A stretch of 64,000 nt of DNA from Candidatus Latescibacterota bacterium (GCA_965237675.1 OZ250150.1:4352001-4416000); one strand, 5' to 3'. Counted from the first letter of the stretch, positions 1-64,000 are shown. Numbers and translations are program-made. The notes: generated from the letters alone by a model not told the origin.

Positions 1-456
1 CCGCCGTTGAGAGATCGGAAGGACGACATATCCATGCTCGCGGAGCATTTTCTGAAGGGGTACGCCGAAGAGAACGACTTCCGCCCGAAAAACCTCACCC
101 CCAACGCGATGGAGGCTCTGAAAAACTACGGTTGGCCGGGCAACATCAGGGAACTCAAGAACCTGATCGAGCGCCTCTCAATCATGGTCAACGAAGATAC
201 GGTCGATGTCCATCACCTGCCCGGACTGGACGGTCCCCAACTCGCCCGGGCCGGGGAGACCCCGGTCACCGTTAACCCACTGCCCGGAATCGAGTCCGGG
301 AAGAGCCTTCATGAAGTCCGTGAAGCCGTGGAGAAGGCCTACATTTCGGATGCGTTGAAAGACAACGCCTGGAACGTCACGAGGGCCGCCGGATTGCTGG
401 GCGTTGACCGCACAAACCTCCACAAGAAAATCAAATACTACAATATCGAGCGCTGA
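1..456 (+). CDS. Sigma-54-dependent (NtrC/NtrX-like) response regulator, C-terminal part (5' truncated by window)
   Basis: PPLRDRKDDI, WPGNIRELKNLIER AAA+ lid motifs and Fis-type HTH (WNVTRAAGLLGVDRTNLHKKI). Confidence 0.9.
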   Translation, partial: PPLRDRKDDISMLAEHFLKGYAEENDFRPKNLTPNAMEALKNYGWPGNIRELKNLIERLSIMVNEDTVDVHHLPGLDGPQLARAGETPVTVNPLPGIESGKSLHEVREAVEKAYISDALKDNAWNVTRAAGLLGVDRTNLHKKIKYYNIER

Positions 457-516
457 CGGGGCACGCTGGTCGCGCTTCCGCGTCACGATGAGGCGGTCAA
501 CGTCCAGAGACATCGT

Positions 517-1653
517 TTGAAAGCAGCGATCCTCATTCTTCTCCCGATTCTTGCCTGTGTCCGGGATGCCCGCGCGCAACCGGACAACGTTTCGTGGTTG
601 GAGAAGTTCTACCGAGGCGCCCGCCTCCGATACAATCGCGTCGAGGGGGTCTTCCTGGGGTATCGTCTTTCCGTCAGCCGCAAAGATTGGCCGCGACTCA
701 GGGTATTCACGGAAAGTGGATACGGCTTTGCCAGCGGCTCCCCCAGGTGGGAAGCCGGCGTGGAATACGGGGGCCCAGGAGCCAGACTGACCTTCGCTGC
801 TTTTGACAGAACCGATAACCATGACCCGGAAATTGTGGGAACCACCGAAAACAGCTTGTTCAGCGTGCTTTTCAAATGGGACCAACGTGACTACTTCCGG
901 GCAAAAAACGGTTTTGAAACGACGGCCTCCCTAAGGTCTCTACGACCGCTGTTCCTTCTGGTCGGCTTTACCGCGTACAGATGCGAACCCATGCCGATCA
1001 GGACCGGCTGGAGTCTGTTCTACCACAGCCGCCCCTTCCGGTTCAACCCGCGTGCCCGGCCAGGCGACGTCGGTGTGTTGCACGCGAGCATTGTGCTGGA
1101 CACACGCGTCAAGAGCCCGCTCTTCCGGAATGCCTGGTACGGCAGAATTTTCTACGAACGCGGCCTTCGGGACTTCGTCTTCAACGGCCTCACCCTTGAG
1201 GCCAAACGCTATCAGAAGGTCATGTTCGGCAGACAGGCTCTGATTGTCCGGGCCCGGCTGAGCACCCGTGAAAGCACGGCGCCGCAGTTCCTGTTCGGCC
1301 TGGGCGGCGTCGGCACTCTCCGCGGATACGATATCAAGGAATTCCGAGCCAACCGACTGGTATTTTTCAACTTCGAATACGCCTTCCAAGGCGACCTCCT
1401 TCCGCGAATCCCCGCCAGAGGTTTCCCTCTGCTCAACCTCACCATCTTCGTGGACACCGGATGGACCAGACTGGTGCCGGAATCCGCCCACCTGTTCGAA
1501 GGATTCGGAGACCTGGGCTTCACGGCCTTCAGGACGAGTACAGGCCTGGGCATCGCACTTCCCCGGCAACTGCTTCGACTGGACATCGCCCGGCGGCTGG
1601 ACAGGGCCGATGCCTCCTGGACCCTTTCCGTCCGGCTCAAATTCGATCTCTGA
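517..1653 (+). CDS. Omp85/BamA-TamA-like outer-membrane beta-barrel protein without obvious POTRA domains
   Basis: Signal peptide, YNRVEG motif, amphipathic beta strands, GGVGTLRGY loop-6 motif, C-terminal beta signal. Confidence 0.65.
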   Translation: MKAAILILLPILACVRDARAQPDNVSWLEKFYRGARLRYNRVEGVFLGYRLSVSRKDWPRLRVFTESGYGFASGSPRWEAGVEYGGPGARLTFAAFDRTDNHDPEIVGTTENSLFSVLFKWDQRDYFRAKNGFETTASLRSLRPLFLLVGFTAYRCEPMPIRTGWSLFYHSRPFRFNPRARPGDVGVLHASIVLDTRVKSPLFRNAWYGRIFYERGLRDFVFNGLTLEAKRYQKVMFGRQALIVRARLSTRESTAPQFLFGLGGVGTLRGYDIKEFRANRLVFFNFEYAFQGDLLPRIPARGFPLLNLTIFVDTGWTRLVPESAHLFEGFGDLGFTAFRTSTGLGIALPRQLLRLDIARRLDRADASWTLSVRLKFDL

Positions 1654-1687
1654 TTCGAGGCCTTCCGCGCTGCCGCAGCGGAAAATG

Positions 1688-1723
1688 GAAAGGCCCCGGG
1701 GATATCCCTCTCCGGGGCTTGTC
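1688..1723. terminator. Hairpin between convergent genes (putative terminator)
   Basis: AAGGCCCCGGGG...CTCCGGGGCTT inverted repeat. Confidence 0.45.
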
Positions 1724-1837
1724 AAATCGCCGACCTGGGACCGCCGTTCGGCGGTCGAAAAACTGTCGTGTGCGGTTCTCAGGTTTGACAACCGTACGCT
1801 CGAGGAAGAAATGCCGAGCGGCGGCGAATCGGTCGGT

Positions 1838-3088
1838 CTACGTGCCTTCTTGCCAGGAACCGAGATACCTCTCCTGTTCGGAGGTCAATGAATCAATCTG
1901 TACGTCCATCGCCTCCAGTTGCAACCGGGCAACCTCCAGGTCGATCTCGTCGGGCAACCGGTAGACCCTCGGCTCCAGTGTATCGGCGTTCTTGATGCCG
2001 TACTCCACCCCGAGGGCCTGATCACAGAATGACAGTGACATGACGGTGGAAGGATGTCCCTCCGCACAGGCCAGGTTCACGAGACGGCCCTCGCCACACA
2101 GGAACAGCGAGCGATCGTTCAGGGTATATTCGTGAAACAGAGGTCGTACTTCCTCCTTCTTGTCGGCCATCGCCTCGAGCGCGTCCACGTCGATCTCCAG
2201 ATCGAAATGGCCGGCATTGGCCATCACCGCGCCGTCCTTCATAACGTTCATGTGTTCCGCGCTGATGACGTGCTTGTTACCGGTCACCGTCACGAACAGA
2301 TCGCCGATTTCGGCCGCCAACGCCATCCGGACCACCCGGAACCCGTCCATCCGCGCCTGCAGCGCACGAAAGGGATCCACCTCCGTGACGATAACTTCCG
2401 CTCCCAATCCCCGCGCCCGTGAAGCCACGCCCTTGCCGCAGCTGCCATAGCCCACAATCACGACCGCTATTCCGCAGATCAACAGGTTGGACGCCCGAAC
2501 AACGCCGTCCAGCGCGGACTGACCCGTTCCATAGTAATTGTCCATCAGGTGTTTGGTATCGCAATCGTTGACGGCAATGATGGGATATTTCAGCGCATTG
2601 TCCTTCTCCATCGCACGCAGGCGGATGATCCCCGTTGTGGTCTCTTCACAACCGCAGACAATCTCCGGAATCTGGTCCGCGTAACTCGTGTGCACCTCGT
2701 TCACCAGGTCACAGCCGTCGTCGATGGTCACGTGCGGCCGGGTCTCTATAACCGTGCGGAGATACCGGTAATAATCCTCACGTGTCTCTCCCTTGTAGGC
2801 ATAAACCGCGACGTCCTCGGAAGCAAGCGCCGCGGCCACGTCGTCCTGCGTGGAAAGCGGATTGCAGCCGGTAATCGACACGGTGGCTCCGCCGGCCCGC
2901 AGCGTCCGCACCAGCACCGCCGTCTCTTTGGTGACGTGAAGCGCCATGCCGATCCGGTATCCCCTGAGCGGCTTTTCCTTCTCAAAACGTTCCCGTACTT
3001 TCAATAGGGCGCCCATCTGCTTCTCGGCCCACTCGATATTCCTGAATCCCTGTTCCGCCAGACCGATATCCTTAACCTCGTAACCCAC
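1838..3088 (-). CDS. ahcY: Adenosylhomocysteinase (short, archaeal-like type)
   Basis: GCNPLSTQD, EETTTG, GYGSCGKG, GRLVNLACAEGHP motifs. Confidence 0.97.
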   Translation of the reverse strand: MGYEVKDIGLAEQGFRNIEWAEKQMGALLKVRERFEKEKPLRGYRIGMALHVTKETAVLVRTLRAGGATVSITGCNPLSTQDDVAAALASEDVAVYAYKGETREDYYRYLRTVIETRPHVTIDDGCDLVNEVHTSYADQIPEIVCGCEETTTGIIRLRAMEKDNALKYPIIAVNDCDTKHLMDNYYGTGQSALDGVVRASNLLICGIAVVIVGYGSCGKGVASRARGLGAEVIVTEVDPFRALQARMDGFRVVRMALAAEIGDLFVTVTGNKHVISAEHMNVMKDGAVMANAGHFDLEIDVDALEAMADKKEEVRPLFHEYTLNDRSLFLCGEGRLVNLACAEGHPSTVMSLSFCDQALGVEYGIKNADTLEPRVYRLPDEIDLEVARLQLEAMDVQIDSLTSEQERYLGSWQEGT

Positions 3089-3115
3089 GTCTGTCTCCTC
3101 TCCATCCGCCGATGG

Positions 3116-4282
3116 TTACGCCAGCTTCCTCGCGGCCTCCTGAAGGGCATCCGCCTTGTCCGTACGTTCCCAGGTAAACCCATCCCCCTTCCGCCCGAAA
3201 TGTCCGTAGACGGCGGTGGATTCATACACCGGGCGCAACAGATTCAGCGTCTGGATAATGCCGGACGGACGCAACTCGAAATGCGTGCGTATCAACGCCG
3301 CGATATCCGCATCGCTGATCTTGCCCGTACCGAACGTATCCACGACGATCGACACCGGCTCGGCCACCCCGATGGTATAAGCCAACTGCACTTCGCACCG
3401 GTTCGCAAGCCTGGCTTTCACAACGTTCTTCGCGACGTACCGGGCAGCATAGTGCGCGCTCCGGTCGACTTTGCTGGGATCCTTTCCCGAAAACGCCCCG
3501 CCGCCATGTCGCCCCATGCCGCCGTACGTATCCACAATTATCTTGCGGCCCGTCAACCCCGTGTCTCCGTGGGGCCCACCGACCACAAAACGCCCCGTGG
3601 GATTGATGTGATAGACCGTTTCCTTGTCGAGATACCGCGCCGGGATGACCTTTTTCACAACATGCTGAATCATATCGCGGGAGATGCGGCTGTGTCGTAC
3701 GTCGGGGTCGTGCTGCGTTGAAATCACGACCGTATGCACGCGCACCGGTTCGTCGTCGTCATACTCCACCGTCACCTGCGACTTGCTATCGGGCCGCAGG
3801 TAGGGAAGCGTCCCGCCTCGACGGAGCCTCGCCAGGGCCATCACCAGCTGATGGGACAGCATAATGGGCATCGGCATCAACTCCGGCGTCTCCCGGCAGG
3901 CGTAGCCGAACATCATGCCCTGGTCGCCTGCGCCCTGCTCCTGGTGCAGACCCTCGCCCTCGGTGACTCCCTGGGAGATGTCGGACGACTGTGTATGCAG
4001 CGCAAGAAGCACGCCGCAGGAACGGTAGTCGAATCCATACTCCGAGTCCGTGTAACCGATGCGCCGAATGACATTTCGCACCAATTCCTGAATATCCACC
4101 TGCGCCCGTGTGGTTACCTCGCCCGAGACAATTACCTGCCCCGTAGTCACCATCGTTTCGCACGCGACCCGCGATCGGCGATCCTGGGCCAGCATCGCAT
4201 CCAGGACCGCATCGGAAATCTGATCGCAGATCTTGTCCGGATGCCCTTCGGACACCGACTCTGAGGTAAATAGGCGCCGCAT
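3116..4282 (-). CDS. metK: S-adenosylmethionine synthetase
   Basis: [35 protein letters not shown] motifs. Confidence 0.98.
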
Positions 4283-4406
4283 GAATGCCTCGTTTCATGT
4301 CGTGGGAGTACTGAAATGCCTCGGGCCGGTTTCCGTACCGACGCCCACGGAAACAACCGTTCAGCAACCGGATGTCGCGTCACCCGGCCTCAAGGTAAGA
4401 TACGCC

Positions 4407-6188
4407 TTATCTCTCGATTCCGGCCGGCTCTTTCTCGAATCTGCTCTGTCTCGTCCGCGGGCCCCGCATTTTGGACAACGCGGCGTGGAGATACTTCCGA
4501 ATGGCGCCCCGGGTGGGCAGCACGAGCGCCTCCTCCGCCAGGGCCCTTGCCTCCTCCATCGTAACCGACCGAATCGTCTGTTTGATCTCGGGAAGCATAC
4601 GCGGACCGATGCTGAACCCATCCACCCCCAAGCCCATCAACAGGACACTACTGTGCGGGTCGCCGGCCATTTCTCCACATACCGTGACCGGGATGCCGTG
4701 CCGGTGGCCGGCGTCGACCACCGATTTAATCAAACGCAACACGGCCGGATGAAACGGATCGTACAGATAAGCCACCCGCTCGTTGCTCCGATCCACCGCA
4801 AGGGTATACTGAACAAGATCGTTGGTGCCGATGCTGAAAAAACTCACCTCGCCCGCCAACTGGTCGGCAACAACGGCTGCCGAGGGCACCTCGATCACCG
4901 CGCCCACCTCGCACTCGTCGTCAAACGGCACGCCGTCCCGCTTCAGTTCGTCGCGGGCCTCGGCCAGCACCGCCTTGGCCTCCAGCAATTCCTCCACGCC
5001 CGAAATCATCGGAAACATCAGCTTCACGTTGCCGAGGACGCTGGATCGGAGAATGGATCGCAACTGAACCCGGAACAGATCCCGGTTTGCCAATGAATGG
5101 CGGATGGCGCGCCAGCCCAGAAACGGATTGGTTTCCTCGGCGGAATGAAAAGCCTGCGTCAGCTTATCGCCGCCCAGATCCAGGGTTCGCACCACGAGCG
5201 GATGGGGCGACATCTGTTCGGCAAGCCGTGTGTACGCGCCCGTCTGCTCGTCTTCATCGGGCAGTCGGGATCCCGCGAGGTAGAGGTATTCGGTACGATA
5301 CAGACCGATGCCTTCAGCGCCGTATGCCAGCGCGGATCGACCCTCTTCCGGCAGTTCGATGTTGCCCTGCAGAAACACGCGAACGCCATCGAGGGTTTCG
5401 GCGGGCACGTCGGTGAACTTCAACAGGCCTTTTTGTATCTCCGCGAACCGGCGGGCTTCGGCGCGGTACCGGCTCAGTGTTTCGGGATCGGGCCGGATAC
5501 AGATCAGCCCTCGATTCCCATCCACAATGGCCGTATCGCCCGGCTCGGCCGAGCCCAGGGCCGCTTCGACACCCACGACCGCCGGAATCTCGAGCCCCCG
5601 TGCGATAATCGAGGCATGCGAGGTGGCCGCGCCCGCTTCGGTGACCATACCCAACACGCTGTCCCGTTTCAGACGGGCCGCATTGGTGGGAGTCAACTCG
5701 TGTGCAATTACAATCGCCGGGGCGGTCATCCGGTCCAGCAACGAATCTTCCCGCCTTCGCAATCCGGCCAGCACCCGCGTCTCGATGTCCAGAATATCCG
5801 CTCGCCTCGCCCTGAAGTACTCGTCCGGAATTGCATCGAATTGCCGGCGCACTTTCTGAAGGGTCAGCCAGAACGCATACTCGACATTCACCAGATCCTC
5901 CCGAATGGAAGCCATGGTCGGCTCTCTCAGGGCCGGGTCATCCAGAATCATCAAATGCGCGTCGAATATCTGGGCGTGATCATGGCCCAACTTCTCCTCA
6001 ACCTGAACCCGCGTGGTCTTCAGATCTTCCGCTACGGAGGCCAGCACATCGAGAAATCGCCGCACCTCTCCCTCGACCTCATCTTCCGAGATACGCCGGT
6101 AGTCCACCCACGGCTCCTCCGGATCGTGAAGATAGACCGGGCCGATGGCAATACCGCTCGATGCCTGGATGCCTTTCAATACCTTCAT
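4407..6188 (-). CDS. ptsI: PTS enzyme I (PEP-protein phosphotransferase)
   Basis: Start MKVLKGIQASSGIAIG; TSHASIIAR phospho-His, GIGLYRTE, NPFLGWRAIR, SIGTNDL, CGEMAGD. Confidence 0.96.
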   Translation of the reverse strand: MKVLKGIQASSGIAIGPVYLHDPEEPWVDYRRISEDEVEGEVRRFLDVLASVAEDLKTTRVQVEEKLGHDHAQIFDAHLMILDDPALREPTMASIREDLVNVEYAFWLTLQKVRRQFDAIPDEYFRARRADILDIETRVLAGLRRREDSLLDRMTAPAIVIAHELTPTNAARLKRDSVLGMVTEAGAATSHASIIARGLEIPAVVGVEAALGSAEPGDTAIVDGNRGLICIRPDPETLSRYRAEARRFAEIQKGLLKFTDVPAETLDGVRVFLQGNIELPEEGRSALAYGAEGIGLYRTEYLYLAGSRLPDEDEQTGAYTRLAEQMSPHPLVVRTLDLGGDKLTQAFHSAEETNPFLGWRAIRHSLANRDLFRVQLRSILRSSVLGNVKLMFPMISGVEELLEAKAVLAEARDELKRDGVPFDDECEVGAVIEVPSAAVVADQLAGEVSFFSIGTNDLVQYTLAVDRSNERVAYLYDPFHPAVLRLIKSVVDAGHRHGIPVTVCGEMAGDPHSSVLLMGLGVDGFSIGPRMLPEIKQTIRSVTMEEARALAEEALVLPTRGAIRKYLHAALSKMRGPRTRQSRFEKEPAGIER

Positions 6189-6344
6189 CGGCTTGAAACC
6201 TCGATAGCGAGAAACATCAGTCGCGAACCCCTCGACCCGATGGTCTTCGGGAGGTGGGGGTCGGTTGGCTCGAAACGGAGCACCCGGAACTCGAACGGGA
6301 AAGCCGGCATGGAAATGGGCGCCGAGAATCACCGGTACGACGCC

Positions 6345-6605
6345 CTAATCGAACTTGCGTTCGATCATCCCAACGATTTCATCCAGCGCTTCCTCTTCAT
6401 CCGGACCCGCGGCCCGCACGCGGATTTTCGCATCCGTCTCCGCGGCCAGCATCATCACGCCCATGATACTCTTGCCGTTGACTTCGAGCCCCTCTTTGAT
6501 CAGGGTAATCTCCGATGCAAACTTTGCGGCCACCTGCACAAGAAGGGCCGACGGCCGCGCATGGATACCCAACCTGTTTTTCACCGTGGCTTCTCGTTCC
6601 GCCAT
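6345..6605 (-). CDS. ptsH: Phosphocarrier protein HPr
   Basis: GIHARPS (His15) and NGKSIMGVMML (Ser46). Confidence 0.97.
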   Translation of the reverse strand: MAEREATVKNRLGIHARPSALLVQVAAKFASEITLIKEGLEVNGKSIMGVMMLAAETDAKIRVRAAGPDEEEALDEIVGMIERKFD

Positions 6606-6647
6606 ATCCTGTTCGTACCGTTATGATAGCCCATATTGGAAGCTTAC

Positions 6648-6676
6648 AATCTATCTAAATCCAGACATCATGTCAA
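6648..6676 (-). promoter_or_regulatory. Sigma70-type promoter for ptsH-ptsI(-metK-ahcY)
   Basis: TTGACA-N17-TAGATT on minus strand. Confidence 0.6.
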
Positions 6677-6803
6677 GCGCCGCCGGGCACGTCCATAACC
6701 GCTTGTTCCCCCTTCACATGCTCGTGTCCACCGTCCTCCCAAAAAAAACCCGCCAACTTCATTCCTGGCGGATACCCGTCATTTCACCCCGATCGGACGA
6801 ACC

Positions 6804-7550
6804 CTAAACCCCGTGAACGGCACTGGCAAACTCCCGTACCAGGGCGGGGTCCCGTTTGGCTTCGAGAATACTGCCCACCACCACATAGTCGGCGCCCGCT
6901 TGTACCTTCGCCCCGGCATCCTGGGGTCTCCGGATGCCGCCCCCCACAATCACCGGAATGGTGATATTTTCCGCGACGGCGGCGATCATTTCGTCGGACA
7001 CCGCCTGGTCGGCGCCACTTCCCGCATCCAGATAGACGCATTGCATGCCCAGGTACTGGGCGGCCAGCGCGTGCGCCGTTGCGATTTCCGGTTTGTCTCT
7101 GGGCATCGGTTTGGTATTGCTGATGTATTCCACGGTCGTCTGCCGCCCGGAATCCACCAGCATATACCCCGTTGAAATCGCCTCCAGACCGAATGCCTTG
7201 ACGATGGGCGCCGCTTTCACCTGCTGCCCGATCAGCAGGTCTGGATTTCGCCCGCTGATCATGGACAGAAAGAGAATGGCATCCGCGGCAGACGAAACCT
7301 GGTTGATATCCGGCCCGGGAAAAATCAGCACGGGAATCCCCACGGCCCGTTTGACCTCCCGGACGACCCGGTCAAAATCGGTATAGAGCAGAAGACTGCC
7401 CCCCAGCAACAGCGCGTCGGCCCCGCTTTCGGCACACATCGCTGCCGTATGGACCAGGTCCTGTTTGTCCATGCGATCGGGATCCAGAAGACACCAGAAT
7501 CCCGCGCCCCGCTGTCTGAGAACCGCTTTGAGGTGGTCGTACGTCGACAT
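6804..7550 (-). CDS. Geranylgeranylglyceryl/heptaprenylglyceryl phosphate synthase (group II GGGPS, PcrB family)
   Basis: LLDPD, LGGS, IFPG, SMISGRNP..LIGQQV, GYML, YLDAGSGA, VGGGIR motifs. Confidence 0.92.
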   Translation of the reverse strand: MSTYDHLKAVLRQRGAGFWCLLDPDRMDKQDLVHTAAMCAESGADALLLGGSLLLYTDFDRVVREVKRAVGIPVLIFPGPDINQVSSAADAILFLSMISGRNPDLLIGQQVKAAPIVKAFGLEAISTGYMLVDSGRQTTVEYISNTKPMPRDKPEIATAHALAAQYLGMQCVYLDAGSGADQAVSDEMIAAVAENITIPVIVGGGIRRPQDAGAKVQAGADYVVVGSILEAKRDPALVREFASAVHGV

Positions 7551-7559
7551 AAATACGCT

Positions 7560-10181
7560 CTACCTTCCCAGTTGTGCCCGGACGATCTGTGGAACCCGGG
7601 CAAGCGCGTCGGACATCTTCTCCGGATGCCTGCCCCCGGCCTGTGCCAGATGGGGGCGTCCGCCGCCACCGCCGCCCACCAGTTCAGCTACCGCCTTAAC
7701 GATAGTTCCCGCCTGAACGCCCCGTTGGATGAGGTCGTCCGTTACCACTGCGATCAGGGAGGCTTTGCCGTTCATGGCCGCGCCGAGCACACCCACGCCC
7801 GACCCCAGGGCTTCACGGAGCCGGTCGCCCATATCCCGAAACGCCTCCATGTCCGCCGGCTGAACGGCGGTAGCCACCACCCGAACCCCATCCACGGTTA
7901 CGGCGTCGCCGGCCAGATCGCGCATCCGCTCCCCGGCCGATGCGCTCCGCAGCGATTGATTCGTCCGCTCGAGTTCCTTGCTTCGAGAGATCAATCGATC
8001 CACGCGATCGGGCAACACGTCGGCCTCGACGCTCAACATCTCCTCCAGCGTGGAGAGCGTGGACCGCTGCCTTGCGATCAGGGTCTCCACGCCGGCCGCG
8101 GTGACCGCTTCCACCCGCCGCACGCCGGCCGCCGTGCCCGTCTCCGCCGTCAGCTGGAGCATGCCGATCTGACCCGTCGATCCCACGTGCGTGCCGCCAC
8201 AAAGTTCCAGGCTGTAATCGCCCACCCGCACCGTACGCACCAACTCCCCGTATTTTTCGGAGAACAACATCCGGGCACCCATCCGACGCGCCTTCTCCAG
8301 GCCGACGGTATCGATTTCCACGGCGATATCCTGTCGGATCACCCGATTCACGATATGCGCGATCTTTTCCCGCTGGGCGGGTGAAACGGCTTCGAAGTGG
8401 TTGAAGTCGAACCGCAGTCGGTCCGGCGCGACCAGAGACCCGGCCTGGTTCACATGGTCTCCAAGCACCTGCCGGAGGGCCTCGTGGAGCAGATGGGTCG
8501 CCGTATGGTTGCAGGCGATATCCATCCGGCGCACGGGGTCGACCTGCGCCTGCACGCGCGCCGCGTCCAGTGCGTCGGCGCTTCCCCGCGAGAGACGCCC
8601 CCGGTGCACAATGCCCGCGCCCGACCGGAACGTATCCTCGACCTCAACCTCCAGATCCGCATTCCTGATCTGTCCCCTGTCGCCCACCTGCCCGCCGGAT
8701 TCGGCGTAAAACGGCGTCTCTTTCAGATATACGTCCACCCGCCCGTCGGCCGTGGATTTCCATGCCGCGACACGGGTGTCCAACGCCAGACACTCGTACC
8801 CGACAAATACGGAATGTTCGCGCGGAAGGAAATCGTCCGACACCGCCTCCTGGGACGCGAAGACCCGCCGCCCTGCCTCGCGCGAGCGCGCCTGCTGGTC
8901 GGCCATCTCACGTTCAAACCCGTCCAGGTCCACCTCCAGCCCGCGCTCGGCGCCCATCAGCTGGGTGAGATCGATGGGAAATCCGTAGGTGTCATATAGA
9001 CGAAACGCATCCCGGCCAGAGACTTTCCCCTTCCCGGATACGACCTCGAACATTTCCAGCCCCCGGTCGAGCGTCTTCCCAAACCCTTCTTCTTCGGACC
9101 GGATGACCCTGGAAATGTGATCGGCCTGTTCTTCCACCTCGGGGAAGACACCGCCCATGACCCGTGCGACAACAGGCACCAGCCCGTGAATGAACGGATC
9201 GTGCAATCCCAGGGTACGCCCGTAACGCGCCGCGCGCCTCAAGATACGCCGCAGCACATACCCGCGCCCCTCGTTGGATGGCAGTACCCCGTCCGCTATT
9301 GCAAAACAGAGTGTGCGGATATGGTCGGCGATGACCCGCATGGCCACCCGATGTTCATCGTCGTACGGTTTCGCGGCGACCTCGCCGATCGCGGCAAGAA
9401 TGGGCTGGAACAGATCGGTATCGTATGTGGAATCCACCCCCTGGAGCACGGTACAGATGCGCTCGAACCCCATTCCGGTGTCTACGTGTTTATCGGGCAA
9501 CGGATGAAGCGTGCCTTCGGTATCCCGGTTGAACTGGATGAATACCAGGTTCCAGATTTCAACCACATCCGGCCCGTCCAGGTCCGGGGCCTCGCGGAAC
9601 CACGACGCCGGATCGTCTCCCAGGTAGTAATGCACCTCCGAGCAGGGGCCGCACGGCCCGGTTTCGCCCATCTGCCAGAAGTTATCGGCCTTGCCGAGCC
9701 GAAAAACCCGTTCCGCCGGCAAGTCGGTCACCTCCGTCCACAACGCTTCCGCCTCCTCATCCACGGCCAGACCGTCCGCGGCGTCTCCGCCAAACACAGT
9801 GGCGCAAAGTCGATCTTTGGGAAGCTTCCAGACCTCGGTTAGCAACTCCCAGGCCCAGGCGATGGCCTCCCGCTTGAAATAATCTCCGAATGACCAGTTG
9901 CCCAGCATCTCGAAAAACGTATGATGCTGTGAACTGAAACCCACCTCCTCCAGGTCGTTGTGATGCCCCGATACGCGGATGCATTTTTGCGTATCCACCG
10001 CCCTGCTGTAATCGCGCCGGCCCGTACCCAGAAACACGTCTTTGAATTGGTTCATCCCCGCATTGGTAAACAGCAGGGTGGCATCGCCGTGCGGCGCCAC
10101 CGGCGCGCTCGGAACAACCGTATGCCCCTTACGCTCAAAGAACCGCAAATAGTCCGTCCGTATATCGGCCGAAGATTTCAT
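7560..10181 (-). CDS. alaS: Alanyl-tRNA synthetase
   Basis: LLFTNAGMNQFK, HHTFFEMLGNWSFGDYFK, HTATHLLH / ELCGGTH editing site, GGGGG C-terminus. Confidence 0.98.
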   Translation of the reverse strand: MKSSADIRTDYLRFFERKGHTVVPSAPVAPHGDATLLFTNAGMNQFKDVFLGTGRRDYSRAVDTQKCIRVSGHHNDLEEVGFSSQHHTFFEMLGNWSFGDYFKREAIAWAWELLTEVWKLPKDRLCATVFGGDAADGLAVDEEAEALWTEVTDLPAERVFRLGKADNFWQMGETGPCGPCSEVHYYLGDDPASWFREAPDLDGPDVVEIWNLVFIQFNRDTEGTLHPLPDKHVDTGMGFERICTVLQGVDSTYDTDLFQPILAAIGEVAAKPYDDEHRVAMRVIADHIRTLCFAIADGVLPSNEGRGYVLRRILRRAARYGRTLGLHDPFIHGLVPVVARVMGGVFPEVEEQADHISRVIRSEEEGFGKTLDRGLEMFEVVSGKGKVSGRDAFRLYDTYGFPIDLTQLMGAERGLEVDLDGFEREMADQQARSREAGRRVFASQEAVSDDFLPREHSVFVGYECLALDTRVAAWKSTADGRVDVYLKETPFYAESGGQVGDRGQIRNADLEVEVEDTFRSGAGIVHRGRLSRGSADALDAARVQAQVDPVRRMDIACNHTATHLLHEALRQVLGDHVNQAGSLVAPDRLRFDFNHFEAVSPAQREKIAHIVNRVIRQDIAVEIDTVGLEKARRMGARMLFSEKYGELVRTVRVGDYSLELCGGTHVGSTGQIGMLQLTAETGTAAGVRRVEAVTAAGVETLIARQRSTLSTLEEMLSVEADVLPDRVDRLISRSKELERTNQSLRSASAGERMRDLAGDAVTVDGVRVVATAVQPADMEAFRDMGDRLREALGSGVGVLGAAMNGKASLIAVVTDDLIQRGVQAGTIVKAVAELVGGGGGGRPHLAQAGGRHPEKMSDALARVPQIVRAQLGR

Positions 10182-10324
10182 CGTTCGAAATGGCATTGAT
10201 AAAGGCGCACAACAATCGCGGCGGCCGGTTAAGGATCGGGAACCGCGCGCGTTCGATTCAGATGCTGATAGACCGGGACAACGACCGCGCCCTCACACAA
10301 CGGAAGGGCGGCGCACCGGATGTT

Positions 10325-10951
10325 CTACCCACGTTCCCGGCTCATGCATTCCGGGTCTGCATGGTTTCCGCTTTCACGAAACTCCAGCCACGCCCGCTCC
10401 GCCGCCGACTGCGCCACGGCCGCGAATCCGCGACGCCCGAGGAATCCGTACATTCGAGAAAGCGCCTTCCGCCGGTCGACGCCGTCGTATTGCCTGCGGC
10501 GCGACCTGAGAAGATCTAGGGCGACGGCCTCGACGTCCACGCCGTGAAACGCCTCATCCAGCGCATTCTCCCCGGTTTCGGGGTCGATTCCGCGTTTCTT
10601 CAGGTCGTGCGCGAGCAACGCCCGGCCGGCGGGTCGACGACGCATGCGTTCCTGTACAAAGCGGCGGGCGAAATCCCGATCGTCGACCAGCTTCAGCCTC
10701 CGCAACACATCCATGGTCTGATCGACCACAGATTCCTGAAACCCCCGCCGGCGCAGTCTTTCTTCAACTTCCCTGTGCGAATACGCACGCGCGCTCAACA
10801 GTCGAAACGCTGCGTTCTTCGCCTTTTCGACGGTCGCATGGAGATCCGATGCCGGCGCCGAACGGGTGTTCGGTTTCATGTGCAGCACCTCGATGACACC
10901 AAACCGCGGCCCTCCCGGATTGCCCGCAGAGACGACCTGTTTCCGAGACAT
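10325..10951 (-). CDS. recX: Regulatory protein RecX (start uncertain, possibly 10879)
   Basis: AFRLLSARAYS..E...RLRRRGF, DDRDFA, FLGRRGF; directly downstream of recA. Confidence 0.9.
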   Translation of the reverse strand: MSRKQVVSAGNPGGPRFGVIEVLHMKPNTRSAPASDLHATVEKAKNAAFRLLSARAYSHREVEERLRRRGFQESVVDQTMDVLRRLKLVDDRDFARRFVQERMRRRPAGRALLAHDLKKRGIDPETGENALDEAFHGVDVEAVALDLLRSRRRQYDGVDRRKALSRMYGFLGRRGFAAVAQSAAERAWLEFRESGNHADPECMSRERG

Positions 10952-10957
10952 CCCCTT

Positions 10958-12025
10958 CTACGTGCGCGGGTTTCCCTGTGTGTCTTCGCCTTTGTCGGCC
11001 GCCTCCGGCGTACCGTTGTCCGACAGGCCCACGGCCTCCCGCACCCGGGCCTCGATCTGTGTGGCAAGCTCCGGATGTTCCTTCAAATGGTTCTTTACGT
11101 TTTCCCGCCCTTGCCCCAGACGATCGCTTCCGTAGGAAAACCAGGTTCCGCTCTTGCTGACAATACCGTGAAGTTCGGCAATGTCGAGAAGGCTGCCCTC
11201 TCTTGAGATGCCCTCTCCGAACATCAGATCGAACTCCGCCTCTTTGAACGGCGCCGCCATCTTGTTCTTGACCACCCTGACACGAACCCGGTTGCCCGTG
11301 ACTTCCTGGCCGTCTTTAATGGCTCCGATTCGACGGATATCCATTCGTACTGACGCGTAGAACTTGAGCGCATTTCCGCCCGAGGTGGTTTCCGGATTGC
11401 CGAACATGACGCCGATCTTCATTCGGATCTGGTTCGTGAACATCACACACGTCTTGGACCGGCTGATCGAACCGGAAAGCTTCCGCAGCGCCTGAGACAT
11501 CAGCCGCGCCTGCAATCCCACGTGGGAATCGCCCATGTCCCCTTCCAGTTCCGCGCGCGGCACTAGCGCCGCCACCGAGTCGACCGCCACCGCGTCGAAT
11601 GCGCCGCTGCGCACGAGCGTGTCGGTAATTTCCAGGGCCTCTTCGCCGGTATCGGGCTGGGAAATGAGCAGTTTTTCCAGGTCGACCCCAATCCGCTCGG
11701 CAAGCTCTACATTGAGCGCGTGCTCCGCATCGACAAACGCGCACGTTCCGCCCGTCCGCTGTGCCTCCGCGATGACGTGCAGAGTCAGCGTTGTTTTTCC
11801 GGATCCTTCGGGACCGTAAATTTCGACGACGCGGCCACGCGGCACCCCGCCCGCACCGAGGGCGACATCCAGCGCCAACGCTCCGGTCGGGATCACTTCG
11901 ATGGGCACCCGTCCACCCTCCTCGCCACCCAGGCGCATGATGGAACCCTTGCCGAACTGCTTTTCAATTTGAGAGATGGCCAGATCGATGGCCTTCTCTT
12001 TACCGACGACGTTGCGTTTCGCCAT
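10958..12025 (-). CDS. recA: Recombinase A
   Basis: [39 protein letters not shown]. Confidence 0.99.
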
Positions 12026-12135
12026 TGCATTGCCCCTCCTGAAACGAAATTGACTGTACTTACCTATCGGATCACGGCGCAGCCCACGGCCGGTGAGGAG
12101 CCCGATTCTCTGCGCCGCAACATGTGTCGTCGTTA

Positions 12136-12164
12136 AATATAGTGAACATTTGTATATTAATCAA
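12136..12164 (-). promoter_or_regulatory. recA promoter with candidate LexA/SOS box in spacer
   Basis: TTGATT-N17-TATATT on minus strand; spacer contains GAACATTTGTAT (12144-12155), similar to GAAC-N4-GTTC boxes. Confidence 0.6.
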
Positions 12165-12297
12165 TGCCAATTTTTCGTGACAATCCACGAAAAAAGACGG
12201 AGAGAGCGTCTGTTATCGAAAAATATAATATATCCGCAGTCCATCACGAAGTCAAGCACTCCCCGGTTCGCGAACGACTCCCCCGGAGACCGGTTGT

Positions 12298-12879
12298 TCA
12301 AGGGCCCGATCCACGCGGTTTCCGTGACCCGGAAAGATCCGCATGACCCAGCACGTTGTAGACGGCGCCGCCCGGCCGCAGGTCACTGCTGTACAACGCC
12401 AGCCGGTCCACCGTCAGATGCGCCGCCTCGACAGCTCCCGTCAATCCGGCGGGCAGGCGAACGGCGTTTCTTCTGGCGCGTGCAAGCGTCACGTGCGGAT
12501 GAAACCGCCTGGTCTCTCTCTCAAACCCCATCCCGCACATCGCGTCGTCCAGGTCTGCCCGCAGCCTGCCCAGAATCCCGGTCTCTCCCCCCACGCCCAG
12601 CCAGATGACCCTCGCCCGAGCCGGGTTCGGCGCTCCCACATCCGTGGTGCGCAGTGCCATCGGCGGCGTCCGCCCGGCCACCGTACGCACGGTCTCCAGA
12701 ATGTGCGGCACGGCCGTGAATTCCACGTCTCCCAGAAACTTCAGGGTGATATGAATGCCCTCGGGCCGCACCCATCGTACCCTTGCATCCAGATCGGCAA
12801 GGCATCTTCTGGCAGCCTCGTACGCGGGGATCACCGCCACGGGAAGTTCAGCGGCCACAAATGCGCGAAGAGTCGCCAT
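12298..12879 (-). CDS. thpR: RNA 2',3'-cyclic phosphodiesterase (2H phosphoesterase)
   Basis: Two HxT motifs (HITLKFLG, PHVTLAR), RAFVA N-terminus. Confidence 0.92.
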   Translation of the reverse strand: MATLRAFVAAELPVAVIPAYEAARRCLADLDARVRWVRPEGIHITLKFLGDVEFTAVPHILETVRTVAGRTPPMALRTTDVGAPNPARARVIWLGVGGETGILGRLRADLDDAMCGMGFERETRRFHPHVTLARARRNAVRLPAGLTGAVEAAHLTVDRLALYSSDLRPGGAVYNVLGHADLSGSRKPRGSGP

Positions 12880-12996
12880 CCAGTGTCCCGTCCCAGAAAT
12901 ATGTTACCATTCATCCCTGTCTGCGTGCGTGAGGCAGCACGCACAGGCAGGCGACTCGGCGGCCGAATTCCGGCAATCTATTTCCGGGACAGAACA

Positions 12997-13458
12997 CTAG
13001 CCGCTCCACCAGGCCAGCCCCACACGAAGCAGAAGATTTCCGTATACCCCCGCGATCACATCGTCCATCACCACGCCCCACCCACCGGGCAACTTTTCCG
13101 CCGCCCGGGCCGGCTGCGGCTTTAAAATATCCAGTACACGAAAAATAAAAAATCCGGCAACCCCCACACCGAACGACAGCGGCAGGAAAGCTACCGTGAT
13201 ATAAAACCCCACAAACTCGTCGATGACAACCGGTCCGGGATCCTGACCCCAGACCGTTTCTCCCGCGGAGGCCGTATAAACCGCCACCGGAAAAATCAGT
13301 GCCAGAACCAGACACCACGCCAGATTCCCGAACCCCGGCGTCAGGTAACAGGCCGCGAGGTACGGAACCATCGCCGCGGCCGTGCCCGCCGTGCCCGGCG
13401 CAACCCGGGCGTATCCGGAAAAAAATCCGGTGGCGAGCAGCCGGGTCCACAGATTCAA
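12997..13458 (-). CDS. pgpA: Phosphatidylglycerophosphatase A
   Basis: APGTAGT, DPGPVVIDEFVG, FRVLDILKP, GVVMDDVIAG. Confidence 0.95.
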   Translation of the reverse strand: MNLWTRLLATGFFSGYARVAPGTAGTAAAMVPYLAACYLTPGFGNLAWCLVLALIFPVAVYTASAGETVWGQDPGPVVIDEFVGFYITVAFLPLSFGVGVAGFFIFRVLDILKPQPARAAEKLPGGWGVVMDDVIAGVYGNLLLRVGLAWWSG

Positions 13459-13481
13459 GACAGCGGCCTCCGATCCCCCGT

Positions 13482-14132
13482 TCAGGCCTGGTCCCGGCTA
13501 TGTTCCACCAGATAGAAAACACCCGACACGACCGCCAGCAGGGTAACCGCCGCCACCAGGACATTCAACACCATCTGCGACCCGGTATCCACCAGCACCA
13601 GGGGTTGAGAGGTCAACTCCGCGGTGATCACGCGCACGTTGATAAAGACCAGGATGCCGAAAGCCAGCACGAGTTGCAGCATGGTCTTCCATTTCGCCAG
13701 CCGGGATGTGACCACCGGCCGTCCTTTCCGGAGTGCATACACCCGCAGGCACGTGATCACGGCATCCCGGATCAACATGGCGCCCACGAGCCACGCCTCG
13801 ACCATCCCCAGGAGCACGAAGGAAATCAGCGCGGAGGAGACCAGGAGCTTGTCGGCCAGCGGATCCATGAACCGTCCCAGGCTGGTCACCGTCTTGTCGC
13901 GCCGAGCGATCCAGCCGTCGAAGAAATCGGTCAGCGACGCCACGGTGAACACCAGCAGCGCCAGGATCTTGTTGAATCCGCTGTCCGAAAAAATAAGCGC
14001 CAGGAAGACGGGGGTGAGAACAATTCTCAGGCCTGTCAGGATATTCGGGAATGTGACCATTCGGTCGGCGGGCTGCGGCTTGGGCAGCCGGATCCCCTGC
14101 GGCCTGCCGCGGAGTGTGTCGGTACGGTTCAT
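13482..14132 (-). CDS. pgsA: CDP-diacylglycerol--glycerol-3-phosphate 3-phosphatidyltransferase
   Basis: PNILT..RI, TDFFDGWIARR..VT.LG.FMDPLADK CDP-alcohol phosphotransferase motif. Confidence 0.93.
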   Translation of the reverse strand: MNRTDTLRGRPQGIRLPKPQPADRMVTFPNILTGLRIVLTPVFLALIFSDSGFNKILALLVFTVASLTDFFDGWIARRDKTVTSLGRFMDPLADKLLVSSALISFVLLGMVEAWLVGAMLIRDAVITCLRVYALRKGRPVVTSRLAKWKTMLQLVLAFGILVFINVRVITAELTSQPLVLVDTGSQMVLNVLVAAVTLLAVVSGVFYLVEHSRDQA

Positions 14133-14722
14133 AGTTCTCTGCGTCCATCCAACGCCCGGGCCAGCGTGACCTGATCCGCGAGGGCGAGGTCGCTGCCCAC
14201 GGGCAGACCCCGTGCGATCTGCGTTACGGTCACGTCGTGCGTTCCCATGATCTGTTTGAGGTACTGCGCGGTTGCGTCGCCCTCGACGGTGGGCCCGTTC
14301 GCCAGAATCACCTCGCGAATCCCGCCGCCGTTCAGCCGCGCCACCAGGGACTGAATGTTCAGTTCGTCCGGCCCGATACCGTCCAGTGGTGAAATCCGCC
14401 CACCCAGGACGTGATACAGGCCGCGATAGGCATGCATCCGTTCCATTGCCAGCAGGTCGCCCACGTAATCGACCACCATCACCTGAGACCGGTCCCGGCG
14501 TTCATCCCGGCAGATCGGACATGGTTCGCTCTCCGACAGGTTGTAACAGGAAGCGCACGCCCGGACGCGGGTTTTTACCTCCACCATCATTTCGGCCAGC
14601 GCGCGCACGTCCTTGGTCTTCCAGGTCAGGACGTCCAGTGCGATTCGCCGCGCGGACTTTTCGCCGATACCCGGCAGCCTTCCCAATCCGGCCACCAGCC
14701 GATCAATGGCATCCGAAGCCAT
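14129..14722 (-). CDS. recR: Recombination mediator RecR
   Basis: LPGIGEKSARR HhH, C4 zinc finger, YHVLGGRISPLDGIGP, Toprim. Confidence 0.96.
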   Translation of the reverse strand: MASDAIDRLVAGLGRLPGIGEKSARRIALDVLTWKTKDVRALAEMMVEVKTRVRACASCYNLSESEPCPICRDERRDRSQVMVVDYVGDLLAMERMHAYRGLYHVLGGRISPLDGIGPDELNIQSLVARLNGGGIREVILANGPTVEGDATAQYLKQIMGTHDVTVTQIARGLPVGSDLALADQVTLARALDGRREL

Positions 14723-14872
14723 CCAGATCCTCCTCAAATACGGACATCCGGATCCCTGCGCTTCGTGCCGGCGCAGACGCCGCACTGTAATTGCGGGTCC
14801 GGGTGACCCGCGACGGGCCGAGTGAGACGCTCGGCCGCAGGGTTATCCGGCACTTCAAGCGATCTACAGGTC

Positions 14873-15196
14873 TTATATGCCCAGATTGGCACCCGGCGGC
14901 AACATACCGGCCGTTGCCTTCTGCATTTCCCGGTCGGCCACCTCCTGCGCCTTCTCCCGGGCCTGCTGTATGGCAGCCATAATCAGATCTTCCAACATCT
15001 CCACGTCTTCGGGGTCCACCACCTCCGGGTCGATCCTGATGCCCACGATCTGCTGCTGCCCGTTGGCCCGCGCCACTACCATGCCTCCGCCCGAAGATCC
15101 CTCCACCTCCTTGGACGCAAGGTCCTCCTGCACCTTCGCCAGCTTCGCCTGAAGCCTCTGGGCCTGCTTCATCATTCCAGCCATGCCCTTTGCCAT
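14873..15196 (-). CDS. ybaB: YbaB/EbfC nucleoid-associated protein
   Basis: MKQAQ..Q, GGGMV, DVEMLEDLI; dnaX-ybaB-recR synteny. Confidence 0.95.
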   Translation of the reverse strand: MAKGMAGMMKQAQRLQAKLAKVQEDLASKEVEGSSGGGMVVARANGQQQIVGIRIDPEVVDPEDVEMLEDLIMAAIQQAREKAQEVADREMQKATAGMLPPGANLGI

Positions 15197-15216
15197 TGCG
15201 TCCTCCCCGCGTCGTG

Positions 15217-16923
15217 TCAGCGCCGTACAACCTCGCCATCGAAAATATCGATTGCCATCTGGACGCGTTCGTCGGACGCCGCACCGTCGTCTCGCTGCGC
15301 CGGGCCGCCGCCGTCGTCCTGGTCGAATTCACACCGGATGCGCAGAGAAACGCCGAATACATCGGTCGTCACCACCTCCAGAAACTCCCTGTTGCGCCTG
15401 ACCTGTTTCGCGTGAAACGTATTTCCCGCCTTGAAGACCAGATCCAGCCGCCGGTCTTTCAGCGCCACCGGCTCGGCCTCCGCCAGAAACGGCCCCAGAC
15501 CCGGCCTCTGCGTCTTCACCTTCTCAACAAGGTTCGGCCATTTCGCCCGTACCGCGTCCAGCGTCAGGCCGTCGCCGCGGGGCTGTTCCGGTTCCGATGG
15601 CGTCGGCGCGGCAGGGACCTCCCGGGCGTTGGCTTCAGGAGGCGCTGTCCCGGTGTTGACGGCGGACGGTGCCGAGGGTTTTTCAGGGGCCGGCCGGGCC
15701 GGCGCGCGGGGTTCGCCGCGCACGGCATCGGGCGGGGGCGGCGGGTGCCGCGGATTCTCCGAAGGCGCGGCCTTCCCGCTCCGCAACATGCTTTCCAACC
15801 GGTCCAGCCGGGCCATCACCTCGTGGACCGCCTCCGAGGGCGCCATGTTCACGAGCTTCAGCACGGTCAGTTCCAACCAGAACCGTGGATTTGAAACCCG
15901 GCCCAACTGTGCTTCCAGATCCGTAACCGCCTGCAACATGCGCAGGAGATCCACCTCCTGAAATCGCGCGGCCGTCTCCTTGTATCGCGCCTGGTCGGCC
16001 GCGGACAGATCGGCGCCGGGCAGACCTTCCGACACGCACGCCACCAGCAGGTGCCGCACGTGTTCCAACAACCCCTGGGTGAACTCGCCGGCATCCCCGC
16101 CTCCATCCAGCACCCGTTCGAGCGCGCGCAGCGCCGTGGCCCCGTCTGAATCGAGAAAAGCCTGCGTCAGTTCGAAATAGAGATCGGTGGGAACGACGCC
16201 CAGCAGTTCCCGGACCGCGCCCGCGGAAACCGACCCATCCGAATACGCGATGGCCTGGTCCAGCAGATTCTCCGCGTCGCGCAGCGCGCCGTCGGCCTTG
16301 CGCCCCAGCAAAAACAGGGCGTCGTCTTCCGCTTCGATCTTGTCCGCCTGCAGGATCTTCCGGAGTTGGCCGACAATGGCGTCGGTGGATATCCGCCTGA
16401 AATTGTATCGCTGGCACCGGGAGAGAATCGTTTCCGGCATCCGGTGGGGTTCGGTGGTGGCCAACACGAACACCACGTGGGGCGGCGGCTCCTCCAGCGT
16501 TTTCAGCAGCGCGTTGAAGGCCTCCGCCGTGAGCATGTGCACTTCGTCTATAATGTAGACCTTGCGCTTGCCCTTGGACGCCGCGTAGCCCACCTCTTCA
16601 CGCAACTGACGGATCTCATCGATGCCCCGGTTGGACGCCGCGTCGATCTCCAGAACGTCCATGCTCCTGTTGTCGGCAATTGACGCGCAGTAGCCACACG
16701 TGCCGCACGGCTCCGGCGTGGGCCCCTGTTCACAGTTGAACGCCTTGGCCAGCAGCCGGGCCATCGTTGTTTTGCCCGTTCCCCTGGGACCGCAGAACAG
16801 ATAGGCCTGGACGACGCGCCCCGAACGGATGGCGTTCTGTAACGTCTGAACGACGTGGTCCTGTGCAACCACATCCTGAAACACGTTGGGTCGCCACTTG
16901 CGGGCGATCACACGATAGGCCAT
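15217..16923 (-). CDS. dnaX: DNA polymerase III subunit gamma/tau
   Basis: ARKWRP, GPRGTGKTT, EIDAASNRG, DEVHML..AFNALLKTLEEPP, SRC. Confidence 0.97.
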   Translation of the reverse strand: MAYRVIARKWRPNVFQDVVAQDHVVQTLQNAIRSGRVVQAYLFCGPRGTGKTTMARLLAKAFNCEQGPTPEPCGTCGYCASIADNRSMDVLEIDAASNRGIDEIRQLREEVGYAASKGKRKVYIIDEVHMLTAEAFNALLKTLEEPPPHVVFVLATTEPHRMPETILSRCQRYNFRRISTDAIVGQLRKILQADKIEAEDDALFLLGRKADGALRDAENLLDQAIAYSDGSVSAGAVRELLGVVPTDLYFELTQAFLDSDGATALRALERVLDGGGDAGEFTQGLLEHVRHLLVACVSEGLPGADLSAADQARYKETAARFQEVDLLRMLQAVTDLEAQLGRVSNPRFWLELTVLKLVNMAPSEAVHEVMARLDRLESMLRSGKAAPSENPRHPPPPPDAVRGEPRAPARPAPEKPSAPSAVNTGTAPPEANAREVPAAPTPSEPEQPRGDGLTLDAVRAKWPNLVEKVKTQRPGLGPFLAEAEPVALKDRRLDLVFKAGNTFHAKQVRRNREFLEVVTTDVFGVSLRIRCEFDQDDGGGPAQRDDGAASDERVQMAIDIFDGEVVRR

Positions 16924-16995
16924 ATAGGACCAGCCTCTCACCCATTCATCCGGCACGCGCGAACTTGGATAACGATCTAGGAAGGAACATTAAAC

Positions 16996-17270
16996 AGGCC
17001 GTGCACCCCGCTTCGGCGTTCACGCCGGGGTATTCGGAAAGCGCCAGCTCCCGCCAGGGGGCCCCGCGGCACACGGGCCGGGTTACCTACCGCTGCTACC
17101 TTCCGGTCCTGACGGGGTTTGGTAATCGTCCGTTGCGCAGGACCTGGCGATCGACACCGCGTACTGACCGAATCACGTTCCGGAATGAAGAGCCTCAGAC
17201 GAGGAATTCAACCCCGCTATAGCGGATTGCGGGCTACAGGGCGCCGCTACTTCCCCGTCTAGCACGACCT
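16996..17270 (-). ncRNA. ffs: Large bacterial SRP RNA (Alu-domain-containing, scRNA-type)
   Basis: Minus strand has helix 8 CCGTCAGGACCGGAAGGTAGCAGCGG; 5' GGTCGTGCTAGACGGGGAAGTAGCGG Alu-like start pairs with 3' GTGCACGGCC; about 275 nt; upstream of dnaX. Confidence 0.9.
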
Positions 17271-17334
17271 GAAAAAACAACCGGCAGACGGCCTGAAGCC
17301 GATGGGAACCACCGAGGGCCGATGCCTGTTTTGC

Positions 17335-17410
17335 TGGTGGAGCTGATGGGATTCGAACCCACGACTTCCAGAGTGCGATTCTGGCGCTCTCCCAACTGAG
17401 CTACAGCCCC
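17335..17410 (-). tRNA. tRNA-Ala(CGC)
   Basis: GGGGCTGTAGCTCAG...CCAGA-ATCGCAC-TCTGG...GTTCGAATCCC...CTCCACCA. Confidence 0.96.
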
Positions 17411-17462
17411 ACAAAATTGCGACGACACGCGAAGCGCAAGGCGAGTGAAGGCCACTCGCTTT

Positions 17463-17840
17463 TCATGTTTCGCTTTGTTCGATGAGGATTCCATCGGTCC
17501 TGGAGACGCTTTTCAGCGCCTCCACGCCCCCAAGCACGCGCCCGATGGGATTCACGGGACTGGCGGGCCGGATCTCATCCCCTTCGCTGGCGGGTGTCGG
17601 ACCGTAGAAGATACAGAATGCCTTGCCGGGCGGCCAGTACCCCAGATCGCCCAACGCCACCGTTTCCCGGGGATCTTCCGGGTCGGCGGTTACGGGGATC
17701 TGAAAATAGATCTCGTCGCCCCACGTATTGAAGGTGCTCCGGATGGGCAACTCGGCCAACACCTGCGATGCGGTTTCCGATTCGTTCAACTCGGCATCCA
17801 GTTCAACCTCTCCCACCCGGATTTTGATGGCATGCGCCAT
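17463..17840 (-). CDS. Cyclophilin-like fold protein (TM1367/DUF369-like)
   Basis: WGDEIYF, GDLGYWPPGKAFCIFYGPTP, PASPVNPIG motifs. Confidence 0.85.
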   Translation of the reverse strand: MAHAIKIRVGEVELDAELNESETASQVLAELPIRSTFNTWGDEIYFQIPVTADPEDPRETVALGDLGYWPPGKAFCIFYGPTPASEGDEIRPASPVNPIGRVLGGVEALKSVSRTDGILIEQSET

Positions 17841-17917
17841 TTCCGTTTGCGACCTCGTAATGCGAGCCTTCCCTGCCAACCGCCGCCGGTGGCGGGGGAT
17901 GGGCTCATTCATATTTC

Positions 17918-18010
<93 letters not shown>

Positions 18011-18748
18011 ACAAAAGCGGCTCGAGATCCGAGCAGCGAAGCATCAAAGCGTGTATCATTGTCCCGGCGAAAAGATGGACATTGCAAGGATGCTGCAGCA
18101 ATTCGCCCTCGCCCGTAACGCCCTCCATTACGCGTACTAAGATACAATATTCTACTGTCCTTCGCAACCTTTTCCCAACCAATTCAGAGCCCGGCTGAGG
18201 GCGCTGCGCAGTGCGGATTCCATTGGCGGCTTTGAGCTTGAAAACCTGAAGTTACGTACGTGCTGGGTTAGACAACCGAGACTGGGCGGGATGGGGTGTT
18301 GAGGACTGCGACAAGCCGGCCTGCGCAAGTAAGGACCTGGTAGAAATGGGAAAAGCCGCCTGGCGACCTTTCTATGCCTTGATCTTTGCTCAATCTAGAG
18401 CGGCCAGACGGACGACCTGACTCTCAACTTGATGACTGTGGTCCAAGTTGTCTGGTTTGGTATAATTAATTGTTTATACGAAAAACAACAAAATACGTGG
18501 TGGATTGGATGAGCACCGGTTTTCGCTTTCCTTTTCGTCCCGATTTGTCTTGTCTGTCCCCGTACAAAACAGGCTGTGAATACAGCCTATCGCATTCGTC
18601 CTCGTCTTGACCCGTTTCTCTATTTTGGCTAAATTCCACGGGCAGATCGGGGTTGATATTGATGATAATAGAACTGGCGAAAAATCCATGAACCGCCCAA
18701 TGCTACGGCCGACATTCCCACAAGCAGGTAAAAAAAGGTAATCTGAGA

Positions 18749-19411
18749 ATGGGCGACATCCACTGGGACGGGATAACGCAGGCTCGGTCCCTCGGGGACG
18801 AAGAAGCCCGGACCCGGCACGCTTTTGCGGATGCTGCCAGGGACGCCGACTGGACCCGCGTTTTCGAGCTTCTATCCAGACATGCGAAGTGGATCAATTC
18901 TACGCGGCCTGGCGGATCGACGTTATACGCCCCTCTGCATCAGGCGGCCTGGCACAGCGCGCCAGTTGCGGTCGTCCAACGTCTGATCGGAATGGGCGCA
19001 TGGCGGACGCTGGGGAATTCCCGAGGAGAGCGTGCCGTGGACGTGGCCGAACGGCGAGGGCATCGGCACTTGCTCCGGGTGCTGGCTCCCGAAATCAAGC
19101 ACCACGTTCCGCGTGAGGCGCTGCTGAAGGTTCAAGCGCACTTCCACGCCGTCATCCGCGGTCGCGCCGAACACCTGGTGGACGAACAGGGACTGCGATT
19201 GCCAGAACTGGAACCGTTGCTGGAGTTGGACCCGCCGGAAATGTGGTTTCCCGTACCTGGTATGGCCGGTGGATTCCACTACCGACTGGAGCAAGAAGGT
19301 ACTCAGCCCAAGCTCTTCTCCGAAAGTTGGTGCCGAATGGTTAACGGATCGGGACAACGGCATGAGATCACGTCGCGCGGCAGCCGGCTCGTCGACGAGG
19401 GGTTCGTGTAG
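18749..19411 (+). CDS. Ankyrin-repeat-like protein with uncharacterised C-terminal domain
   Basis: APLHQAAWH..VVQRLI..GA, G.RAVDVA ankyrin motifs; FPVPGM.GGF / GSGQRHEI tail. Confidence 0.7.
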   Translation: MGDIHWDGITQARSLGDEEARTRHAFADAARDADWTRVFELLSRHAKWINSTRPGGSTLYAPLHQAAWHSAPVAVVQRLIGMGAWRTLGNSRGERAVDVAERRGHRHLLRVLAPEIKHHVPREALLKVQAHFHAVIRGRAEHLVDEQGLRLPELEPLLELDPPEMWFPVPGMAGGFHYRLEQEGTQPKLFSESWCRMVNGSGQRHEITSRGSRLVDEGFV

Positions 19412-19866
19412 CCGACTCCGTCTGACAGGTTGCTCCGAACGGGCTTCACGCGGACAGTGACAAACTTCGCCTACGAGATGCCGAGAAACCCAGGAAAAGG
19501 TATGGACATTGCGATTAGACGTTTGACGGTGTGCATCGGGAGAGCCCTTCAGCACACCCAGTTCAGGAACGTATTCAGGCAACGACTCGACTCGTCCGTG
19601 ATGGGTCAGTTCTATGCCAGAAAGATGCGGAGGCAGTATTGCCTGTCCAATACGGACGCAATAGGCGTGCGCGAATCCGAGATAACCCACCTCGTCGACG
19701 AACTCGAGCCGTTGGTGAATCGCTACAGGTTGTCCGAGACCGGTGCCGTCGGCAACGGATTCTATGAATTGCTGGGGTCAGCTGCTTCGCCACGTCTGCC
19801 CGCCGTCGAGGACTGCGTCAAAACGAACGCCTGAATATCGGGCTACTGCCGGCTTACCAACCGCCC

Positions 19867-20508
19867 TCAAATTCCCCCCTTCTCAACCATCGGACGCTGT
19901 GACAGGTCCAGTACAGAGACATCGCGTGGAAGTGCAAACGGATAACCCGGACGAGAAGGTTCCAGAAAAGTAATTGACTCATAGTAATCATCTAACGGAA
20001 CGAAAACACCATTATTTTCTGCCCACAGATGCATCCCCCGATTGCAACAATGCTTCCAGGACAAGACCTCGATTTTCCAACCTCTCTTATACAACCGCTC
20101 CAACGTACTATGAAATCCGCGACCTTCAATGTATCCGGCACCGTCACCGGTCAATAGCACCACAACGCCAGGATTATCAATATTGTCCCAGCCGTCCTCC
20201 ATCATACGCAGTTGCAGCCATTGGTCAGGCGTCTCTTGTTTCCCGCCGCCGGAAACACCACGATCAAACAAATAAACTTCCACATCCTGATTCTCCAGAC
20301 GATTCCATAGTTGATTCATCTCAGGGGGAATGGAACCAGCAGCATAAGCCTTCTCCAAACTTCTATCCGCCTGCGCCAAACGAAACAAGTTCTCAAAGTG
20401 AATTCGGACACGATAACGGGCAGTAGGGTCTCCATTCAACTCCTCCGCGAGTCGCTGCGCCTCGCAAGAGATATTTGAGTTGTCCCAATAAATGAATACG
20501 CCGCACAT
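19867..20508 (-). CDS. NYN-domain (PIN-like) putative ribonuclease
   Basis: FIYWDNSNI, QETPD, VVLLTGDG, GWKIEVLSW, FVPLDD acidic motifs. Confidence 0.8.
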   Translation of the reverse strand: MCGVFIYWDNSNISCEAQRLAEELNGDPTARYRVRIHFENLFRLAQADRSLEKAYAAGSIPPEMNQLWNRLENQDVEVYLFDRGVSGGGKQETPDQWLQLRMMEDGWDNIDNPGVVVLLTGDGAGYIEGRGFHSTLERLYKRGWKIEVLSWKHCCNRGMHLWAENNGVFVPLDDYYESITFLEPSRPGYPFALPRDVSVLDLSQRPMVEKGGI

Positions 20509-20882
20509 AAGAAAGGAAACCTCCTTATCACCTCTTTGCCGTCCACGCCTCAAAATCCCTCATCGACTGTTTTCCCTTCCCCGATTTCGCCACTGGCAGA
20601 TCAGTCGGAAACACAGTTTCCTCGTCCTTCCCATTCCGTATACCCCGCACAGCACCTTCCTCCAGCAGCGTGGCGAACACTGCCGCCGGCGCCGCTTTTA
20701 TAAAGCGATTGACGAAGCATCTCCGCCAAAGCCGCAGGTCGGCCTGCAACCGATGAGCTTGGATGCGGGCATTGAAGGAAATCAACGTCGGCACGCCGCA
20801 AGGCCGCCTGCGCCTAACGACCCAACGCGATGACCTTCCGGCCCTCTACCTCATGCCGGGTCACCGCCTTGATTGAACAATA

Positions 20883-20974
<92 letters not shown>

Positions 20975-21062
20975 GCCCTAACGCTTTAAGCTATTGCCCC
21001 GGACACCCCTTCCGTGTTGCGCATTTTACAACCTGATTTTCGCCACAGGCTTGTTCGCGGGG

Positions 21063-21539
21063 TTACGACTTCTGCTGACGCAATGTTTGAAAGAACTGTT
21101 TCAGAATCTCTGAACAAGGCGCTTCGAGCACGCCTCGACGAACGTCGATCCGATGGTTTAGCCTCGGGTCTTCGACGATGTTGCGCAGCGAACCGCAGGC
21201 CCCGGTTTTCGGGTCGTTGGCGCCAATCACCAGGCGCGATACCCGCGCGAGCACGAGCGCCCCCGCACACATCGCGCACGGCTCCAGGGTGACGTAGACC
21301 ACGCATTCGGTAAGCCACTTCATTCCCGTGCTCGCCGTTGCGGAACGAATGGCCAGCATCTCCGCGTGCGCCGTGGGATCATTGTCTCTCAGAATGCGGT
21401 TCTGCCCCCGCCCCACCACCACCCCGTTCTGCAGGACCACCGCCCCCACCGGCACTTCACCTGCATCGCCAGCCGCCCGGGCCTCGGCAAGCGCCAGTTG
21501 CATTCCGGCTTCGTCCGCGTCCGTCAATTCGCGCACCAT
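21063..21539 (-). CDS. tadA: tRNA adenosine(34) deaminase
   Basis: EVPVGAV, DPTAHAE, TLEPCAMC, DPKTGA. Confidence 0.95.
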   Translation of the reverse strand: MVRELTDADEAGMQLALAEARAAGDAGEVPVGAVVLQNGVVVGRGQNRILRDNDPTAHAEMLAIRSATASTGMKWLTECVVYVTLEPCAMCAGALVLARVSRLVIGANDPKTGACGSLRNIVEDPRLNHRIDVRRGVLEAPCSEILKQFFQTLRQQKS

Positions 21540-21694
21540 CCAAGCGGAAAATCGTCTACCGAAAGTCCTCTAAAGAGCCGGACAAAAATACCGTTTTCCG
21601 GCTTCGCCGTCAACCATTTTCCCGCTGGAACGGCGGTGGATCGCATCGGCTCATTCGACCGGGAAGGCCGGTGCAAATGTTGGATGAGACCGGA

Positions 21695-23005
21695 TCAGCC
21701 GCGGGCGCCCAGCCTCGTAATGAAGAAGGGCACCAGCATTTCCCGCTCGTGCAACCCGCCGTGACGGCCGCCAACCAGGTCGGAGGGTGTGGCGTCATCC
21801 TTGTATGCGTGAAACAGCGTGGCGCTGCCGCGCATCAGGGCAAGCAGATCGCCGATCCGCCCGGAAAGTCCCGACGCGTGCGGCCCGTCCCCCCACAGGC
21901 CATCGGCGAGCGCGCGTTCGGTTTCCACAACACATGCCCGGTCCGCCAACCCACGCTTCAGGGCGGATTTCACTTCTTGCGTCGCGCCGTCGCGCACGTG
22001 GAAATACGCCGACCGCGCCGTCCCGGTCGGCGGCGCCACGAGCCGGTGTTCCAGCCCCTCGAGCGTGGCAACCGGCACGATATCCGACTCGTCGACCTGA
22101 ATGTGCCCGTGATCCGCGAGAAGCATGAAGGCGGCGCTCACTTCCTGTCCGTCGAGAGGCGCAATCAGTTCTCTTTCTACGGAGTAGCCCAGGCTGCAGA
22201 TCTCTCCCGCGGGTTCTTCCCCCCCGGCGCCGTACCGATGCTGAATCGCATCCAGCGTATCCGTGTAGAGCCAGATACACGCCGGCTGTCCTGGATCCGT
22301 GGTCACCATTCTTCGAACCTGGATAAACAGATCCGACGCATTCACGAACGGGATCACGTCGGTGGCGCCGTCATACAACATCTCGGACAGGCCGCTGTGC
22401 GCCAGCGAGCGATGAATCATGCAATAGGACGAAACCCCCGCCCGCGTCAATAGGCTGTGCACGGTGGGCACGCCCAGCAGGGCCCGGGCGTCTCCGCTGT
22501 TTGGCAACATCCGGCCGAGACGTTCGTCAACCTCCGGACTCAACCGGATCATATTCGCCACGTACCCCCTGTCCGGCATGTACATTCTGTATCCCGCGAT
22601 GCCATGTCCGGCCGGCGGCAGCCCCGTGTGAAAAGACGAAAGCGCCGCCGCGGTGGTAGATGGAAAAACCGACGTGAGCGGCGCGAACCGTCCACGCTCC
22701 GCCAGCGTCCGGAACCCCGGCACCGGCCCGGATTCCAACGCCTCGGTGAGCGTGAGATAGCCGAGGGCGTCCGCGAGCATAATCACCAGTTTGCCGGCGC
22801 CCTCCAGTTCGCCGCCCACGACCTCCGCGGCCAGCCCCGGCGACTTGACCCCGCCGATGCCGAAATGCCGCAGCACCGTGGGCGCCACGTTCGCCACGCT
22901 GTATCCGTCGTACGCCGGCCACACAAACTCGTCCGGCAACGACGTATCGCCGATTCGACCGGGCCGGCGGAGTCGCTTCAAGACTCGCTCAGCAATCGGA
23001 TTCAT
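21695..23005 (-). CDS. Alkaline phosphatase superfamily / nucleotide pyrophosphatase-phosphodiesterase
   Basis: LADALG, SVFPSTTAAA, TG..P..HG, ADHGH, GRHGGL..EM.VP. Confidence 0.85.
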   Translation of the reverse strand: MNPIAERVLKRLRRPGRIGDTSLPDEFVWPAYDGYSVANVAPTVLRHFGIGGVKSPGLAAEVVGGELEGAGKLVIMLADALGYLTLTEALESGPVPGFRTLAERGRFAPLTSVFPSTTAAALSSFHTGLPPAGHGIAGYRMYMPDRGYVANMIRLSPEVDERLGRMLPNSGDARALLGVPTVHSLLTRAGVSSYCMIHRSLAHSGLSEMLYDGATDVIPFVNASDLFIQVRRMVTTDPGQPACIWLYTDTLDAIQHRYGAGGEEPAGEICSLGYSVERELIAPLDGQEVSAAFMLLADHGHIQVDESDIVPVATLEGLEHRLVAPPTGTARSAYFHVRDGATQEVKSALKRGLADRACVVETERALADGLWGDGPHASGLSGRIGDLLALMRGSATLFHAYKDDATPSDLVGGRHGGLHEREMLVPFFITRLGARG

Positions 23006-23181
23006 TCCATCTCCTGGCGAAGGATTTCCCCCTGGAAAACAAGGCCCCAAAATAGACCGGCCGTGGCATCATGTCAAGGCCGAATCCTGGCACACAAACG
23101 CCATCCGTGCCCTCCGTTGTGAACGCGCGAAACCGCCATTATGGAATACCCGGACCGTGGCGCCGGAAGCGGATTTTGTGC

Positions 23182-23210
23182 TTGACACCAGGGGCCCCTT
23201 GTGGTAAGTT
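23182..23210 (+). promoter_or_regulatory. tRNA-Asn promoter
   Basis: TTGACA-N17-TAAGTT. Confidence 0.6.
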
Positions 23211-23234
23211 TTTCCCGCTCTTGGATTACAGGGT

Positions 23235-23310
23235 TCCGGCGTAGCTCAGCTGGCAGAGCGGGTGGCTGTTAACCACTAGGTCGTAGGTTCGAGTCCTACC
23301 GCCGGAGCCA
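23235..23310 (+). tRNA. tRNA-Asn(GTT)
   Basis: TCCGGCGTAGCTCAG...GTGG-CTGTTAA-CCAC...GTTCGAGTCC...GGAGCCA. Confidence 0.96.
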
Positions 23311-23347
23311 ATTTCCTTTGTCGCCTTCCTGCCCCCTGCATACCAAC

Positions 23348-23383
23348 ACGAGACCCCGCGGCGAAATGCCTGCGGGGTCTCGT
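23348..23383 (+). terminator. Hairpin downstream of tRNA-Asn
   Basis: ACGAGACCCCGC...GCGGGGTCTCGT inverted repeat. Confidence 0.55.
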
Positions 23384-23510
23384 CGTATCCGATGTTTTCT
23401 CAATAGTTTATGCCCGGCTGCACATACTCCCTGATTGTCCTTATGACACGTCGCGGACGCATCCATTTCGGGTTCGGTCCGATACTGACCGTTACTGCTC
23501 TGGAGAGGGG

Positions 23511-23700
23511 CTTACGCTTCGACGCGTAGTCGTCCGGACCGCTCCGAGTGGGATTCACGGATGACGATGTCCACGTCGCGCCCAAGCGCCGTCAGAAGGC
23601 GCAGGAGCCGCTGCAAGGACTACCTGAGTGATGTGCCTGATGCTGCCTCGCCGGGGAACCGGCCGACGTCATCGAGGGTTCGCTGGAAGAACTCCATCTG
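23511..23700 (-). pseudogene. Remnant of RelE-like toxin / XRE (HTH_37-like) antitoxin pair
   Basis: Manual translation: toxin-like N-terminus MEFFQRTLDDVGRFP followed by antitoxin C-terminus SLQRLLRLLTALGRDVDIVIRE...GRLRVEA*. Confidence 0.55.
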
Positions 23701-23751
23701 CAATTCCTCGACCGGATCGCCTCATTGAATCGGCATGCCGGCGGAGCAGCA

Positions 23752-24078
23752 CTACGCCTGAAGCAGGCGCCGCTGCAGCAATGTCTGCATGTCACGCCGC
23801 CCGTCCGCGATGACGAGCACAAAGACGGTATCGCCGATCACCCGATAGATGATGCGGTAGGGCTTGAAGAAGACCTCCCGGTACTCGCGCACCCCGACGT
23901 CGAGCAGCTCCCTCGGATAGCTCCCACGCTGCGGATGCTCGGACAGGGCCTGGAACGTCCTTTCGATCCGTTCCAGCACGTGATCCGCTCGGGCCGGCGA
24001 ATCGTGTCGGTCGATATAGTCGCAGATTGCTTCCAGGTCGCGGGCGGCGTCATCGGTCAACTGAACGCGAAAGGACAT
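23752..24078 (-). CDS. ParE/RelE family toxin
   Basis: V.LTDDAARDLEAI.DYI, PYRIIYRV, V.VLVIADGRRDM. Confidence 0.9.
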   Translation of the reverse strand: MSFRVQLTDDAARDLEAICDYIDRHDSPARADHVLERIERTFQALSEHPQRGSYPRELLDVGVREYREVFFKPYRIIYRVIGDTVFVLVIADGRRDMQTLLQRRLLQA

Positions 24079-24359
24079 CAGCGATCCCGTTTCCGCTCCC
24101 GGAGCCGCGCGATCACGTCCGCCGCGGGTTCCACCTGGCCGGCCTCGATCTGCCGGTTGCCCAGTGCGAGAATCTTGAGCAGCGCCATCGTCTCCTGCGT
24201 CTCCTCAAAGCTGTCGATGTCCTGCAGCACCACCTTGGCTTCGCCATTTTGCGTGATGACCAGGGGCTCTCCCCGATCGCCGAGCGTGCGCACGATCTCC
24301 GAGACGTGGGCCTTGAGGTAGCTGATCGGCTTGATCTGGTCGGACAGTTTCATGGGCAC
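24078..24359 (-). CDS. Phd/YefM family antitoxin
   Basis: IKPISYLKAH, PLVITQNGEAKVVLQD; 1-nt overlap with toxin. Confidence 0.9.
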   Translation of the reverse strand: MPMKLSDQIKPISYLKAHVSEIVRTLGDRGEPLVITQNGEAKVVLQDIDSFEETQETMALLKILALGNRQIEAGQVEPAADVIARLRERKRDR

Positions 24360-24368
24360 CTCCTTTCC

Positions 24369-24398
24369 AGTCTAAATATAGTCCATAAACAGGTCTAA
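24369..24398 (-). promoter_or_regulatory. Putative antitoxin operator repeats
   Basis: TTAGACC / ATGGACT / TTAGACT spaced 11-12 bp just upstream of the antitoxin RBS. Confidence 0.45.
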
Positions 24399-24811
24399 AA
24401 ACAAGCACGGACTTCGCCGGTCGGCAACTGCAAAGGAAGACGGGCGACATCAGGGCGCCGATCGGACCCTTTCACCAGGCCCTCGCCAGCCCACGTCCAA
24501 CCAGATTGTCCCCCGCCTTTTCTTTGTTCGCGCGCACGGTTGGCGGCGAAGCCTGTCGCGGCTGCCTGCAACGCGCCAGGCATCTCCAACACGTTTTTCA
24601 AAGCGCCGAGATCCGCCTTACGCCCCATATCGGCGTGGTTTTTTTTGGCGTTTGCCCAACTTCGGAATTGACCTGAACTCGTTGAGTTCATATATAGTTT
24701 GTACTCATTCGATATCCGGTCCGTTTCTGTTCGAAGTTGAACCGGATTCGCCGTTGGCTGTCCGATATCAATGCCAAGGGCTGCTTTGATGTACTTTGGA
24801 GATTAAACCGC

Positions 24812-26461
24812 GTGCCTGAAATCGACTATCTCACGGATCTGATAATCGTACTCGGCTCGGCGGTGCTGGTCGCAACCGTACTGCGGCGCGCAGGGATCCC
24901 GTCGATCGCCGGACTGATTCTGGCGGGTATGCTGGCCGGACCCACGGCGCTGGCCCTCGTGGACGACACCCACCAGGTTGAGGTGCTGGCAGAGATCGGA
25001 ATCGTCCTCCTGCTCTTCGGGATCGGTCTGGAACTCTCACTGAGCCATATGCGGCGCCTCTGGAAAGCCGTCCTGCTGGGCGGAGGCATCCAGGTGACCG
25101 CCACCATCGTCTGCACCGCGGCTGCGGCAAGTTGGTTCGGTCTTGCGCCGGGGCCGGCGGTGTTTCTGGGCTTTAGCGTCGCCGTTTCCAGCACGGCCAT
25201 TGTCCTGCGAGGCCTTTCCAAGCGGGGTGAACTGGATGCGCCGCACGGCCGCCTGGCTGTCGGCATCCTGATCTTCCAGGACCTGAGCGTGATTCCGATG
25301 ATCCTGGCGGTGCCTTTTCTGGCCGGACAGGAAAGCTCCGCGCGGGAGATCGCGCTGGCAGCCGCCACAAGCCTCGCCATCCTGGTAGGTGTGCTCGTTG
25401 CAGCCAACCGCGTTGTTCCATTTATACTCGCATTCGTGGCCAGGACGAGGGAGAGAGAGTTGTTTATTCTGACCGTCTTTCTCGTCTGTTTCGGAATTGC
25501 GTGGGTGCTTTCGCTGGCGGGACTCTCGCTGGCGCTGGGTGCGTTCCTGGCGGGCATAATCGTCGCGGGAAGCGAGTTTCGTCACCAGGCAATGTCGGAC
25601 CTGATTCCCGTGCGCGAAGCCTTCGCCAGCCTGTTCTTCGTTTCCGTGGGCATGCTGTTGGACGTTTCGGAAGTGTTCGCGCACCTCCTGCCGACGCTCG
25701 GGCTCTGCGCCATTATTCTCGTGGGCAAATTCGCCATCGTGCTTGGAATGGGCCTCGTGCTTCGGCTGCCGCTGCGCGTAGCGATCCAGTCCGCGGCCAC
25801 GTTGTGCCAGATCGGCGAGTTTTCGTTCGTGCTCCTGAAGGCAGCCTCGGGAACCGGCCTCCTCGATCCCACACTATCTCACAACCTCCTGCTGGCGATC
25901 ATCCTGTCCATGTTGCTCACACCCATGGCCATCGCATTCGCCCCGCACCTGGCGCTCGGCGTCAGCCGAATCCCATGGCTCAACCGGATTCTGGATGCCG
26001 AGCCCCCCGGAATCGATTCCCACGAACCGTACAGCGACCATGTTATCGTCGCCGGGTACGGCCGGGCGGGCAGAGAGGTCTGTCGGGCGGCTCGAAACGC
26101 AGGGTTCGCCTGTGTTGCAGTTGACGTGAATGTCGACAATGTCCGCAAGGCAAAAGCGGCGGGAGACCTGGCGGTGTACGGAGACGTTACGCAGACGGAA
26201 ATCCTTGAGGACCTCGGTTGCAGGGATGCGCGCCTTGTTGTGGTAACCATCAACGACACACGTGCTACCGAGATCGCCGTCCACGCGATCCGCGCCGCGG
26301 CGCCCGACACCTCCATCATCGCTCGCACCCTGTACGACATGGACGAGAACTCGCTGCGGGACGCAGGCGCCACCCGGGTCATCACGGCCGAAGCCACGAC
26401 CAGTGACGTGGTCGTCAATACATGCCTTGCGGAACTGGAATCGGGAAAGACGGAGACTTAG
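24812..26461 (+). CDS. CPA2-family cation:proton antiporter with TrkA-N domain (KefB/KefC/YbaL-like)
   Basis: LAEIGIVLLLFGIGLE, SSTAIV, GILIFQD, LGAFLAG, QIGEFSFVL, GYGRAG Rossmann. Confidence 0.92.
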   Translation: MPEIDYLTDLIIVLGSAVLVATVLRRAGIPSIAGLILAGMLAGPTALALVDDTHQVEVLAEIGIVLLLFGIGLELSLSHMRRLWKAVLLGGGIQVTATIVCTAAAASWFGLAPGPAVFLGFSVAVSSTAIVLRGLSKRGELDAPHGRLAVGILIFQDLSVIPMILAVPFLAGQESSAREIALAAATSLAILVGVLVAANRVVPFILAFVARTRERELFILTVFLVCFGIAWVLSLAGLSLALGAFLAGIIVAGSEFRHQAMSDLIPVREAFASLFFVSVGMLLDVSEVFAHLLPTLGLCAIILVGKFAIVLGMGLVLRLPLRVAIQSAATLCQIGEFSFVLLKAASGTGLLDPTLSHNLLLAIILSMLLTPMAIAFAPHLALGVSRIPWLNRILDAEPPGIDSHEPYSDHVIVAGYGRAGREVCRAARNAGFACVAVDVNVDNVRKAKAAGDLAVYGDVTQTEILEDLGCRDARLVVVTINDTRATEIAVHAIRAAAPDTSIIARTLYDMDENSLRDAGATRVITAEATTSDVVVNTCLAELESGKTET

Positions 26462-26534
26462 TGTCAAGATGCAAAGCCACAATTGACTGGTTGTCCTAGG
26501 ATTCCCTGTGGTCATTTCCCTCCCTTCTTATTGA

Positions 26535-26665
26535 TTTTATTATTTTTACGCCCTTTTTCTTTCTCGCCCAAGAAAAAGGGCCAAAAAGAACGGCGCCGCT
26601 CAGACGCCGCGGGGCTGCTTTTCCGAGAACCACCTCAAAGGCGATTGCCTGGGTTGGTGGCCTGC
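26535..26665 (+). repeat. Structured repeat element, diverged copy A
   Basis: CCCTTTTTCTT..CCAAGAAAAAGGG.CAAAAAGAA.GGCGCCG...TTTTCCGAGAA, homologous to copies at 27355 and 27804. Confidence 0.75.
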
Positions 26666-26705
26666 GTAGTTCCGTGGTGTTCCGTAAACCGTGTTGCTGC
26701 GCGAA

Positions 26706-26741
26706 GGGCGGCGGTTCGCGAACCGCCCCTACAAAATCTGA
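26706..26741 (-). repeat. GTAG-type REP-like palindrome, type 1 (second copy 28184-28217)
   Basis: GGCGGTTCGCGAACCGCCCCTACAAAATCTGA present twice. Confidence 0.8.
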
Positions 26742-26761
26742 TCATCCGCAAATCTTAATCG

Positions 26762-26836
26762 CCGGGTCGTAACGTTGGACGACGGCGAGACTATTCACAA
26801 TGCATTCTTTGACAGGGGATTTCGAAAGGAAATGCG
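26762..26836 (+). pseudogene. C-terminal remnant of toxin-like partner of DUF2283 protein
   Basis: RVVTLDDGETIHNAFFDRGF, typical end of small proteins preceding DUF2283 genes. Confidence 0.5.
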
Positions 26837-27052
26837 ATGAAACTACACTATTATCCGGAGACCGACAGCCTCTACGTCGAATTCAAACCCGAACCGGGCG
26901 CGGAAACTCGCGAGGTCGCCGACGGTCTGAATGTCGATCTTGACGCCAATGGCGACGTCGTGGGATTTGACATCGATAAGGCTTCCGTCCGCCTGGACCT
27001 TTCCACTTTGGAAACGACGGCGCTGCCGGTGCGCGCTTACAAAGCGGGATGA
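26837..27052 (+). CDS. DUF2283-family protein (putative antitoxin)
   Basis: MKLHYYPETDSLY, VDLDANGDVVGFDI. Confidence 0.85.
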   Translation: MKLHYYPETDSLYVEFKPEPGAETREVADGLNVDLDANGDVVGFDIDKASVRLDLSTLETTALPVRAYKAG

Positions 27053-27181
27053 ACTGCGGCGGACCTGCGCTTCACGAGTGTGTAATTGAAGAACACGCCC
27101 ACCCAGATGGTATTGCAGCATACGACGAGGAAGCGGAACCACTTGTTGTTCCGGGAATTCTAATTGTCGCTAATTAGCAAC

Positions 27182-27270
27182 GCGCCACCCGGGTCATCAC
27201 GGCCGAAGCCACGACCAGTGACGTGGTCGTCAACACCTGCCTCGCGGAACTGGGATCGGGAAAGACGTAG
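27182..27270 (+). repeat. Direct repeat of the antiporter gene 3' end (26367-26452)
   Basis: About 86 bp near-identical GCGCCACCCGGGTCATCACGGCC...TCGGGAAAGACG, followed here by TAG. Confidence 0.9.
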
Positions 27271-27354
27271 GCGTAGGCAGGGTAACGACGGAAAACGGCC
27301 AATGATGATCGGTTGTGCTCCGGGCCTGTGAGGTCACTTCCCTCTGCCTTATTA

Positions 27355-27541
27355 TCTCATTTTTCTTTTTTCTTCGTCCTTTTTCTTGTACGCCAAGAAA
27401 AAGGGCGAAAAAGAAGGGCGCCGTTCGGCACGGGGCCGTTCTTTCCGCGAAGCGCCTAACGACCTGGCACAGGCTTCTTTGCCCTTCGTTCCCGTACGAA
27501 CCCACAGGGCTTCGGTGCTGGACGGATTAACGCGGAAAAAC
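27355..27541 (+). repeat. Structured repeat element, copy B
   Basis: About 97 nt identical to copy C, 64-nt variable core, conserved TGCTGRACGGAWTAACGCGGAAAAAC tail. Confidence 0.85.
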
Positions 27542-27576
27542 CCCCAACCCCCAGACCGGACGCGCCGTCGTTGTAT

Positions 27577-27658
27577 TTGTAGGGGCAACCCTTGTGGTTG
27601 CCCTCGTCGTGGCGCGCGCATCTCCGATTGGCTTCGCCGGGCCATATCGATGTCCGGT
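27577..27658 (+). repeat. GTAG-type REP-like palindrome type 2 plus tail (second copy 28261-28343)
   Basis: TTTGTAGGGGCAACCCTTGTGGTTGCCC...GGGCCATATCGATGTCCGGT present twice. Confidence 0.8.
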
Positions 27659-27803
27659 GGACGCCGGGTGGCCTTCTTACGTTTCCCGTTTCCCGTCTCA
27701 CTGCCTCATGCGGTGTGGTCCTCTCACTTCTACCGGCTTACGGCTTACGGCTCTTTGGAACTGCGTTTCGGTCGGACACAGGCTTTTCCTCCATCCCTTC
27801 AAC

Positions 27804-27990
27804 TCTCATTTTTCTTTTTTCTTCGTCCTTTTTCTTGTACGCCAAGAAAAAGGGCGAAAAAGAAGGGCGCCGTTCGGCACGGGGCCGTTCTTTCCGCGAA
27901 TTGCCGAAATGGAGAAGACGTACGATGTTGCCCTGCCGGCGCCGCAGGCTATCCAAAACGACATTGCTGAACGGAATAACGCGGAAAAAC
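27804..27990 (+). repeat. Structured repeat element, copy C
   Basis: Same constant flanks as copy B with a different 64-nt core. Confidence 0.85.
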
Positions 27991-28752
27991 TCTCCCGCCA
28001 CCGATGTTGCATTTTGCGACACGTTAAGGTGCGTGCGTCCCGCCCGCACAATCGTTTGGCCATATCGCAGAGGACTCCCGCAGGTTCTCTGCTGTAGGTT
28101 TCTCGCTGAATGCTGATGGCTGATCGCTGCGTTTCCTATATGTCTTCGTGCCTTTGTGTGAGCCCATTGTCGGCGCGGAAAGACGGGCGGTTCGCGAACC
28201 GCCCCTACAAAATCTGACATCCTTGATATTGATATCGCCGTGTTACGCGCCGCCTTGGCATTTGTAGGGGCAACCCTTGTGGTTGCCCTTGTCGTGGCGC
28301 GCGAATCTCCCGTTGGATTCGCCGGGCCATATCGATGTCCGGTTTTGGCTGAGTGCTGACAGCTGTTAGCTAATAGCTGTTTTCTGATTGCTTTCCTTAG
28401 CCATTGATAAACATAGTGTTATTCTCTCACACCAGGCGACGAGTGTCCATAGGCTGGGTTTCACATAGAGCTTTCTCGTCCTGCGATTTCCACCGGGCTG
28501 CCGCTAGTAACGAGATCACAATGTAGAATTCCATCGGGTTCTTTTTCTGTACTGAACAATGCATCGGAACTGTCGCAAAATGCAACACATCCGGATCAGG
28601 GTTGAATTGCCCACCAATGCCGATTTTCATATATTCCCCAGGCATCCAATTGACTCCATCCAGGCGGGTTCGGTCGAAGATAGCCACCCATGTAGACTTA
28701 AGGCTTCCAAAGTGGTGACTGTCAATCGTGGAAATGCGAAACGGAATTGCCA

Positions 28753-29571
28753 ATGAACGATCCCCACGTGGTCGCGTTATTTTACAGTATTGATCACGGA
28801 AATGCGGTGAACTACGACGAAGCGGAACCGCTTGTTGTGGAAGAAAAAGCATTTCGTCTTGAAGTAAAGGACAAGAAAGCGTCGGTCTTCCTGAAGGATC
28901 ATTACGGGACGGAAGCAGAAGCCCGTAAAGCCATCGAGGAATACATCCGCACGTGGGAGTTCGATGCGTGTCTGCAGGGCGGGCCGGACTACTTTAAGTT
29001 GAATTATGAACGCCCTGAGATTGTGGACCGCAATCCTCAGACACCACCCCCGGGAGCTGTAGAATTATACCTAACACCAGTGATATTCCCACCGGCATCC
29101 ATTGCAGTTTCTGTTTCCAGAGTTGCCACGAGTTACCCGTCACCGCCGGCCGATGTCAGCGTCACGCCGGACGTCAAGACAATGTATGATCGGTATTTGG
29201 GGTATCGCCGAGGCCGCGAGCCGTTAACCGGGATGGCGTATTTCTGTGTGACTATCTTGGAATGGATGGCCAAAGAAGAGATTGGACGCCATAACAACCG
29301 AAAAATAAAGAAAAAAGGACGCGATGCTGCCGCCGAATATTTCCAGATTTCCAGTAGCGTCCTTAATAGAATTGGGAAGTTATCTACAGAAAGAGGTGGC
29401 CCATCGGAGGCAAGAAAGCGTGAGGGCGTCAAGCAGGATCTGACAGGAAACGAACGTCGCTTTCTGGACGAAGCGATCAAAAAGATTGTTCGCCGAGTGG
29501 CTGAGAAGGCGAAGGCAGGAAAAAGGGAATTAACGAAAATGACAATGTGTGACCTGCCGCCCTGCAAGTAG
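28753..29571 (+). CDS. Hypothetical protein (possibly MauJ/HEPN-like)
   Basis: Clean 272-aa ORF with lower GC; helical C-terminal half (AYFCVTILE...EARK); family assignment is a weak recollection. Confidence 0.6.
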   Translation: MNDPHVVALFYSIDHGNAVNYDEAEPLVVEEKAFRLEVKDKKASVFLKDHYGTEAEARKAIEEYIRTWEFDACLQGGPDYFKLNYERPEIVDRNPQTPPPGAVELYLTPVIFPPASIAVSVSRVATSYPSPPADVSVTPDVKTMYDRYLGYRRGREPLTGMAYFCVTILEWMAKEEIGRHNNRKIKKKGRDAAAEYFQISSSVLNRIGKLSTERGGPSEARKREGVKQDLTGNERRFLDEAIKKIVRRVAEKAKAGKRELTKMTMCDLPPCK

Positions 29572-29925
29572 TCGGTTTTATTCCGACGCCCGTGCGCGTA
29601 CGTATCGTCGTCGGTGCGGGACGGAGCAAAAGCTAAGCAAATTGGAAAAGGCAAAGACGAACCGAGAACTGGCGGACGTAAGTACGTGGTTGTATAGCAA
29701 GGTGTTATTTTACTCGCACGCCTATCGAATGCGGATGACATCAACCGTCATGCTTTGAGTTGCCGGGACTGCAACGCGCATCTGCCGAGCTGGTCGGTGG
29801 TCGTCCTATTGGTGTCCGGAACCGATCCCATTTGCATGGCTAACTAAGACGAGAAACTCACACCGTTCCTTCCGACGAGCCGTCATGTCTGGCGGATCTC
29901 GGAGAACGAAAAGGAAGACTAAAGC

Positions 29926-30623
29926 ATGAGTGTCGAACCGAGCAAAATCGTGACCATGGAGCACCGCGCGGTGTTTGCCTTAGTCGGGATGATCCGTACC
30001 GCAACACGTAGGCTGCGACACGGGATCGCACAGGGCGAATGGAATAATCTTCGCAATAACGTGGACCGAATCATTGCAGAGATGGATTCCTCTAACTCTA
30101 GCAAGCCAACACATCGGATGTGTCAGCTTCTAGTCGCTGGTGAGGATCGCCGGTTTTACCATCATCCTGGCGTCGATCCCATTGCTCTGTGTCGAGCCCT
30201 GTGGAAGACGGTCTTCTGTGACAGCCGACAGGAGGATCAACAATTGCGATGCAATTCGTGCGCACCGTAAAAGGGCGCTTCGAATGGACGTGGAAGCGCA
30301 AGCTACTCGAAGTCATTCTCGCAGTTCGCTTGACGCGCCACATCGGACGTGACCGGCTGCCGGCTCTCTATCTCTGGGTCGGATACTACGGCTGGGGAAT
30401 GGACAATTTCAATCAGGCTTGTTCACGTGTTCGCATCGACCCACTTTCAGCAAGCGAACTCGAATCGGCGATGCTTGTCGCGCGTTTAAAGTACCCGGAG
30501 CCACGAAACTTGCACCGCGAACAGATGCGAAGAATTCAATGTCGGGCAGCCCACCTGATCTCGTTGAGAACTTCCAGGGAGGAAAACCTGTTTTGGAACA
30601 ATTCAGCATCCCGGATCCATTGA
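29926..30623 (+). pseudogene. Transglycosylase (GT51/Transgly) domain protein split by a single-base frameshift near 30232
   Basis: EDRRFYHHPGVDPIAL.RA in frame 1; adding one G restores QGGSTIAMQFVR, followed by RKLLEVILA..L and LYL..GYYG. Confidence 0.8.
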
Positions 30624-31282
30624 GAAAGCTCACTGATCCTTATCCCTCATGGGAAGTTATGCTAAATGCAGCAGGAGGTGGGCGTGAGGCACGGATAGCT
30701 CTGGCTCGTCTCTGGATGTCGGAGGGCATTCCTTATGCATTTCGAAAGTGTCCGGCGGTTTATGAGTCCGTGCGCTCTTGGTTGAGCTTCTCTCTGGGGG
30801 TACATGCAAAGGAAATCGGGCTGGTTGGCAGCGCTCGCATTGGAGAGTCGCTAAATCCTAGGAAATTCGGGAAGCGATTTTCGTGCAATTCTGATTTGGA
30901 TTTGGTTATCGTATCGGAAGTCCTGTTTGGGAAGTTGACGGAGGAATTCCGTCAGTGGTCTCTATCGTTCGAAAGCGACAAGATAACACCGGGAAATTCC
31001 ACAGAGGAAAGGTATTGGCCAGATAATAACAAAAGGGTACCAAGAAATATTGCGGCCGGGTTTCTTGATTCGAAGTTTATCCCTAACCACGAATCCTACC
31101 CGATTACGAGGCGAATCGAAGAAAGCATGTTCCTCTTGACTCGAAAGCTCGAATGTACTCCTAATGCACCCAAAGTCAGGAAAGCATCTGTTCGATGCTA
31201 CGAGTCTTGGGACCGCTTCGTGAGACAGGTTTCCCTAAGTCTCTGGGATGGTTGGGAAAAATGGAAAAGAGATGAATCATGA
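30620..31282 (+). CDS. Pol-beta-superfamily nucleotidyltransferase-like protein
   Basis: LVGSARIG...SDLDLVIVS (GS/DxD motif); TTG start overlaps upstream TGA. Confidence 0.7.
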   Translation: MRKLTDPYPSWEVMLNAAGGGREARIALARLWMSEGIPYAFRKCPAVYESVRSWLSFSLGVHAKEIGLVGSARIGESLNPRKFGKRFSCNSDLDLVIVSEVLFGKLTEEFRQWSLSFESDKITPGNSTEERYWPDNNKRVPRNIAAGFLDSKFIPNHESYPITRRIEESMFLLTRKLECTPNAPKVRKASVRCYESWDRFVRQVSLSLWDGWEKWKRDES

Positions 31283-31717
31283 ACCCTTGAAAGCGAATCC
31301 CTGCTTTATCAAAGGGCTAAGTCCTCTGCAGTCAAAAGCGAGATGGACAGAGCATCCGCCTTGACTCTCGCTACTTTCCTCGAGTTTTTTCAAGACGTCG
31401 CTACGGATCCATGCCACATCTTACCGCACCAAGTTCATAACAGGGCGAAATCCTGCGGAACTGACTGACAGAAAGGGCGATAGGGACGTTAATGGCATCG
31501 ACAACAAGACCGAATGGTCAAACCGGATCGGTCAGGGCCGAGAATTCAGCCGGCGTGAGGACGTCGGATCTGCGCACATGATACGCGGTGTCAGTCCTTC
31601 AGTGCGGCAAGGAGTAGAGCGCGAAAACGCAAATAGAAGAAGGAGCGAGGAATGACTTTTGATTTCAGACACGACATGTCAGCGCGCGACGCACGGAAAC
31701 TGGAAAGTTCACGACCG

Positions 31718-32737
31718 ATGCGCCGAACACGGCTTTTTCATTGGATCCGGTGGACGGCTGGAGTGCTGCTGCTCCTGATCATCGCCATACCGATCATGGC
31801 GGCAGCGCAGGACCGGCAGTTGAAGCTCGTGTCGACGGCGTGGCCGCCGTTCACCAACGCGCCAGGCCAGCCGCGGTTCGCCCTCGATCTGGTCGAGGCG
31901 GCTCTCGAACGCATGGGGATCACCGCCGAAACGGTCATCGTGGACGAGGCCAGGCTGACGCCCTCACTACTGAGCGGCGATTTCGACGGAAGCGCGGCCC
32001 TCTGGAAGGACGCGGAGCGCGAACGCGTGCTGATTTACTCGCAGCCGTATCTCGAGAACCGGTTGATCCTCGTCGGGCGGCATGGAAGCGACGTGTCCGC
32101 GGCCTCGCTGGCCGACCTCGCCGGCAAACGGATCGCCCTGGTTGCCGGGTACGCGTATGGCGAGGCTGTCGAGACGACGGATGGGCCGATCATCGTTGGC
32201 TCGAACAGCGAGGAGAACAGCGTCGCAAGACTCCTCAAAGGTGAGGTCGACTACACGTTGATGGACGATCTGGTCATCCAGTACGTCATCCGCAACCACG
32301 CAGAAGTCGCTCGAACGCGTCTGGCGTTCGGCTCGACGCCACTGCTCATACGCTCGCTTCACCTCGCCGTCCGCCGGTCGCTTCCGGACGCCGGGTCGAT
32401 CATCTCGCGGTTCAACGCCGCGATCCTCGGCATGATCGCCGACCGCAGCTACCATCGCCTGCTCCATCTCGACTGGATTCGAGCAGACGTGGACGGCGAC
32501 GGTCTCAGGGAGTACGTGCCTCACGTCGACAAAACCGGACCGCGCGCCCCGGAGCGATCCTACGACCTCTTCTCGTCGGGCAGTTCGACCACGGAGCCCG
32601 GAAAGACGCGGCGCTTCTACTTCGGCGGCAACATCTACGAAGGCTGGTCCAGCGTGCCCGACCAATTCAAGGCCCAGGACTTCACGAAAGCCGAACCGGG
32701 CCGACTCAAGATCAAAATCTTCACCTTCGAGTTTTAG
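31718..32737 (+). CDS. Periplasmic substrate-binding protein (SBP family 3-like) with C-terminal extension
   Basis: Signal peptide, WPPF, YSQPYLENR, LAGKRIALVAGYAYG, LLKGEVD. Confidence 0.75.
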   Translation: MRRTRLFHWIRWTAGVLLLLIIAIPIMAAAQDRQLKLVSTAWPPFTNAPGQPRFALDLVEAALERMGITAETVIVDEARLTPSLLSGDFDGSAALWKDAERERVLIYSQPYLENRLILVGRHGSDVSAASLADLAGKRIALVAGYAYGEAVETTDGPIIVGSNSEENSVARLLKGEVDYTLMDDLVIQYVIRNHAEVARTRLAFGSTPLLIRSLHLAVRRSLPDAGSIISRFNAAILGMIADRSYHRLLHLDWIRADVDGDGLREYVPHVDKTGPRAPERSYDLFSSGSSTTEPGKTRRFYFGGNIYEGWSSVPDQFKAQDFTKAEPGRLKIKIFTFEF

Positions 32738-32792
32738 CGGGAGCGAGGTCACTACGCTCGTGACACGTGATCCGTCTATCGGGAGCGTGCAA

Positions 32793-33578
32793 ATGGTGTA
32801 CAGCCGAACAGGGTTGACGACGACCGTCCTCACGATTCTCGTGCTTGCTGCGGCAGGTTGCGCTGAAGAACAACGCGATGAGGACATGAAGGAGGTGCGG
32901 CGACGCGCCGGGCGTGGCGAAGCCGAAGCCCAATACAACCTCGGGTTGATGTACCAAACGGGCCGAGGCGTAAAACAGGACGACGCGGAGGCGGTCAGGT
33001 TGTACCGGCGCTCCGCCGACCAGGGTCACGCTGGAGCGCAGAACAACCTGGGATGGATGTACGCCAGTGGTCTGGGCGTCAAGCGGGACAATGCAGAGGC
33101 AGTCAAATGGTACCGCTCCGCCGCGGATCAGGGGCACGCCACCGCCCAGGTCAACCTTGGAACGATGTATCGGATTGGGCGAGGCGTGAAGCCGGACGCC
33201 AAGGTGGCGGTGGCGTGGTACCGGCGCGCAGCCGATCAGGACCACGTCGGCGCCCAATACCTCCTCGGGACCATGTACACCAGCGCCCGCGGGGTGCCCC
33301 GGGACTACGTGGAGGCGGTCAAGTGGTTCCAACGCGCCGTCAATCAGGGGTATGCGCCTGCACGATCCCAACTCGGTATGATGTACGCCATGGGCCTCGG
33401 CCTGGATCGGGACGACGTTTCCGCCCATGCACACTGCAGTCTGGCCGCCGCCGCGGGAGACAACCTGGGGAGAATCGTGCGCGACAACCTGGAAAAGTCG
33501 ATGACGCCCGCCCAAATAGCCGAAGCCCGGCGGCTCGCACAGGAGTGGAGCAAAAAAGCCGGGTCCGCTCGGGAATAG
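32793..33578 (+). CDS. Sel1-repeat lipoprotein
   Basis: Lipobox LAAAGC; multiple AQYNLG.MY..G.GV..D..EAV.WYR.AA.QG repeats. Confidence 0.9.
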   Translation: MVYSRTGLTTTVLTILVLAAAGCAEEQRDEDMKEVRRRAGRGEAEAQYNLGLMYQTGRGVKQDDAEAVRLYRRSADQGHAGAQNNLGWMYASGLGVKRDNAEAVKWYRSAADQGHATAQVNLGTMYRIGRGVKPDAKVAVAWYRRAADQDHVGAQYLLGTMYTSARGVPRDYVEAVKWFQRAVNQGYAPARSQLGMMYAMGLGLDRDDVSAHAHCSLAAAAGDNLGRIVRDNLEKSMTPAQIAEARRLAQEWSKKAGSARE

Positions 33579-33827
33579 ACGACGGGGCGCAGGATATACC
33601 GAATAGTAAACTGGATCATGGATCTCATCTACGAAGGCCGCATTGGCAAAACGAGCGGTAAACCAAAGCCCCCCAAACCTTTCGCCCTTTGACCTGCCTC
33701 GACCGTCGTCACTTTGAATTGGGCAAAACATATTTGTCCCCATTGACATACGAACCACACTGCTGTATTTTGTTGTCAATTCCAGTACTTGCTTCAGCCG
33801 GAATCTGCCTCTCTCCCACATGGAGAT

Positions 33828-34340
33828 ATGGATATGGCATCGCTTCTTCCCGTTGAGAGACCTTATAGTTTCGTCGCAGAATCGGCGCCGAGTTACACGG
33901 ATGCTCGCAACCCCAAGGACGACTCAGCCGTTGAACGATTTGTTCAGGATGTCCGACGTGCCGTAGACGAGATAAACGCGGTTGCGCTAAAAAAAATCTC
34001 TGGACTTCACGATGCCCTGGAGCACCTGGAAAAGACACCGGAAGATTTCCGTTCGTTGGGTAAGGATGGAGACATAGGAACACTGATCAAGCAAATTGAG
34101 AAATCCGAGCGTGAAGAAAAGAAGGCGAGGGTATTTATCTCCTCTTCTCAGAAAAAACTGACGGGAACAGATCAAATCCTGGTCCGTAAAATGCAGGAGG
34201 CAGACGAGAATTTATACGACATAATATCTCTGCTTCAAGAGATCCGGTGGCGCATTATGATCCTTGATAGCAAAGAACAACCCGGTTCCGGGAAGGTCTA
34301 TAGTTCGGCAAGAGAAGCCCTTGATGCTTTATGGAGTTAG
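33828..34340 (+). CDS. Hypothetical helical protein, putative antitoxin
   Basis: Directly upstream of RelE-like ORF; C-terminal GKVYSSAREALDAL resembles toxin-binding tails; TTGACA-N17-TATTTT upstream. Confidence 0.55.
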   Translation: MDMASLLPVERPYSFVAESAPSYTDARNPKDDSAVERFVQDVRRAVDEINAVALKKISGLHDALEHLEKTPEDFRSLGKDGDIGTLIKQIEKSEREEKKARVFISSSQKKLTGTDQILVRKMQEADENLYDIISLLQEIRWRIMILDSKEQPGSGKVYSSAREALDALWS

Positions 34341-34343
34341 GGC

Positions 34344-34682
34344 GTGCACGGATTTCAATTACCTCCCTTAAATACATTCAAGTACAATTCCCGGATTAAG
34401 GGAGACGTCAAGCGTTTACCGCCTGAAATAAAGAGCCAATTCGAGGCGGTTCTCTTTGAATTAGAAAAAGGCACATTGTCCAGTGGCCGACGCCTTGAAA
34501 AAGTGGGTGGTTCATTTACAGTTCGTCTAAACCAAAAATTCCGATTGGCTTTTTCCATCCACAACAGCGACACCATTGAATTTCTAACCGTAGGAAATCA
34601 CGATCAAGTGTATGGATATTTGAACAGGACACGGGTAAAAAGAAAATCGGCAAAGCATCGACGACGAATGCGGAACCCATAG
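34344..34682 (+). CDS. RelE/ParE-superfamily toxin-like protein
   Basis: DVKRLPPEIK..F, FTVRLNQKFRLAF, FLTVGNHDQVY. Confidence 0.7.
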   Translation: MHGFQLPPLNTFKYNSRIKGDVKRLPPEIKSQFEAVLFELEKGTLSSGRRLEKVGGSFTVRLNQKFRLAFSIHNSDTIEFLTVGNHDQVYGYLNRTRVKRKSAKHRRRMRNP

Positions 34683-34710
34683 GTTCACAAGGATGTATCA
34701 CAAAAACAAC

Positions 34711-34737
34711 AAGGCCCCCTGAAATGCCGGGGGCCTT
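34711..34737. terminator. Hairpin terminator
   Basis: AAGGCCCCC...GGGGGCCTT. Confidence 0.55.
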
Positions 34738-34754
34738 TCGCATTTGCAATATCG

Positions 34755-34900
34755 GGTCGATCTCGTACCGGCTGCGGTTCGTAGCGATCGACCTCGATTT
34801 TATGCTCTCGAGCCTGCGCCTGAGCGACGCCAGAGGCCGCCTGAATACGTATCCAGGTCTCCGTCGTGGAGCCGAAGGCCCTGGCCAACCGAACCGCCAT
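34755..34900 (-). pseudogene. HigA antitoxin C-terminal remnant
   Basis: MAVRLARAFGSTTETWIRIQAA...IEVDRY. Confidence 0.65.
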
Positions 34901-35349
34901 GTCGTCGAAAATCCGCGAACGGCAGTTGACCAGGTTAGAGAGTCATCACGAAAACTTACAGTTTGCGTTACAGTACGTATCCGGAACTCGAGATCGTCTC
35001 GGTGTTGCGTATCCGATCTTCGGAGCACGCAAAAATGATGTTAATCGGGCAGGGTACGGAGTAGACGCAGGTGGTAATTGGGTCGAAATTTTGCATTACA
35101 ATTGCATAATTTCCAGTTATGGGCCATCCGCACATCAAACGTTCACTGGAACCGGTACTCAAGATGCCGGAATGTCGACTTCACGGCCGTTGTCCTGACA
35201 GGACCGCGCCATGCCGGTGTTTCACTTGGCTGCGCCGACAGCAGCACCTGTAGAACAGGGTGTGCAATGAGATTGGGTAGGTCGAAGTTATCCGATCGGG
35301 ACGTGCCGTTCGTTACCGGGAGTGACGTTGCAGCGCGTTAAATTCGTGT

Positions 35350-36436
35350 TCACGGATCGAATATCAAAAATTCGCTTGCAATCTGGTTCAGCGCGCGGCA
35401 TTCAGATCTTTCAGTCCTAACAACCACCTTTAGCTCTTCCTTAGTCAATCGCTCGTCGATACCGATTGTTGAAATTGCGAAAGCATCGATATTTGGATCA
35501 ATCTGGGGAAGCGTCAGAGATTGCAGCCGAGGTTTTAAGCCCAATGATAGTTGGAAGTCCTCGCTAAGCAATAGGCTAACCGCAACGAGATTTGGATGAT
35601 GGTTCTTCAAGTCATTTGAATCTTTCTTCGCATTAACCGCCTCCCGTAGCACACATTCGACGTGCGATTTGGGATCACCCGTTTGGTTCGGGACTATGCC
35701 TGGCATATATGCGTCAGGATCATTACCCTTAACCCAAATATGTAGCGAACTTTCCGTGTCTTTGTGTAGGACCACGGAGTATTCAAACTCCGCGTCCTTT
35801 TTGGCCTTAGCAAGAAAGGTTGGGTCGACGAACGGCGTCAATATTTCATCAAGAAATCGATCCCGCTCGTTATGCGTGCTCGGCAGCGAAAACGGCAGAC
35901 AGGAATCATAGCTGGCAGTCACAGCAGAGTCGTGTTTCTCCAAGAGCTCTTCGAAGGAAATAAAACAATCCAAACGATTTACGAGGAGCGTAGCATTCTA
36001 CAAACCAGCGGTCGCCACATACATCCAATGACAAGTCTGGACCAGTCCCTTGATCGCTGGCTTTTACCCACTTTATTTTGGTCCCGACTGAGCAGAGATG
36101 CTCAGCAACCTGAAGTTGCCAAACGAAAGACCAATAGTCCGCGAACTCTGCCGAACTTGACCATGGCTTTTTCTCGTTTTCCCAGTTCGGAATTCGCTCT
36201 GAGCAGCAAAGTAATTCTTCCAGTCGCTGAAACGTACACTCATCAAACCAAGTTCCAAGACGCCAAGACAAAAAGTGGCAAAAATATGGAGGGCTCTCTG
36301 AGCGCTTTTTCATTGTCTCGATTGGAAATGTCCGTCCAATCGCCGGATAGCGCTCACAGCGAGATTCGATAAGTTCCCAATCGATTAGCTGGTGAACCAA
36401 TTCACGCTGAGCTGATTTGCCTTGAGTTGTTGTCAT
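35350..36436 (-). pseudogene. Hypothetical protein with PD-(D/E)XK-like motif, frameshifted near 35955
   Basis: Two overlapping ORFs join by removing one base (GLFYFL-EELL); GPDLSL....WFVECY motif. Confidence 0.55.
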
Positions 36437-36680
36437 CCATCATATCTCTCGGATACGGTTCGATTAATCGTTCCGCAACCAATGGTAGCGCTCAACCAAT
36501 ATCCGAACTTCGTTTCTGCCCGACGGAATAAGGTTGTAAGTTGACCCGGGGGGCACATCCAGAACTCTGTGCTGGAACATCACGCCGTATATTGTCGAAT
36601 GGCCAGATCCGGCGAGACGGCCGCTTCGCCGGACCGCGGTGCCCGGACCAAATGTCGGCACGGGTCGTACGACGATAGGA

Positions 36681-37208
36681 CTAGTGAGAGACGGCTTCCT
36701 CGAATTCCGCGATTTCGACGTCTTCGAATCTCTTTTCGATGATTGAAATCGCGTCGTTTCGCTTCCATTCATCCCAGTGTTTCCGGATGGCGCCGCGGGA
36801 GTTCTCGACGAGGCTGTCGGGTTCCGGGTGAATGATCACGAACCGCCTTCCCGATCTTCCATAGTACCAGTCGACCAACTCGGTGTTGATTCCCTTATCG
36901 CCGAGGCCCTGCCGCATGACGGGCTGATGCCCGAAGTGCTCGACCTCGATCCGATCTTCGTCACGGCGGGCCTCGATGAGGTCGTAGGCGGTTTGTTGGC
37001 GCAGCCAGAAATCCGCGTTTGACCACCCCGCCTTCTCCAGCCGGATGGCCATTTCGGGCGACACAGCCGCGTGGCCGTTGAGTACCCGCGAGAGCGTGTG
37101 ACGCGCAACACCCAGCACCCGCGCCGCGTCAGTGACGCTCAGGCCGAGCGGTTCCAGAAAGTTCTCCTTGATACTCAGACCGGGATGGGACGGATTCTCC
37201 ATAGCCAT
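36681..37208 (-). CDS. HigA-family antitoxin fused to an unrelated (possibly SIR2-like) C-terminal fragment
   Basis: NPSHPG..I....[35 protein letters not shown], then [16 protein letters not shown]...RRFVIIHP. Confidence 0.75.
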
Positions 37209-37260
37209 GATGTCTACCTCCCACGGCGTGCAGGCACACGAATTATCACGAATTATAAGG

Positions 37261-37289
37261 TATGTATCGCGTACCGGTACGCGTGTCAA
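37261..37289 (-). promoter_or_regulatory. higBA-type promoter with palindromic operator
   Basis: TTGACA (37284-37289, minus) abutting perfect palindrome CGCGTACCGGTACGCG (37268-37283). Confidence 0.6.
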
Positions 37290-37559
37290 GTAAATTTGCC
37301 CCGGACGGTTCCATCCGTTCGGAGCTAAACCCGCACGCGTATCCGGTATCGTCCTGGGAGAACCACCCGGTCAATGGCATCGTTCGCATTCGCAAGCCAT
37401 CTCGGGTATCCAACCGCCGGCTCGTCAATACGAGACCCCGACGGGCGTTCCGATCGGGGCCTATCGGAACATTGAGCACCTCTCAGGTATTATTTCGGCT
37501 GCAACGGCGATAAGATCGTAAACTTCGCGTTTCTCGTGGCTGAACGGATCAATCCACGT

Positions 37560-37853
37560 CCTACCACTACAGTTTCTCCCAATAGGTGCACCCAGGTGCA
37601 ATCGCGTTCAAGCCCGCAATGTCAAACGACCACTCGGGTAGTTCGTCGGCGATGTACGGGACAATCGCACAGGTTAAACTCGGAACCAGCGCCGACCGCG
37701 CACCCGCCTCAATCCTGAGAAGAGTGTATCCAGTACGACACAGACCCAGAAGTCTTTCTCCACATAGCTTGGCAGAGTATCGAGGCGGTTCGCCGCGGCA
37801 TCAAAAACGTCGCATCGGTCCTCTTCCGGCACGGCGGGAAACGAATGAGACAT
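37560..37853 (-). pseudogene. AbiEii/AbiGii nucleotidyltransferase toxin, internally deleted
   Basis: SYVEKDFWVCVVLDTLF joined out of frame to RIEAGARSALVP...IVPYI. Confidence 0.7.
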
Positions 37854-37858
37854 TCCGT

Positions 37859-38290
37859 TCATATTTCGTCCGCCGCGTCACTGTTGATACGGCGAGAAAG
37901 CGGCACTGCCGAGCCGGGTAGATCACGACTGTTCTGCATCAGGTTGAGTTTTACATCGTCGGGCAGGCGGCGCTTCAATGTCGAAACGACCTGAGCGTCG
38001 GCCGCCGCGGGTCCCAGCCACCGCAATGCCAGAACCACCGGGGCCGCGGGTCGCCCCGCCCATTTCATGACCCTCGGGCCCGCGTGCCGAAACTGGACCG
38101 TCCACCCGTCGATATTCAGAGTCCTGGGGGAGCCATCGGTCACGTAGCGAGCCCTGGCGGGTACCGCATTCGTGATGCCCAGCTGGCTTGCCGCCACCAG
38201 ACCATCCGGCATGATGCGGACGCCGTCCCGCCTTGCCAGCGCTGTGATCGCAGCATCCAGGTCGACCGGCGCGGGCCGCTTCAGTATGCG
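37859..38290 (-). pseudogene. DUF6088/AbiEi-like antitoxin, 5' truncated
   Basis: ALARRDG..I.PDG..AA.QLG.TNAVPA...Y.TDG..R motif; adjacent to AbiEii remnant. Confidence 0.7.
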
Positions 38291-38491
38291 GAGGATCATC
38301 AGATCGGAGAATCCGCCGCCGGATCGGTCGTTGTAACATGTCCGAGACGCCAGTTTGCTGTAGGCGTTGCGAGCGATTTAATCATTTTGTCTCGCGATAT
38401 TTATTGGGTATCTTAGAGAACACGCGAATGGAATCTGCCCACATATCGGTGCGCTCCGTGGACATTCCGACCGTACTTTCGAAATGCTTGC

Positions 38492-38746
38492 ATGAACCGA
38501 CACACTCAGCTTCGACAGCAGATTTTGGAAGGTGGCTCGGATGCAAACGTCCGATTCGACAACTTGCGCTCGTTACTCCGGAGGCTGGGGTTCACTGAAC
38601 GGATACGAGGAGGCCATCACATATTTCGTAAGGAAGGTATCGCTGAACGGCTGAATCTTCAGCGCGATAGCAGTCACGCGAAACCCTACCAGGTCCGACA
38701 GGTTCGAGGAGTTATCTTGAAATACAGGCTGAAGGAACCAGACTGA
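38492..38746 (+). CDS. hicA: HicA family toxin
   Basis: LLRRLGF.ERIRGGHHIF, AKPYQVRQV. Confidence 0.85.
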   Translation: MNRHTQLRQQILEGGSDANVRFDNLRSLLRRLGFTERIRGGHHIFRKEGIAERLNLQRDSSHAKPYQVRQVRGVILKYRLKEPD

Positions 38747-38958
38747 TGTATAAATACGAGATCATTATATATTGGAGCAACACCGACGGCGTCTTCGTAG
38801 CTGAAGTGCCCGAGTTGCCCGGATGCCTGGCCCATGGAGAGACGCAGGAAGCCGCGCTCAAACACATCAACCGGGCGATGGAGCTCTGGATTGACACCGC
38901 TCGCGAGTTCGGTGATCCAATACCAGAACCAAAGGGCGAACGCCTGATGCTGGCTTAG
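38746..38958 (+). CDS. hicB: HicB family antitoxin
   Basis: YEIIIYWS..D..FVAEVPELPGC.AHG.T.EAAL, IPEPKG. Confidence 0.9.
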   Translation: MYKYEIIIYWSNTDGVFVAEVPELPGCLAHGETQEAALKHINRAMELWIDTAREFGDPIPEPKGERLMLA

Positions 38959-39098
38959 CGGTCATCGACCAGATCGGTACAGGTAGCCATCTAGCCTGAA
39001 ATGATGAACACGTAGATGCGCTTCGATTCCTCGTCGCCTAACCTACATATTGCCCGTCCCTCTTACATTTCCAACACATCATGCGCAAGACTCGTAAT

Positions 39099-39491
39099 TC
39101 ATAACTGCGACACGCTGTCAATCCGTGCCGCCTTTTTGTCGAAGCTGTAGAGCGGATACGCTCCAGACCGTTCGGCCGCCGCCAGGATCATCAGATCGGA
39201 AAATCCGCCGACGGACGCGCGGTATCGCAACGCAGCGCGAGCCACGTCGTTGGCCTCTTCTATGACGAGACCCTCCGTGGCCACCAGTTCCACCAGTATC
39301 TTCGCAATCTTGCCAGGCGAAGAGCCGTAAGCCCGTTCCAGTACCCACACAAGTTCGACGATCACCTCGCGGCAGACGAAACCCGGACGGTCTGCGGTGA
39401 GGGACTCCAGCAGCGCGCGGGCCGCCTCGGCCTGCTGCTCGTCGTCGCGCACCAGATAGCGAACAAGCACATTGGTATCGAGGCCGATCAT
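39099..39491 (-). CDS. vapC: VapC PIN-domain toxin
   Basis: IGLDTNVLVRYL, ELVWVL, FSDLMI, SFDK. Confidence 0.9.
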   Translation of the reverse strand: MIGLDTNVLVRYLVRDDEQQAEAARALLESLTADRPGFVCREVIVELVWVLERAYGSSPGKIAKILVELVATEGLVIEEANDVARAALRYRASVGGFSDLMILAAAERSGAYPLYSFDKKAARIDSVSQL

Positions 39492-39721
39492 TCGACAGCC
39501 GCCCCGTCGGATACGGCCTGCTCCATTTCCTCGACGGTCACGACGCCGCCACGATGCTGCAGCACGCCGAATAACCGGTTGATGGGCCGCAGGGGCAGGA
39601 GGCGCACGTCGCCGTCGGTAATGACGTACCGCAACCTGTCCCCGGCATGTACGCCGAGCGCCTCCCGCACAAACTTGGGAATTGTCGTCTGTCCCTTCCT
39701 GGTGATCGAAGATTCATGCAT
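39488..39721 (-). CDS. AbrB/MazE-type antitoxin (VapB)
   Basis: ITRKGQTTIPK.VREALG...GD; 4-nt overlap with toxin. Confidence 0.9.
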   Translation of the reverse strand: MHESSITRKGQTTIPKFVREALGVHAGDRLRYVITDGDVRLLPLRPINRLFGVLQHRGGVVTVEEMEQAVSDGAAVE

Positions 39722-40089
39722 GGCGATTCCTCCATTTTCCTTTCAATTTACAACAATTCCATTCTTTTTGCAATAAAGTAAGGAAAAATTCTCATCGCTG
39801 TGCATATTCTTACTCTTTCCGTCCCGTCAAACCGGGCTGAGTTTACCGGGCACCCTCGATTGGAAAACGATCGTTTCTTTGTCAAGCACTTTGTAAAACG
39901 TTCGTTTCTTTATAGAGTCGTAACGAATCGATCGTTTTCTTACGGTCGCGACTTTCCAGACACTGCTGCTCATAAACGCGCGACCCCGGCAGGCGAACCC
40001 GTCGGGGTCTATTGATGCTTTGGGCGCCGTGGGACGGCGCGTCCTGTCTAATCGATATCGGTCTTGTGATTTGCTATAAGTCTCCCGTC

Positions 40090-40686
40090 TTACGACTCGG
40101 CAATTTGTCGCCAGACCGCCCGCGCTCGTGTCTCCAGTTCCGCCACCGTCCCGGTGTTTTCGATCACGTAGTCCGCGGCGTTCACCTTCTCCGATTCGGG
40201 CAGTTGAGACGCCATCCGGTCCCTGACTTCCGCCTCGGTCAGGCCCTTCCGTTCCATAGCCCGTTGAATCCGGATCGCCTCCGGCGCCGTGACGACCACC
40301 AGGACGTCGCACAGAGCGCGATGGTCGCCCCATTCCAGAAACAGCGCGGCGTCGATCACCACCGTCCGGTCCGGACACTCGTCGAGCGCGCGCCTGGAAT
40401 CCTCCCGCAACCTCCGCACCAGCGGCGGCCACACGATGGTATTCAGCCCGTCTCTTGCCTCAGCCGAAGCGAACGCGCGCCGCCCGAGTTCCCGCCGGAT
40501 CAGGTTCCCGTCTGCATCCAGAATAACCCCACCGAACGCCGTTGACAACGCCCGGAGGACCGCCGGATCCTCCGCCGACTGCCGCCCCACCCTATCAGCG
40601 TCGATCACCCACGCGCCTTCCTGGACGAAAAAACCACACACACAACTCTTGCCCGCGCCCATGCCCCCTGTCACGCCGACAATCAC
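40090..40686 (-). CDS. coaE: Dephospho-CoA kinase
   Basis: GVTGGMGAGKS, IDAD, RMASQ, ADYVIEN. Confidence 0.95.
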   Translation of the reverse strand: MIVGVTGGMGAGKSCVCGFFVQEGAWVIDADRVGRQSAEDPAVLRALSTAFGGVILDADGNLIRRELGRRAFASAEARDGLNTIVWPPLVRRLREDSRRALDECPDRTVVIDAALFLEWGDHRALCDVLVVVTAPEAIRIQRAMERKGLTEAEVRDRMASQLPESEKVNAADYVIENTGTVAELETRARAVWRQIAES

Positions 40687-41624
40687 GACCGATCTCCGGA
40701 TCGCCGCACCCGCAACCGCAGGCGGACCGGCAAGGCATCTTCGGGAGATTCCTCATCCCAGCGTTCGATGATCCGCCGGTTGCGGACCCGAACCGCCAAA
40801 AACACCCCGAGAAGCAGCAACGTCATGTAGAGCCAGAAAGCCTCCGCCGATGTCAGCAACGCCGCTGCGCTGAACCGACCCTTCGCATATTCGGTCCACT
40901 CCCGTTCAAACTTCCGCGGCGTGAGTCCGGTAATCCGGAACAACGCCACGTCAAATGAAACCCCGGACCCGAGCGAATGTACAACCTGCGCAACGGCGCC
41001 CGGCCCGCCCAGGTGAATCAGGTAAAGGACGGCCAGCAGGCTTTCCGTGTACGCCAGGCGCGCCCTTGAAGACGAAAAACCGAGGACCCCTTCGATTTCC
41101 CCCAGCGGAACCAGTCCGCCGGAGAAAATCGCATAGGAAACCTCGGTGCTTTCTCGAAATCGCCATTCCTGCGCGGCCCACATGGCCACGCCTTCGTCGA
41201 ACCAGCGTGGCACGCGCGCCCGCGCCAGGTGGTGCAACAGAATATGTGAGAGTTCGTGCCGGGCCGTCTTCAGGACCTGGCCGCGCTGCCCGTCCAGCAG
41301 GCGCAACACGGCGATCCGCTCAACCGGAAAGGCGCAACCCACCCCCCAGTGGGGAATTCGTCCGCGTGTGACGGCCTGAAAAAGCGGCTGCGAACCGGCT
41401 ACGTAAATTGTCACCGGGACATCGTGGCCGCCGCCCAGCTTCTCCGCAACCTCGGACCTCCCGGAGATCAGCTCATCCAGAAGCCCCCACGCCGACGCCC
41501 TGTCGATGTCCTGAAACCGAAGCGACAGTCCCTCCCGTTCGAGTTGCTCCCAACCTGCCGCGGATAGCGGGCGGCACGTCAGGCAGAACACCCAGATCAA
41601 CGGGCAGAACCGCCGCGCGTTCAT
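40683..41624 (-). CDS. Peptidase MA-like zinc metalloprotease with C-terminal TM helix
   Basis: Signal peptide, HELSH, VPRWFDEGVA, LAYTES. Confidence 0.8.
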   Translation of the reverse strand: MNARRFCPLIWVFCLTCRPLSAAGWEQLEREGLSLRFQDIDRASAWGLLDELISGRSEVAEKLGGGHDVPVTIYVAGSQPLFQAVTRGRIPHWGVGCAFPVERIAVLRLLDGQRGQVLKTARHELSHILLHHLARARVPRWFDEGVAMWAAQEWRFRESTEVSYAIFSGGLVPLGEIEGVLGFSSSRARLAYTESLLAVLYLIHLGGPGAVAQVVHSLGSGVSFDVALFRITGLTPRKFEREWTEYAKGRFSAAALLTSAEAFWLYMTLLLLGVFLAVRVRNRRIIERWDEESPEDALPVRLRLRVRRSGDRS

Positions 41625-42484
41625 CGCTTTTTCCTGTGACCCAGAAACTTGAAGAAGTCCGTGCGCAGGGGTAACACGACCGTGGTGTTGCCCTCCGTGA
41701 GCGTGCGTTCGTAGGCCTCGAGCGTGCGCTGGAACTCATAGAACCGCGGGTCTTTCTGGAATGCCTGCGCATAAATTGCCAGCGCCTCGGCATCGCCCTC
41801 GCCCCGGGTCAGTTGCGACTTATGAAACGCGTCGGACGTGATCCGCGTGACCTCCAGGTCGGTTTCGGCGCGGATCTTGAGGGCCGCCTCTTCGCCCTCG
41901 GCGCGATACTCCTTGGCCTGCCGGGCGCGCTCGGCCCTCATCCGGTCGAACACGTTCTTTTTGTTCTCCTCCGGCAGGTCGGCGCGTTTGACGCGCACGT
42001 CCACCACGTCCACGCCCAGTTCCTCGGCGTCCTGGCGCGATCGCTCCGTGACCTTATCCATAATCGCTTTCCGATTCCCGGAAACGATCTCAGTGAGCGT
42101 CCGCCGACCCAACTCCTCCCGCACGGCCGCATAGATGATATCGTCCAGGCGGGATTGGGCGCCGCGGACCGTCTGCACGGACTTCAGGAATTTCAGCGGG
42201 TTGACAATACGCCACCTGGCGAAATTGTCCACAATCAGGTTCTTTTTGTCCGACGTGTAAATGGGCGCCGGTTCGGCATCGCTATACAGCAGGCGGTCGT
42301 CGAAGGAGTGAAGCCGTTCGACAAACGGCACTTTCCAATGCAGGCCAGCGCTCTGGATGGTGCGCCTGGGCTCGCCCAGCCGGGTTACGACCACCTGTTC
42401 GCGCTCGTCCACCGTAAAGAGTACCGATTCGACCAGCAGCCCCGCCACCACGACCGCCACAATCAGTTTGATAATCAATTTCAT
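41621..42484 (-). CDS. hflC: FtsH protease modulator HflC
   Basis: GLHWKVPF, DKKNLIVD, RMRAER, DPRFYEFQRTL. Confidence 0.95.
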   Translation of the reverse strand: MKLIIKLIVAVVVAGLLVESVLFTVDEREQVVVTRLGEPRRTIQSAGLHWKVPFVERLHSFDDRLLYSDAEPAPIYTSDKKNLIVDNFARWRIVNPLKFLKSVQTVRGAQSRLDDIIYAAVREELGRRTLTEIVSGNRKAIMDKVTERSRQDAEELGVDVVDVRVKRADLPEENKKNVFDRMRAERARQAKEYRAEGEEAALKIRAETDLEVTRITSDAFHKSQLTRGEGDAEALAIYAQAFQKDPRFYEFQRTLEAYERTLTEGNTTVVLPLRTDFFKFLGHRKKR

Positions 42485-42501
42485 CGTTATTTCCCTTCAG
42501 T

Positions 42502-43488
42502 TTACTTCGGTTCAACGGATCTCGGCGCGTTGGGCTGCAAATTCAACAGATTCACAAAACCGCTCCCCTTGCCGTCGGACTCGATCACGAATTTCTCGAT
42601 ATGGGGCAGAATCTTCTCCATCGTTTCCAGGTAAAGCCGTAATTCGGTGACGTCTTTGGCCTTGCGGTACTCTGTCAGAATTTTCAGGAACCGCTCCGCG
42701 TCACCCAGAGACCGTTTGACCCGCTCGATCGTATACGCCTCCGCCCCCCGAAGCATTTTCTCGGCCTCGCCCCGCGCTCTCGGGATCACTTCGTTCTGAT
42801 AGGCTTCGGCCTCGTTGCGCAGCCGCTCTCTATCCTCCCGAGCGCTGGCAACGTCTTTAAATGCATGGTCCACCTCGCGCGGCACGGACACCGTCTGCAG
42901 CTTCACGTTCTCCACGTGCAAACCGATCTGGTAGAGTTCGAAGACGTCTTTAACCTGCTGCTCGATCTCACTCTGGATTTTGAATTTCCCTTCGGTGAGC
43001 GCTTCGTCAATCGCCGACCGCCCCACCACCTGGCGAACCGCCGCTTCCACCACGCTTCGGACGGCATGCGTCTGGTCCGCGACGTTGAACACATAGTCTT
43101 CAATGTCGCTGATTCGATACTGAACGATCAACTCGACGTTCACCATATTCTCGTCGCCGGTGAGCATGGACGCCTCCCGGCTCACGGTCTGATACCGGGG
43201 CGCCGGTTCCACAGCAATGGTCCGGAACCCGATCTCCACCCGCTTCACCTCACTCACCTGCTCGATTTCCACCGACTCGATCGGCCAGGGCAAACGGTAG
43301 TGAATACCGGGCTCCGATACCCCCATGCTACGTCCGAAACGAAACATCACCGCCTGTTCGGCCGGCTGCACGATGTAGATCCCGCTGGCAACCCACAACA
43401 GGACCAGAATACCCAGCCCGTAGTAGACCAGCCGAGGGCTGAAGGACAGGTCGAAGCTCGGCCGACCTGGAAAATCATACTGTTGCAT
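42502..43488 (-). CDS. hflK: FtsH protease modulator HflK
   Basis: MLTGDEN, AFKDVASAREDRER..NEA..Y, RLYLETME. Confidence 0.95.
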   Translation of the reverse strand: MQQYDFPGRPSFDLSFSPRLVYYGLGILVLLWVASGIYIVQPAEQAVMFRFGRSMGVSEPGIHYRLPWPIESVEIEQVSEVKRVEIGFRTIAVEPAPRYQTVSREASMLTGDENMVNVELIVQYRISDIEDYVFNVADQTHAVRSVVEAAVRQVVGRSAIDEALTEGKFKIQSEIEQQVKDVFELYQIGLHVENVKLQTVSVPREVDHAFKDVASAREDRERLRNEAEAYQNEVIPRARGEAEKMLRGAEAYTIERVKRSLGDAERFLKILTEYRKAKDVTELRLYLETMEKILPHIEKFVIESDGKGSGFVNLLNLQPNAPRSVEPK

Positions 43489-43568
43489 AGGACAAACCCC
43501 TCGAGAAAATTGTCGGCAACACCCTCACGGGATGCCGCCGGAAGGAGACAAAACGGCGTACGAACGTC

Positions 43569-44040
43569 TTATGGTAGATAATCACGGATCCGACCCATCT
43601 GCTCGACGCCCCGGAAGCAACACGTGATGCCCGCGACCCGGTTGGCAAACCGGCTCGCCGTGGCCACACTGACCGTTTGCAGAAACGACCACGTAAAACC
43701 CATCAGGAACGCGTCTCCACATCCGGTCTCGTCGACGGGAACATCCGCGGCCCTGGACGGGTAACGCTGGACTTCAACCGCGCCCCGCGAATTCCTTCGC
43801 GACCGAATCGGCCCCGTGTTCGCCGCGGGTAATCAACAGCGCCCTCGGACCCAGGGCCAGAACACGCTCGCCGAATTTACGGATGGCCTTTTCGCTATTC
43901 AGGGCCACGCCTCCCAGCGCGGCGGCACCCGAAAAAACCTGCGGCGATTCCTGTCGATTCCCAGCGTGAGACTATGCACGTCCAACAGCACGAGGCCGAG
44001 GGCCGCGCGCCGGAAGGCCTGCATCGTCTGGGGATAGTTT
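43569..44040 (-). pseudogene. PfkB-family carbohydrate kinase remnant
   Basis: Manual translation in several frames: LLDVHSLTLGID, LLITRGEHG, VDETGCGDAF..GF, ANRVAG. Confidence 0.75.
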
Positions 44041-44127
44041 TTGAATGTACCACAAATTCCGGTAGGTGTCAACCCCAATCCCCCGTCAATCGAACCGTCC
44101 GACTCCACCATCCGATCGCCGCCCTGG

Positions 44128-46209
44128 TCACCCCGCGTGCGCCGTCCGCCCGTCCAGGTTCACGGATTCCACGCACCGGCGCAACGCCTTATGGCTTTCG
44201 AGGTTCGGATCCTTGTCCAGAAGGCGGACCGCTTCCCCGCGGGCCGACCTGACCAGGTCCAAGTCCCGTGTCAGGTCGGCGAAGCGAAACTCGGGATATC
44301 CCGCCTGCCGGGTGCCGAAGATCTGCCCGGGCCCGCGGATCTTCAGATCCATCTCCGCGATTTCGAACCCGTCGCCCGTGGCGGCCATGGCTTCCAGCCT
44401 GGCTTTCGCGTCGGGGGTGACCTCGCCCTCCGGGTCGGCAATCAGGATACAATACGACTCGGCGGTCCCGCGCCCGACCCTTCCCCTGAGCTGGTGCAGT
44501 TGCGCCAGCCCGAAGCGCTCCGCGTGTTCCACCATCATCACCGTTGCGTTCGGAACGTCGACTCCGACTTCGATCACCGTCGTCGACACCAGCGCATCCA
44601 GTGCGCCGCTCCGAAACGCGGCCATTACCGCCTCCTTTTCCGCGGGAGGAAGGCGGCCGTGCAGCAACCCCAGCCGGAGCCCCGACAGGACGCCTCCACC
44701 CAATTCCTCGAATGCCGCCGCCGCGGCCTTGAAATCTCCCTCTCGGGATTCTTCAATCATCGGAAAGACGATATAGGCCTGCCCGCCTCCCGACACTTGT
44801 TCGCGCAGAAAGCGATAGGCTTTCGCCCGGTCCGCCGCCGTTCGCCACCCGGTCTTAACCGGCCTACGACCGGGCGGGAGTTCGTCCAGCACCGTCACCT
44901 CCAGGTCGCCATAGAGTGTCAAGGCCAGGGATCGGGGAATGGGTGTGGCCGTCATCACCAGCATATGGGCGCCGGCCTCCTTCTCCAGCAGCGCCGCCCG
45001 CTGCAGCACGCCGAATCGATGCTGCTCGTCCACGACGGCCAACCCGAGCCTGGCAAACGCCACCCCTTCATGCAGGAGTGCGTGGGTGCCCACCACGAGG
45101 TGGACACGTCCCGCCGCCAGGCCTTCCAGAATCTCGCGCCGCTCCCGCGCGCCCTGCCGACCGGTAAGGCACGCGACCGAAAGCCCCAGCCTCGCCGTGA
45201 GGGCGCGGACGGTCGCGGCGTGCTGCTCCGCCAGAATCTCGGTGGGGGCCATCATCGCCGCCTGCGTGCCGCCGTCAACCGCCGACAGCATGGCCAGCAC
45301 CGCCACCAGGGTCTTGCCCGACCCTACGTCGCCTTGCAGAAGCCGGCGCATCGGCCTGCCGCGGGCGAGGTCCTCGGCGATCTCGTGCAGGGCCCGTCGC
45401 TGGGCTCCGGTGGGCTCAAAGGGTAATGTTCCGATCAGTTGTCGGGACAGCGCGCCGCCTGCGGGAATGACGGGCGCCGGCCGTTCGTTCCGACCCGGCT
45501 GGGAAATCCGCAGCCGCAGCTGAAAGAATAGCAGTTCATCGAACGCCAGCCTCCGGCGCGCAGCCGTCACGTCTCTTCGGGAATCGGGAAAATGAAGCTT
45601 CCTCACGGCCTCGTCGAGTGGGAGTGCCTCGTTACGAACCCTCATCCGGTCCGGCAACGGATCCGGCACGTCCACGTCTTCCAGCGCCTGGTGGATGACC
45701 CTGCGCAGACCGCGGCTGGTGAGGCGCTCCGCTTTCATCCGCTCCGTTGTCGAATAGACGGGGATCACGCGCCCCGTATGGACCCGCGTTCCCTCGCCAC
45801 CCTCCGAGATCACCTCGACGTCCGGATGAACCATCTGCCGTTTTCGCCCGAATCGGCTCACCTTGCCCCCTACGGCCAGGACGTCGTCAGGCGCGAACGC
45901 GTGCCGGAGATATCGGTGCCCTGAAAACCAGACGCATTCCAGCGTTCCCGAATCGTCTTCCAGCACCAGAATGAACCGGGGTCGCCTGCCAGGAACCACG
46001 TCCCTGCTGCGAACCGTGGCGACCGCCGTGACCTCCGTGTCCGCCGGAAGATCCGCGATGGGCGACTGCCGCGTGCGATCCACGTACCGGTACGGAAGGA
46101 AAAGGAGGAGATCCGCAAGGGTTGAAATCCCGACCTCCCGCAGCAAACCCTCCCGTTTCGCGCCAATGCCGCGTACGGAGCTTACGGGACTCGCCAGATC
46201 GGGAAACAT
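44128..46209 (-). CDS. recG: ATP-dependent DNA helicase RecG
   Basis: LLQGDVGSGKT, DEQHRFGV, MTATPIPRSL, QLHQLRGRVGRG, DLKIRGPG. Confidence 0.97.
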   Translation of the reverse strand: MFPDLASPVSSVRGIGAKREGLLREVGISTLADLLLFLPYRYVDRTRQSPIADLPADTEVTAVATVRSRDVVPGRRPRFILVLEDDSGTLECVWFSGHRYLRHAFAPDDVLAVGGKVSRFGRKRQMVHPDVEVISEGGEGTRVHTGRVIPVYSTTERMKAERLTSRGLRRVIHQALEDVDVPDPLPDRMRVRNEALPLDEAVRKLHFPDSRRDVTAARRRLAFDELLFFQLRLRISQPGRNERPAPVIPAGGALSRQLIGTLPFEPTGAQRRALHEIAEDLARGRPMRRLLQGDVGSGKTLVAVLAMLSAVDGGTQAAMMAPTEILAEQHAATVRALTARLGLSVACLTGRQGARERREILEGLAAGRVHLVVGTHALLHEGVAFARLGLAVVDEQHRFGVLQRAALLEKEAGAHMLVMTATPIPRSLALTLYGDLEVTVLDELPPGRRPVKTGWRTAADRAKAYRFLREQVSGGGQAYIVFPMIEESREGDFKAAAAAFEELGGGVLSGLRLGLLHGRLPPAEKEAVMAAFRSGALDALVSTTVIEVGVDVPNATVMMVEHAERFGLAQLHQLRGRVGRGTAESYCILIADPEGEVTPDAKARLEAMAATGDGFEIAEMDLKIRGPGQIFGTRQAGYPEFRFADLTRDLDLVRSARGEAVRLLDKDPNLESHKALRRCVESVNLDGRTAHAG

Positions 46210-46545
46210 CCTCGTGCCTCTCGTGAATTCAAGGGAAAGAACGGACGCGGTGCCGCGTCCCGACAGACCCCGCCGCGGCACGCCGGCGTCGGACCTGCGC
46301 CGTGCGCGATACAGCGGATCTTGCGAATATAGATAATCCGCAAAAACCCGTCAAGAACCGGCGCCCCGCTACCGCCGATCGATACGGGGTGACCCGCTGC
46401 CGCATTTCTCTTGTTCCCGTCCGCATGGCGTGCTATCATGCAGCAGGATGCGGCCGGGCGGGTTTCTGCACAGCCCCGGCTCGCAAATGCTTTTCGCCTC
46501 AATCATTGCCGGCGACTCGATGGACCCGCCACGTGGAGCACGAAT

Positions 46546-47232
46546 ATGGAGCCCGGATCCATTCATGAAGCCGCGGGCAGAGGCGACCTGGACACATTGA
46601 AGAAAATCGTCGAGGAGAGGCCCTGGACGGTCGACCAGGACGACCGGCACGGATGGCGCCCCATATTCCACGCCGGACTGCGCCGCCGCCGCGATATTGT
46701 CCATTATCTGATCGACCGCGGCGCTGATCTGGCCGCTCACGACGGTTACGCGATGCACTATGCGGCCGAAGTGCCCGACAATAAAGACGTCGTGTCGTTG
46801 CTTGTCTCGTATGGCGCATTGGACGCGCATACGAAACCGGCAGGCGAACTCGCCCGCCAGCTCATCTACGCCGTGTACCTTGCCAACGCGCCCCGGATCA
46901 ACGCCATGCTTGATGCCGAAGCGTCGCTGGCGTGGGAGCGCTACTCGCGCGGGGATACGGCCCTGCACCACGCCACCCGAAACGGCGACCTGGAAATCGT
47001 CATACATCTGGTCGACCACGGCGCCGACGTCAATGCCACGTCGGACAACGGCCACTTCCCCCTGTACTGCGCCGCAGGACACGGCCATGCGGAAACGACC
47101 CGCTACCTTCTGGAAAACGGCGCGGATCCAGCGGCAGCGATGAACGATGGAAAGACGGTTGCGGAATGGTTGAAACAATATGTAAGTCACGACCATCGTC
47201 TGAGGTCCTGCCTCCAGATCCTGGAGACATAA
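46546..47232 (+). CDS. Ankyrin-repeat protein
   Basis: GDTALHHA...G.LEIV..LV.HGADVNA, PLYCAAGHGH. Confidence 0.88.
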   Translation: MEPGSIHEAAGRGDLDTLKKIVEERPWTVDQDDRHGWRPIFHAGLRRRRDIVHYLIDRGADLAAHDGYAMHYAAEVPDNKDVVSLLVSYGALDAHTKPAGELARQLIYAVYLANAPRINAMLDAEASLAWERYSRGDTALHHATRNGDLEIVIHLVDHGADVNATSDNGHFPLYCAAGHGHAETTRYLLENGADPAAAMNDGKTVAEWLKQYVSHDHRLRSCLQILET

Positions 47233-47897
47233 TCTGTCGCGGCGGCGCCGGGGCAGGGACGAACGGGTTTTCGGCGGCATTGCGCTCGCGCCAATCTCGC
47301 TTTCGTCGGAACCCGCGACGACGATCCGGAGGTTGTCGTTTCGATACCGCGAGTTCTTTTTGTTGCGTGGGCATAAATTTACTTGACAACGATTGCACCA
47401 TTTCTTTTATTACGGTAGTGTGAGAGTCCGTTGTGAACGCGCTATCGTATCCACTCCTCCCCCATATCCGTATAAGTCCTTGAGGTAATAGAACTTATCG
47501 CTCTGGTATTGCCGCGAGCCCTTCAGGGGTGCTTGTGTAAGTCGAGCCAAATTATCGATCGCCAATGCAGCAGAAGCGTGAGAATCGATGGAAAATGGGC
47601 CGGGCGGAAATACCGGGACCTGTGAATCACGCCGTCGTGCGATTCGTTCAACCGCGAGCCGATCTGCAAATCAACAGTTCAGATATCCCCAGGCAGAGCC
47701 GGAACATCCCCCGAGGTACCCTGGCAGAAAACAACCTCCGGCTCAAGACTGATGGCGCTCCGGAATCCGGAGAGCAGTTTTTGTGGGATGTTCGTGACGG
47801 GGAGGATTTCATTACGCTCACGCCGCCCCGTCGGTAACCGTTGCGACCGCGATTTGGTGCGGGCCGTGGCAAGTAACTAATATTCAGGGAGGTAGAC

Positions 47898-48227
47898 ATG
47901 GCAGGTAGAGTAATAGCAGGTCTCGTTGCTCTCGGTGCGATCATTGGGGGCCTGGCCGGCGACGCGGTCCTGGGCGAGGGCATCCTCGCGCTCGTGCTGG
48001 TTATCTTGGGTCTGGCCTATGCTGGCGTGGCGATCGACGCCGAAGACGCAACGGCCTACCTCGTGCTTGCAATTGCCGTCGGCGGCGCGGGCATGGCGAA
48101 CGTATTGGGCAGTATCCCGGGGATCGGCGAGAAACTGGACGCCATCGTCGATCTGGCCAGTATATCTCTGTATGCCGGTGTGGTTACCGTGCTCGCACAG
48201 AGGACGCTGAATCGCATCAAGGGGTAA
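47898..48227 (+). CDS. Small multi-pass membrane protein
   Basis: Strong RBS (GGGAGG), hydrophobic 109-aa ORF. Confidence 0.75.
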   Translation: MAGRVIAGLVALGAIIGGLAGDAVLGEGILALVLVILGLAYAGVAIDAEDATAYLVLAIAVGGAGMANVLGSIPGIGEKLDAIVDLASISLYAGVVTVLAQRTLNRIKG

Positions 48228-48488
48228 GAACCTCCAACCGATGAGTACCCTTTAACGGCAGTTTGGCCTCGGACAGCAGGATATCCGACCGCACCATCGC
48301 GCGGCGTCGCACAATTTATTCGCGCGCCGCCACAAGCCACTCCCCCGGGCGACACCAGGACGGAAGGATTCCTGCAACGCCAAAGACGGGAACAGAGGAT
48401 TCACCCAATCTGCCGGGAAGCGGTTGTAAGTAGGGATTCACACCGGTCACCGGATTTTCTGCCCTCAACGCCGGCGACTTCTTCGCAG

Positions 48489-48527
48489 ACACAAGACCCC
48501 CGGGTTTAATCCCTCGGGGGTCTTGTC
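48489..48527. terminator. Strong hairpin
   Basis: ACAAGACCCCCG...CGGGGGTCTTGT. Confidence 0.55.
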
Positions 48528-48833
48528 GTATCTGAACCAACCGGAACGGACGGTCGACGTCTGTCCCGCCCGTTCATGCAAAGTCAGCTTGGAGAATCCG
48601 GGCCGGACCGGTGGCGCTTCTCGACATTCCGACACCAACACGGTTCCGCCCCGGGCGCCTTCTTCCGCCTCCCAGGGAGTCCGGGATGGGCCGTCGGAAT
48701 CTGGCCGACGGCAGTCGGCGCAGCCGGCGGGAAACCGATCACCCCGTAAGCACCTCCCGCCGGGGCGCCTCGATCCCCCATCCACATCGACTTTTTCCCG
48801 GTTACGCCACGCCCGCACACGGAGAAACGTGCG

Positions 48834-51225
48834 ATGTCGCCCCATTGCCCTCTGCGAAATTCCATATTGGCACTTGCCCTGATTTTCGTCGGATGCCAGC
48901 CGGACGAAAAGGTGACGGTTTCCGGCGCGGTGACGAAACCGGGCGCGTACCGGTACGCCCCGGACAGACTGGCGGCGGATTATCTGGAGGATGCCGGCGG
49001 CGCAACCGAGGAGGCGCTGTTGGACGAGGCCCACGTGTCGCGCGTGCGTGCGGACACGTCCGGGGTGGCGGATATCGGAGACGTGACGATTCCGCTGTCG
49101 GAGAATCCTGAGATATCGCCTGGAGATGAGATTCGGATTCCCGGGCGCATTTATGACGTGCGGTTAGACACGGTTCGGCGCGTGGACGACGTCAGGCTGG
49201 TCGACGGGAATCGAATCTATCGGATTCCCTCGGGCGCCCTGGTGTCCGGGTGGACGGAACGCGGCGTCCAGGTGGCGCTGATGCTGGGACGCGGAAAGGT
49301 TTTCGAAACGCCCGATACGTCCAAGGCGGTGTCGGCCTTTCACTATCTGTACATCCATCTGCATCCCGGAGAATATCCGCGCCTGGCGCGATTTACCGGG
49401 GAAATCGTGGACAGTCTGGAGGCGCTCGAAGACGCCCACGCCATCCACAGGCGGGCTGTAAACTCCCTGGAACACCTGCGTGACGGAGGTCTGCAGCTTC
49501 CCGCCCCACGGGTATTGGCGCGTGATAGAGGGCTATTTCCTGGCCCCGAGGAGGACATCGCGTCCCGGGAGAGGCATGCGCCGGCGCCGGTTCAAGGACG
49601 GACGCGTGTTGACGACCTTTCCGGACGGGCGGCAGCGATGGCAGCACCCTGACGGGCGGGTCAGCTTGGCGTCACCGAGCGGCGCCACCGAAGACCGGTT
49701 TCCCGATGGACGAATCGTGTTCACCGACCGGTGGAAAAACGTGCGCACCACGTATCCCGACGGGCGGGTCAACGTGGCGTTTCCGAGCGGCGCCACCGAA
49801 GACCGGTTTCCCGACGGACGGATTGTGTACACCGACCGGTGGAAGAACGTGCGTACCACGTATCCCGACGGCCGTCGGGAATGGAGAATGGCGTCGGGAA
49901 GGCGGGTGGAACGGGCGACCGACGGTCGGATAGTCAGGCACAATGTGGACGGCGATTTAATTGAAAAGATGCCGGACGGCGGAACCCGCCGCGTTGCTCT
50001 GGACAGTTCGACATGGATTAAAGACGCCAACGGCGTGATCACATTGATCGGCGGGAAATCCCTGAAAAAGATATATCCAGACGGACGACATGTACTAATT
50101 ACGGAAAAAGGCGACGAAGTCACCACGTATCCGGACGGACGGCGCGTATCCCGTCTGGCCGATGGCACAGTCATTCATTTCGATCCCGCAGACAGTGTGG
50201 CCGCAAGGCCCGCTTCGCGACAGGCGGCGGGCATCCCGGTGGAGAAAGATCCCCGGGGGACGCCGCGCGAGGGTGTCACGTCGATTTGGAGCGGCGACGG
50301 CCGGTTGGCAACCCGCGGAGAGGGAAGTTTGCGCACCGTCCGCCCCGACGAATATACGACCTCAAAAGGGGGGACCCGGGAGACGTTTCCCGATGGGCGA
50401 CGGGTCGAGTCCGATCGCATCGGCCATACGATTACCTCCTGGACCGACGGGAGAAAGGAAGTCCGGATGCCCGTCGCTTACGGTTATCCGGGTCAGTTGA
50501 AAACAGGCCTGGCAACGGTCGACCGGCTTCCGAAGGCGGTCGCCGTCGGCGAAGAACTGACCGTGTCGGGACAGATCCATGGCGAGGTGGAAGATATAAA
50601 CGTGATAGCATTTCTCGTACCCGACGGAGACGCGATCAAAGGCGACGTACGCAGGCGGGGACGGCGGTTTCACGCGCGGTTCCGGTTCGGCGAGGCGGGG
50701 CATTGCCGCGTTCAGGTTCAGGTTGTATTGCCCAGAGCGCGCACGTATACGGTTTCCCACCAGTCCGTGATTGTCGGCAATCCCGATGACCTGGAAGGCG
50801 AAGTCCTGGAAATTGCTCCTTATCCGGGGGACGAGGCCGCCCAGTTGTTTCTGATCGATCGAATTAACGCGGCCCGGAAGCGGATTCGACGCGGTTCGGT
50901 ATTTCCACATCCCGAGTTGATGCACGTGGCGCGCATCCGGCTCGAAGAGATGCTTGCGATGGGTTATATATCCCATTTTTCCATGACAGGATTGGACGTG
51001 GGATGGCATGCGGCCTACCGCCGGTTGCCCTTCCACCACGTGGGTGAAAATGTGGCGAGGACGCGTTTTGTCGAAACGATGCACGCCGGCTGGATGCTGA
51101 GCGCGGGGCACCGTGCGAATATCCTGGCGAAGCACTGGACGCATGTGGGGGTGGCGGTTGCCGAAGCGGAGGGATCGGTCTGGGGCGTTCAGGTATTCGC
51201 GCGGCGTTTCGACCGGGGCCCTTAG
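48834..51225 (+). CDS. Lipoprotein with SLBB domain, PDG beta-hairpin repeats (TCP10/CPAP G-box-like) and C-terminal CAP/SCP domain; single-base frameshift near 49500
   Basis: Lipobox FVGC; VTVSGAVTKPGAY..AGG (SLBB); many [FY]PDG repeats; INAAR, GYISH, GENVA, WMLSAGHRANIL (CAP); removing one C in CTTCCCGCCCC joins the two ORFs. Confidence 0.7.
49648..49871 (+). repeat. Intragenic tandem duplication, period 108 bp (36 aa)
   Basis: PSGATEDRFPDGRIV[FY]TDRWKNVRTTYPDG twice. Confidence 0.9.
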
Positions 51226-51386
51226 AAGCTGTTTTAAAATTCCCAGCGGTCTTCGCGCGGCTGCAAAAGCGCCGGTCGGCGTTGGTCAAACCCACCCGTA
51301 TCTTTAGATATGGGCGGGTTTTCCCGCCTTGACCGCCACTTTTTCGCTCGCGCTCGGGAACTCACCGATAATTTTAAAACAGCTTC
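51225..51386. mobile_element. MITE (162 bp) with 17-bp terminal inverted repeats and TTA target duplication
   Basis: TTA|GAAGCTGTTTTAAAATT ... AATTTTAAAACAGCTTC|TTA. Confidence 0.85.
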
Positions 51387-51455
51387 TTAACGGTAAACGC
51401 CGTCACCCTTCCCTGTGCCCGGAACACAGTGGAAAATAAAGTCGGAAGAAAACAC

Positions 51456-51482
51456 TTGACAAAACAGACATATGTCTGTTTT
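51456..51482 (+). promoter_or_regulatory. imuA promoter -35 with perfect 22-bp palindrome (candidate SOS operator)
   Basis: TTGACA overlapping AAAACAGACATATGTCTGTTTT. Confidence 0.65.
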
Positions 51483-51548
51483 TTTTGTTTATGAACGTTC
51501 CTTCAGGAGAATGCAGAACCGTTTTCACTCCCGGGAAAGGTCATCGAA

Positions 51549-52214
51549 GTGCAGGGTGTATCGAGCAACGTAAAACGTGAACGCTTGTCAGCCTTACAGG
51601 ACAGCGGGTTACAGCGCCTCCGGGTCGATCTGAGCAGGATCAGGATCCGAACGAAAACGCCACGCTGGTCGCTGGCGCAGTTGGCCGGGCGTCTTTGCGA
51701 ACTCTCCTCCAATTCAGGAGCCGGTCTGCTCACGGCCGCCTTCCGGCTGGTGCTGGATGCACAGATCGAGCATGAGCCGGCGGCCTGGATCACGGCCACG
51801 CCGGATACTTTCTTCGCCCCCGATGCAGCCGAAAACGGCGTGGACCTGGATGCCCTCGTTATCATCCACGTTCCCGATGCCCAGTCCGCGGCGCGCTCCG
51901 CGGACCGGCTCCTGAGATCGGGCGCGTTTGGCCTGATGGTGATGGATCTGCACTCCGATCCCACAATTCCGTTTCCGCTGCAGGCGCGCCTGGCCCACCT
52001 GGCGCGGGCCCACGACACCGCCCTGCTCTGCCTGACCTCAAAAGCCAGGGAGACGCCTTCTCTGGGACCGATGGTCTGTCTGAGAGGGCAATCCTCCTGC
52101 CGCCGTCTGGGGGTCGACCGCTTCCAATACGACATCGAGATTTTGAAGGACAGACGCCATGGACCGGGTTGGCGCCACACCGAAATCTGCCGCGGGCCGG
52201 ACGGCCTGCATTAA
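51549..52214 (+). CDS. imuA: ImuA-like RecA-fold protein (start uncertain)
   Basis: GRLCELS, FFAPDAAENGVDL, ADRLLRSGAFGLMVMD; upstream of imuB-dnaE2. Confidence 0.8.
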   Translation: MQGVSSNVKRERLSALQDSGLQRLRVDLSRIRIRTKTPRWSLAQLAGRLCELSSNSGAGLLTAAFRLVLDAQIEHEPAAWITATPDTFFAPDAAENGVDLDALVIIHVPDAQSAARSADRLLRSGAFGLMVMDLHSDPTIPFPLQARLAHLARAHDTALLCLTSKARETPSLGPMVCLRGQSSCRRLGVDRFQYDIEILKDRRHGPGWRHTEICRGPDGLH

Positions 52215-53661
52215 TATCCGGGCGCTGCCGCTGCAACTCCTGCTGAGGAGATACCCGGAGTGGGGACGGAGGCCGGTCGCAGTGGTGGAAAAAGAGAGTC
52301 CTCAGAGCCCCATCCTCTGGATGAACCCGGCGGCCGACCGGGCCGGCATCCGAACGGGAATGCGCTATGCCTCCGCCCTCTCGCTGGACCGGAACCTGTG
52401 CGCGGGAACGGTTTCCGAGAGGGAAATCCAGGCCGCGGTGCGGCAGGTCCACCGGCTTCTGGACCGTTTCAGCCCGCGGATCGAGCCCTGCGACGATGAG
52501 CCCGGGATTTTCTGGGTCGACGCCAGCGGACTCGACAAGCTCCATACCTCTCTCGAGGCCTGGGCCGGGCAGATCGACGCCCACCTCTCCCGACTGGCGT
52601 TGAAGGCCAGCATCGTCGTCGGCTTCAGCCGTTTCGGCAGCTATGCCATCGCCAAGTCGGTGAGCCGGGTGATCGTGTTCCCCTCCCCCGAGGTCGAGAA
52701 GACGGAAAGCCGCATGGTGCGGCTGCTGCATCTGAAAATCGACCCGAAGCTGCGCGACCGGCTCGAGAAGCTGGCAATTCATACCGTGAGCGACTTCCTG
52801 GAGCTTCCCGCGGGCGGCATCGCGCGTCACCTCGGCGAGCAGGCCTGGAGCCTCTACCGTTTTGCGTCGGGAACGCTGTCGCTGCCGGTTCAATCCCGAA
52901 AGATTCCCGAGCCCCTCTGCGCCCGGATGGACCTGGACGAGCCCGATTCCAATGCCCAGAGACTCCTTTTCTGGATCCGGCGGCGGCTGGATCCCCTGTT
53001 ACGGGCGGTGGCGGCAAGATGCCAGGCGGTGGCGGCCCTGCATCTGCAACTGCTGCTGGAAGACGGAGACCGTCATCGCCAGCGCATCCAGCCGGCAAGA
53101 CCGACCCTGGAGGCGCCGGTCCTGCTGGATCTGCTCCGCTTGCACTTGGAAACGGTCTCTTTCCGCGCTCCTCCGGTGGAATTGGTCCTCGAGGTGGAGG
53201 GCGTGTACGTCTCCGCCGAAACACTGAACCTGCTGCAGCAGAATCCACGCCGCAATATTGAAGCGGCCCTGGATGCCCTGGCCCGGGTTCGCGCCGAGTT
53301 CGGCCCCGATTCCGTGCTGTCGGCCCGGCTCAAATCGGGGCACCTGCCGGAAGCCCGTTTCGAGTGGCAGCCCTTCAAGAAGCTTGCCGCGGCCAACCCC
53401 CAACCGGTCCCCATGCGCCCCCTGGTGCGGCGCGTCCACGCCTGCCCCAAACTTCTGGAAGGGGCTTCCCTTCGCTATGCGAAGCACCGGAAGCCGTCGC
53501 CGGGCGTGGGGCATCCGCCGGGACATGCGATCAGTGGAGAATGGTGGCGCCGGGAAATTCGGAGAGTCTATTGGTTCGTCAAGACCCATCGGGGGGAGCG
53601 TCTCTGGATCTATTACGACCAGCAAACGCGTCGCTGGTACGCCCAGGGCCGGGTCGAGTGA
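52159..53661 (+). CDS. imuB: ImuB-like inactive Y-family polymerase
   Basis: PVAVV, A...GIR.GM, FSPRIE, FWVDASG, C-terminal GEWW..R.Y...LWIY..WYAQG. Confidence 0.85.
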
Positions 53662-53714
53662 CCGGATCCGCCCGGCCAGGGCCGGGCGACGGGAGATCAA
53701 GAAGGACGGAAACC

Positions 53715-56700
53715 ATGAACGGACCGTTGGCTCCGGGCCGGAACGGCGCCCGGGCGCCCGTCTCCGATCCACCCTACGTCCCCCTCTGGTGTAAAAGCAA
53801 CTATTCCTTTCTGGAAGGCGCCAGCCATCCCGAGGAACTGGTCGACGCCTGCCGGCGGAACGGCCTTCCCGCCATGGCGCTCACCGACCGGAACGGCGTG
53901 TACGGGATCGTCAGGGCTCATGTTCAGGCCCGCCAGGCGGATATTCACCTGATTGCAGGATCGCAGATCGGCCTCCAGGACGGATCGGAGATCCTGTTGC
54001 TGGCCCAGCATCGGAAGGGCTACGGCAATCTCTGCCGCCTGCTGACCGACGGGCATCTGCGTTCCTCCAAGGGAGCGTGCAGGCTGAGCCTGCCGGAGGT
54101 GTGCCGTTACAATCCCGGTCTGATCGCCCTGTGGATTGGCCGGGCCGGGCCGGAAGCCCCTGCGGAGGGTGGCCCGGAGCCTGTGCTGGAACAGCTCAAA
54201 ACGGCATTCGAGGACCGCCTGTACATCCTGTTGGCCAGACACCGTCGAGCGGAGGAAATCCTTCAGGAAATTCGTCTCCGGGAACTGGCGGACCGGTTCA
54301 GCCTTCCCACCGTGGCCGCCGTGGAGGTCCTCTATCACGCTCCTGAACGGCGGCGCCTGCAGGACGTCCTGACCTGTATCCGGAAAGGCGTGACCCTGTC
54401 CACGGCGGGCCGGCGCATCCAACCGAACGACCAGCACGCCTTGAAGCGTCCGGATGACCTGACCCGCCTCTTTATAGACGATCCGGAGTCGGTCAGGCGA
54501 ACCCGGGAAATTGCCGACCGCTGTTCCTTCTCGCTCCAGGAACTGCGTTACCGCTATCCGCTGGAACGTGTGCCGGAGGGCAAAACTTCCATCCAGTACC
54601 TGCGCGATCGGACGTTCGAGGGGGCCGCCCGACGAATGGGCGAAAAGTTTCAGTACCAGATTCCACAATTGGAGAAGGAACTCGAGCTGATCCAGGAACT
54701 GGAGTACGAAGGCTACTTCCTGACCATGTACGAGGTCGTCGAGTACTGCCGCCGTGAAAAAATCCTCTGCCAGGGCCGGGGGTCGGCCGCCAACTCAGCG
54801 GTCTGCTTCGCCCTGGGGATCACCAGCGTGGATCCGACCCAGGTGGAGCTTCTTTTCGAGCGATTTCTGTCCAGGGAGAGGGCCGAACCTCCGGACATCG
54901 ACCTGGATATCGAACACAACCGCAGGGAAGAAGTGATCCAGCATGTGTACGAAAAATATGGGCGCGAACGCGCCGCGATGGTGGCCAATGTGGTCCGTTA
55001 CCGGTACCGGTCCGCCATCCGGGAAGTGGGCAAGGCGCTGGAAATTTCAGCAACCAGCCTGGACCGCCTGGCCAAGCTGGTGTCCCATGAAAACTGGAGC
55101 GATGCGTTCATTGCGCAGGCCGGGCTCGATCCCCGGAACCCGGCCCTGCGCCATCTCGCTTCTCTGGTAGAAGAGATTCAGGATTTTCCCCGCCATCTCT
55201 CCATACATCCCGGCGGCTTTCTGCTGGGCCATCGTCCCGTCCACGAACTGGTGCCCATCGAGAACGCCACCATGGATGGCAGAACGGTCATTCAATGGGA
55301 TAAGGAGGACGTGGAGCAGGCCGGTCTGTTCAAGGTGGACCTGCTGGGACTGGGCGCCCTCACCCATCTGCATCTCTGCTTCGATCTCCTGCGGCGGCAC
55401 CGCGGGCAGGACCTGTCTCTGGCCACCCTGCCCCGGGGCGATGCGGCGACCTTCGAGATGATCTGCCGCAGCGATACCGTGGGGGTATTTCAGATCGAAA
55501 GCAGGGCGCAGATGGCCATGCTGGGGCGCCTCAGACCCCGCAGTTATTACGACCTGGTGATCGAGATCAGCATTGTGCGTCCCGGACCCATCACGGGCGG
55601 CATGGTGCATCCCTATCTGCGACGGCGCAACGGGGACGAAGAAGTCGAATATCCCCATCCTTCCCTCGTTCCCGTTCTGAAAAAAACCCTGGGCATTCCT
55701 CTGTTTCAGGAGCAGGTGATGCAACTGGCCATGGTTGCGGCCGACTACACCCCCGGCGAGGCCGATCAGCTCCGGCGGGACATGGCGGCGTGGCGACGTT
55801 CCGGACGCATCGAGCGTCACCATAGCCGCCTCGTCACCCGCATGGTCAAAAAGGGCATCGAACACGAATTCGCCGAACGCATCTTCAATCAGATCCGCGG
55901 CTTCGGCGACTACGGCTTTCCCGAGAGCCACGCCGCCAGCTTTGCCCATATCGCCTATGCCACCGCCTATCTCAAATGCCACTATCCGGCGGCGTTCGTC
56001 TGCGCCCTGCTGAATGCCCAGCCGATGGGATTTTACGAGCCCGCTACCATCGTCAACGACGCCCGGAGGCACGGGATCGCCGTGCGGCCCGTCTGCCTGC
56101 GCGAAAGCGACTGGGACTGCACCCTGGAGCCGGCCCGATCCCGCGCCTCGCCCGCTCCGTTCGCCGTGCGCATGGGGCTGCGTTACGTCAGCGGGCTGGG
56201 CGATGCGGACGGACGCCGCCTCTCGACTGCCGCGAGGGAGCGCTCTTTTCGGGATCTCGAAGACGTCGCCCGGCGCAGCGGGCTTCGCCAGGACAAGCTG
56301 GAGGCCCTGGCCGAGGCGGGCGCCTTCGAGTGTTTCGGCCTGGACCGGCGCGGCGCGCTCTGGCAGATCCACGGTATCGCAACCCCGCAAGAGCCCGTGC
56401 TGTCATTGAACAGCCGCGCTTCGCAGCCCCGGTTTCCTCCCCTGAGTGGATTGGAAACCGTTGTCTGGGACCATCAGGCCGCCGACCACAGCACGCGGGG
56501 GCACCTTCTGAAACCGCTGCGTTCCGCGCTGGCCGCCCAGGGACTGCCCACGGCGCGCCAGATCAACCGGATGCAGGACGGACACCGGGTTTGCTACGCG
56601 GGGATGGTCATCTGCCGCCAGCGCCCGGGAACCGCAAAAGGCGTCACTTTCATGACCCTGGAGGATGAGACGGGTTTTGTGAACCTGGTTATCTGGGAAA

Positions 56701-56864
56701 GGACGTTCAAGCGCTATTCCCTGCTGGCCAAAACGCTTTCCTGCATGGGCGTAACCGGAACGCTGCATGTAGGAGAGGGCGTAACCCACCTGGTGGTTGA
56801 AAAAATCTGGAAGCCGAAGCTGGATACCGGGGCGGTCCAGGCCAAGAGCCGGGATTTTCATTGA
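53715..56864 (+). CDS. dnaE2: Error-prone DNA polymerase DnaE2 (ImuC)
   Basis: [40 protein letters not shown]-terminal SRDFH. Confidence 0.96.
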
Positions 56865-57022
56865 CACCATTTCCCGGAAGGCCGAAATTGCACGGTGCAG
56901 GCGACGCGCCGAAAACCGCATCCCAATCCCCGACCCGGCCCTCGAGGCCCCTGCCGCCGCCGGCTCGAACACCCGGAGGGCGTTGCGGGGTTGCCAACAC
57001 GACAAACGGAGGAGATGATCCT

Positions 57023-57709
57023 ATGTGCGGGCGTTTCACCCAGATGATGACCTGGCACGAACTCCACGAGCTTTACACGCTGGCTGAACCCGTGGCGCCG
57101 CCACACATGCAACCTCGCTACAACGGCGCGCCGACCCAGGACTTCGCCGTGTGCCTGCCGGACGAAAACGGCAACCGGGCGATCGCCAGGCTCCGATGGG
57201 GCCTGGTGCCCTCGTGGGCTAAAGACATCAGAATGGGCGCGCGCATGATCAACGCGCGGGCCGAGACCGTCCACGAGAAACCGGCATTCGGCTCCGCATT
57301 CCGCTCGCGGCGGTGCCTGGTGCCGGCCGACGGCTGGTTCGAGTGGCAGCGGGCGGGCCACGGCAAACAGCCCTACTTCCTGGCGCTCGCGGACGGATCG
57401 CCGCTCTCGTTCGCCGCTCTGTGGGAACGCTGGGACAAAGGCGGCGAATCCCTCCAGACCTTTACGATCATCACCACCGACGCCGACCCGCCGCTTGCGG
57501 ACATCCACCACCGGCAACCGGCCATCATCAATCCCGAACATTTTTCGGTCTGGCTCGACCCCGCAACATCCGCGGACACGCTCCTCGACCTGGCCCGCAA
57601 ACCCCGCGCGGGGCCGTACGAAGTCCGCGCCGTCAGCACCCGCGTAAACAGCGCCCGTAACGACGACCCGGATATCCTCACGCCCATGTCCCAACAGCGA
57701 CTGTTCTGA
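57023..57709 (+). CDS. SOS response-associated peptidase (SRAP/HMCES, abasic-site protection)
   Basis: MCGRF N-terminus (catalytic Cys2), WGLVP.W, INARAET, RRCLVPADGWFEW, IHHRQP. Confidence 0.93.
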   Translation: MCGRFTQMMTWHELHELYTLAEPVAPPHMQPRYNGAPTQDFAVCLPDENGNRAIARLRWGLVPSWAKDIRMGARMINARAETVHEKPAFGSAFRSRRCLVPADGWFEWQRAGHGKQPYFLALADGSPLSFAALWERWDKGGESLQTFTIITTDADPPLADIHHRQPAIINPEHFSVWLDPATSADTLLDLARKPRAGPYEVRAVSTRVNSARNDDPDILTPMSQQRLF

Positions 57710-58071
57710 GCTGAACGAGGAATATCACTTACTGTAAAAAAGGCAGGCTGCGCTGTGAATTGGATGCCGGACGAGTAATCCGTTCCGGCGTTGCCGGCTT
57801 CCCTCGTCAATAATGTGCCCTACCGGTACTCTGAATGCAGATGCAATACGTAAGGCAAAAAATATCAATCATATATAACGAATGATAAATAGAGGTCGAT
57901 ACAGACCTCTATTTTAGTTTTAAGTTGACCCGAAACATAACGGGTTGTATATAAGAGACGATTGGATCGACGATCTATCCGCACTCCGGCTCTCACCTCC
58001 CCATTCACAATCTTCCGACTCCTGAGGACAGGCCGAACCGACTCCCTCCGCTCTCTCCGTAGGTGTCCGAC

Positions 58072-59174
58072 ATGGCGAAAACGTGCGTAGTTGCGGCAAT
58101 AATCGTCTGCATGTGTACGGACACATGCCCGGCGTACCGGCTCGTGGGGTCGGAAGCATTGTCAGACGCGCTCGTCGCCCATCACTATACCATCAATGCC
58201 AACCTGGACGCCGTCATCGTGGTAGAGAAGACGCAAAGAGGAAGTTACAAAAATCCTACGAAAAATCCGTACAGGCCGGCGATCATAGTCTCTTGAGAAA
58301 CTACGCGCTTGCACGGACGGTGGGAGTGCGGAGATGGTTTTCGCGCGAAGCAATGAAGCAAATCACTCTGGAGGACGTCAGGCAGTATTGCGGAGGGTTT
58401 CTGAATGCAGAGGTGGTTTTCTTCAAGGCAATCTCGGACCTCGACTCCACGGAGGTGGAGGCGTCACTTGGTCCAATTAAGGAAGATAGTCGGCTCGGCG
58501 GTTTTGTGTGGTCGCCGCCAACTCGGGAAAACGACGGTCTTCCGGGTCATCACGCATTTGTGTTTGAGCATTACTCCCATCTGAAAAACGTCTACGGTCA
58601 CTGGCTCATCCCATGTGGTACGGTCGGCGAGGACAACTACGTTCCCAATATGGTTTCCTGGACGCTTGGGCGCGGCGGCAGCCGCGGCTTGCTCGATGAA
58701 TATTTGCGAGAAGAGTTGGGATTGGTCTACAGTACTTCCTGCTCATATCGAAGAGAAGATGACGTCAGGTTTCTTGAGATTTCAGCTGATCCGCGGCTCG
58801 AAAACAGCGAGGAACTGATAACGAAAATGCACGAGTTGATTGTCGGACTTGCCGACAAACCCTATTTCTGGGGGTCGATCGCCGAGTTGCGGGAAAACCC
58901 GGACGTCATCGAAGCTCATACACACGGCGAATTGACACCGCAGCGCAAACTTTACCGCGAGGCGGACCGAGCCATCTACAACTTCCCGAGCCGGGAAGGC
59001 GGATTCAAAGCCGTCACCGACGCCGAGATTCGGTCGTTTATCCAGAAATACTTTGTGGAACAAAATTTAGTCATGTTGTTTTTAGGACCGAAGGATCACA
59101 TTGTCGAAATGCTGAAGAAACACTGGCCTGAAGTCGAAATTCACCTGCAGACCACAGAAAGTGTCATCGAATAG
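58072..59174 (+). pseudogene. M16 peptidase-like protein, frameshifted/internally deleted
   Basis: Signal-peptide ORF joined out of frame to ITLEDVR..., L...LREELGLVYS, VTDAEIRSFIQKYF; no HxxEH. Confidence 0.6.
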
Positions 59175-59207
59175 CTTCGCGCCCATTCGCGCACCCCGAC
59201 CATATCC

Positions 59208-60590
59208 ATGACCCGCCCCTTGTCGCCCCCCCACCTCGATCCGACCCCCTCCAATCAGGCGCCGGTCCTTCCCCTGGTCTGGGCGATCGCATGGCCGGTG
59301 GTCGTCGCGTCAATGCTCGACGCCATGGAGGGGCTTGTCGATATTTTCATGGTGGGGCAACTGGGTCCGGCCGCGATATCGGCGGTGGGACTCAGCCGGC
59401 AGATCCTGTTTCTGACGATGGTCATGGCGATATCGGTCAGCACCGGATCGCGCACACTTGTCGCGCAGCTTTACGGAGCCGGGCGCCATGCCGATCTCAG
59501 CAATACAGCGCAACACGCCATCGTGATGGGGATCCTGCTGTCCGCGGGCCTGGCCCTTGTGGGGAGCGCGGTCGCCCGGCCGGCGTTGGTCCTGCTGGGC
59601 GCGCAGCACGACGTGCTCGCCCACGCCGTGCCGTTCCTCCGCATGTACTTTGTCGGCATCGTCTTCATGATGCCCAATTTTATCATCGGCGGAATTTTCG
59701 GCGGCGCCGGGGATACCCGGACGCCGTTGAAGATTTCGTGTCTCATCATCTGTCTGAAAATTCCGCTCACCTACGGCCTGATTTTCGGGGCATGGGGTCT
59801 GCCCCAACTGGGCGTGACCGGAGCAGCCCTCGGCAGTATCGTCTCACGGGCCGTGGGCTGCATCGTCGGGGTCTCACTGCTTACGTCCGGCCGCTCGCGG
59901 GTCCATATGCGGTGGAATTGGCGCCTGCCTATCAACCGGGACATTATCGGGCGAATGATGCGGATCGGGGTTCCCGCTGGCATTCAGGGGTTTTTCCGAA
60001 ACGGCGCCCGCGTTCTGATCTATCGTGTCGTGGGGTGGACGAGCCGGCCCACCGCCGCAACGGCCGCGCTGACCATCGGCCTGCAGATGCGAATGATCGG
60101 CATCATGCCGGCCCTGGCGTTTTCCGTATCGGCAACCGCGCTGGTTGGACAACGATTGGGCGCGAGGCAGATACGCGAGGCCGAGCGCTTCGCCGCAAAT
60201 ACAATCCGGCTCGGCATGACGTTCATCACCGTCTGCGCCATCGTCATCTGCGTCTTCGCCCGGGAGATCGTCGACCTGTTCACGGATTCCGCGGCGGTCA
60301 TCGAAATGGGATACATTATGCTCTTGTATTTCACCATCGCCCAGGTCTTCTCCGCGTTGTCCATTGTCGCCGGGGGCGTACTGGCCGGCGGCGGCGAGAC
60401 CAGGCCCCTCCTCTACTATACGATTGTGGCGCAGTGGCTGGTTATGCTGCCGCTCTCCTACGTCCTGGCGTTTCTTTTGGGTCTGGATGTCGCGGGTATC
60501 TGGATCGCCTGGCTCATCGGCGGCGTCGCACAGGGCATTCTTGCCTGGGCCCGTTACCTTAAGGGCGCATGGAAACAGACTCTGATATAA
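59208..60590 (+). CDS. MATE family efflux transporter
   Basis: VDIFMVGQLG..AISAVG, GDTRTPL, LGVTGAA, LVGQRLGA. Confidence 0.93.
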   Translation: MTRPLSPPHLDPTPSNQAPVLPLVWAIAWPVVVASMLDAMEGLVDIFMVGQLGPAAISAVGLSRQILFLTMVMAISVSTGSRTLVAQLYGAGRHADLSNTAQHAIVMGILLSAGLALVGSAVARPALVLLGAQHDVLAHAVPFLRMYFVGIVFMMPNFIIGGIFGGAGDTRTPLKISCLIICLKIPLTYGLIFGAWGLPQLGVTGAALGSIVSRAVGCIVGVSLLTSGRSRVHMRWNWRLPINRDIIGRMMRIGVPAGIQGFFRNGARVLIYRVVGWTSRPTAATAALTIGLQMRMIGIMPALAFSVSATALVGQRLGARQIREAERFAANTIRLGMTFITVCAIVICVFAREIVDLFTDSAAVIEMGYIMLLYFTIAQVFSALSIVAGGVLAGGGETRPLLYYTIVAQWLVMLPLSYVLAFLLGLDVAGIWIAWLIGGVAQGILAWARYLKGAWKQTLI

Positions 60591-60646
60591 GGTTCTGTCC
60601 GGGAAATAGATCGCCGAAATTCGGATGACGCGTCGAGCAGCTGGCA

Positions 60647-60775
60647 TCCTTCGACAGGCTCAGGAACCGGCGCCTGAGCCATGAGCCGCTCCCTGAGCTT
60701 GTCGAAGGGTCGGCGAAGGGCGTTGAAGAGCACCCAACAGGTTACGAAACGCGGGCATTTCGACAAGCTCAATGA
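60647..60775. repeat. Short intergenic palindromic repeats
   Basis: CCTTCGACAGGCTCAGG / CCTGAGCTTGTCGAAGG (inverted) / TTTCGACAAGCTCAATG. Confidence 0.7.
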
Positions 60776-61055
60776 CCACGTTTCGAATAGCCGTTTCCAC
60801 AGCCTCACCACAGTCAGCGAAGGGAACGTAACGAGGCGGGATGAATCGGCGGCTGCATGGTGACATATTTCCGGGACGGGATACTCGTGCAGACGATGCG
60901 GCGTGGCGAAGACGAGGTATCGGGCGAGGATTCTGGGGATTCGGTTTGATGCAGATGAGCAGACAAGAATGTCCGCTCCACCCTTTCGATATCTTGTTCG
61001 AGGGATCGCTCGAGCGTATCAACCATTTGAGAGTAAGGCGACTTAGAGCCTCGAT

Positions 61056-61610
61056 CTATGAAAATCCGTCGCCACGAAGTTGCTTCAGTTTCTTTCCCAT
61101 CTCCTCGATGCCTGGGGCGTTGCCCACGTGCCGGTACAACTGGTGGGCCTCTTCGAAAACCCGCAGTGCCTCCTCGCTTTTGCCGACACACTCCAGAAGC
61201 ATGCCGAAGCCCCGAAGCGCATTTGCCAGCGAGTGCGTCGGCGTTGGGTCGAGATCGCGGTACATCTGTATTGCCGACCGGTAATCACGCTCCGCGCTGT
61301 GCCAATCCGGAAGATCCCGGCGAACATCCGCGACGTGACGGAGCGAATGGGCGATCTTTTCGGAATGGTTTCCGGCCACGTAGTGGTTGTAACCCTCCAG
61401 GTACAGGTGGAGGGCCCGCTCGGTGTTCCCCCGATCCCTCTCGAACTGCCCGTAGACGTGTGCTACCCTGCCCAGGGATTCGTGGTCGTCTTCACGGCAC
61501 AGATTCACCGCCTCGGCCACCAACCTTCTGCCCCTTTCATAATCCGCATCCCCCCTCGTTTTCCATGCCTCGTTCAGCAACTGAGCGATCCTCTGTTCTC
61601 TTGACACCAT
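61056..61610 (-). CDS. Tetratricopeptide-repeat protein
   Basis: Repeated helical motifs A..Y..A...Y, LANALRG.G. Confidence 0.75.
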   Translation of the reverse strand: MVSREQRIAQLLNEAWKTRGDADYERGRRLVAEAVNLCREDDHESLGRVAHVYGQFERDRGNTERALHLYLEGYNHYVAGNHSEKIAHSLRHVADVRRDLPDWHSAERDYRSAIQMYRDLDPTPTHSLANALRGFGMLLECVGKSEEALRVFEEAHQLYRHVGNAPGIEEMGKKLKQLRGDGFS

Positions 61611-61697
61611 GTCACTTTCTATCTGTCGATTGCCGACCGCGCATGGTTGCGCCGGGCAACGTTCAACATCTTGTATTGCGCTATGCACCGCGCAGGG

Positions 61698-62453
61698 CTA
61701 CCGCTTCTTTGGCGTGTAGAACAACAGGGTACCGATCCGTTCGTATCCAATTGAGGTATACAGCAATGCGCCCGTGTGGGTCGCTGTTAAAACGGCCATT
61801 TGCGAACCATTTGACCGGTCATCGCGGAGCATCCGGCACATCAGCGCCCGGCCGATCCCCCGACGCCGCGCCGAGGAAACGACGTGCATGTTCGAACACC
61901 ACGTTGCCGAGTCCACCTCGATGCTTTGAACCCATCCCGCGGGCTCGCCGTTCTCGAGCGCGACGTACTGCCGCAACGGAGAGTCAGGTGAAAGATGTTC
62001 CGACAGGGTCTGTCTGACCCGGGTGGCTTTGTTCAGCCTGTCGGCCATTTCGGCGGTGACGACCCGGTCTATGGATAGTGGGTCCACAACACGGGGGATG
62101 CGCCGCAATCGATGCACCATGACGGCTTCTGTTGTATTCAGGCGGTAGTTGAGCGCCTTGAAATCCGCCCGCATCCCGGCGTCGGACTCCCCTGTCGCGC
62201 AGATCGCGCAAATGCCGAACTGCCCACGGGTGCTCTTCCTGGCCACGCGGTCGATCTCTCCGGCATCGACGCCATGAGCGATCCACTCCTCGCGACGGTA
62301 CGCGCCGCGTTCTCTCGGAGCATCCCGGACCACCCAGATCGGGCCCTCCCGACTTGCCAGGTAGGGATGCGTGAAACTCCTTGTAAAACAGTAACCGCGG
62401 GCGAAAACCTCCAGCGCCTTCTGCATGCGCGCGTAATCGGGCATCGTGTTCAT
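61698..62453 (-). CDS. GNAT family acetyltransferase
   Basis: V...ARRRGIGRALM, G..LYTSIGY. Confidence 0.85.
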   Translation of the reverse strand: MNTMPDYARMQKALEVFARGYCFTRSFTHPYLASREGPIWVVRDAPRERGAYRREEWIAHGVDAGEIDRVARKSTRGQFGICAICATGESDAGMRADFKALNYRLNTTEAVMVHRLRRIPRVVDPLSIDRVVTAEMADRLNKATRVRQTLSEHLSPDSPLRQYVALENGEPAGWVQSIEVDSATWCSNMHVVSSARRRGIGRALMCRMLRDDRSNGSQMAVLTATHTGALLYTSIGYERIGTLLFYTPKKR

Positions 62454-62585
62454 TCTCCCTTAATTCGCAATGACGTTTAAGAAGGCGATGTCCAGGATCC
62501 GTGAAAATTCAACTGGACAGAGGGCCGGACGCCTCATAGTTTTCGTCGACGGCAAACAGGCACAGGGTCCAGTGTGGAGGCGCAA

Positions 62586-63101
62586 ATGATCAGCTGCGTG
62601 CACGCGATGTCCTATTCCACCGACGGCGATCCACAACTCCGCGCGGGCGATCGACTGGGCGTCGTCTCCGACTCCCACGGACTCATCAGGCCGCAGGTAC
62701 TGGAACTGCTGCAGGGCGTCCGCCTGATTATCCATGCAGGCGACGTGGGGAAGATTTCGGTACTGGAGCAATTGGAACGCATCTCGCCGGTGTACGCCGT
62801 CCGCGGAAACGTCGACCTGGATCCACCCTGCAGCGACCTGCCCGAAAGACTCGTGCTGCGCGCCGGAAGGCAGTGGATGCTCGTGACACACATCCTTGAC
62901 GACGCGGATGCCGCGGGTTTCGATCTTGTGGTGTGCGGCCATTCTCACATGCCGAAAATAAGCACCTTGGGATCGGCTTGCTGCCTGAATCCCGGTAGCA
63001 TCGGGCCCCGCCGTTTTCGGCTTCCAGTATCCATGGGGTACATCACCATCTCCCCCCAGGATGCGCTTATTCCCGAACTGCGAACCGTAGAGATAGAATA
63101 G
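62586..63101 (+). CDS. YfcE-like metallophosphoesterase
   Basis: SDSHG, HAGD, VRGNVD, GHSH, NPGS. Confidence 0.9.
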   Translation: MISCVHAMSYSTDGDPQLRAGDRLGVVSDSHGLIRPQVLELLQGVRLIIHAGDVGKISVLEQLERISPVYAVRGNVDLDPPCSDLPERLVLRAGRQWMLVTHILDDADAAGFDLVVCGHSHMPKISTLGSACCLNPGSIGPRRFRLPVSMGYITISPQDALIPELRTVEIE

Positions 63102-63149
63102 CCATGCACCGGATGACCTGAAGATACGAAAGCCGGTCGATGACCCGTA

Positions 63150-63959
63150 GACAATTCCGGGCCTGGAAGCCCTCGCGAACGAACTCATCGAAGCCGTTCG
63201 CACGCGCGACTACCAGAAAACCGCGCAGCTTGTCCACAGTGCTCCCGAACGCGTAAACTTCAGCAATGCCAACGGCACCACAGCCCTTCACAAGGCGGTT
63301 GCGGCCGGCGACTTCCATTCGGTGCGCCTGCTCCTGGACAACGGGGCCGACATTCAAGCCCAGGCCGACACGGGCTTCAGCGCGGGACAGAGTGCCGATC
63401 TCCATCGCATCGCGCCGGGGACATCAAGAAATCGTGGGACTCCTGCTCGAACGACCTGAAGGGCGTCGAAGACTTACTGAAACGAAATCCGAAGGAGATC
63501 GAGAACGCGAATCTCGGCAATCCCGCGCGACGTGGAAGGCTGGCTATGGTTAAACTGCTCGTGAAATACGGCTCCGCCGTCGCCAATGCGAACCACGGCA
63601 CGTTCTACCGTGTATATGAAACGGCGAGATACTTCCTCGAGAACGGGGCGGATCCCAATTACAGGAACTGGCTGGGAATCTCCTCGCTGTATCTGATCGC
63701 GGACGAGGGTGACGTGGACCGGGCAGGGCTGCTACTGGACTTCGGAGCGGAAATAAACGCATTGGAACCCGAGTACTGCGCCACGGCCCTGGGGCTGGCG
63801 AGCAGAGCCGCCCACCGGGAAATGGTCGAGTTTCTCCTGGCGCTCGGAGCGGACCCGAACCTTCCGAAGGAAGAGCCCCGGGCTACACCCCTCGCCTGGG
63901 CGGTAAAGAAAGGACACGCCGAAATCGCCCGGATCTTGCGAAGACACGGCGCCACGTAG
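63150..63959 (+). pseudogene. Ankyrin-repeat gene in several frames (fragmented)
   Basis: GTTALHKAV...VRLLLDNGADI; GHQEIVGLLL; GADPN..., TPLAWAVKKGH in different frames. Confidence 0.7.
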
Positions 63960-64000
63960 CGGGTTGATACTGGCCGGTTCAAAAGGGCGAAGGCGCGTTA

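Follow-up and report, generated by a model that had tools for sequence, protein, structure and literature searches.

The window analysed here comprises 64,000 nt from a Candidatus Latescibacterota bacterium (GCA_965237675.1, OZ250150.1:4352001-4416000), a member of an uncultured phylum that is known almost only from metagenomes. Within it, a gene for a 574-aa Na+/H+ exchanger with a TrkA-N domain (24737-26461, + strand) lies upstream of three copies of a repeated element, designated A (26526-26699), B (27352-27562) and C (27800-28001), all on the + strand. The last 95 nt of the exchanger gene recur with 93% identity at 27182-27276, just 5' of copy B, and a DUF2283 ORF (26837-27052) lies between the gene and its repeated 3' end. 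GTAG-tagged hairpins of the REP type, located from their sequence and with a repeat finder, stand among the copies and are outside the family: one abuts the truncated end of copy A (26709-26732, - strand), one follows copy B after 37 nt (27579-27603, + strand), and further ones occur at 28264-28288 (+) and, inverted, at 28185-28208 (-). The 3' loss of copy A coincides exactly with the start of its REP hairpin. The same REP type follows element copies at four other loci (L034, L047, L056 and L084). An Rfam 15 scan of the whole window at gathering thresholds detected an SRP RNA and four tRNAs and left the element unmatched; in permissive scans of positions 26000-29000, and of 5900-6700 in locus L079, no hit on the element exceeded 28 bits, where the gathering scores are at least 55. 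The comparison with Rfam proposed in an earlier note on this DNA thus returned no family for the element at gathering score.

Copies B and C had been described from the window as constant flanks around a variable core of 64 nt, and this description is borne out. Between 27355-27541 and 27804-27990, the left parts are identical at 97 of 97 nt (27355-27451 against 27804-27900, counted by script), the cores match at 23 of 64 nt (27452-27515 against 27901-27964), where composition predicts 25%, and the right parts match at 24 of 26 nt. Similarity ends at both borders, with 14/40 matches upstream and 11/40 downstream. The short anchors GCCnAA, AC, TTGCCCT and CA sit at identical offsets in the B/C alignment, as had been claimed. 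The diverged copy A is also real: a repeat finder, which recovered the B/C blocks as well, aligned it with the repeat at 72% identity over 68 nt (26534-26601), the family covariance model R1 scored it at 50 bits (26582-26731), and nhmmer gave E=8e-38 (26526-26700). The corresponding values are 124.8 bits (27407-27547) and E=4e-48 (27352-27562) for copy B, and 123.3 bits (27856-27996) and E=5e-49 for copy C. A pattern for the first hairpin, P1, matches three times in the window and a pattern for the 3' flank twice, compared with no match to either in 100 shuffles. Chance is excluded as the source of the similarity among A, B and C. No fourth copy was found in the 64-kb window by pattern, R1 or nhmmer searches.

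On the + strand of the window, the element consists of a leader, an A/T-rich hairpin of 12-13 bp (P1), a purine linker, a G/C-rich hairpin (P2), a 12-bp helix (P3) that closes a long loop, and a C-rich tail. Copy B is a complete example that begins with a T-rich leader. Its P1 arms (27376-27388 and 27394-27406, delimited by the repeat finder) enclose the loop TACGC and can be extended to 27367-27415 at 86% complementarity; the purine linker GAAAAAGAA (27407-27415) is a mirror repeat of the P1 3' arm. P2 (27417-27437) reads GGC.CCGU-UCGGC-ACGG.GCC, and the P3 5' arm (27438-27449) pairs with the 3' arm at 27531-27542; P2 and both P3 arms were placed by covariation. The loop or core closed by P3 (27450-27530) was delimited from the information profile of 69 cores and from their lengths. 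It carries three islands with two diverged blocks between them: island 1 after AA, island 2 (TGCCCT, 27480-27485) and island 3 (GCTGGACGGA, 27517-27526). In island 1, neither B nor C follows the CCTCAG.GG consensus of the family. Copy C is likewise complete, with parts at the coordinates of copy B plus 449: P1 at 27825-27837/27843-27855, P2 at 27866-27886, P3 at 27887-27898/27980-27991, and islands at 27929-27934 and 27966-27975. Copy A retains P1 (26550-26561/26570-26581), P2, the 5' arm of P3 and the greater part of the core; sequence is lost after 26699, and with it the 3' island and the P3 3' arm.

The three copies belong to a larger family. An exact-pattern scan of genome contigs with a 20-base pattern common to A, B and C matched at least 101 loci. 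Among those listed, 20 are A-rich chance matches in other phyla; at least 81 of the matches listed are further copies, which fall in nine MAG assemblies, seven labelled Candidatus Latescibacterota and two labelled Gemmatimonadota. Removal of overlaps leaves at least 84 distinct copies of this type (type I), including the three in the window, and two assemblies hold at least 21 and at least 19 of them. Among the loci listed, the element and the REP type of the window occur together solely in these MAGs, which suggests that the genome of the window is related to theirs. Pairwise BLAST places the shared region at about -60 to about +180 relative to the pattern. Model R1 matches the listed loci 141 times, and 110 of these matches are distinct. 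By ORF calls, the copies are intergenic throughout among the matches listed. The earlier view that the element is non-coding stands: even the best reading frame is open in just 38 of 68 copies, and the long ORFs that cross B and C do not share a frame. A, B and C belong to a family of intergenic elements of ~220-240 nt, structured, non-coding and uncatalogued, which is dispersed in Latescibacterota genomes. A literature search and Rfam yielded no prior description of such an element in this phylum. On this check the family is new. Its nearest counterparts are interspersed structured intergenic repeats, and what is unusual about it is an exchangeable loop that is constrained in length and bears islands.

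The element folds into nested helices, and P2 and P3 covary strongly. P2 has the family form GGC.CCGC-loop-GCGG.GCC, and P1 is invariant or compensated across 54 sequences. In a MAFFT alignment of 32 sequences (A2), 97.7% of P2 and P3 cells are paired, and double-change cells number 24, compared with 6.4 +/- 1.8 in shuffles (0 of 500 replicates reached the observed count); controls with the helices slid out of register are 46-57% paired with at most five double-change cells. A larger alignment of 110 distinct rows (A3) was fitted to the tested structure and leans towards it, so that A2 is the cleaner test of covariation; A3 is 95.9% paired against 86.9% when shuffled, with double changes in 14 of 19 pairs and 141 double-change cells against 30.1 +/- 4.2 (0/500). 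The covariance-model analysis proposed in the earlier note thus found covariation, and R1 is the family model. The fold that the note had envisaged is a different one. It named two complementarities and joined them in a pseudoknot; both exist in the sequence, and TTTCCGCG/CGCGGAAA proves to be part of the well-supported P3, whereas CCGTTCGGCA/TGCTGRACGG lacks covariation. Over 32 sequences the latter is 83.1% paired against 83.2% in shuffles with no double changes, 29 of the 32 lack pairing at columns 18:118, and the compensatory changes in its 5' segment fall inside the local hairpin P2. The pseudoknot is rejected. The suggestion that pairing is kept on the + strand alone is not supported either. 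Wobble counts do not decide the strand: in P3 of alignment A1, 10 A.C and 1 G.U cells favour the antisense strand, and a larger set, with 20 A.C and 11 G.U cells plus 40 G.U at one terminal pair, gives no clear preference. Mutual information computed on A1 was dominated by subfamily structure and was uninformative on the core.

The loop is constrained in length and at its islands. The distance from one P3 arm to the other is 79 nt in 47 copies, 78 nt in 12, 80 nt in 11, 77 nt in three and 76 nt in one. These 74 measurements come from 86 copies, the other 12 being truncated, interrupted, crossed by an N-run or equipped with variant arms. A scaffold with a core of fixed, not random, length, as read from B and C, thus holds across the family. 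The islands CCTCAG.GG, TGCCCTR and GCTGGACGGA sit at fixed positions and separate two diverged blocks of ~16 and ~30 nt, which carry ~0.52 bits per position. These blocks had been called unrelated, which is too strong: their median ungapped identity is 0.41 (5-95% range 0.28-0.65), and types recur. All 69 cores merge into one group under single-linkage clustering at 62% gapped identity, so that no clean core types can be counted. The loop has no excess folding energy relative to dinucleotide shuffles (mean z of -0.02 on the + strand and +0.09 on the - strand, n=69), RNAalifold on the 69 cores returned P3 and a few weak pairs, and no conserved inner helix was found, the best 4-bp diagonals being 39-59% paired. 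A hairpin in island 1 (CCNC....GNGG) that had been spotted by eye is 72.1% paired against 72.6% when shuffled, and other core hairpins proposed by eye have average pair probabilities of at most 0.29 and no conserved diagonal; all were discarded. The loop is thus constrained in its length and islands, and most of its sequence is not.

Model R1 also gave weaker matches on the opposite strand a few hundred nucleotides downstream of many copies. Judged from their sequences, these matches form a paralogous family (type II) with the same architecture and other sequences. Fifteen type II sequences were aligned separately (alignment A4). Their P1 is GTTCCTTTTG/CAAAAGGAAC, their P2 resembles that of type I and has a compensated variant, CCAC/GTGG, in one copy, and their P3 is CA.AGCGCG/CGCGCTCTG. 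The three islands are conserved in type I and type II alike, and the type II loop, judged by eye in A4, is about as large as that of type I. Among the loci listed, nhmmer recovered 16 distinct type II copies of full length as well as several partial copies; it found none in the window. Types I and II stand tail to tail, 134-419 nt apart, in nine distinct cases among the loci listed.

Taken together, the covarying P2 and P3, the narrow range of loop lengths, the islands shared by both types and the non-coding sequence argue for a structured RNA, with the elements as its genes or as parts of it that act in cis, an explanation that we favour tentatively and to which we give somewhat less than an even chance. 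The surroundings of the copies are consistent with an independent unit: the four classes of neighbour orientation hold 23, 17, 15 and 12 of the 67 copies with two neighbours, with no preference. Under this proposal, selection would maintain the scaffold and the islands as the features that a common factor recognizes, and the diverged blocks would be lineage-specific. Copies would be inherited and could be duplicated or lost, and recombination through the constant scaffold would exchange them between loci. The element would be transcribed, one or the other strand would be active, a protein would bind it, and the diverged blocks would have some role. Several observations count against an RNA. 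No sigma-70-like promoter was found adjoining the window copies or L079, the wobble cells do not single out a strand, and most of the 'RNA' would be unstructured given that the loop folds no better than shuffled sequence and has no inner helix.

P1 and P2 also suggest a structural element of intergenic DNA, acting at the DNA level or on transcription. An intrinsic terminator is a G/C-rich hairpin directly followed by a T/U-run; P2 of type I is a G/C hairpin between an A-tract and a T-tract, although it accounts for only ~40 nt of the element. In copy B the T-run follows P2 on the minus strand. A consensus scan flagged P2 as terminator-like on that strand in all three window copies, B included, and on both strands in L079. 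In addition, the P1 pyrimidine arm, the P1 purine arm, GGC and the purine linker compose a mirror layout of 9/loop/9/3/9 nt in 84 of the 84 type I copies listed, with nine perfect triads in 45 copies and eight of nine in the other 39. By the ITxF criteria of PMC4666352, class II potential intrastrand triplex motifs have three stems of 6-15 nt, A.A-T or G.G-C triads, at most one mismatch and loops of 1-6 nt. In the element, loop 2 is 3 nt long, and loop 1 is 5-10 nt long and falls within the 1-6 nt limit in one of 84 copies. One or two further Watson-Crick pairs shorten loop 1. Judged by this layout, P1 and the linker are a candidate for such a triplex motif. Class II motifs such as BoxC/TMECO are associated with rearranged loci (PMC4666352); they share with the element the stem layout, the triads and an abundance as intergenic repeats in rearranged loci, but they are G/C-rich with a first loop of 3-6 nt, whereas P1 and the linker are A/T-rich with a first loop of mostly 8-9 nt. 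Moreover, the motif makes up ~40 nt of an element of ~230 nt. A pyrimidine-motif triplex can also form in RNA, according to that paper (PMC4666352). The antisense strand of the P1-linker tracts would give this pyrimidine motif.

On this structural explanation, P2 and the A- and T-tracts beside it would serve as an insulator or as an intrinsic terminator that works in both directions; P1 with the purine linker would promote local rearrangement as a triplex motif, and the loop would be a spacer. The regular mirror layout, its match to the class II motifs as presented in PMC4666352, the terminator flags and the visible rearrangement of the carrier loci are in keeping with it. We nevertheless regard it as improbable. 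Type II lacks the mirror repeat, and its copy at L079 lacks a terminator flag, yet type II keeps P3 and the loop islands; the triplex layout is thus not a core feature of the family, whose conserved heart is P3 and the loop, and these the structural explanation leaves unaccounted for. The first loop exceeds the 1-6 nt limit in 83 of 84 copies, and no enrichment between convergent genes was found (15 of 67).

The distribution of the copies brings in a third explanation, a selfish, non-autonomous, MITE-like mobile element. A transposase or recombinase with its gene at some other place in the genome would recognize the hairpins and islands; the geometry of this enzyme machinery would dictate how long the loop is, and the diverged blocks would simply fill the space. 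The presence of tens of copies in a genome, their intergenic placement and the absence of an orientation preference agree with this, as do tandem arrays and truncated copies. High copy number, tandem arrays, truncated copies and presence/absence variation are marks of selfish repeats and weigh against an RNA gene. At orthologous sites, the element is present in L034 and missing from L055 and L052, present in L065 and missing from L060, and reduced to a decayed remnant in L032 compared with L028. These cases lend substance to the mobile-element idea of the earlier note, whereas the terminal repeats and target duplications expected of such an element were not found. Orthologous intergenic regions were otherwise unalignable or held remnants, and no clean empty site was found among them; the exact ends of the element are undefined for this reason. 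Local alignment of leader with tail detected no copy-specific direct repeat (own 13.1, others 13.3, p=0.72), and no terminal inverted repeats were seen in a single element; its leader and its tail share a C-rich composition on one strand. Tail-to-tail pairs of types I and II resemble two long diverged inverted ends; against that analogy, the one wider pair of the two types encloses a gene for a BrkB/YihY-type membrane protein. No recurrent or recombinase-like ORF was found between the members of this wide pair or beyond the type II leaders.

A search for partner genes clustered the ORFs of 80 aa or longer that lie within 3.5 kb of 86 copies, and 13 representatives were read; Pfam covered one locus protein (of the BrkB family) and the window neighbours. 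No recurrent partner gene was found within 3.5 kb, in agreement with the earlier remark that no partner protein is encoded nearby: the large clusters are spurious ORFs over the element itself, and the other recurrent clusters (with 13, 10, 7 and fewer members) read as ordinary enzymes. The lack of a recurrent transposase-like ORF family counts against a MITE-like element. MITE-like repeats and BIME/REP mosaics, which PMC3184786 and PMC10969869 review, resemble the present family in being short, non-coding, intergenic, multi-copy, foldable and variably present. The family is indeed short, non-coding, multi-copy and polymorphic for insertion; terminal inverted repeats and target-site duplications were not found in the leader-tail alignment. 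Unlike a MITE-like repeat, whose body diverges uniformly, it has a covarying three-helix scaffold and a length-constrained loop. Identity with REP/BIME repeats can be dismissed: these are palindromes of 20-40 nt tagged by GTAG or CGTC (PMC3733652), whereas the element is ~230 nt long and untagged, and true GTAG-tagged REPs adjoin it.

The few orthologous pairs of copies offer a view of how the core evolves. L004 and L066 occupy the same locus; their upstream flanks are 0.86 identical and their scaffolds 0.94, whereas their cores reach 0.60, against a background of 0.61 among cores. The upstream gene end, leader, P1 and P2 correspond in the two copies, and from the P3 5' arm onwards the sequence is of another type. 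The core type of L004 recurs in L005, in a third genome at a non-orthologous locus. In a closer pair, L024/L042, the core is 0.97 identical and the flanks 0.93-0.94. This small set of pairs suggests that cores are exchanged by recombination through the constant arms. Resident copies that keep their scaffold while the core changes favour a structured RNA, although very few orthologous pairs bear on selection for the scaffold and gene conversion could mimic it. The core type shared by L004 and L005 at non-orthologous loci of two related genomes can also be read as transposition. Recent transposition, however, would produce likeness over the full length, and here scaffolds are far more alike than cores. 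Overall, we consider a MITE-like origin unlikely, though it is the likeliest alternative to the structured RNA.

A core that changes within a constant scaffold also recalls RNAs that carry guides. The scaffold and islands would then be the binding site of an effector whose gene lies elsewhere, and pairing with nucleic-acid targets would fall to the diverged blocks. Two diverged blocks at fixed positions, a loop of fixed size, two paralogous families, the position of the blocks outside any conserved internal pairing, and cores that are exchanged between loci while scaffolds stay constant are what such an RNA would display. In its strongest form, the family would be a programmable-RNA set in which P2, P3 and the islands dock the effector and each of the two blocks recognizes a target, with tens of 'addresses' per genome in unlinked guide genes that recombine through the scaffold, which we consider a long shot. 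Guide-bearing RNA in general seems to us no more credible, as no recurrent effector gene lies nearby and the matches that guides would be expected to leave did not appear. The longest words that cores share with their own flanks average 6.8-7.1 nt, compared with 6.8-7.0 nt for foreign flanks (both orientations), so that the comparison of variable blocks with flanks proposed in the earlier note disclosed no excess. Its companion, a search of phage and plasmid collections with the B-C stretch (27355-27990), returned no phage match and two matches of 36 nt to Burkholderia plasmids at E=0.6, which we take as chance. Adjacent type I and type II cores have no partner-specific complementarity or identity (6.4 against 6.1).

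Specific guide systems and arrays fit the family no better. The bridge RNA of IS110 comes from the non-coding end of an IS110/IS1111 element, next to the recombinase gene, and contains two stem-framed internal loops whose guides match target and donor flanks. Bridge RNA, the subject of PMC11208160 and PMC11208158, is similar in size to the present element and is likewise a scaffold with variable internal segments. The element, by contrast, is not beside a recombinase gene, lacks stems framing two internal loops and has no flank match; it exists in tens of versions per genome, whereas bridge RNAs come from identical copies of one insertion sequence. Identity with bridge RNA was rejected on the lack of an inner helix and of a flank match, a test that position-specific guides of 4-7 nt would escape. 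TIGR and CRISPR arrays consist of tandem short repeats that alternate with spacers next to Tas or Cas genes; the copies here are ~230 nt long, mostly solitary or hundreds of nucleotides apart, and without a recurrent neighbour. Integron attC sites fold into an imperfect full-length hairpin with R''/R' core sites (RYYYAAC / GTTRRRY) and are arrayed beside cassettes. The loop of the element is not self-complementary, its P3 arms deviate from the core-site consensus and most copies are solitary, so that it does not fit the description of attC.

If the elements are genes for a structured RNA, few multi-copy structured RNA families of a bacterial genome, tRNA apart, would be as large, given the at least 19-21 copies in two assemblies. 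The design would be unusual: a covarying scaffold closes a long unfolded loop of constrained length whose sequence differs between copies and can differ at the same locus in related genomes. Such a design is what would be expected of an adaptor or guide, which makes the family a concrete candidate for one. If the elements are instead selfish or structural DNA, they would be a clear case of mosaic evolution in which the arms are kept alike around an exchanged centre. The family can also serve to mark intergenic regions of Latescibacterota that are prone to rearrangement, and model R1 with alignments A1-A4 makes it searchable. Copies B and C in the window have the same mosaic form, with identical arms and a different centre. 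The element is also neighboured and interrupted by small repeats, which include REPs and a 33-nt GC hairpin inside P2.

Some element copies carry an additional hairpin. Their hairpin P2 is interrupted by a GC-rich hairpin of ~33 nt, of the TGCCTGCC...GGCAGGCAGG type, for which the insertion point is constant, after GGCGCC. Carriers include loci L008, L011, L013, L024, L026, L070, L072 and L075, among others, and the P2 segment spans at least 57 nt in ~15 of the copies that were pattern-matched for P3 arm-to-arm distance. Cores differ among the carriers, both scaffold subtypes are represented, and L075 has further, nested hairpins. Two readings fit the extra hairpin, a mini-insertion with site specificity or a helix that is optional. 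Type II, the paralogous family with the same plan and other sequences, has the motif CCT-N-CGGCG-N'-G in its leader. In this motif, the two variable positions (columns 20 and 26 of the 15-sequence type II alignment A4, 6 nt apart) are occupied solely by A/T (7 sequences), C/G (3) or T/A (5), which would reflect covariation of one very small pair or else the inheritance of three variants.

Other repeats lie near the elements. GTAG-tagged REP-type hairpins, with two stem types (GGGGCAACC..GGTTGCCC and GGGCGGTTCGCGAACCGCCC), often lie immediately 3' of the element tail; they occur in the window at 26709–26732 (−), 27579–27603 (+), 28185–28208 (−) and 28264–28288 (+), and also at loci L034, L047, L056 and L084. 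Longer repeated blocks (27560–27658 and 28245–28343, 91%) enclose REPs in the window. Runs of GCTGA-like units (e.g., GCTGAATGCTGATGGCTGATCGCTG) recur in intergenic DNA adjoining elements, at ~28100–28135 in the window and beyond the type II leaders of L027, L030, L056, L064 and L066, and seem to make up a further family of repeats. Inter-element regions of L028, L064, L065 and L079, and the DNA downstream of the element tail in L065, L076, L082 and L092, contain G/C-rich motifs of the CCCCTCTCCCC...GGGAGAGGG...GGGGGGAGAGG kind and CCCCCTTCC...GGAAGGGGG hairpins. These are similar to a G/C-rich triplex motif pattern that a paper on intrastrand triplex motifs quotes (PMC4666352).

The last 95 nt (26367–26461) of a Na+/H+ exchanger gene (24737–26461) recur 815 nt downstream at 27182–27276 with 93% identity, and element copy A, one REP and a DUF2283 ORF (26837–27052) lie between the two gene-end copies. 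This intervening segment resembles a small insertion or replacement that carries its own copy of the exchanger gene end. Local arrays that resemble the three-copy group of the window occur at L011 (2510–3454, −), where three type II copies are arranged in tandem with ~375 nt spacing, and at L061 (6001–11028, +), where three copies of type I, similar in their cores, lie within 5 kb.

The element is also present in two Gemmatimonadota-labelled assemblies, JAPPNU01 (L034, L047, L067) and JAPPFJ01 (L096). Genes flanking it there have 77–91% DNA identity to counterparts in Latescibacterota-labelled assemblies, and the two phylum labels may here be names for close relatives.

Elsewhere, the window contains a large-type bacterial SRP RNA (16999–17267, −, 169.9 bits) and four tRNA genes at 17338–17410 (−), 17922–18010 (−), 20887–20974 (−) and 23235–23307 (+), with stretches of 83–91% identity common to two of the tRNA regions. 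A 108-nt unit is present in duplicate, in tandem, at 49648–49863 (90% identity).
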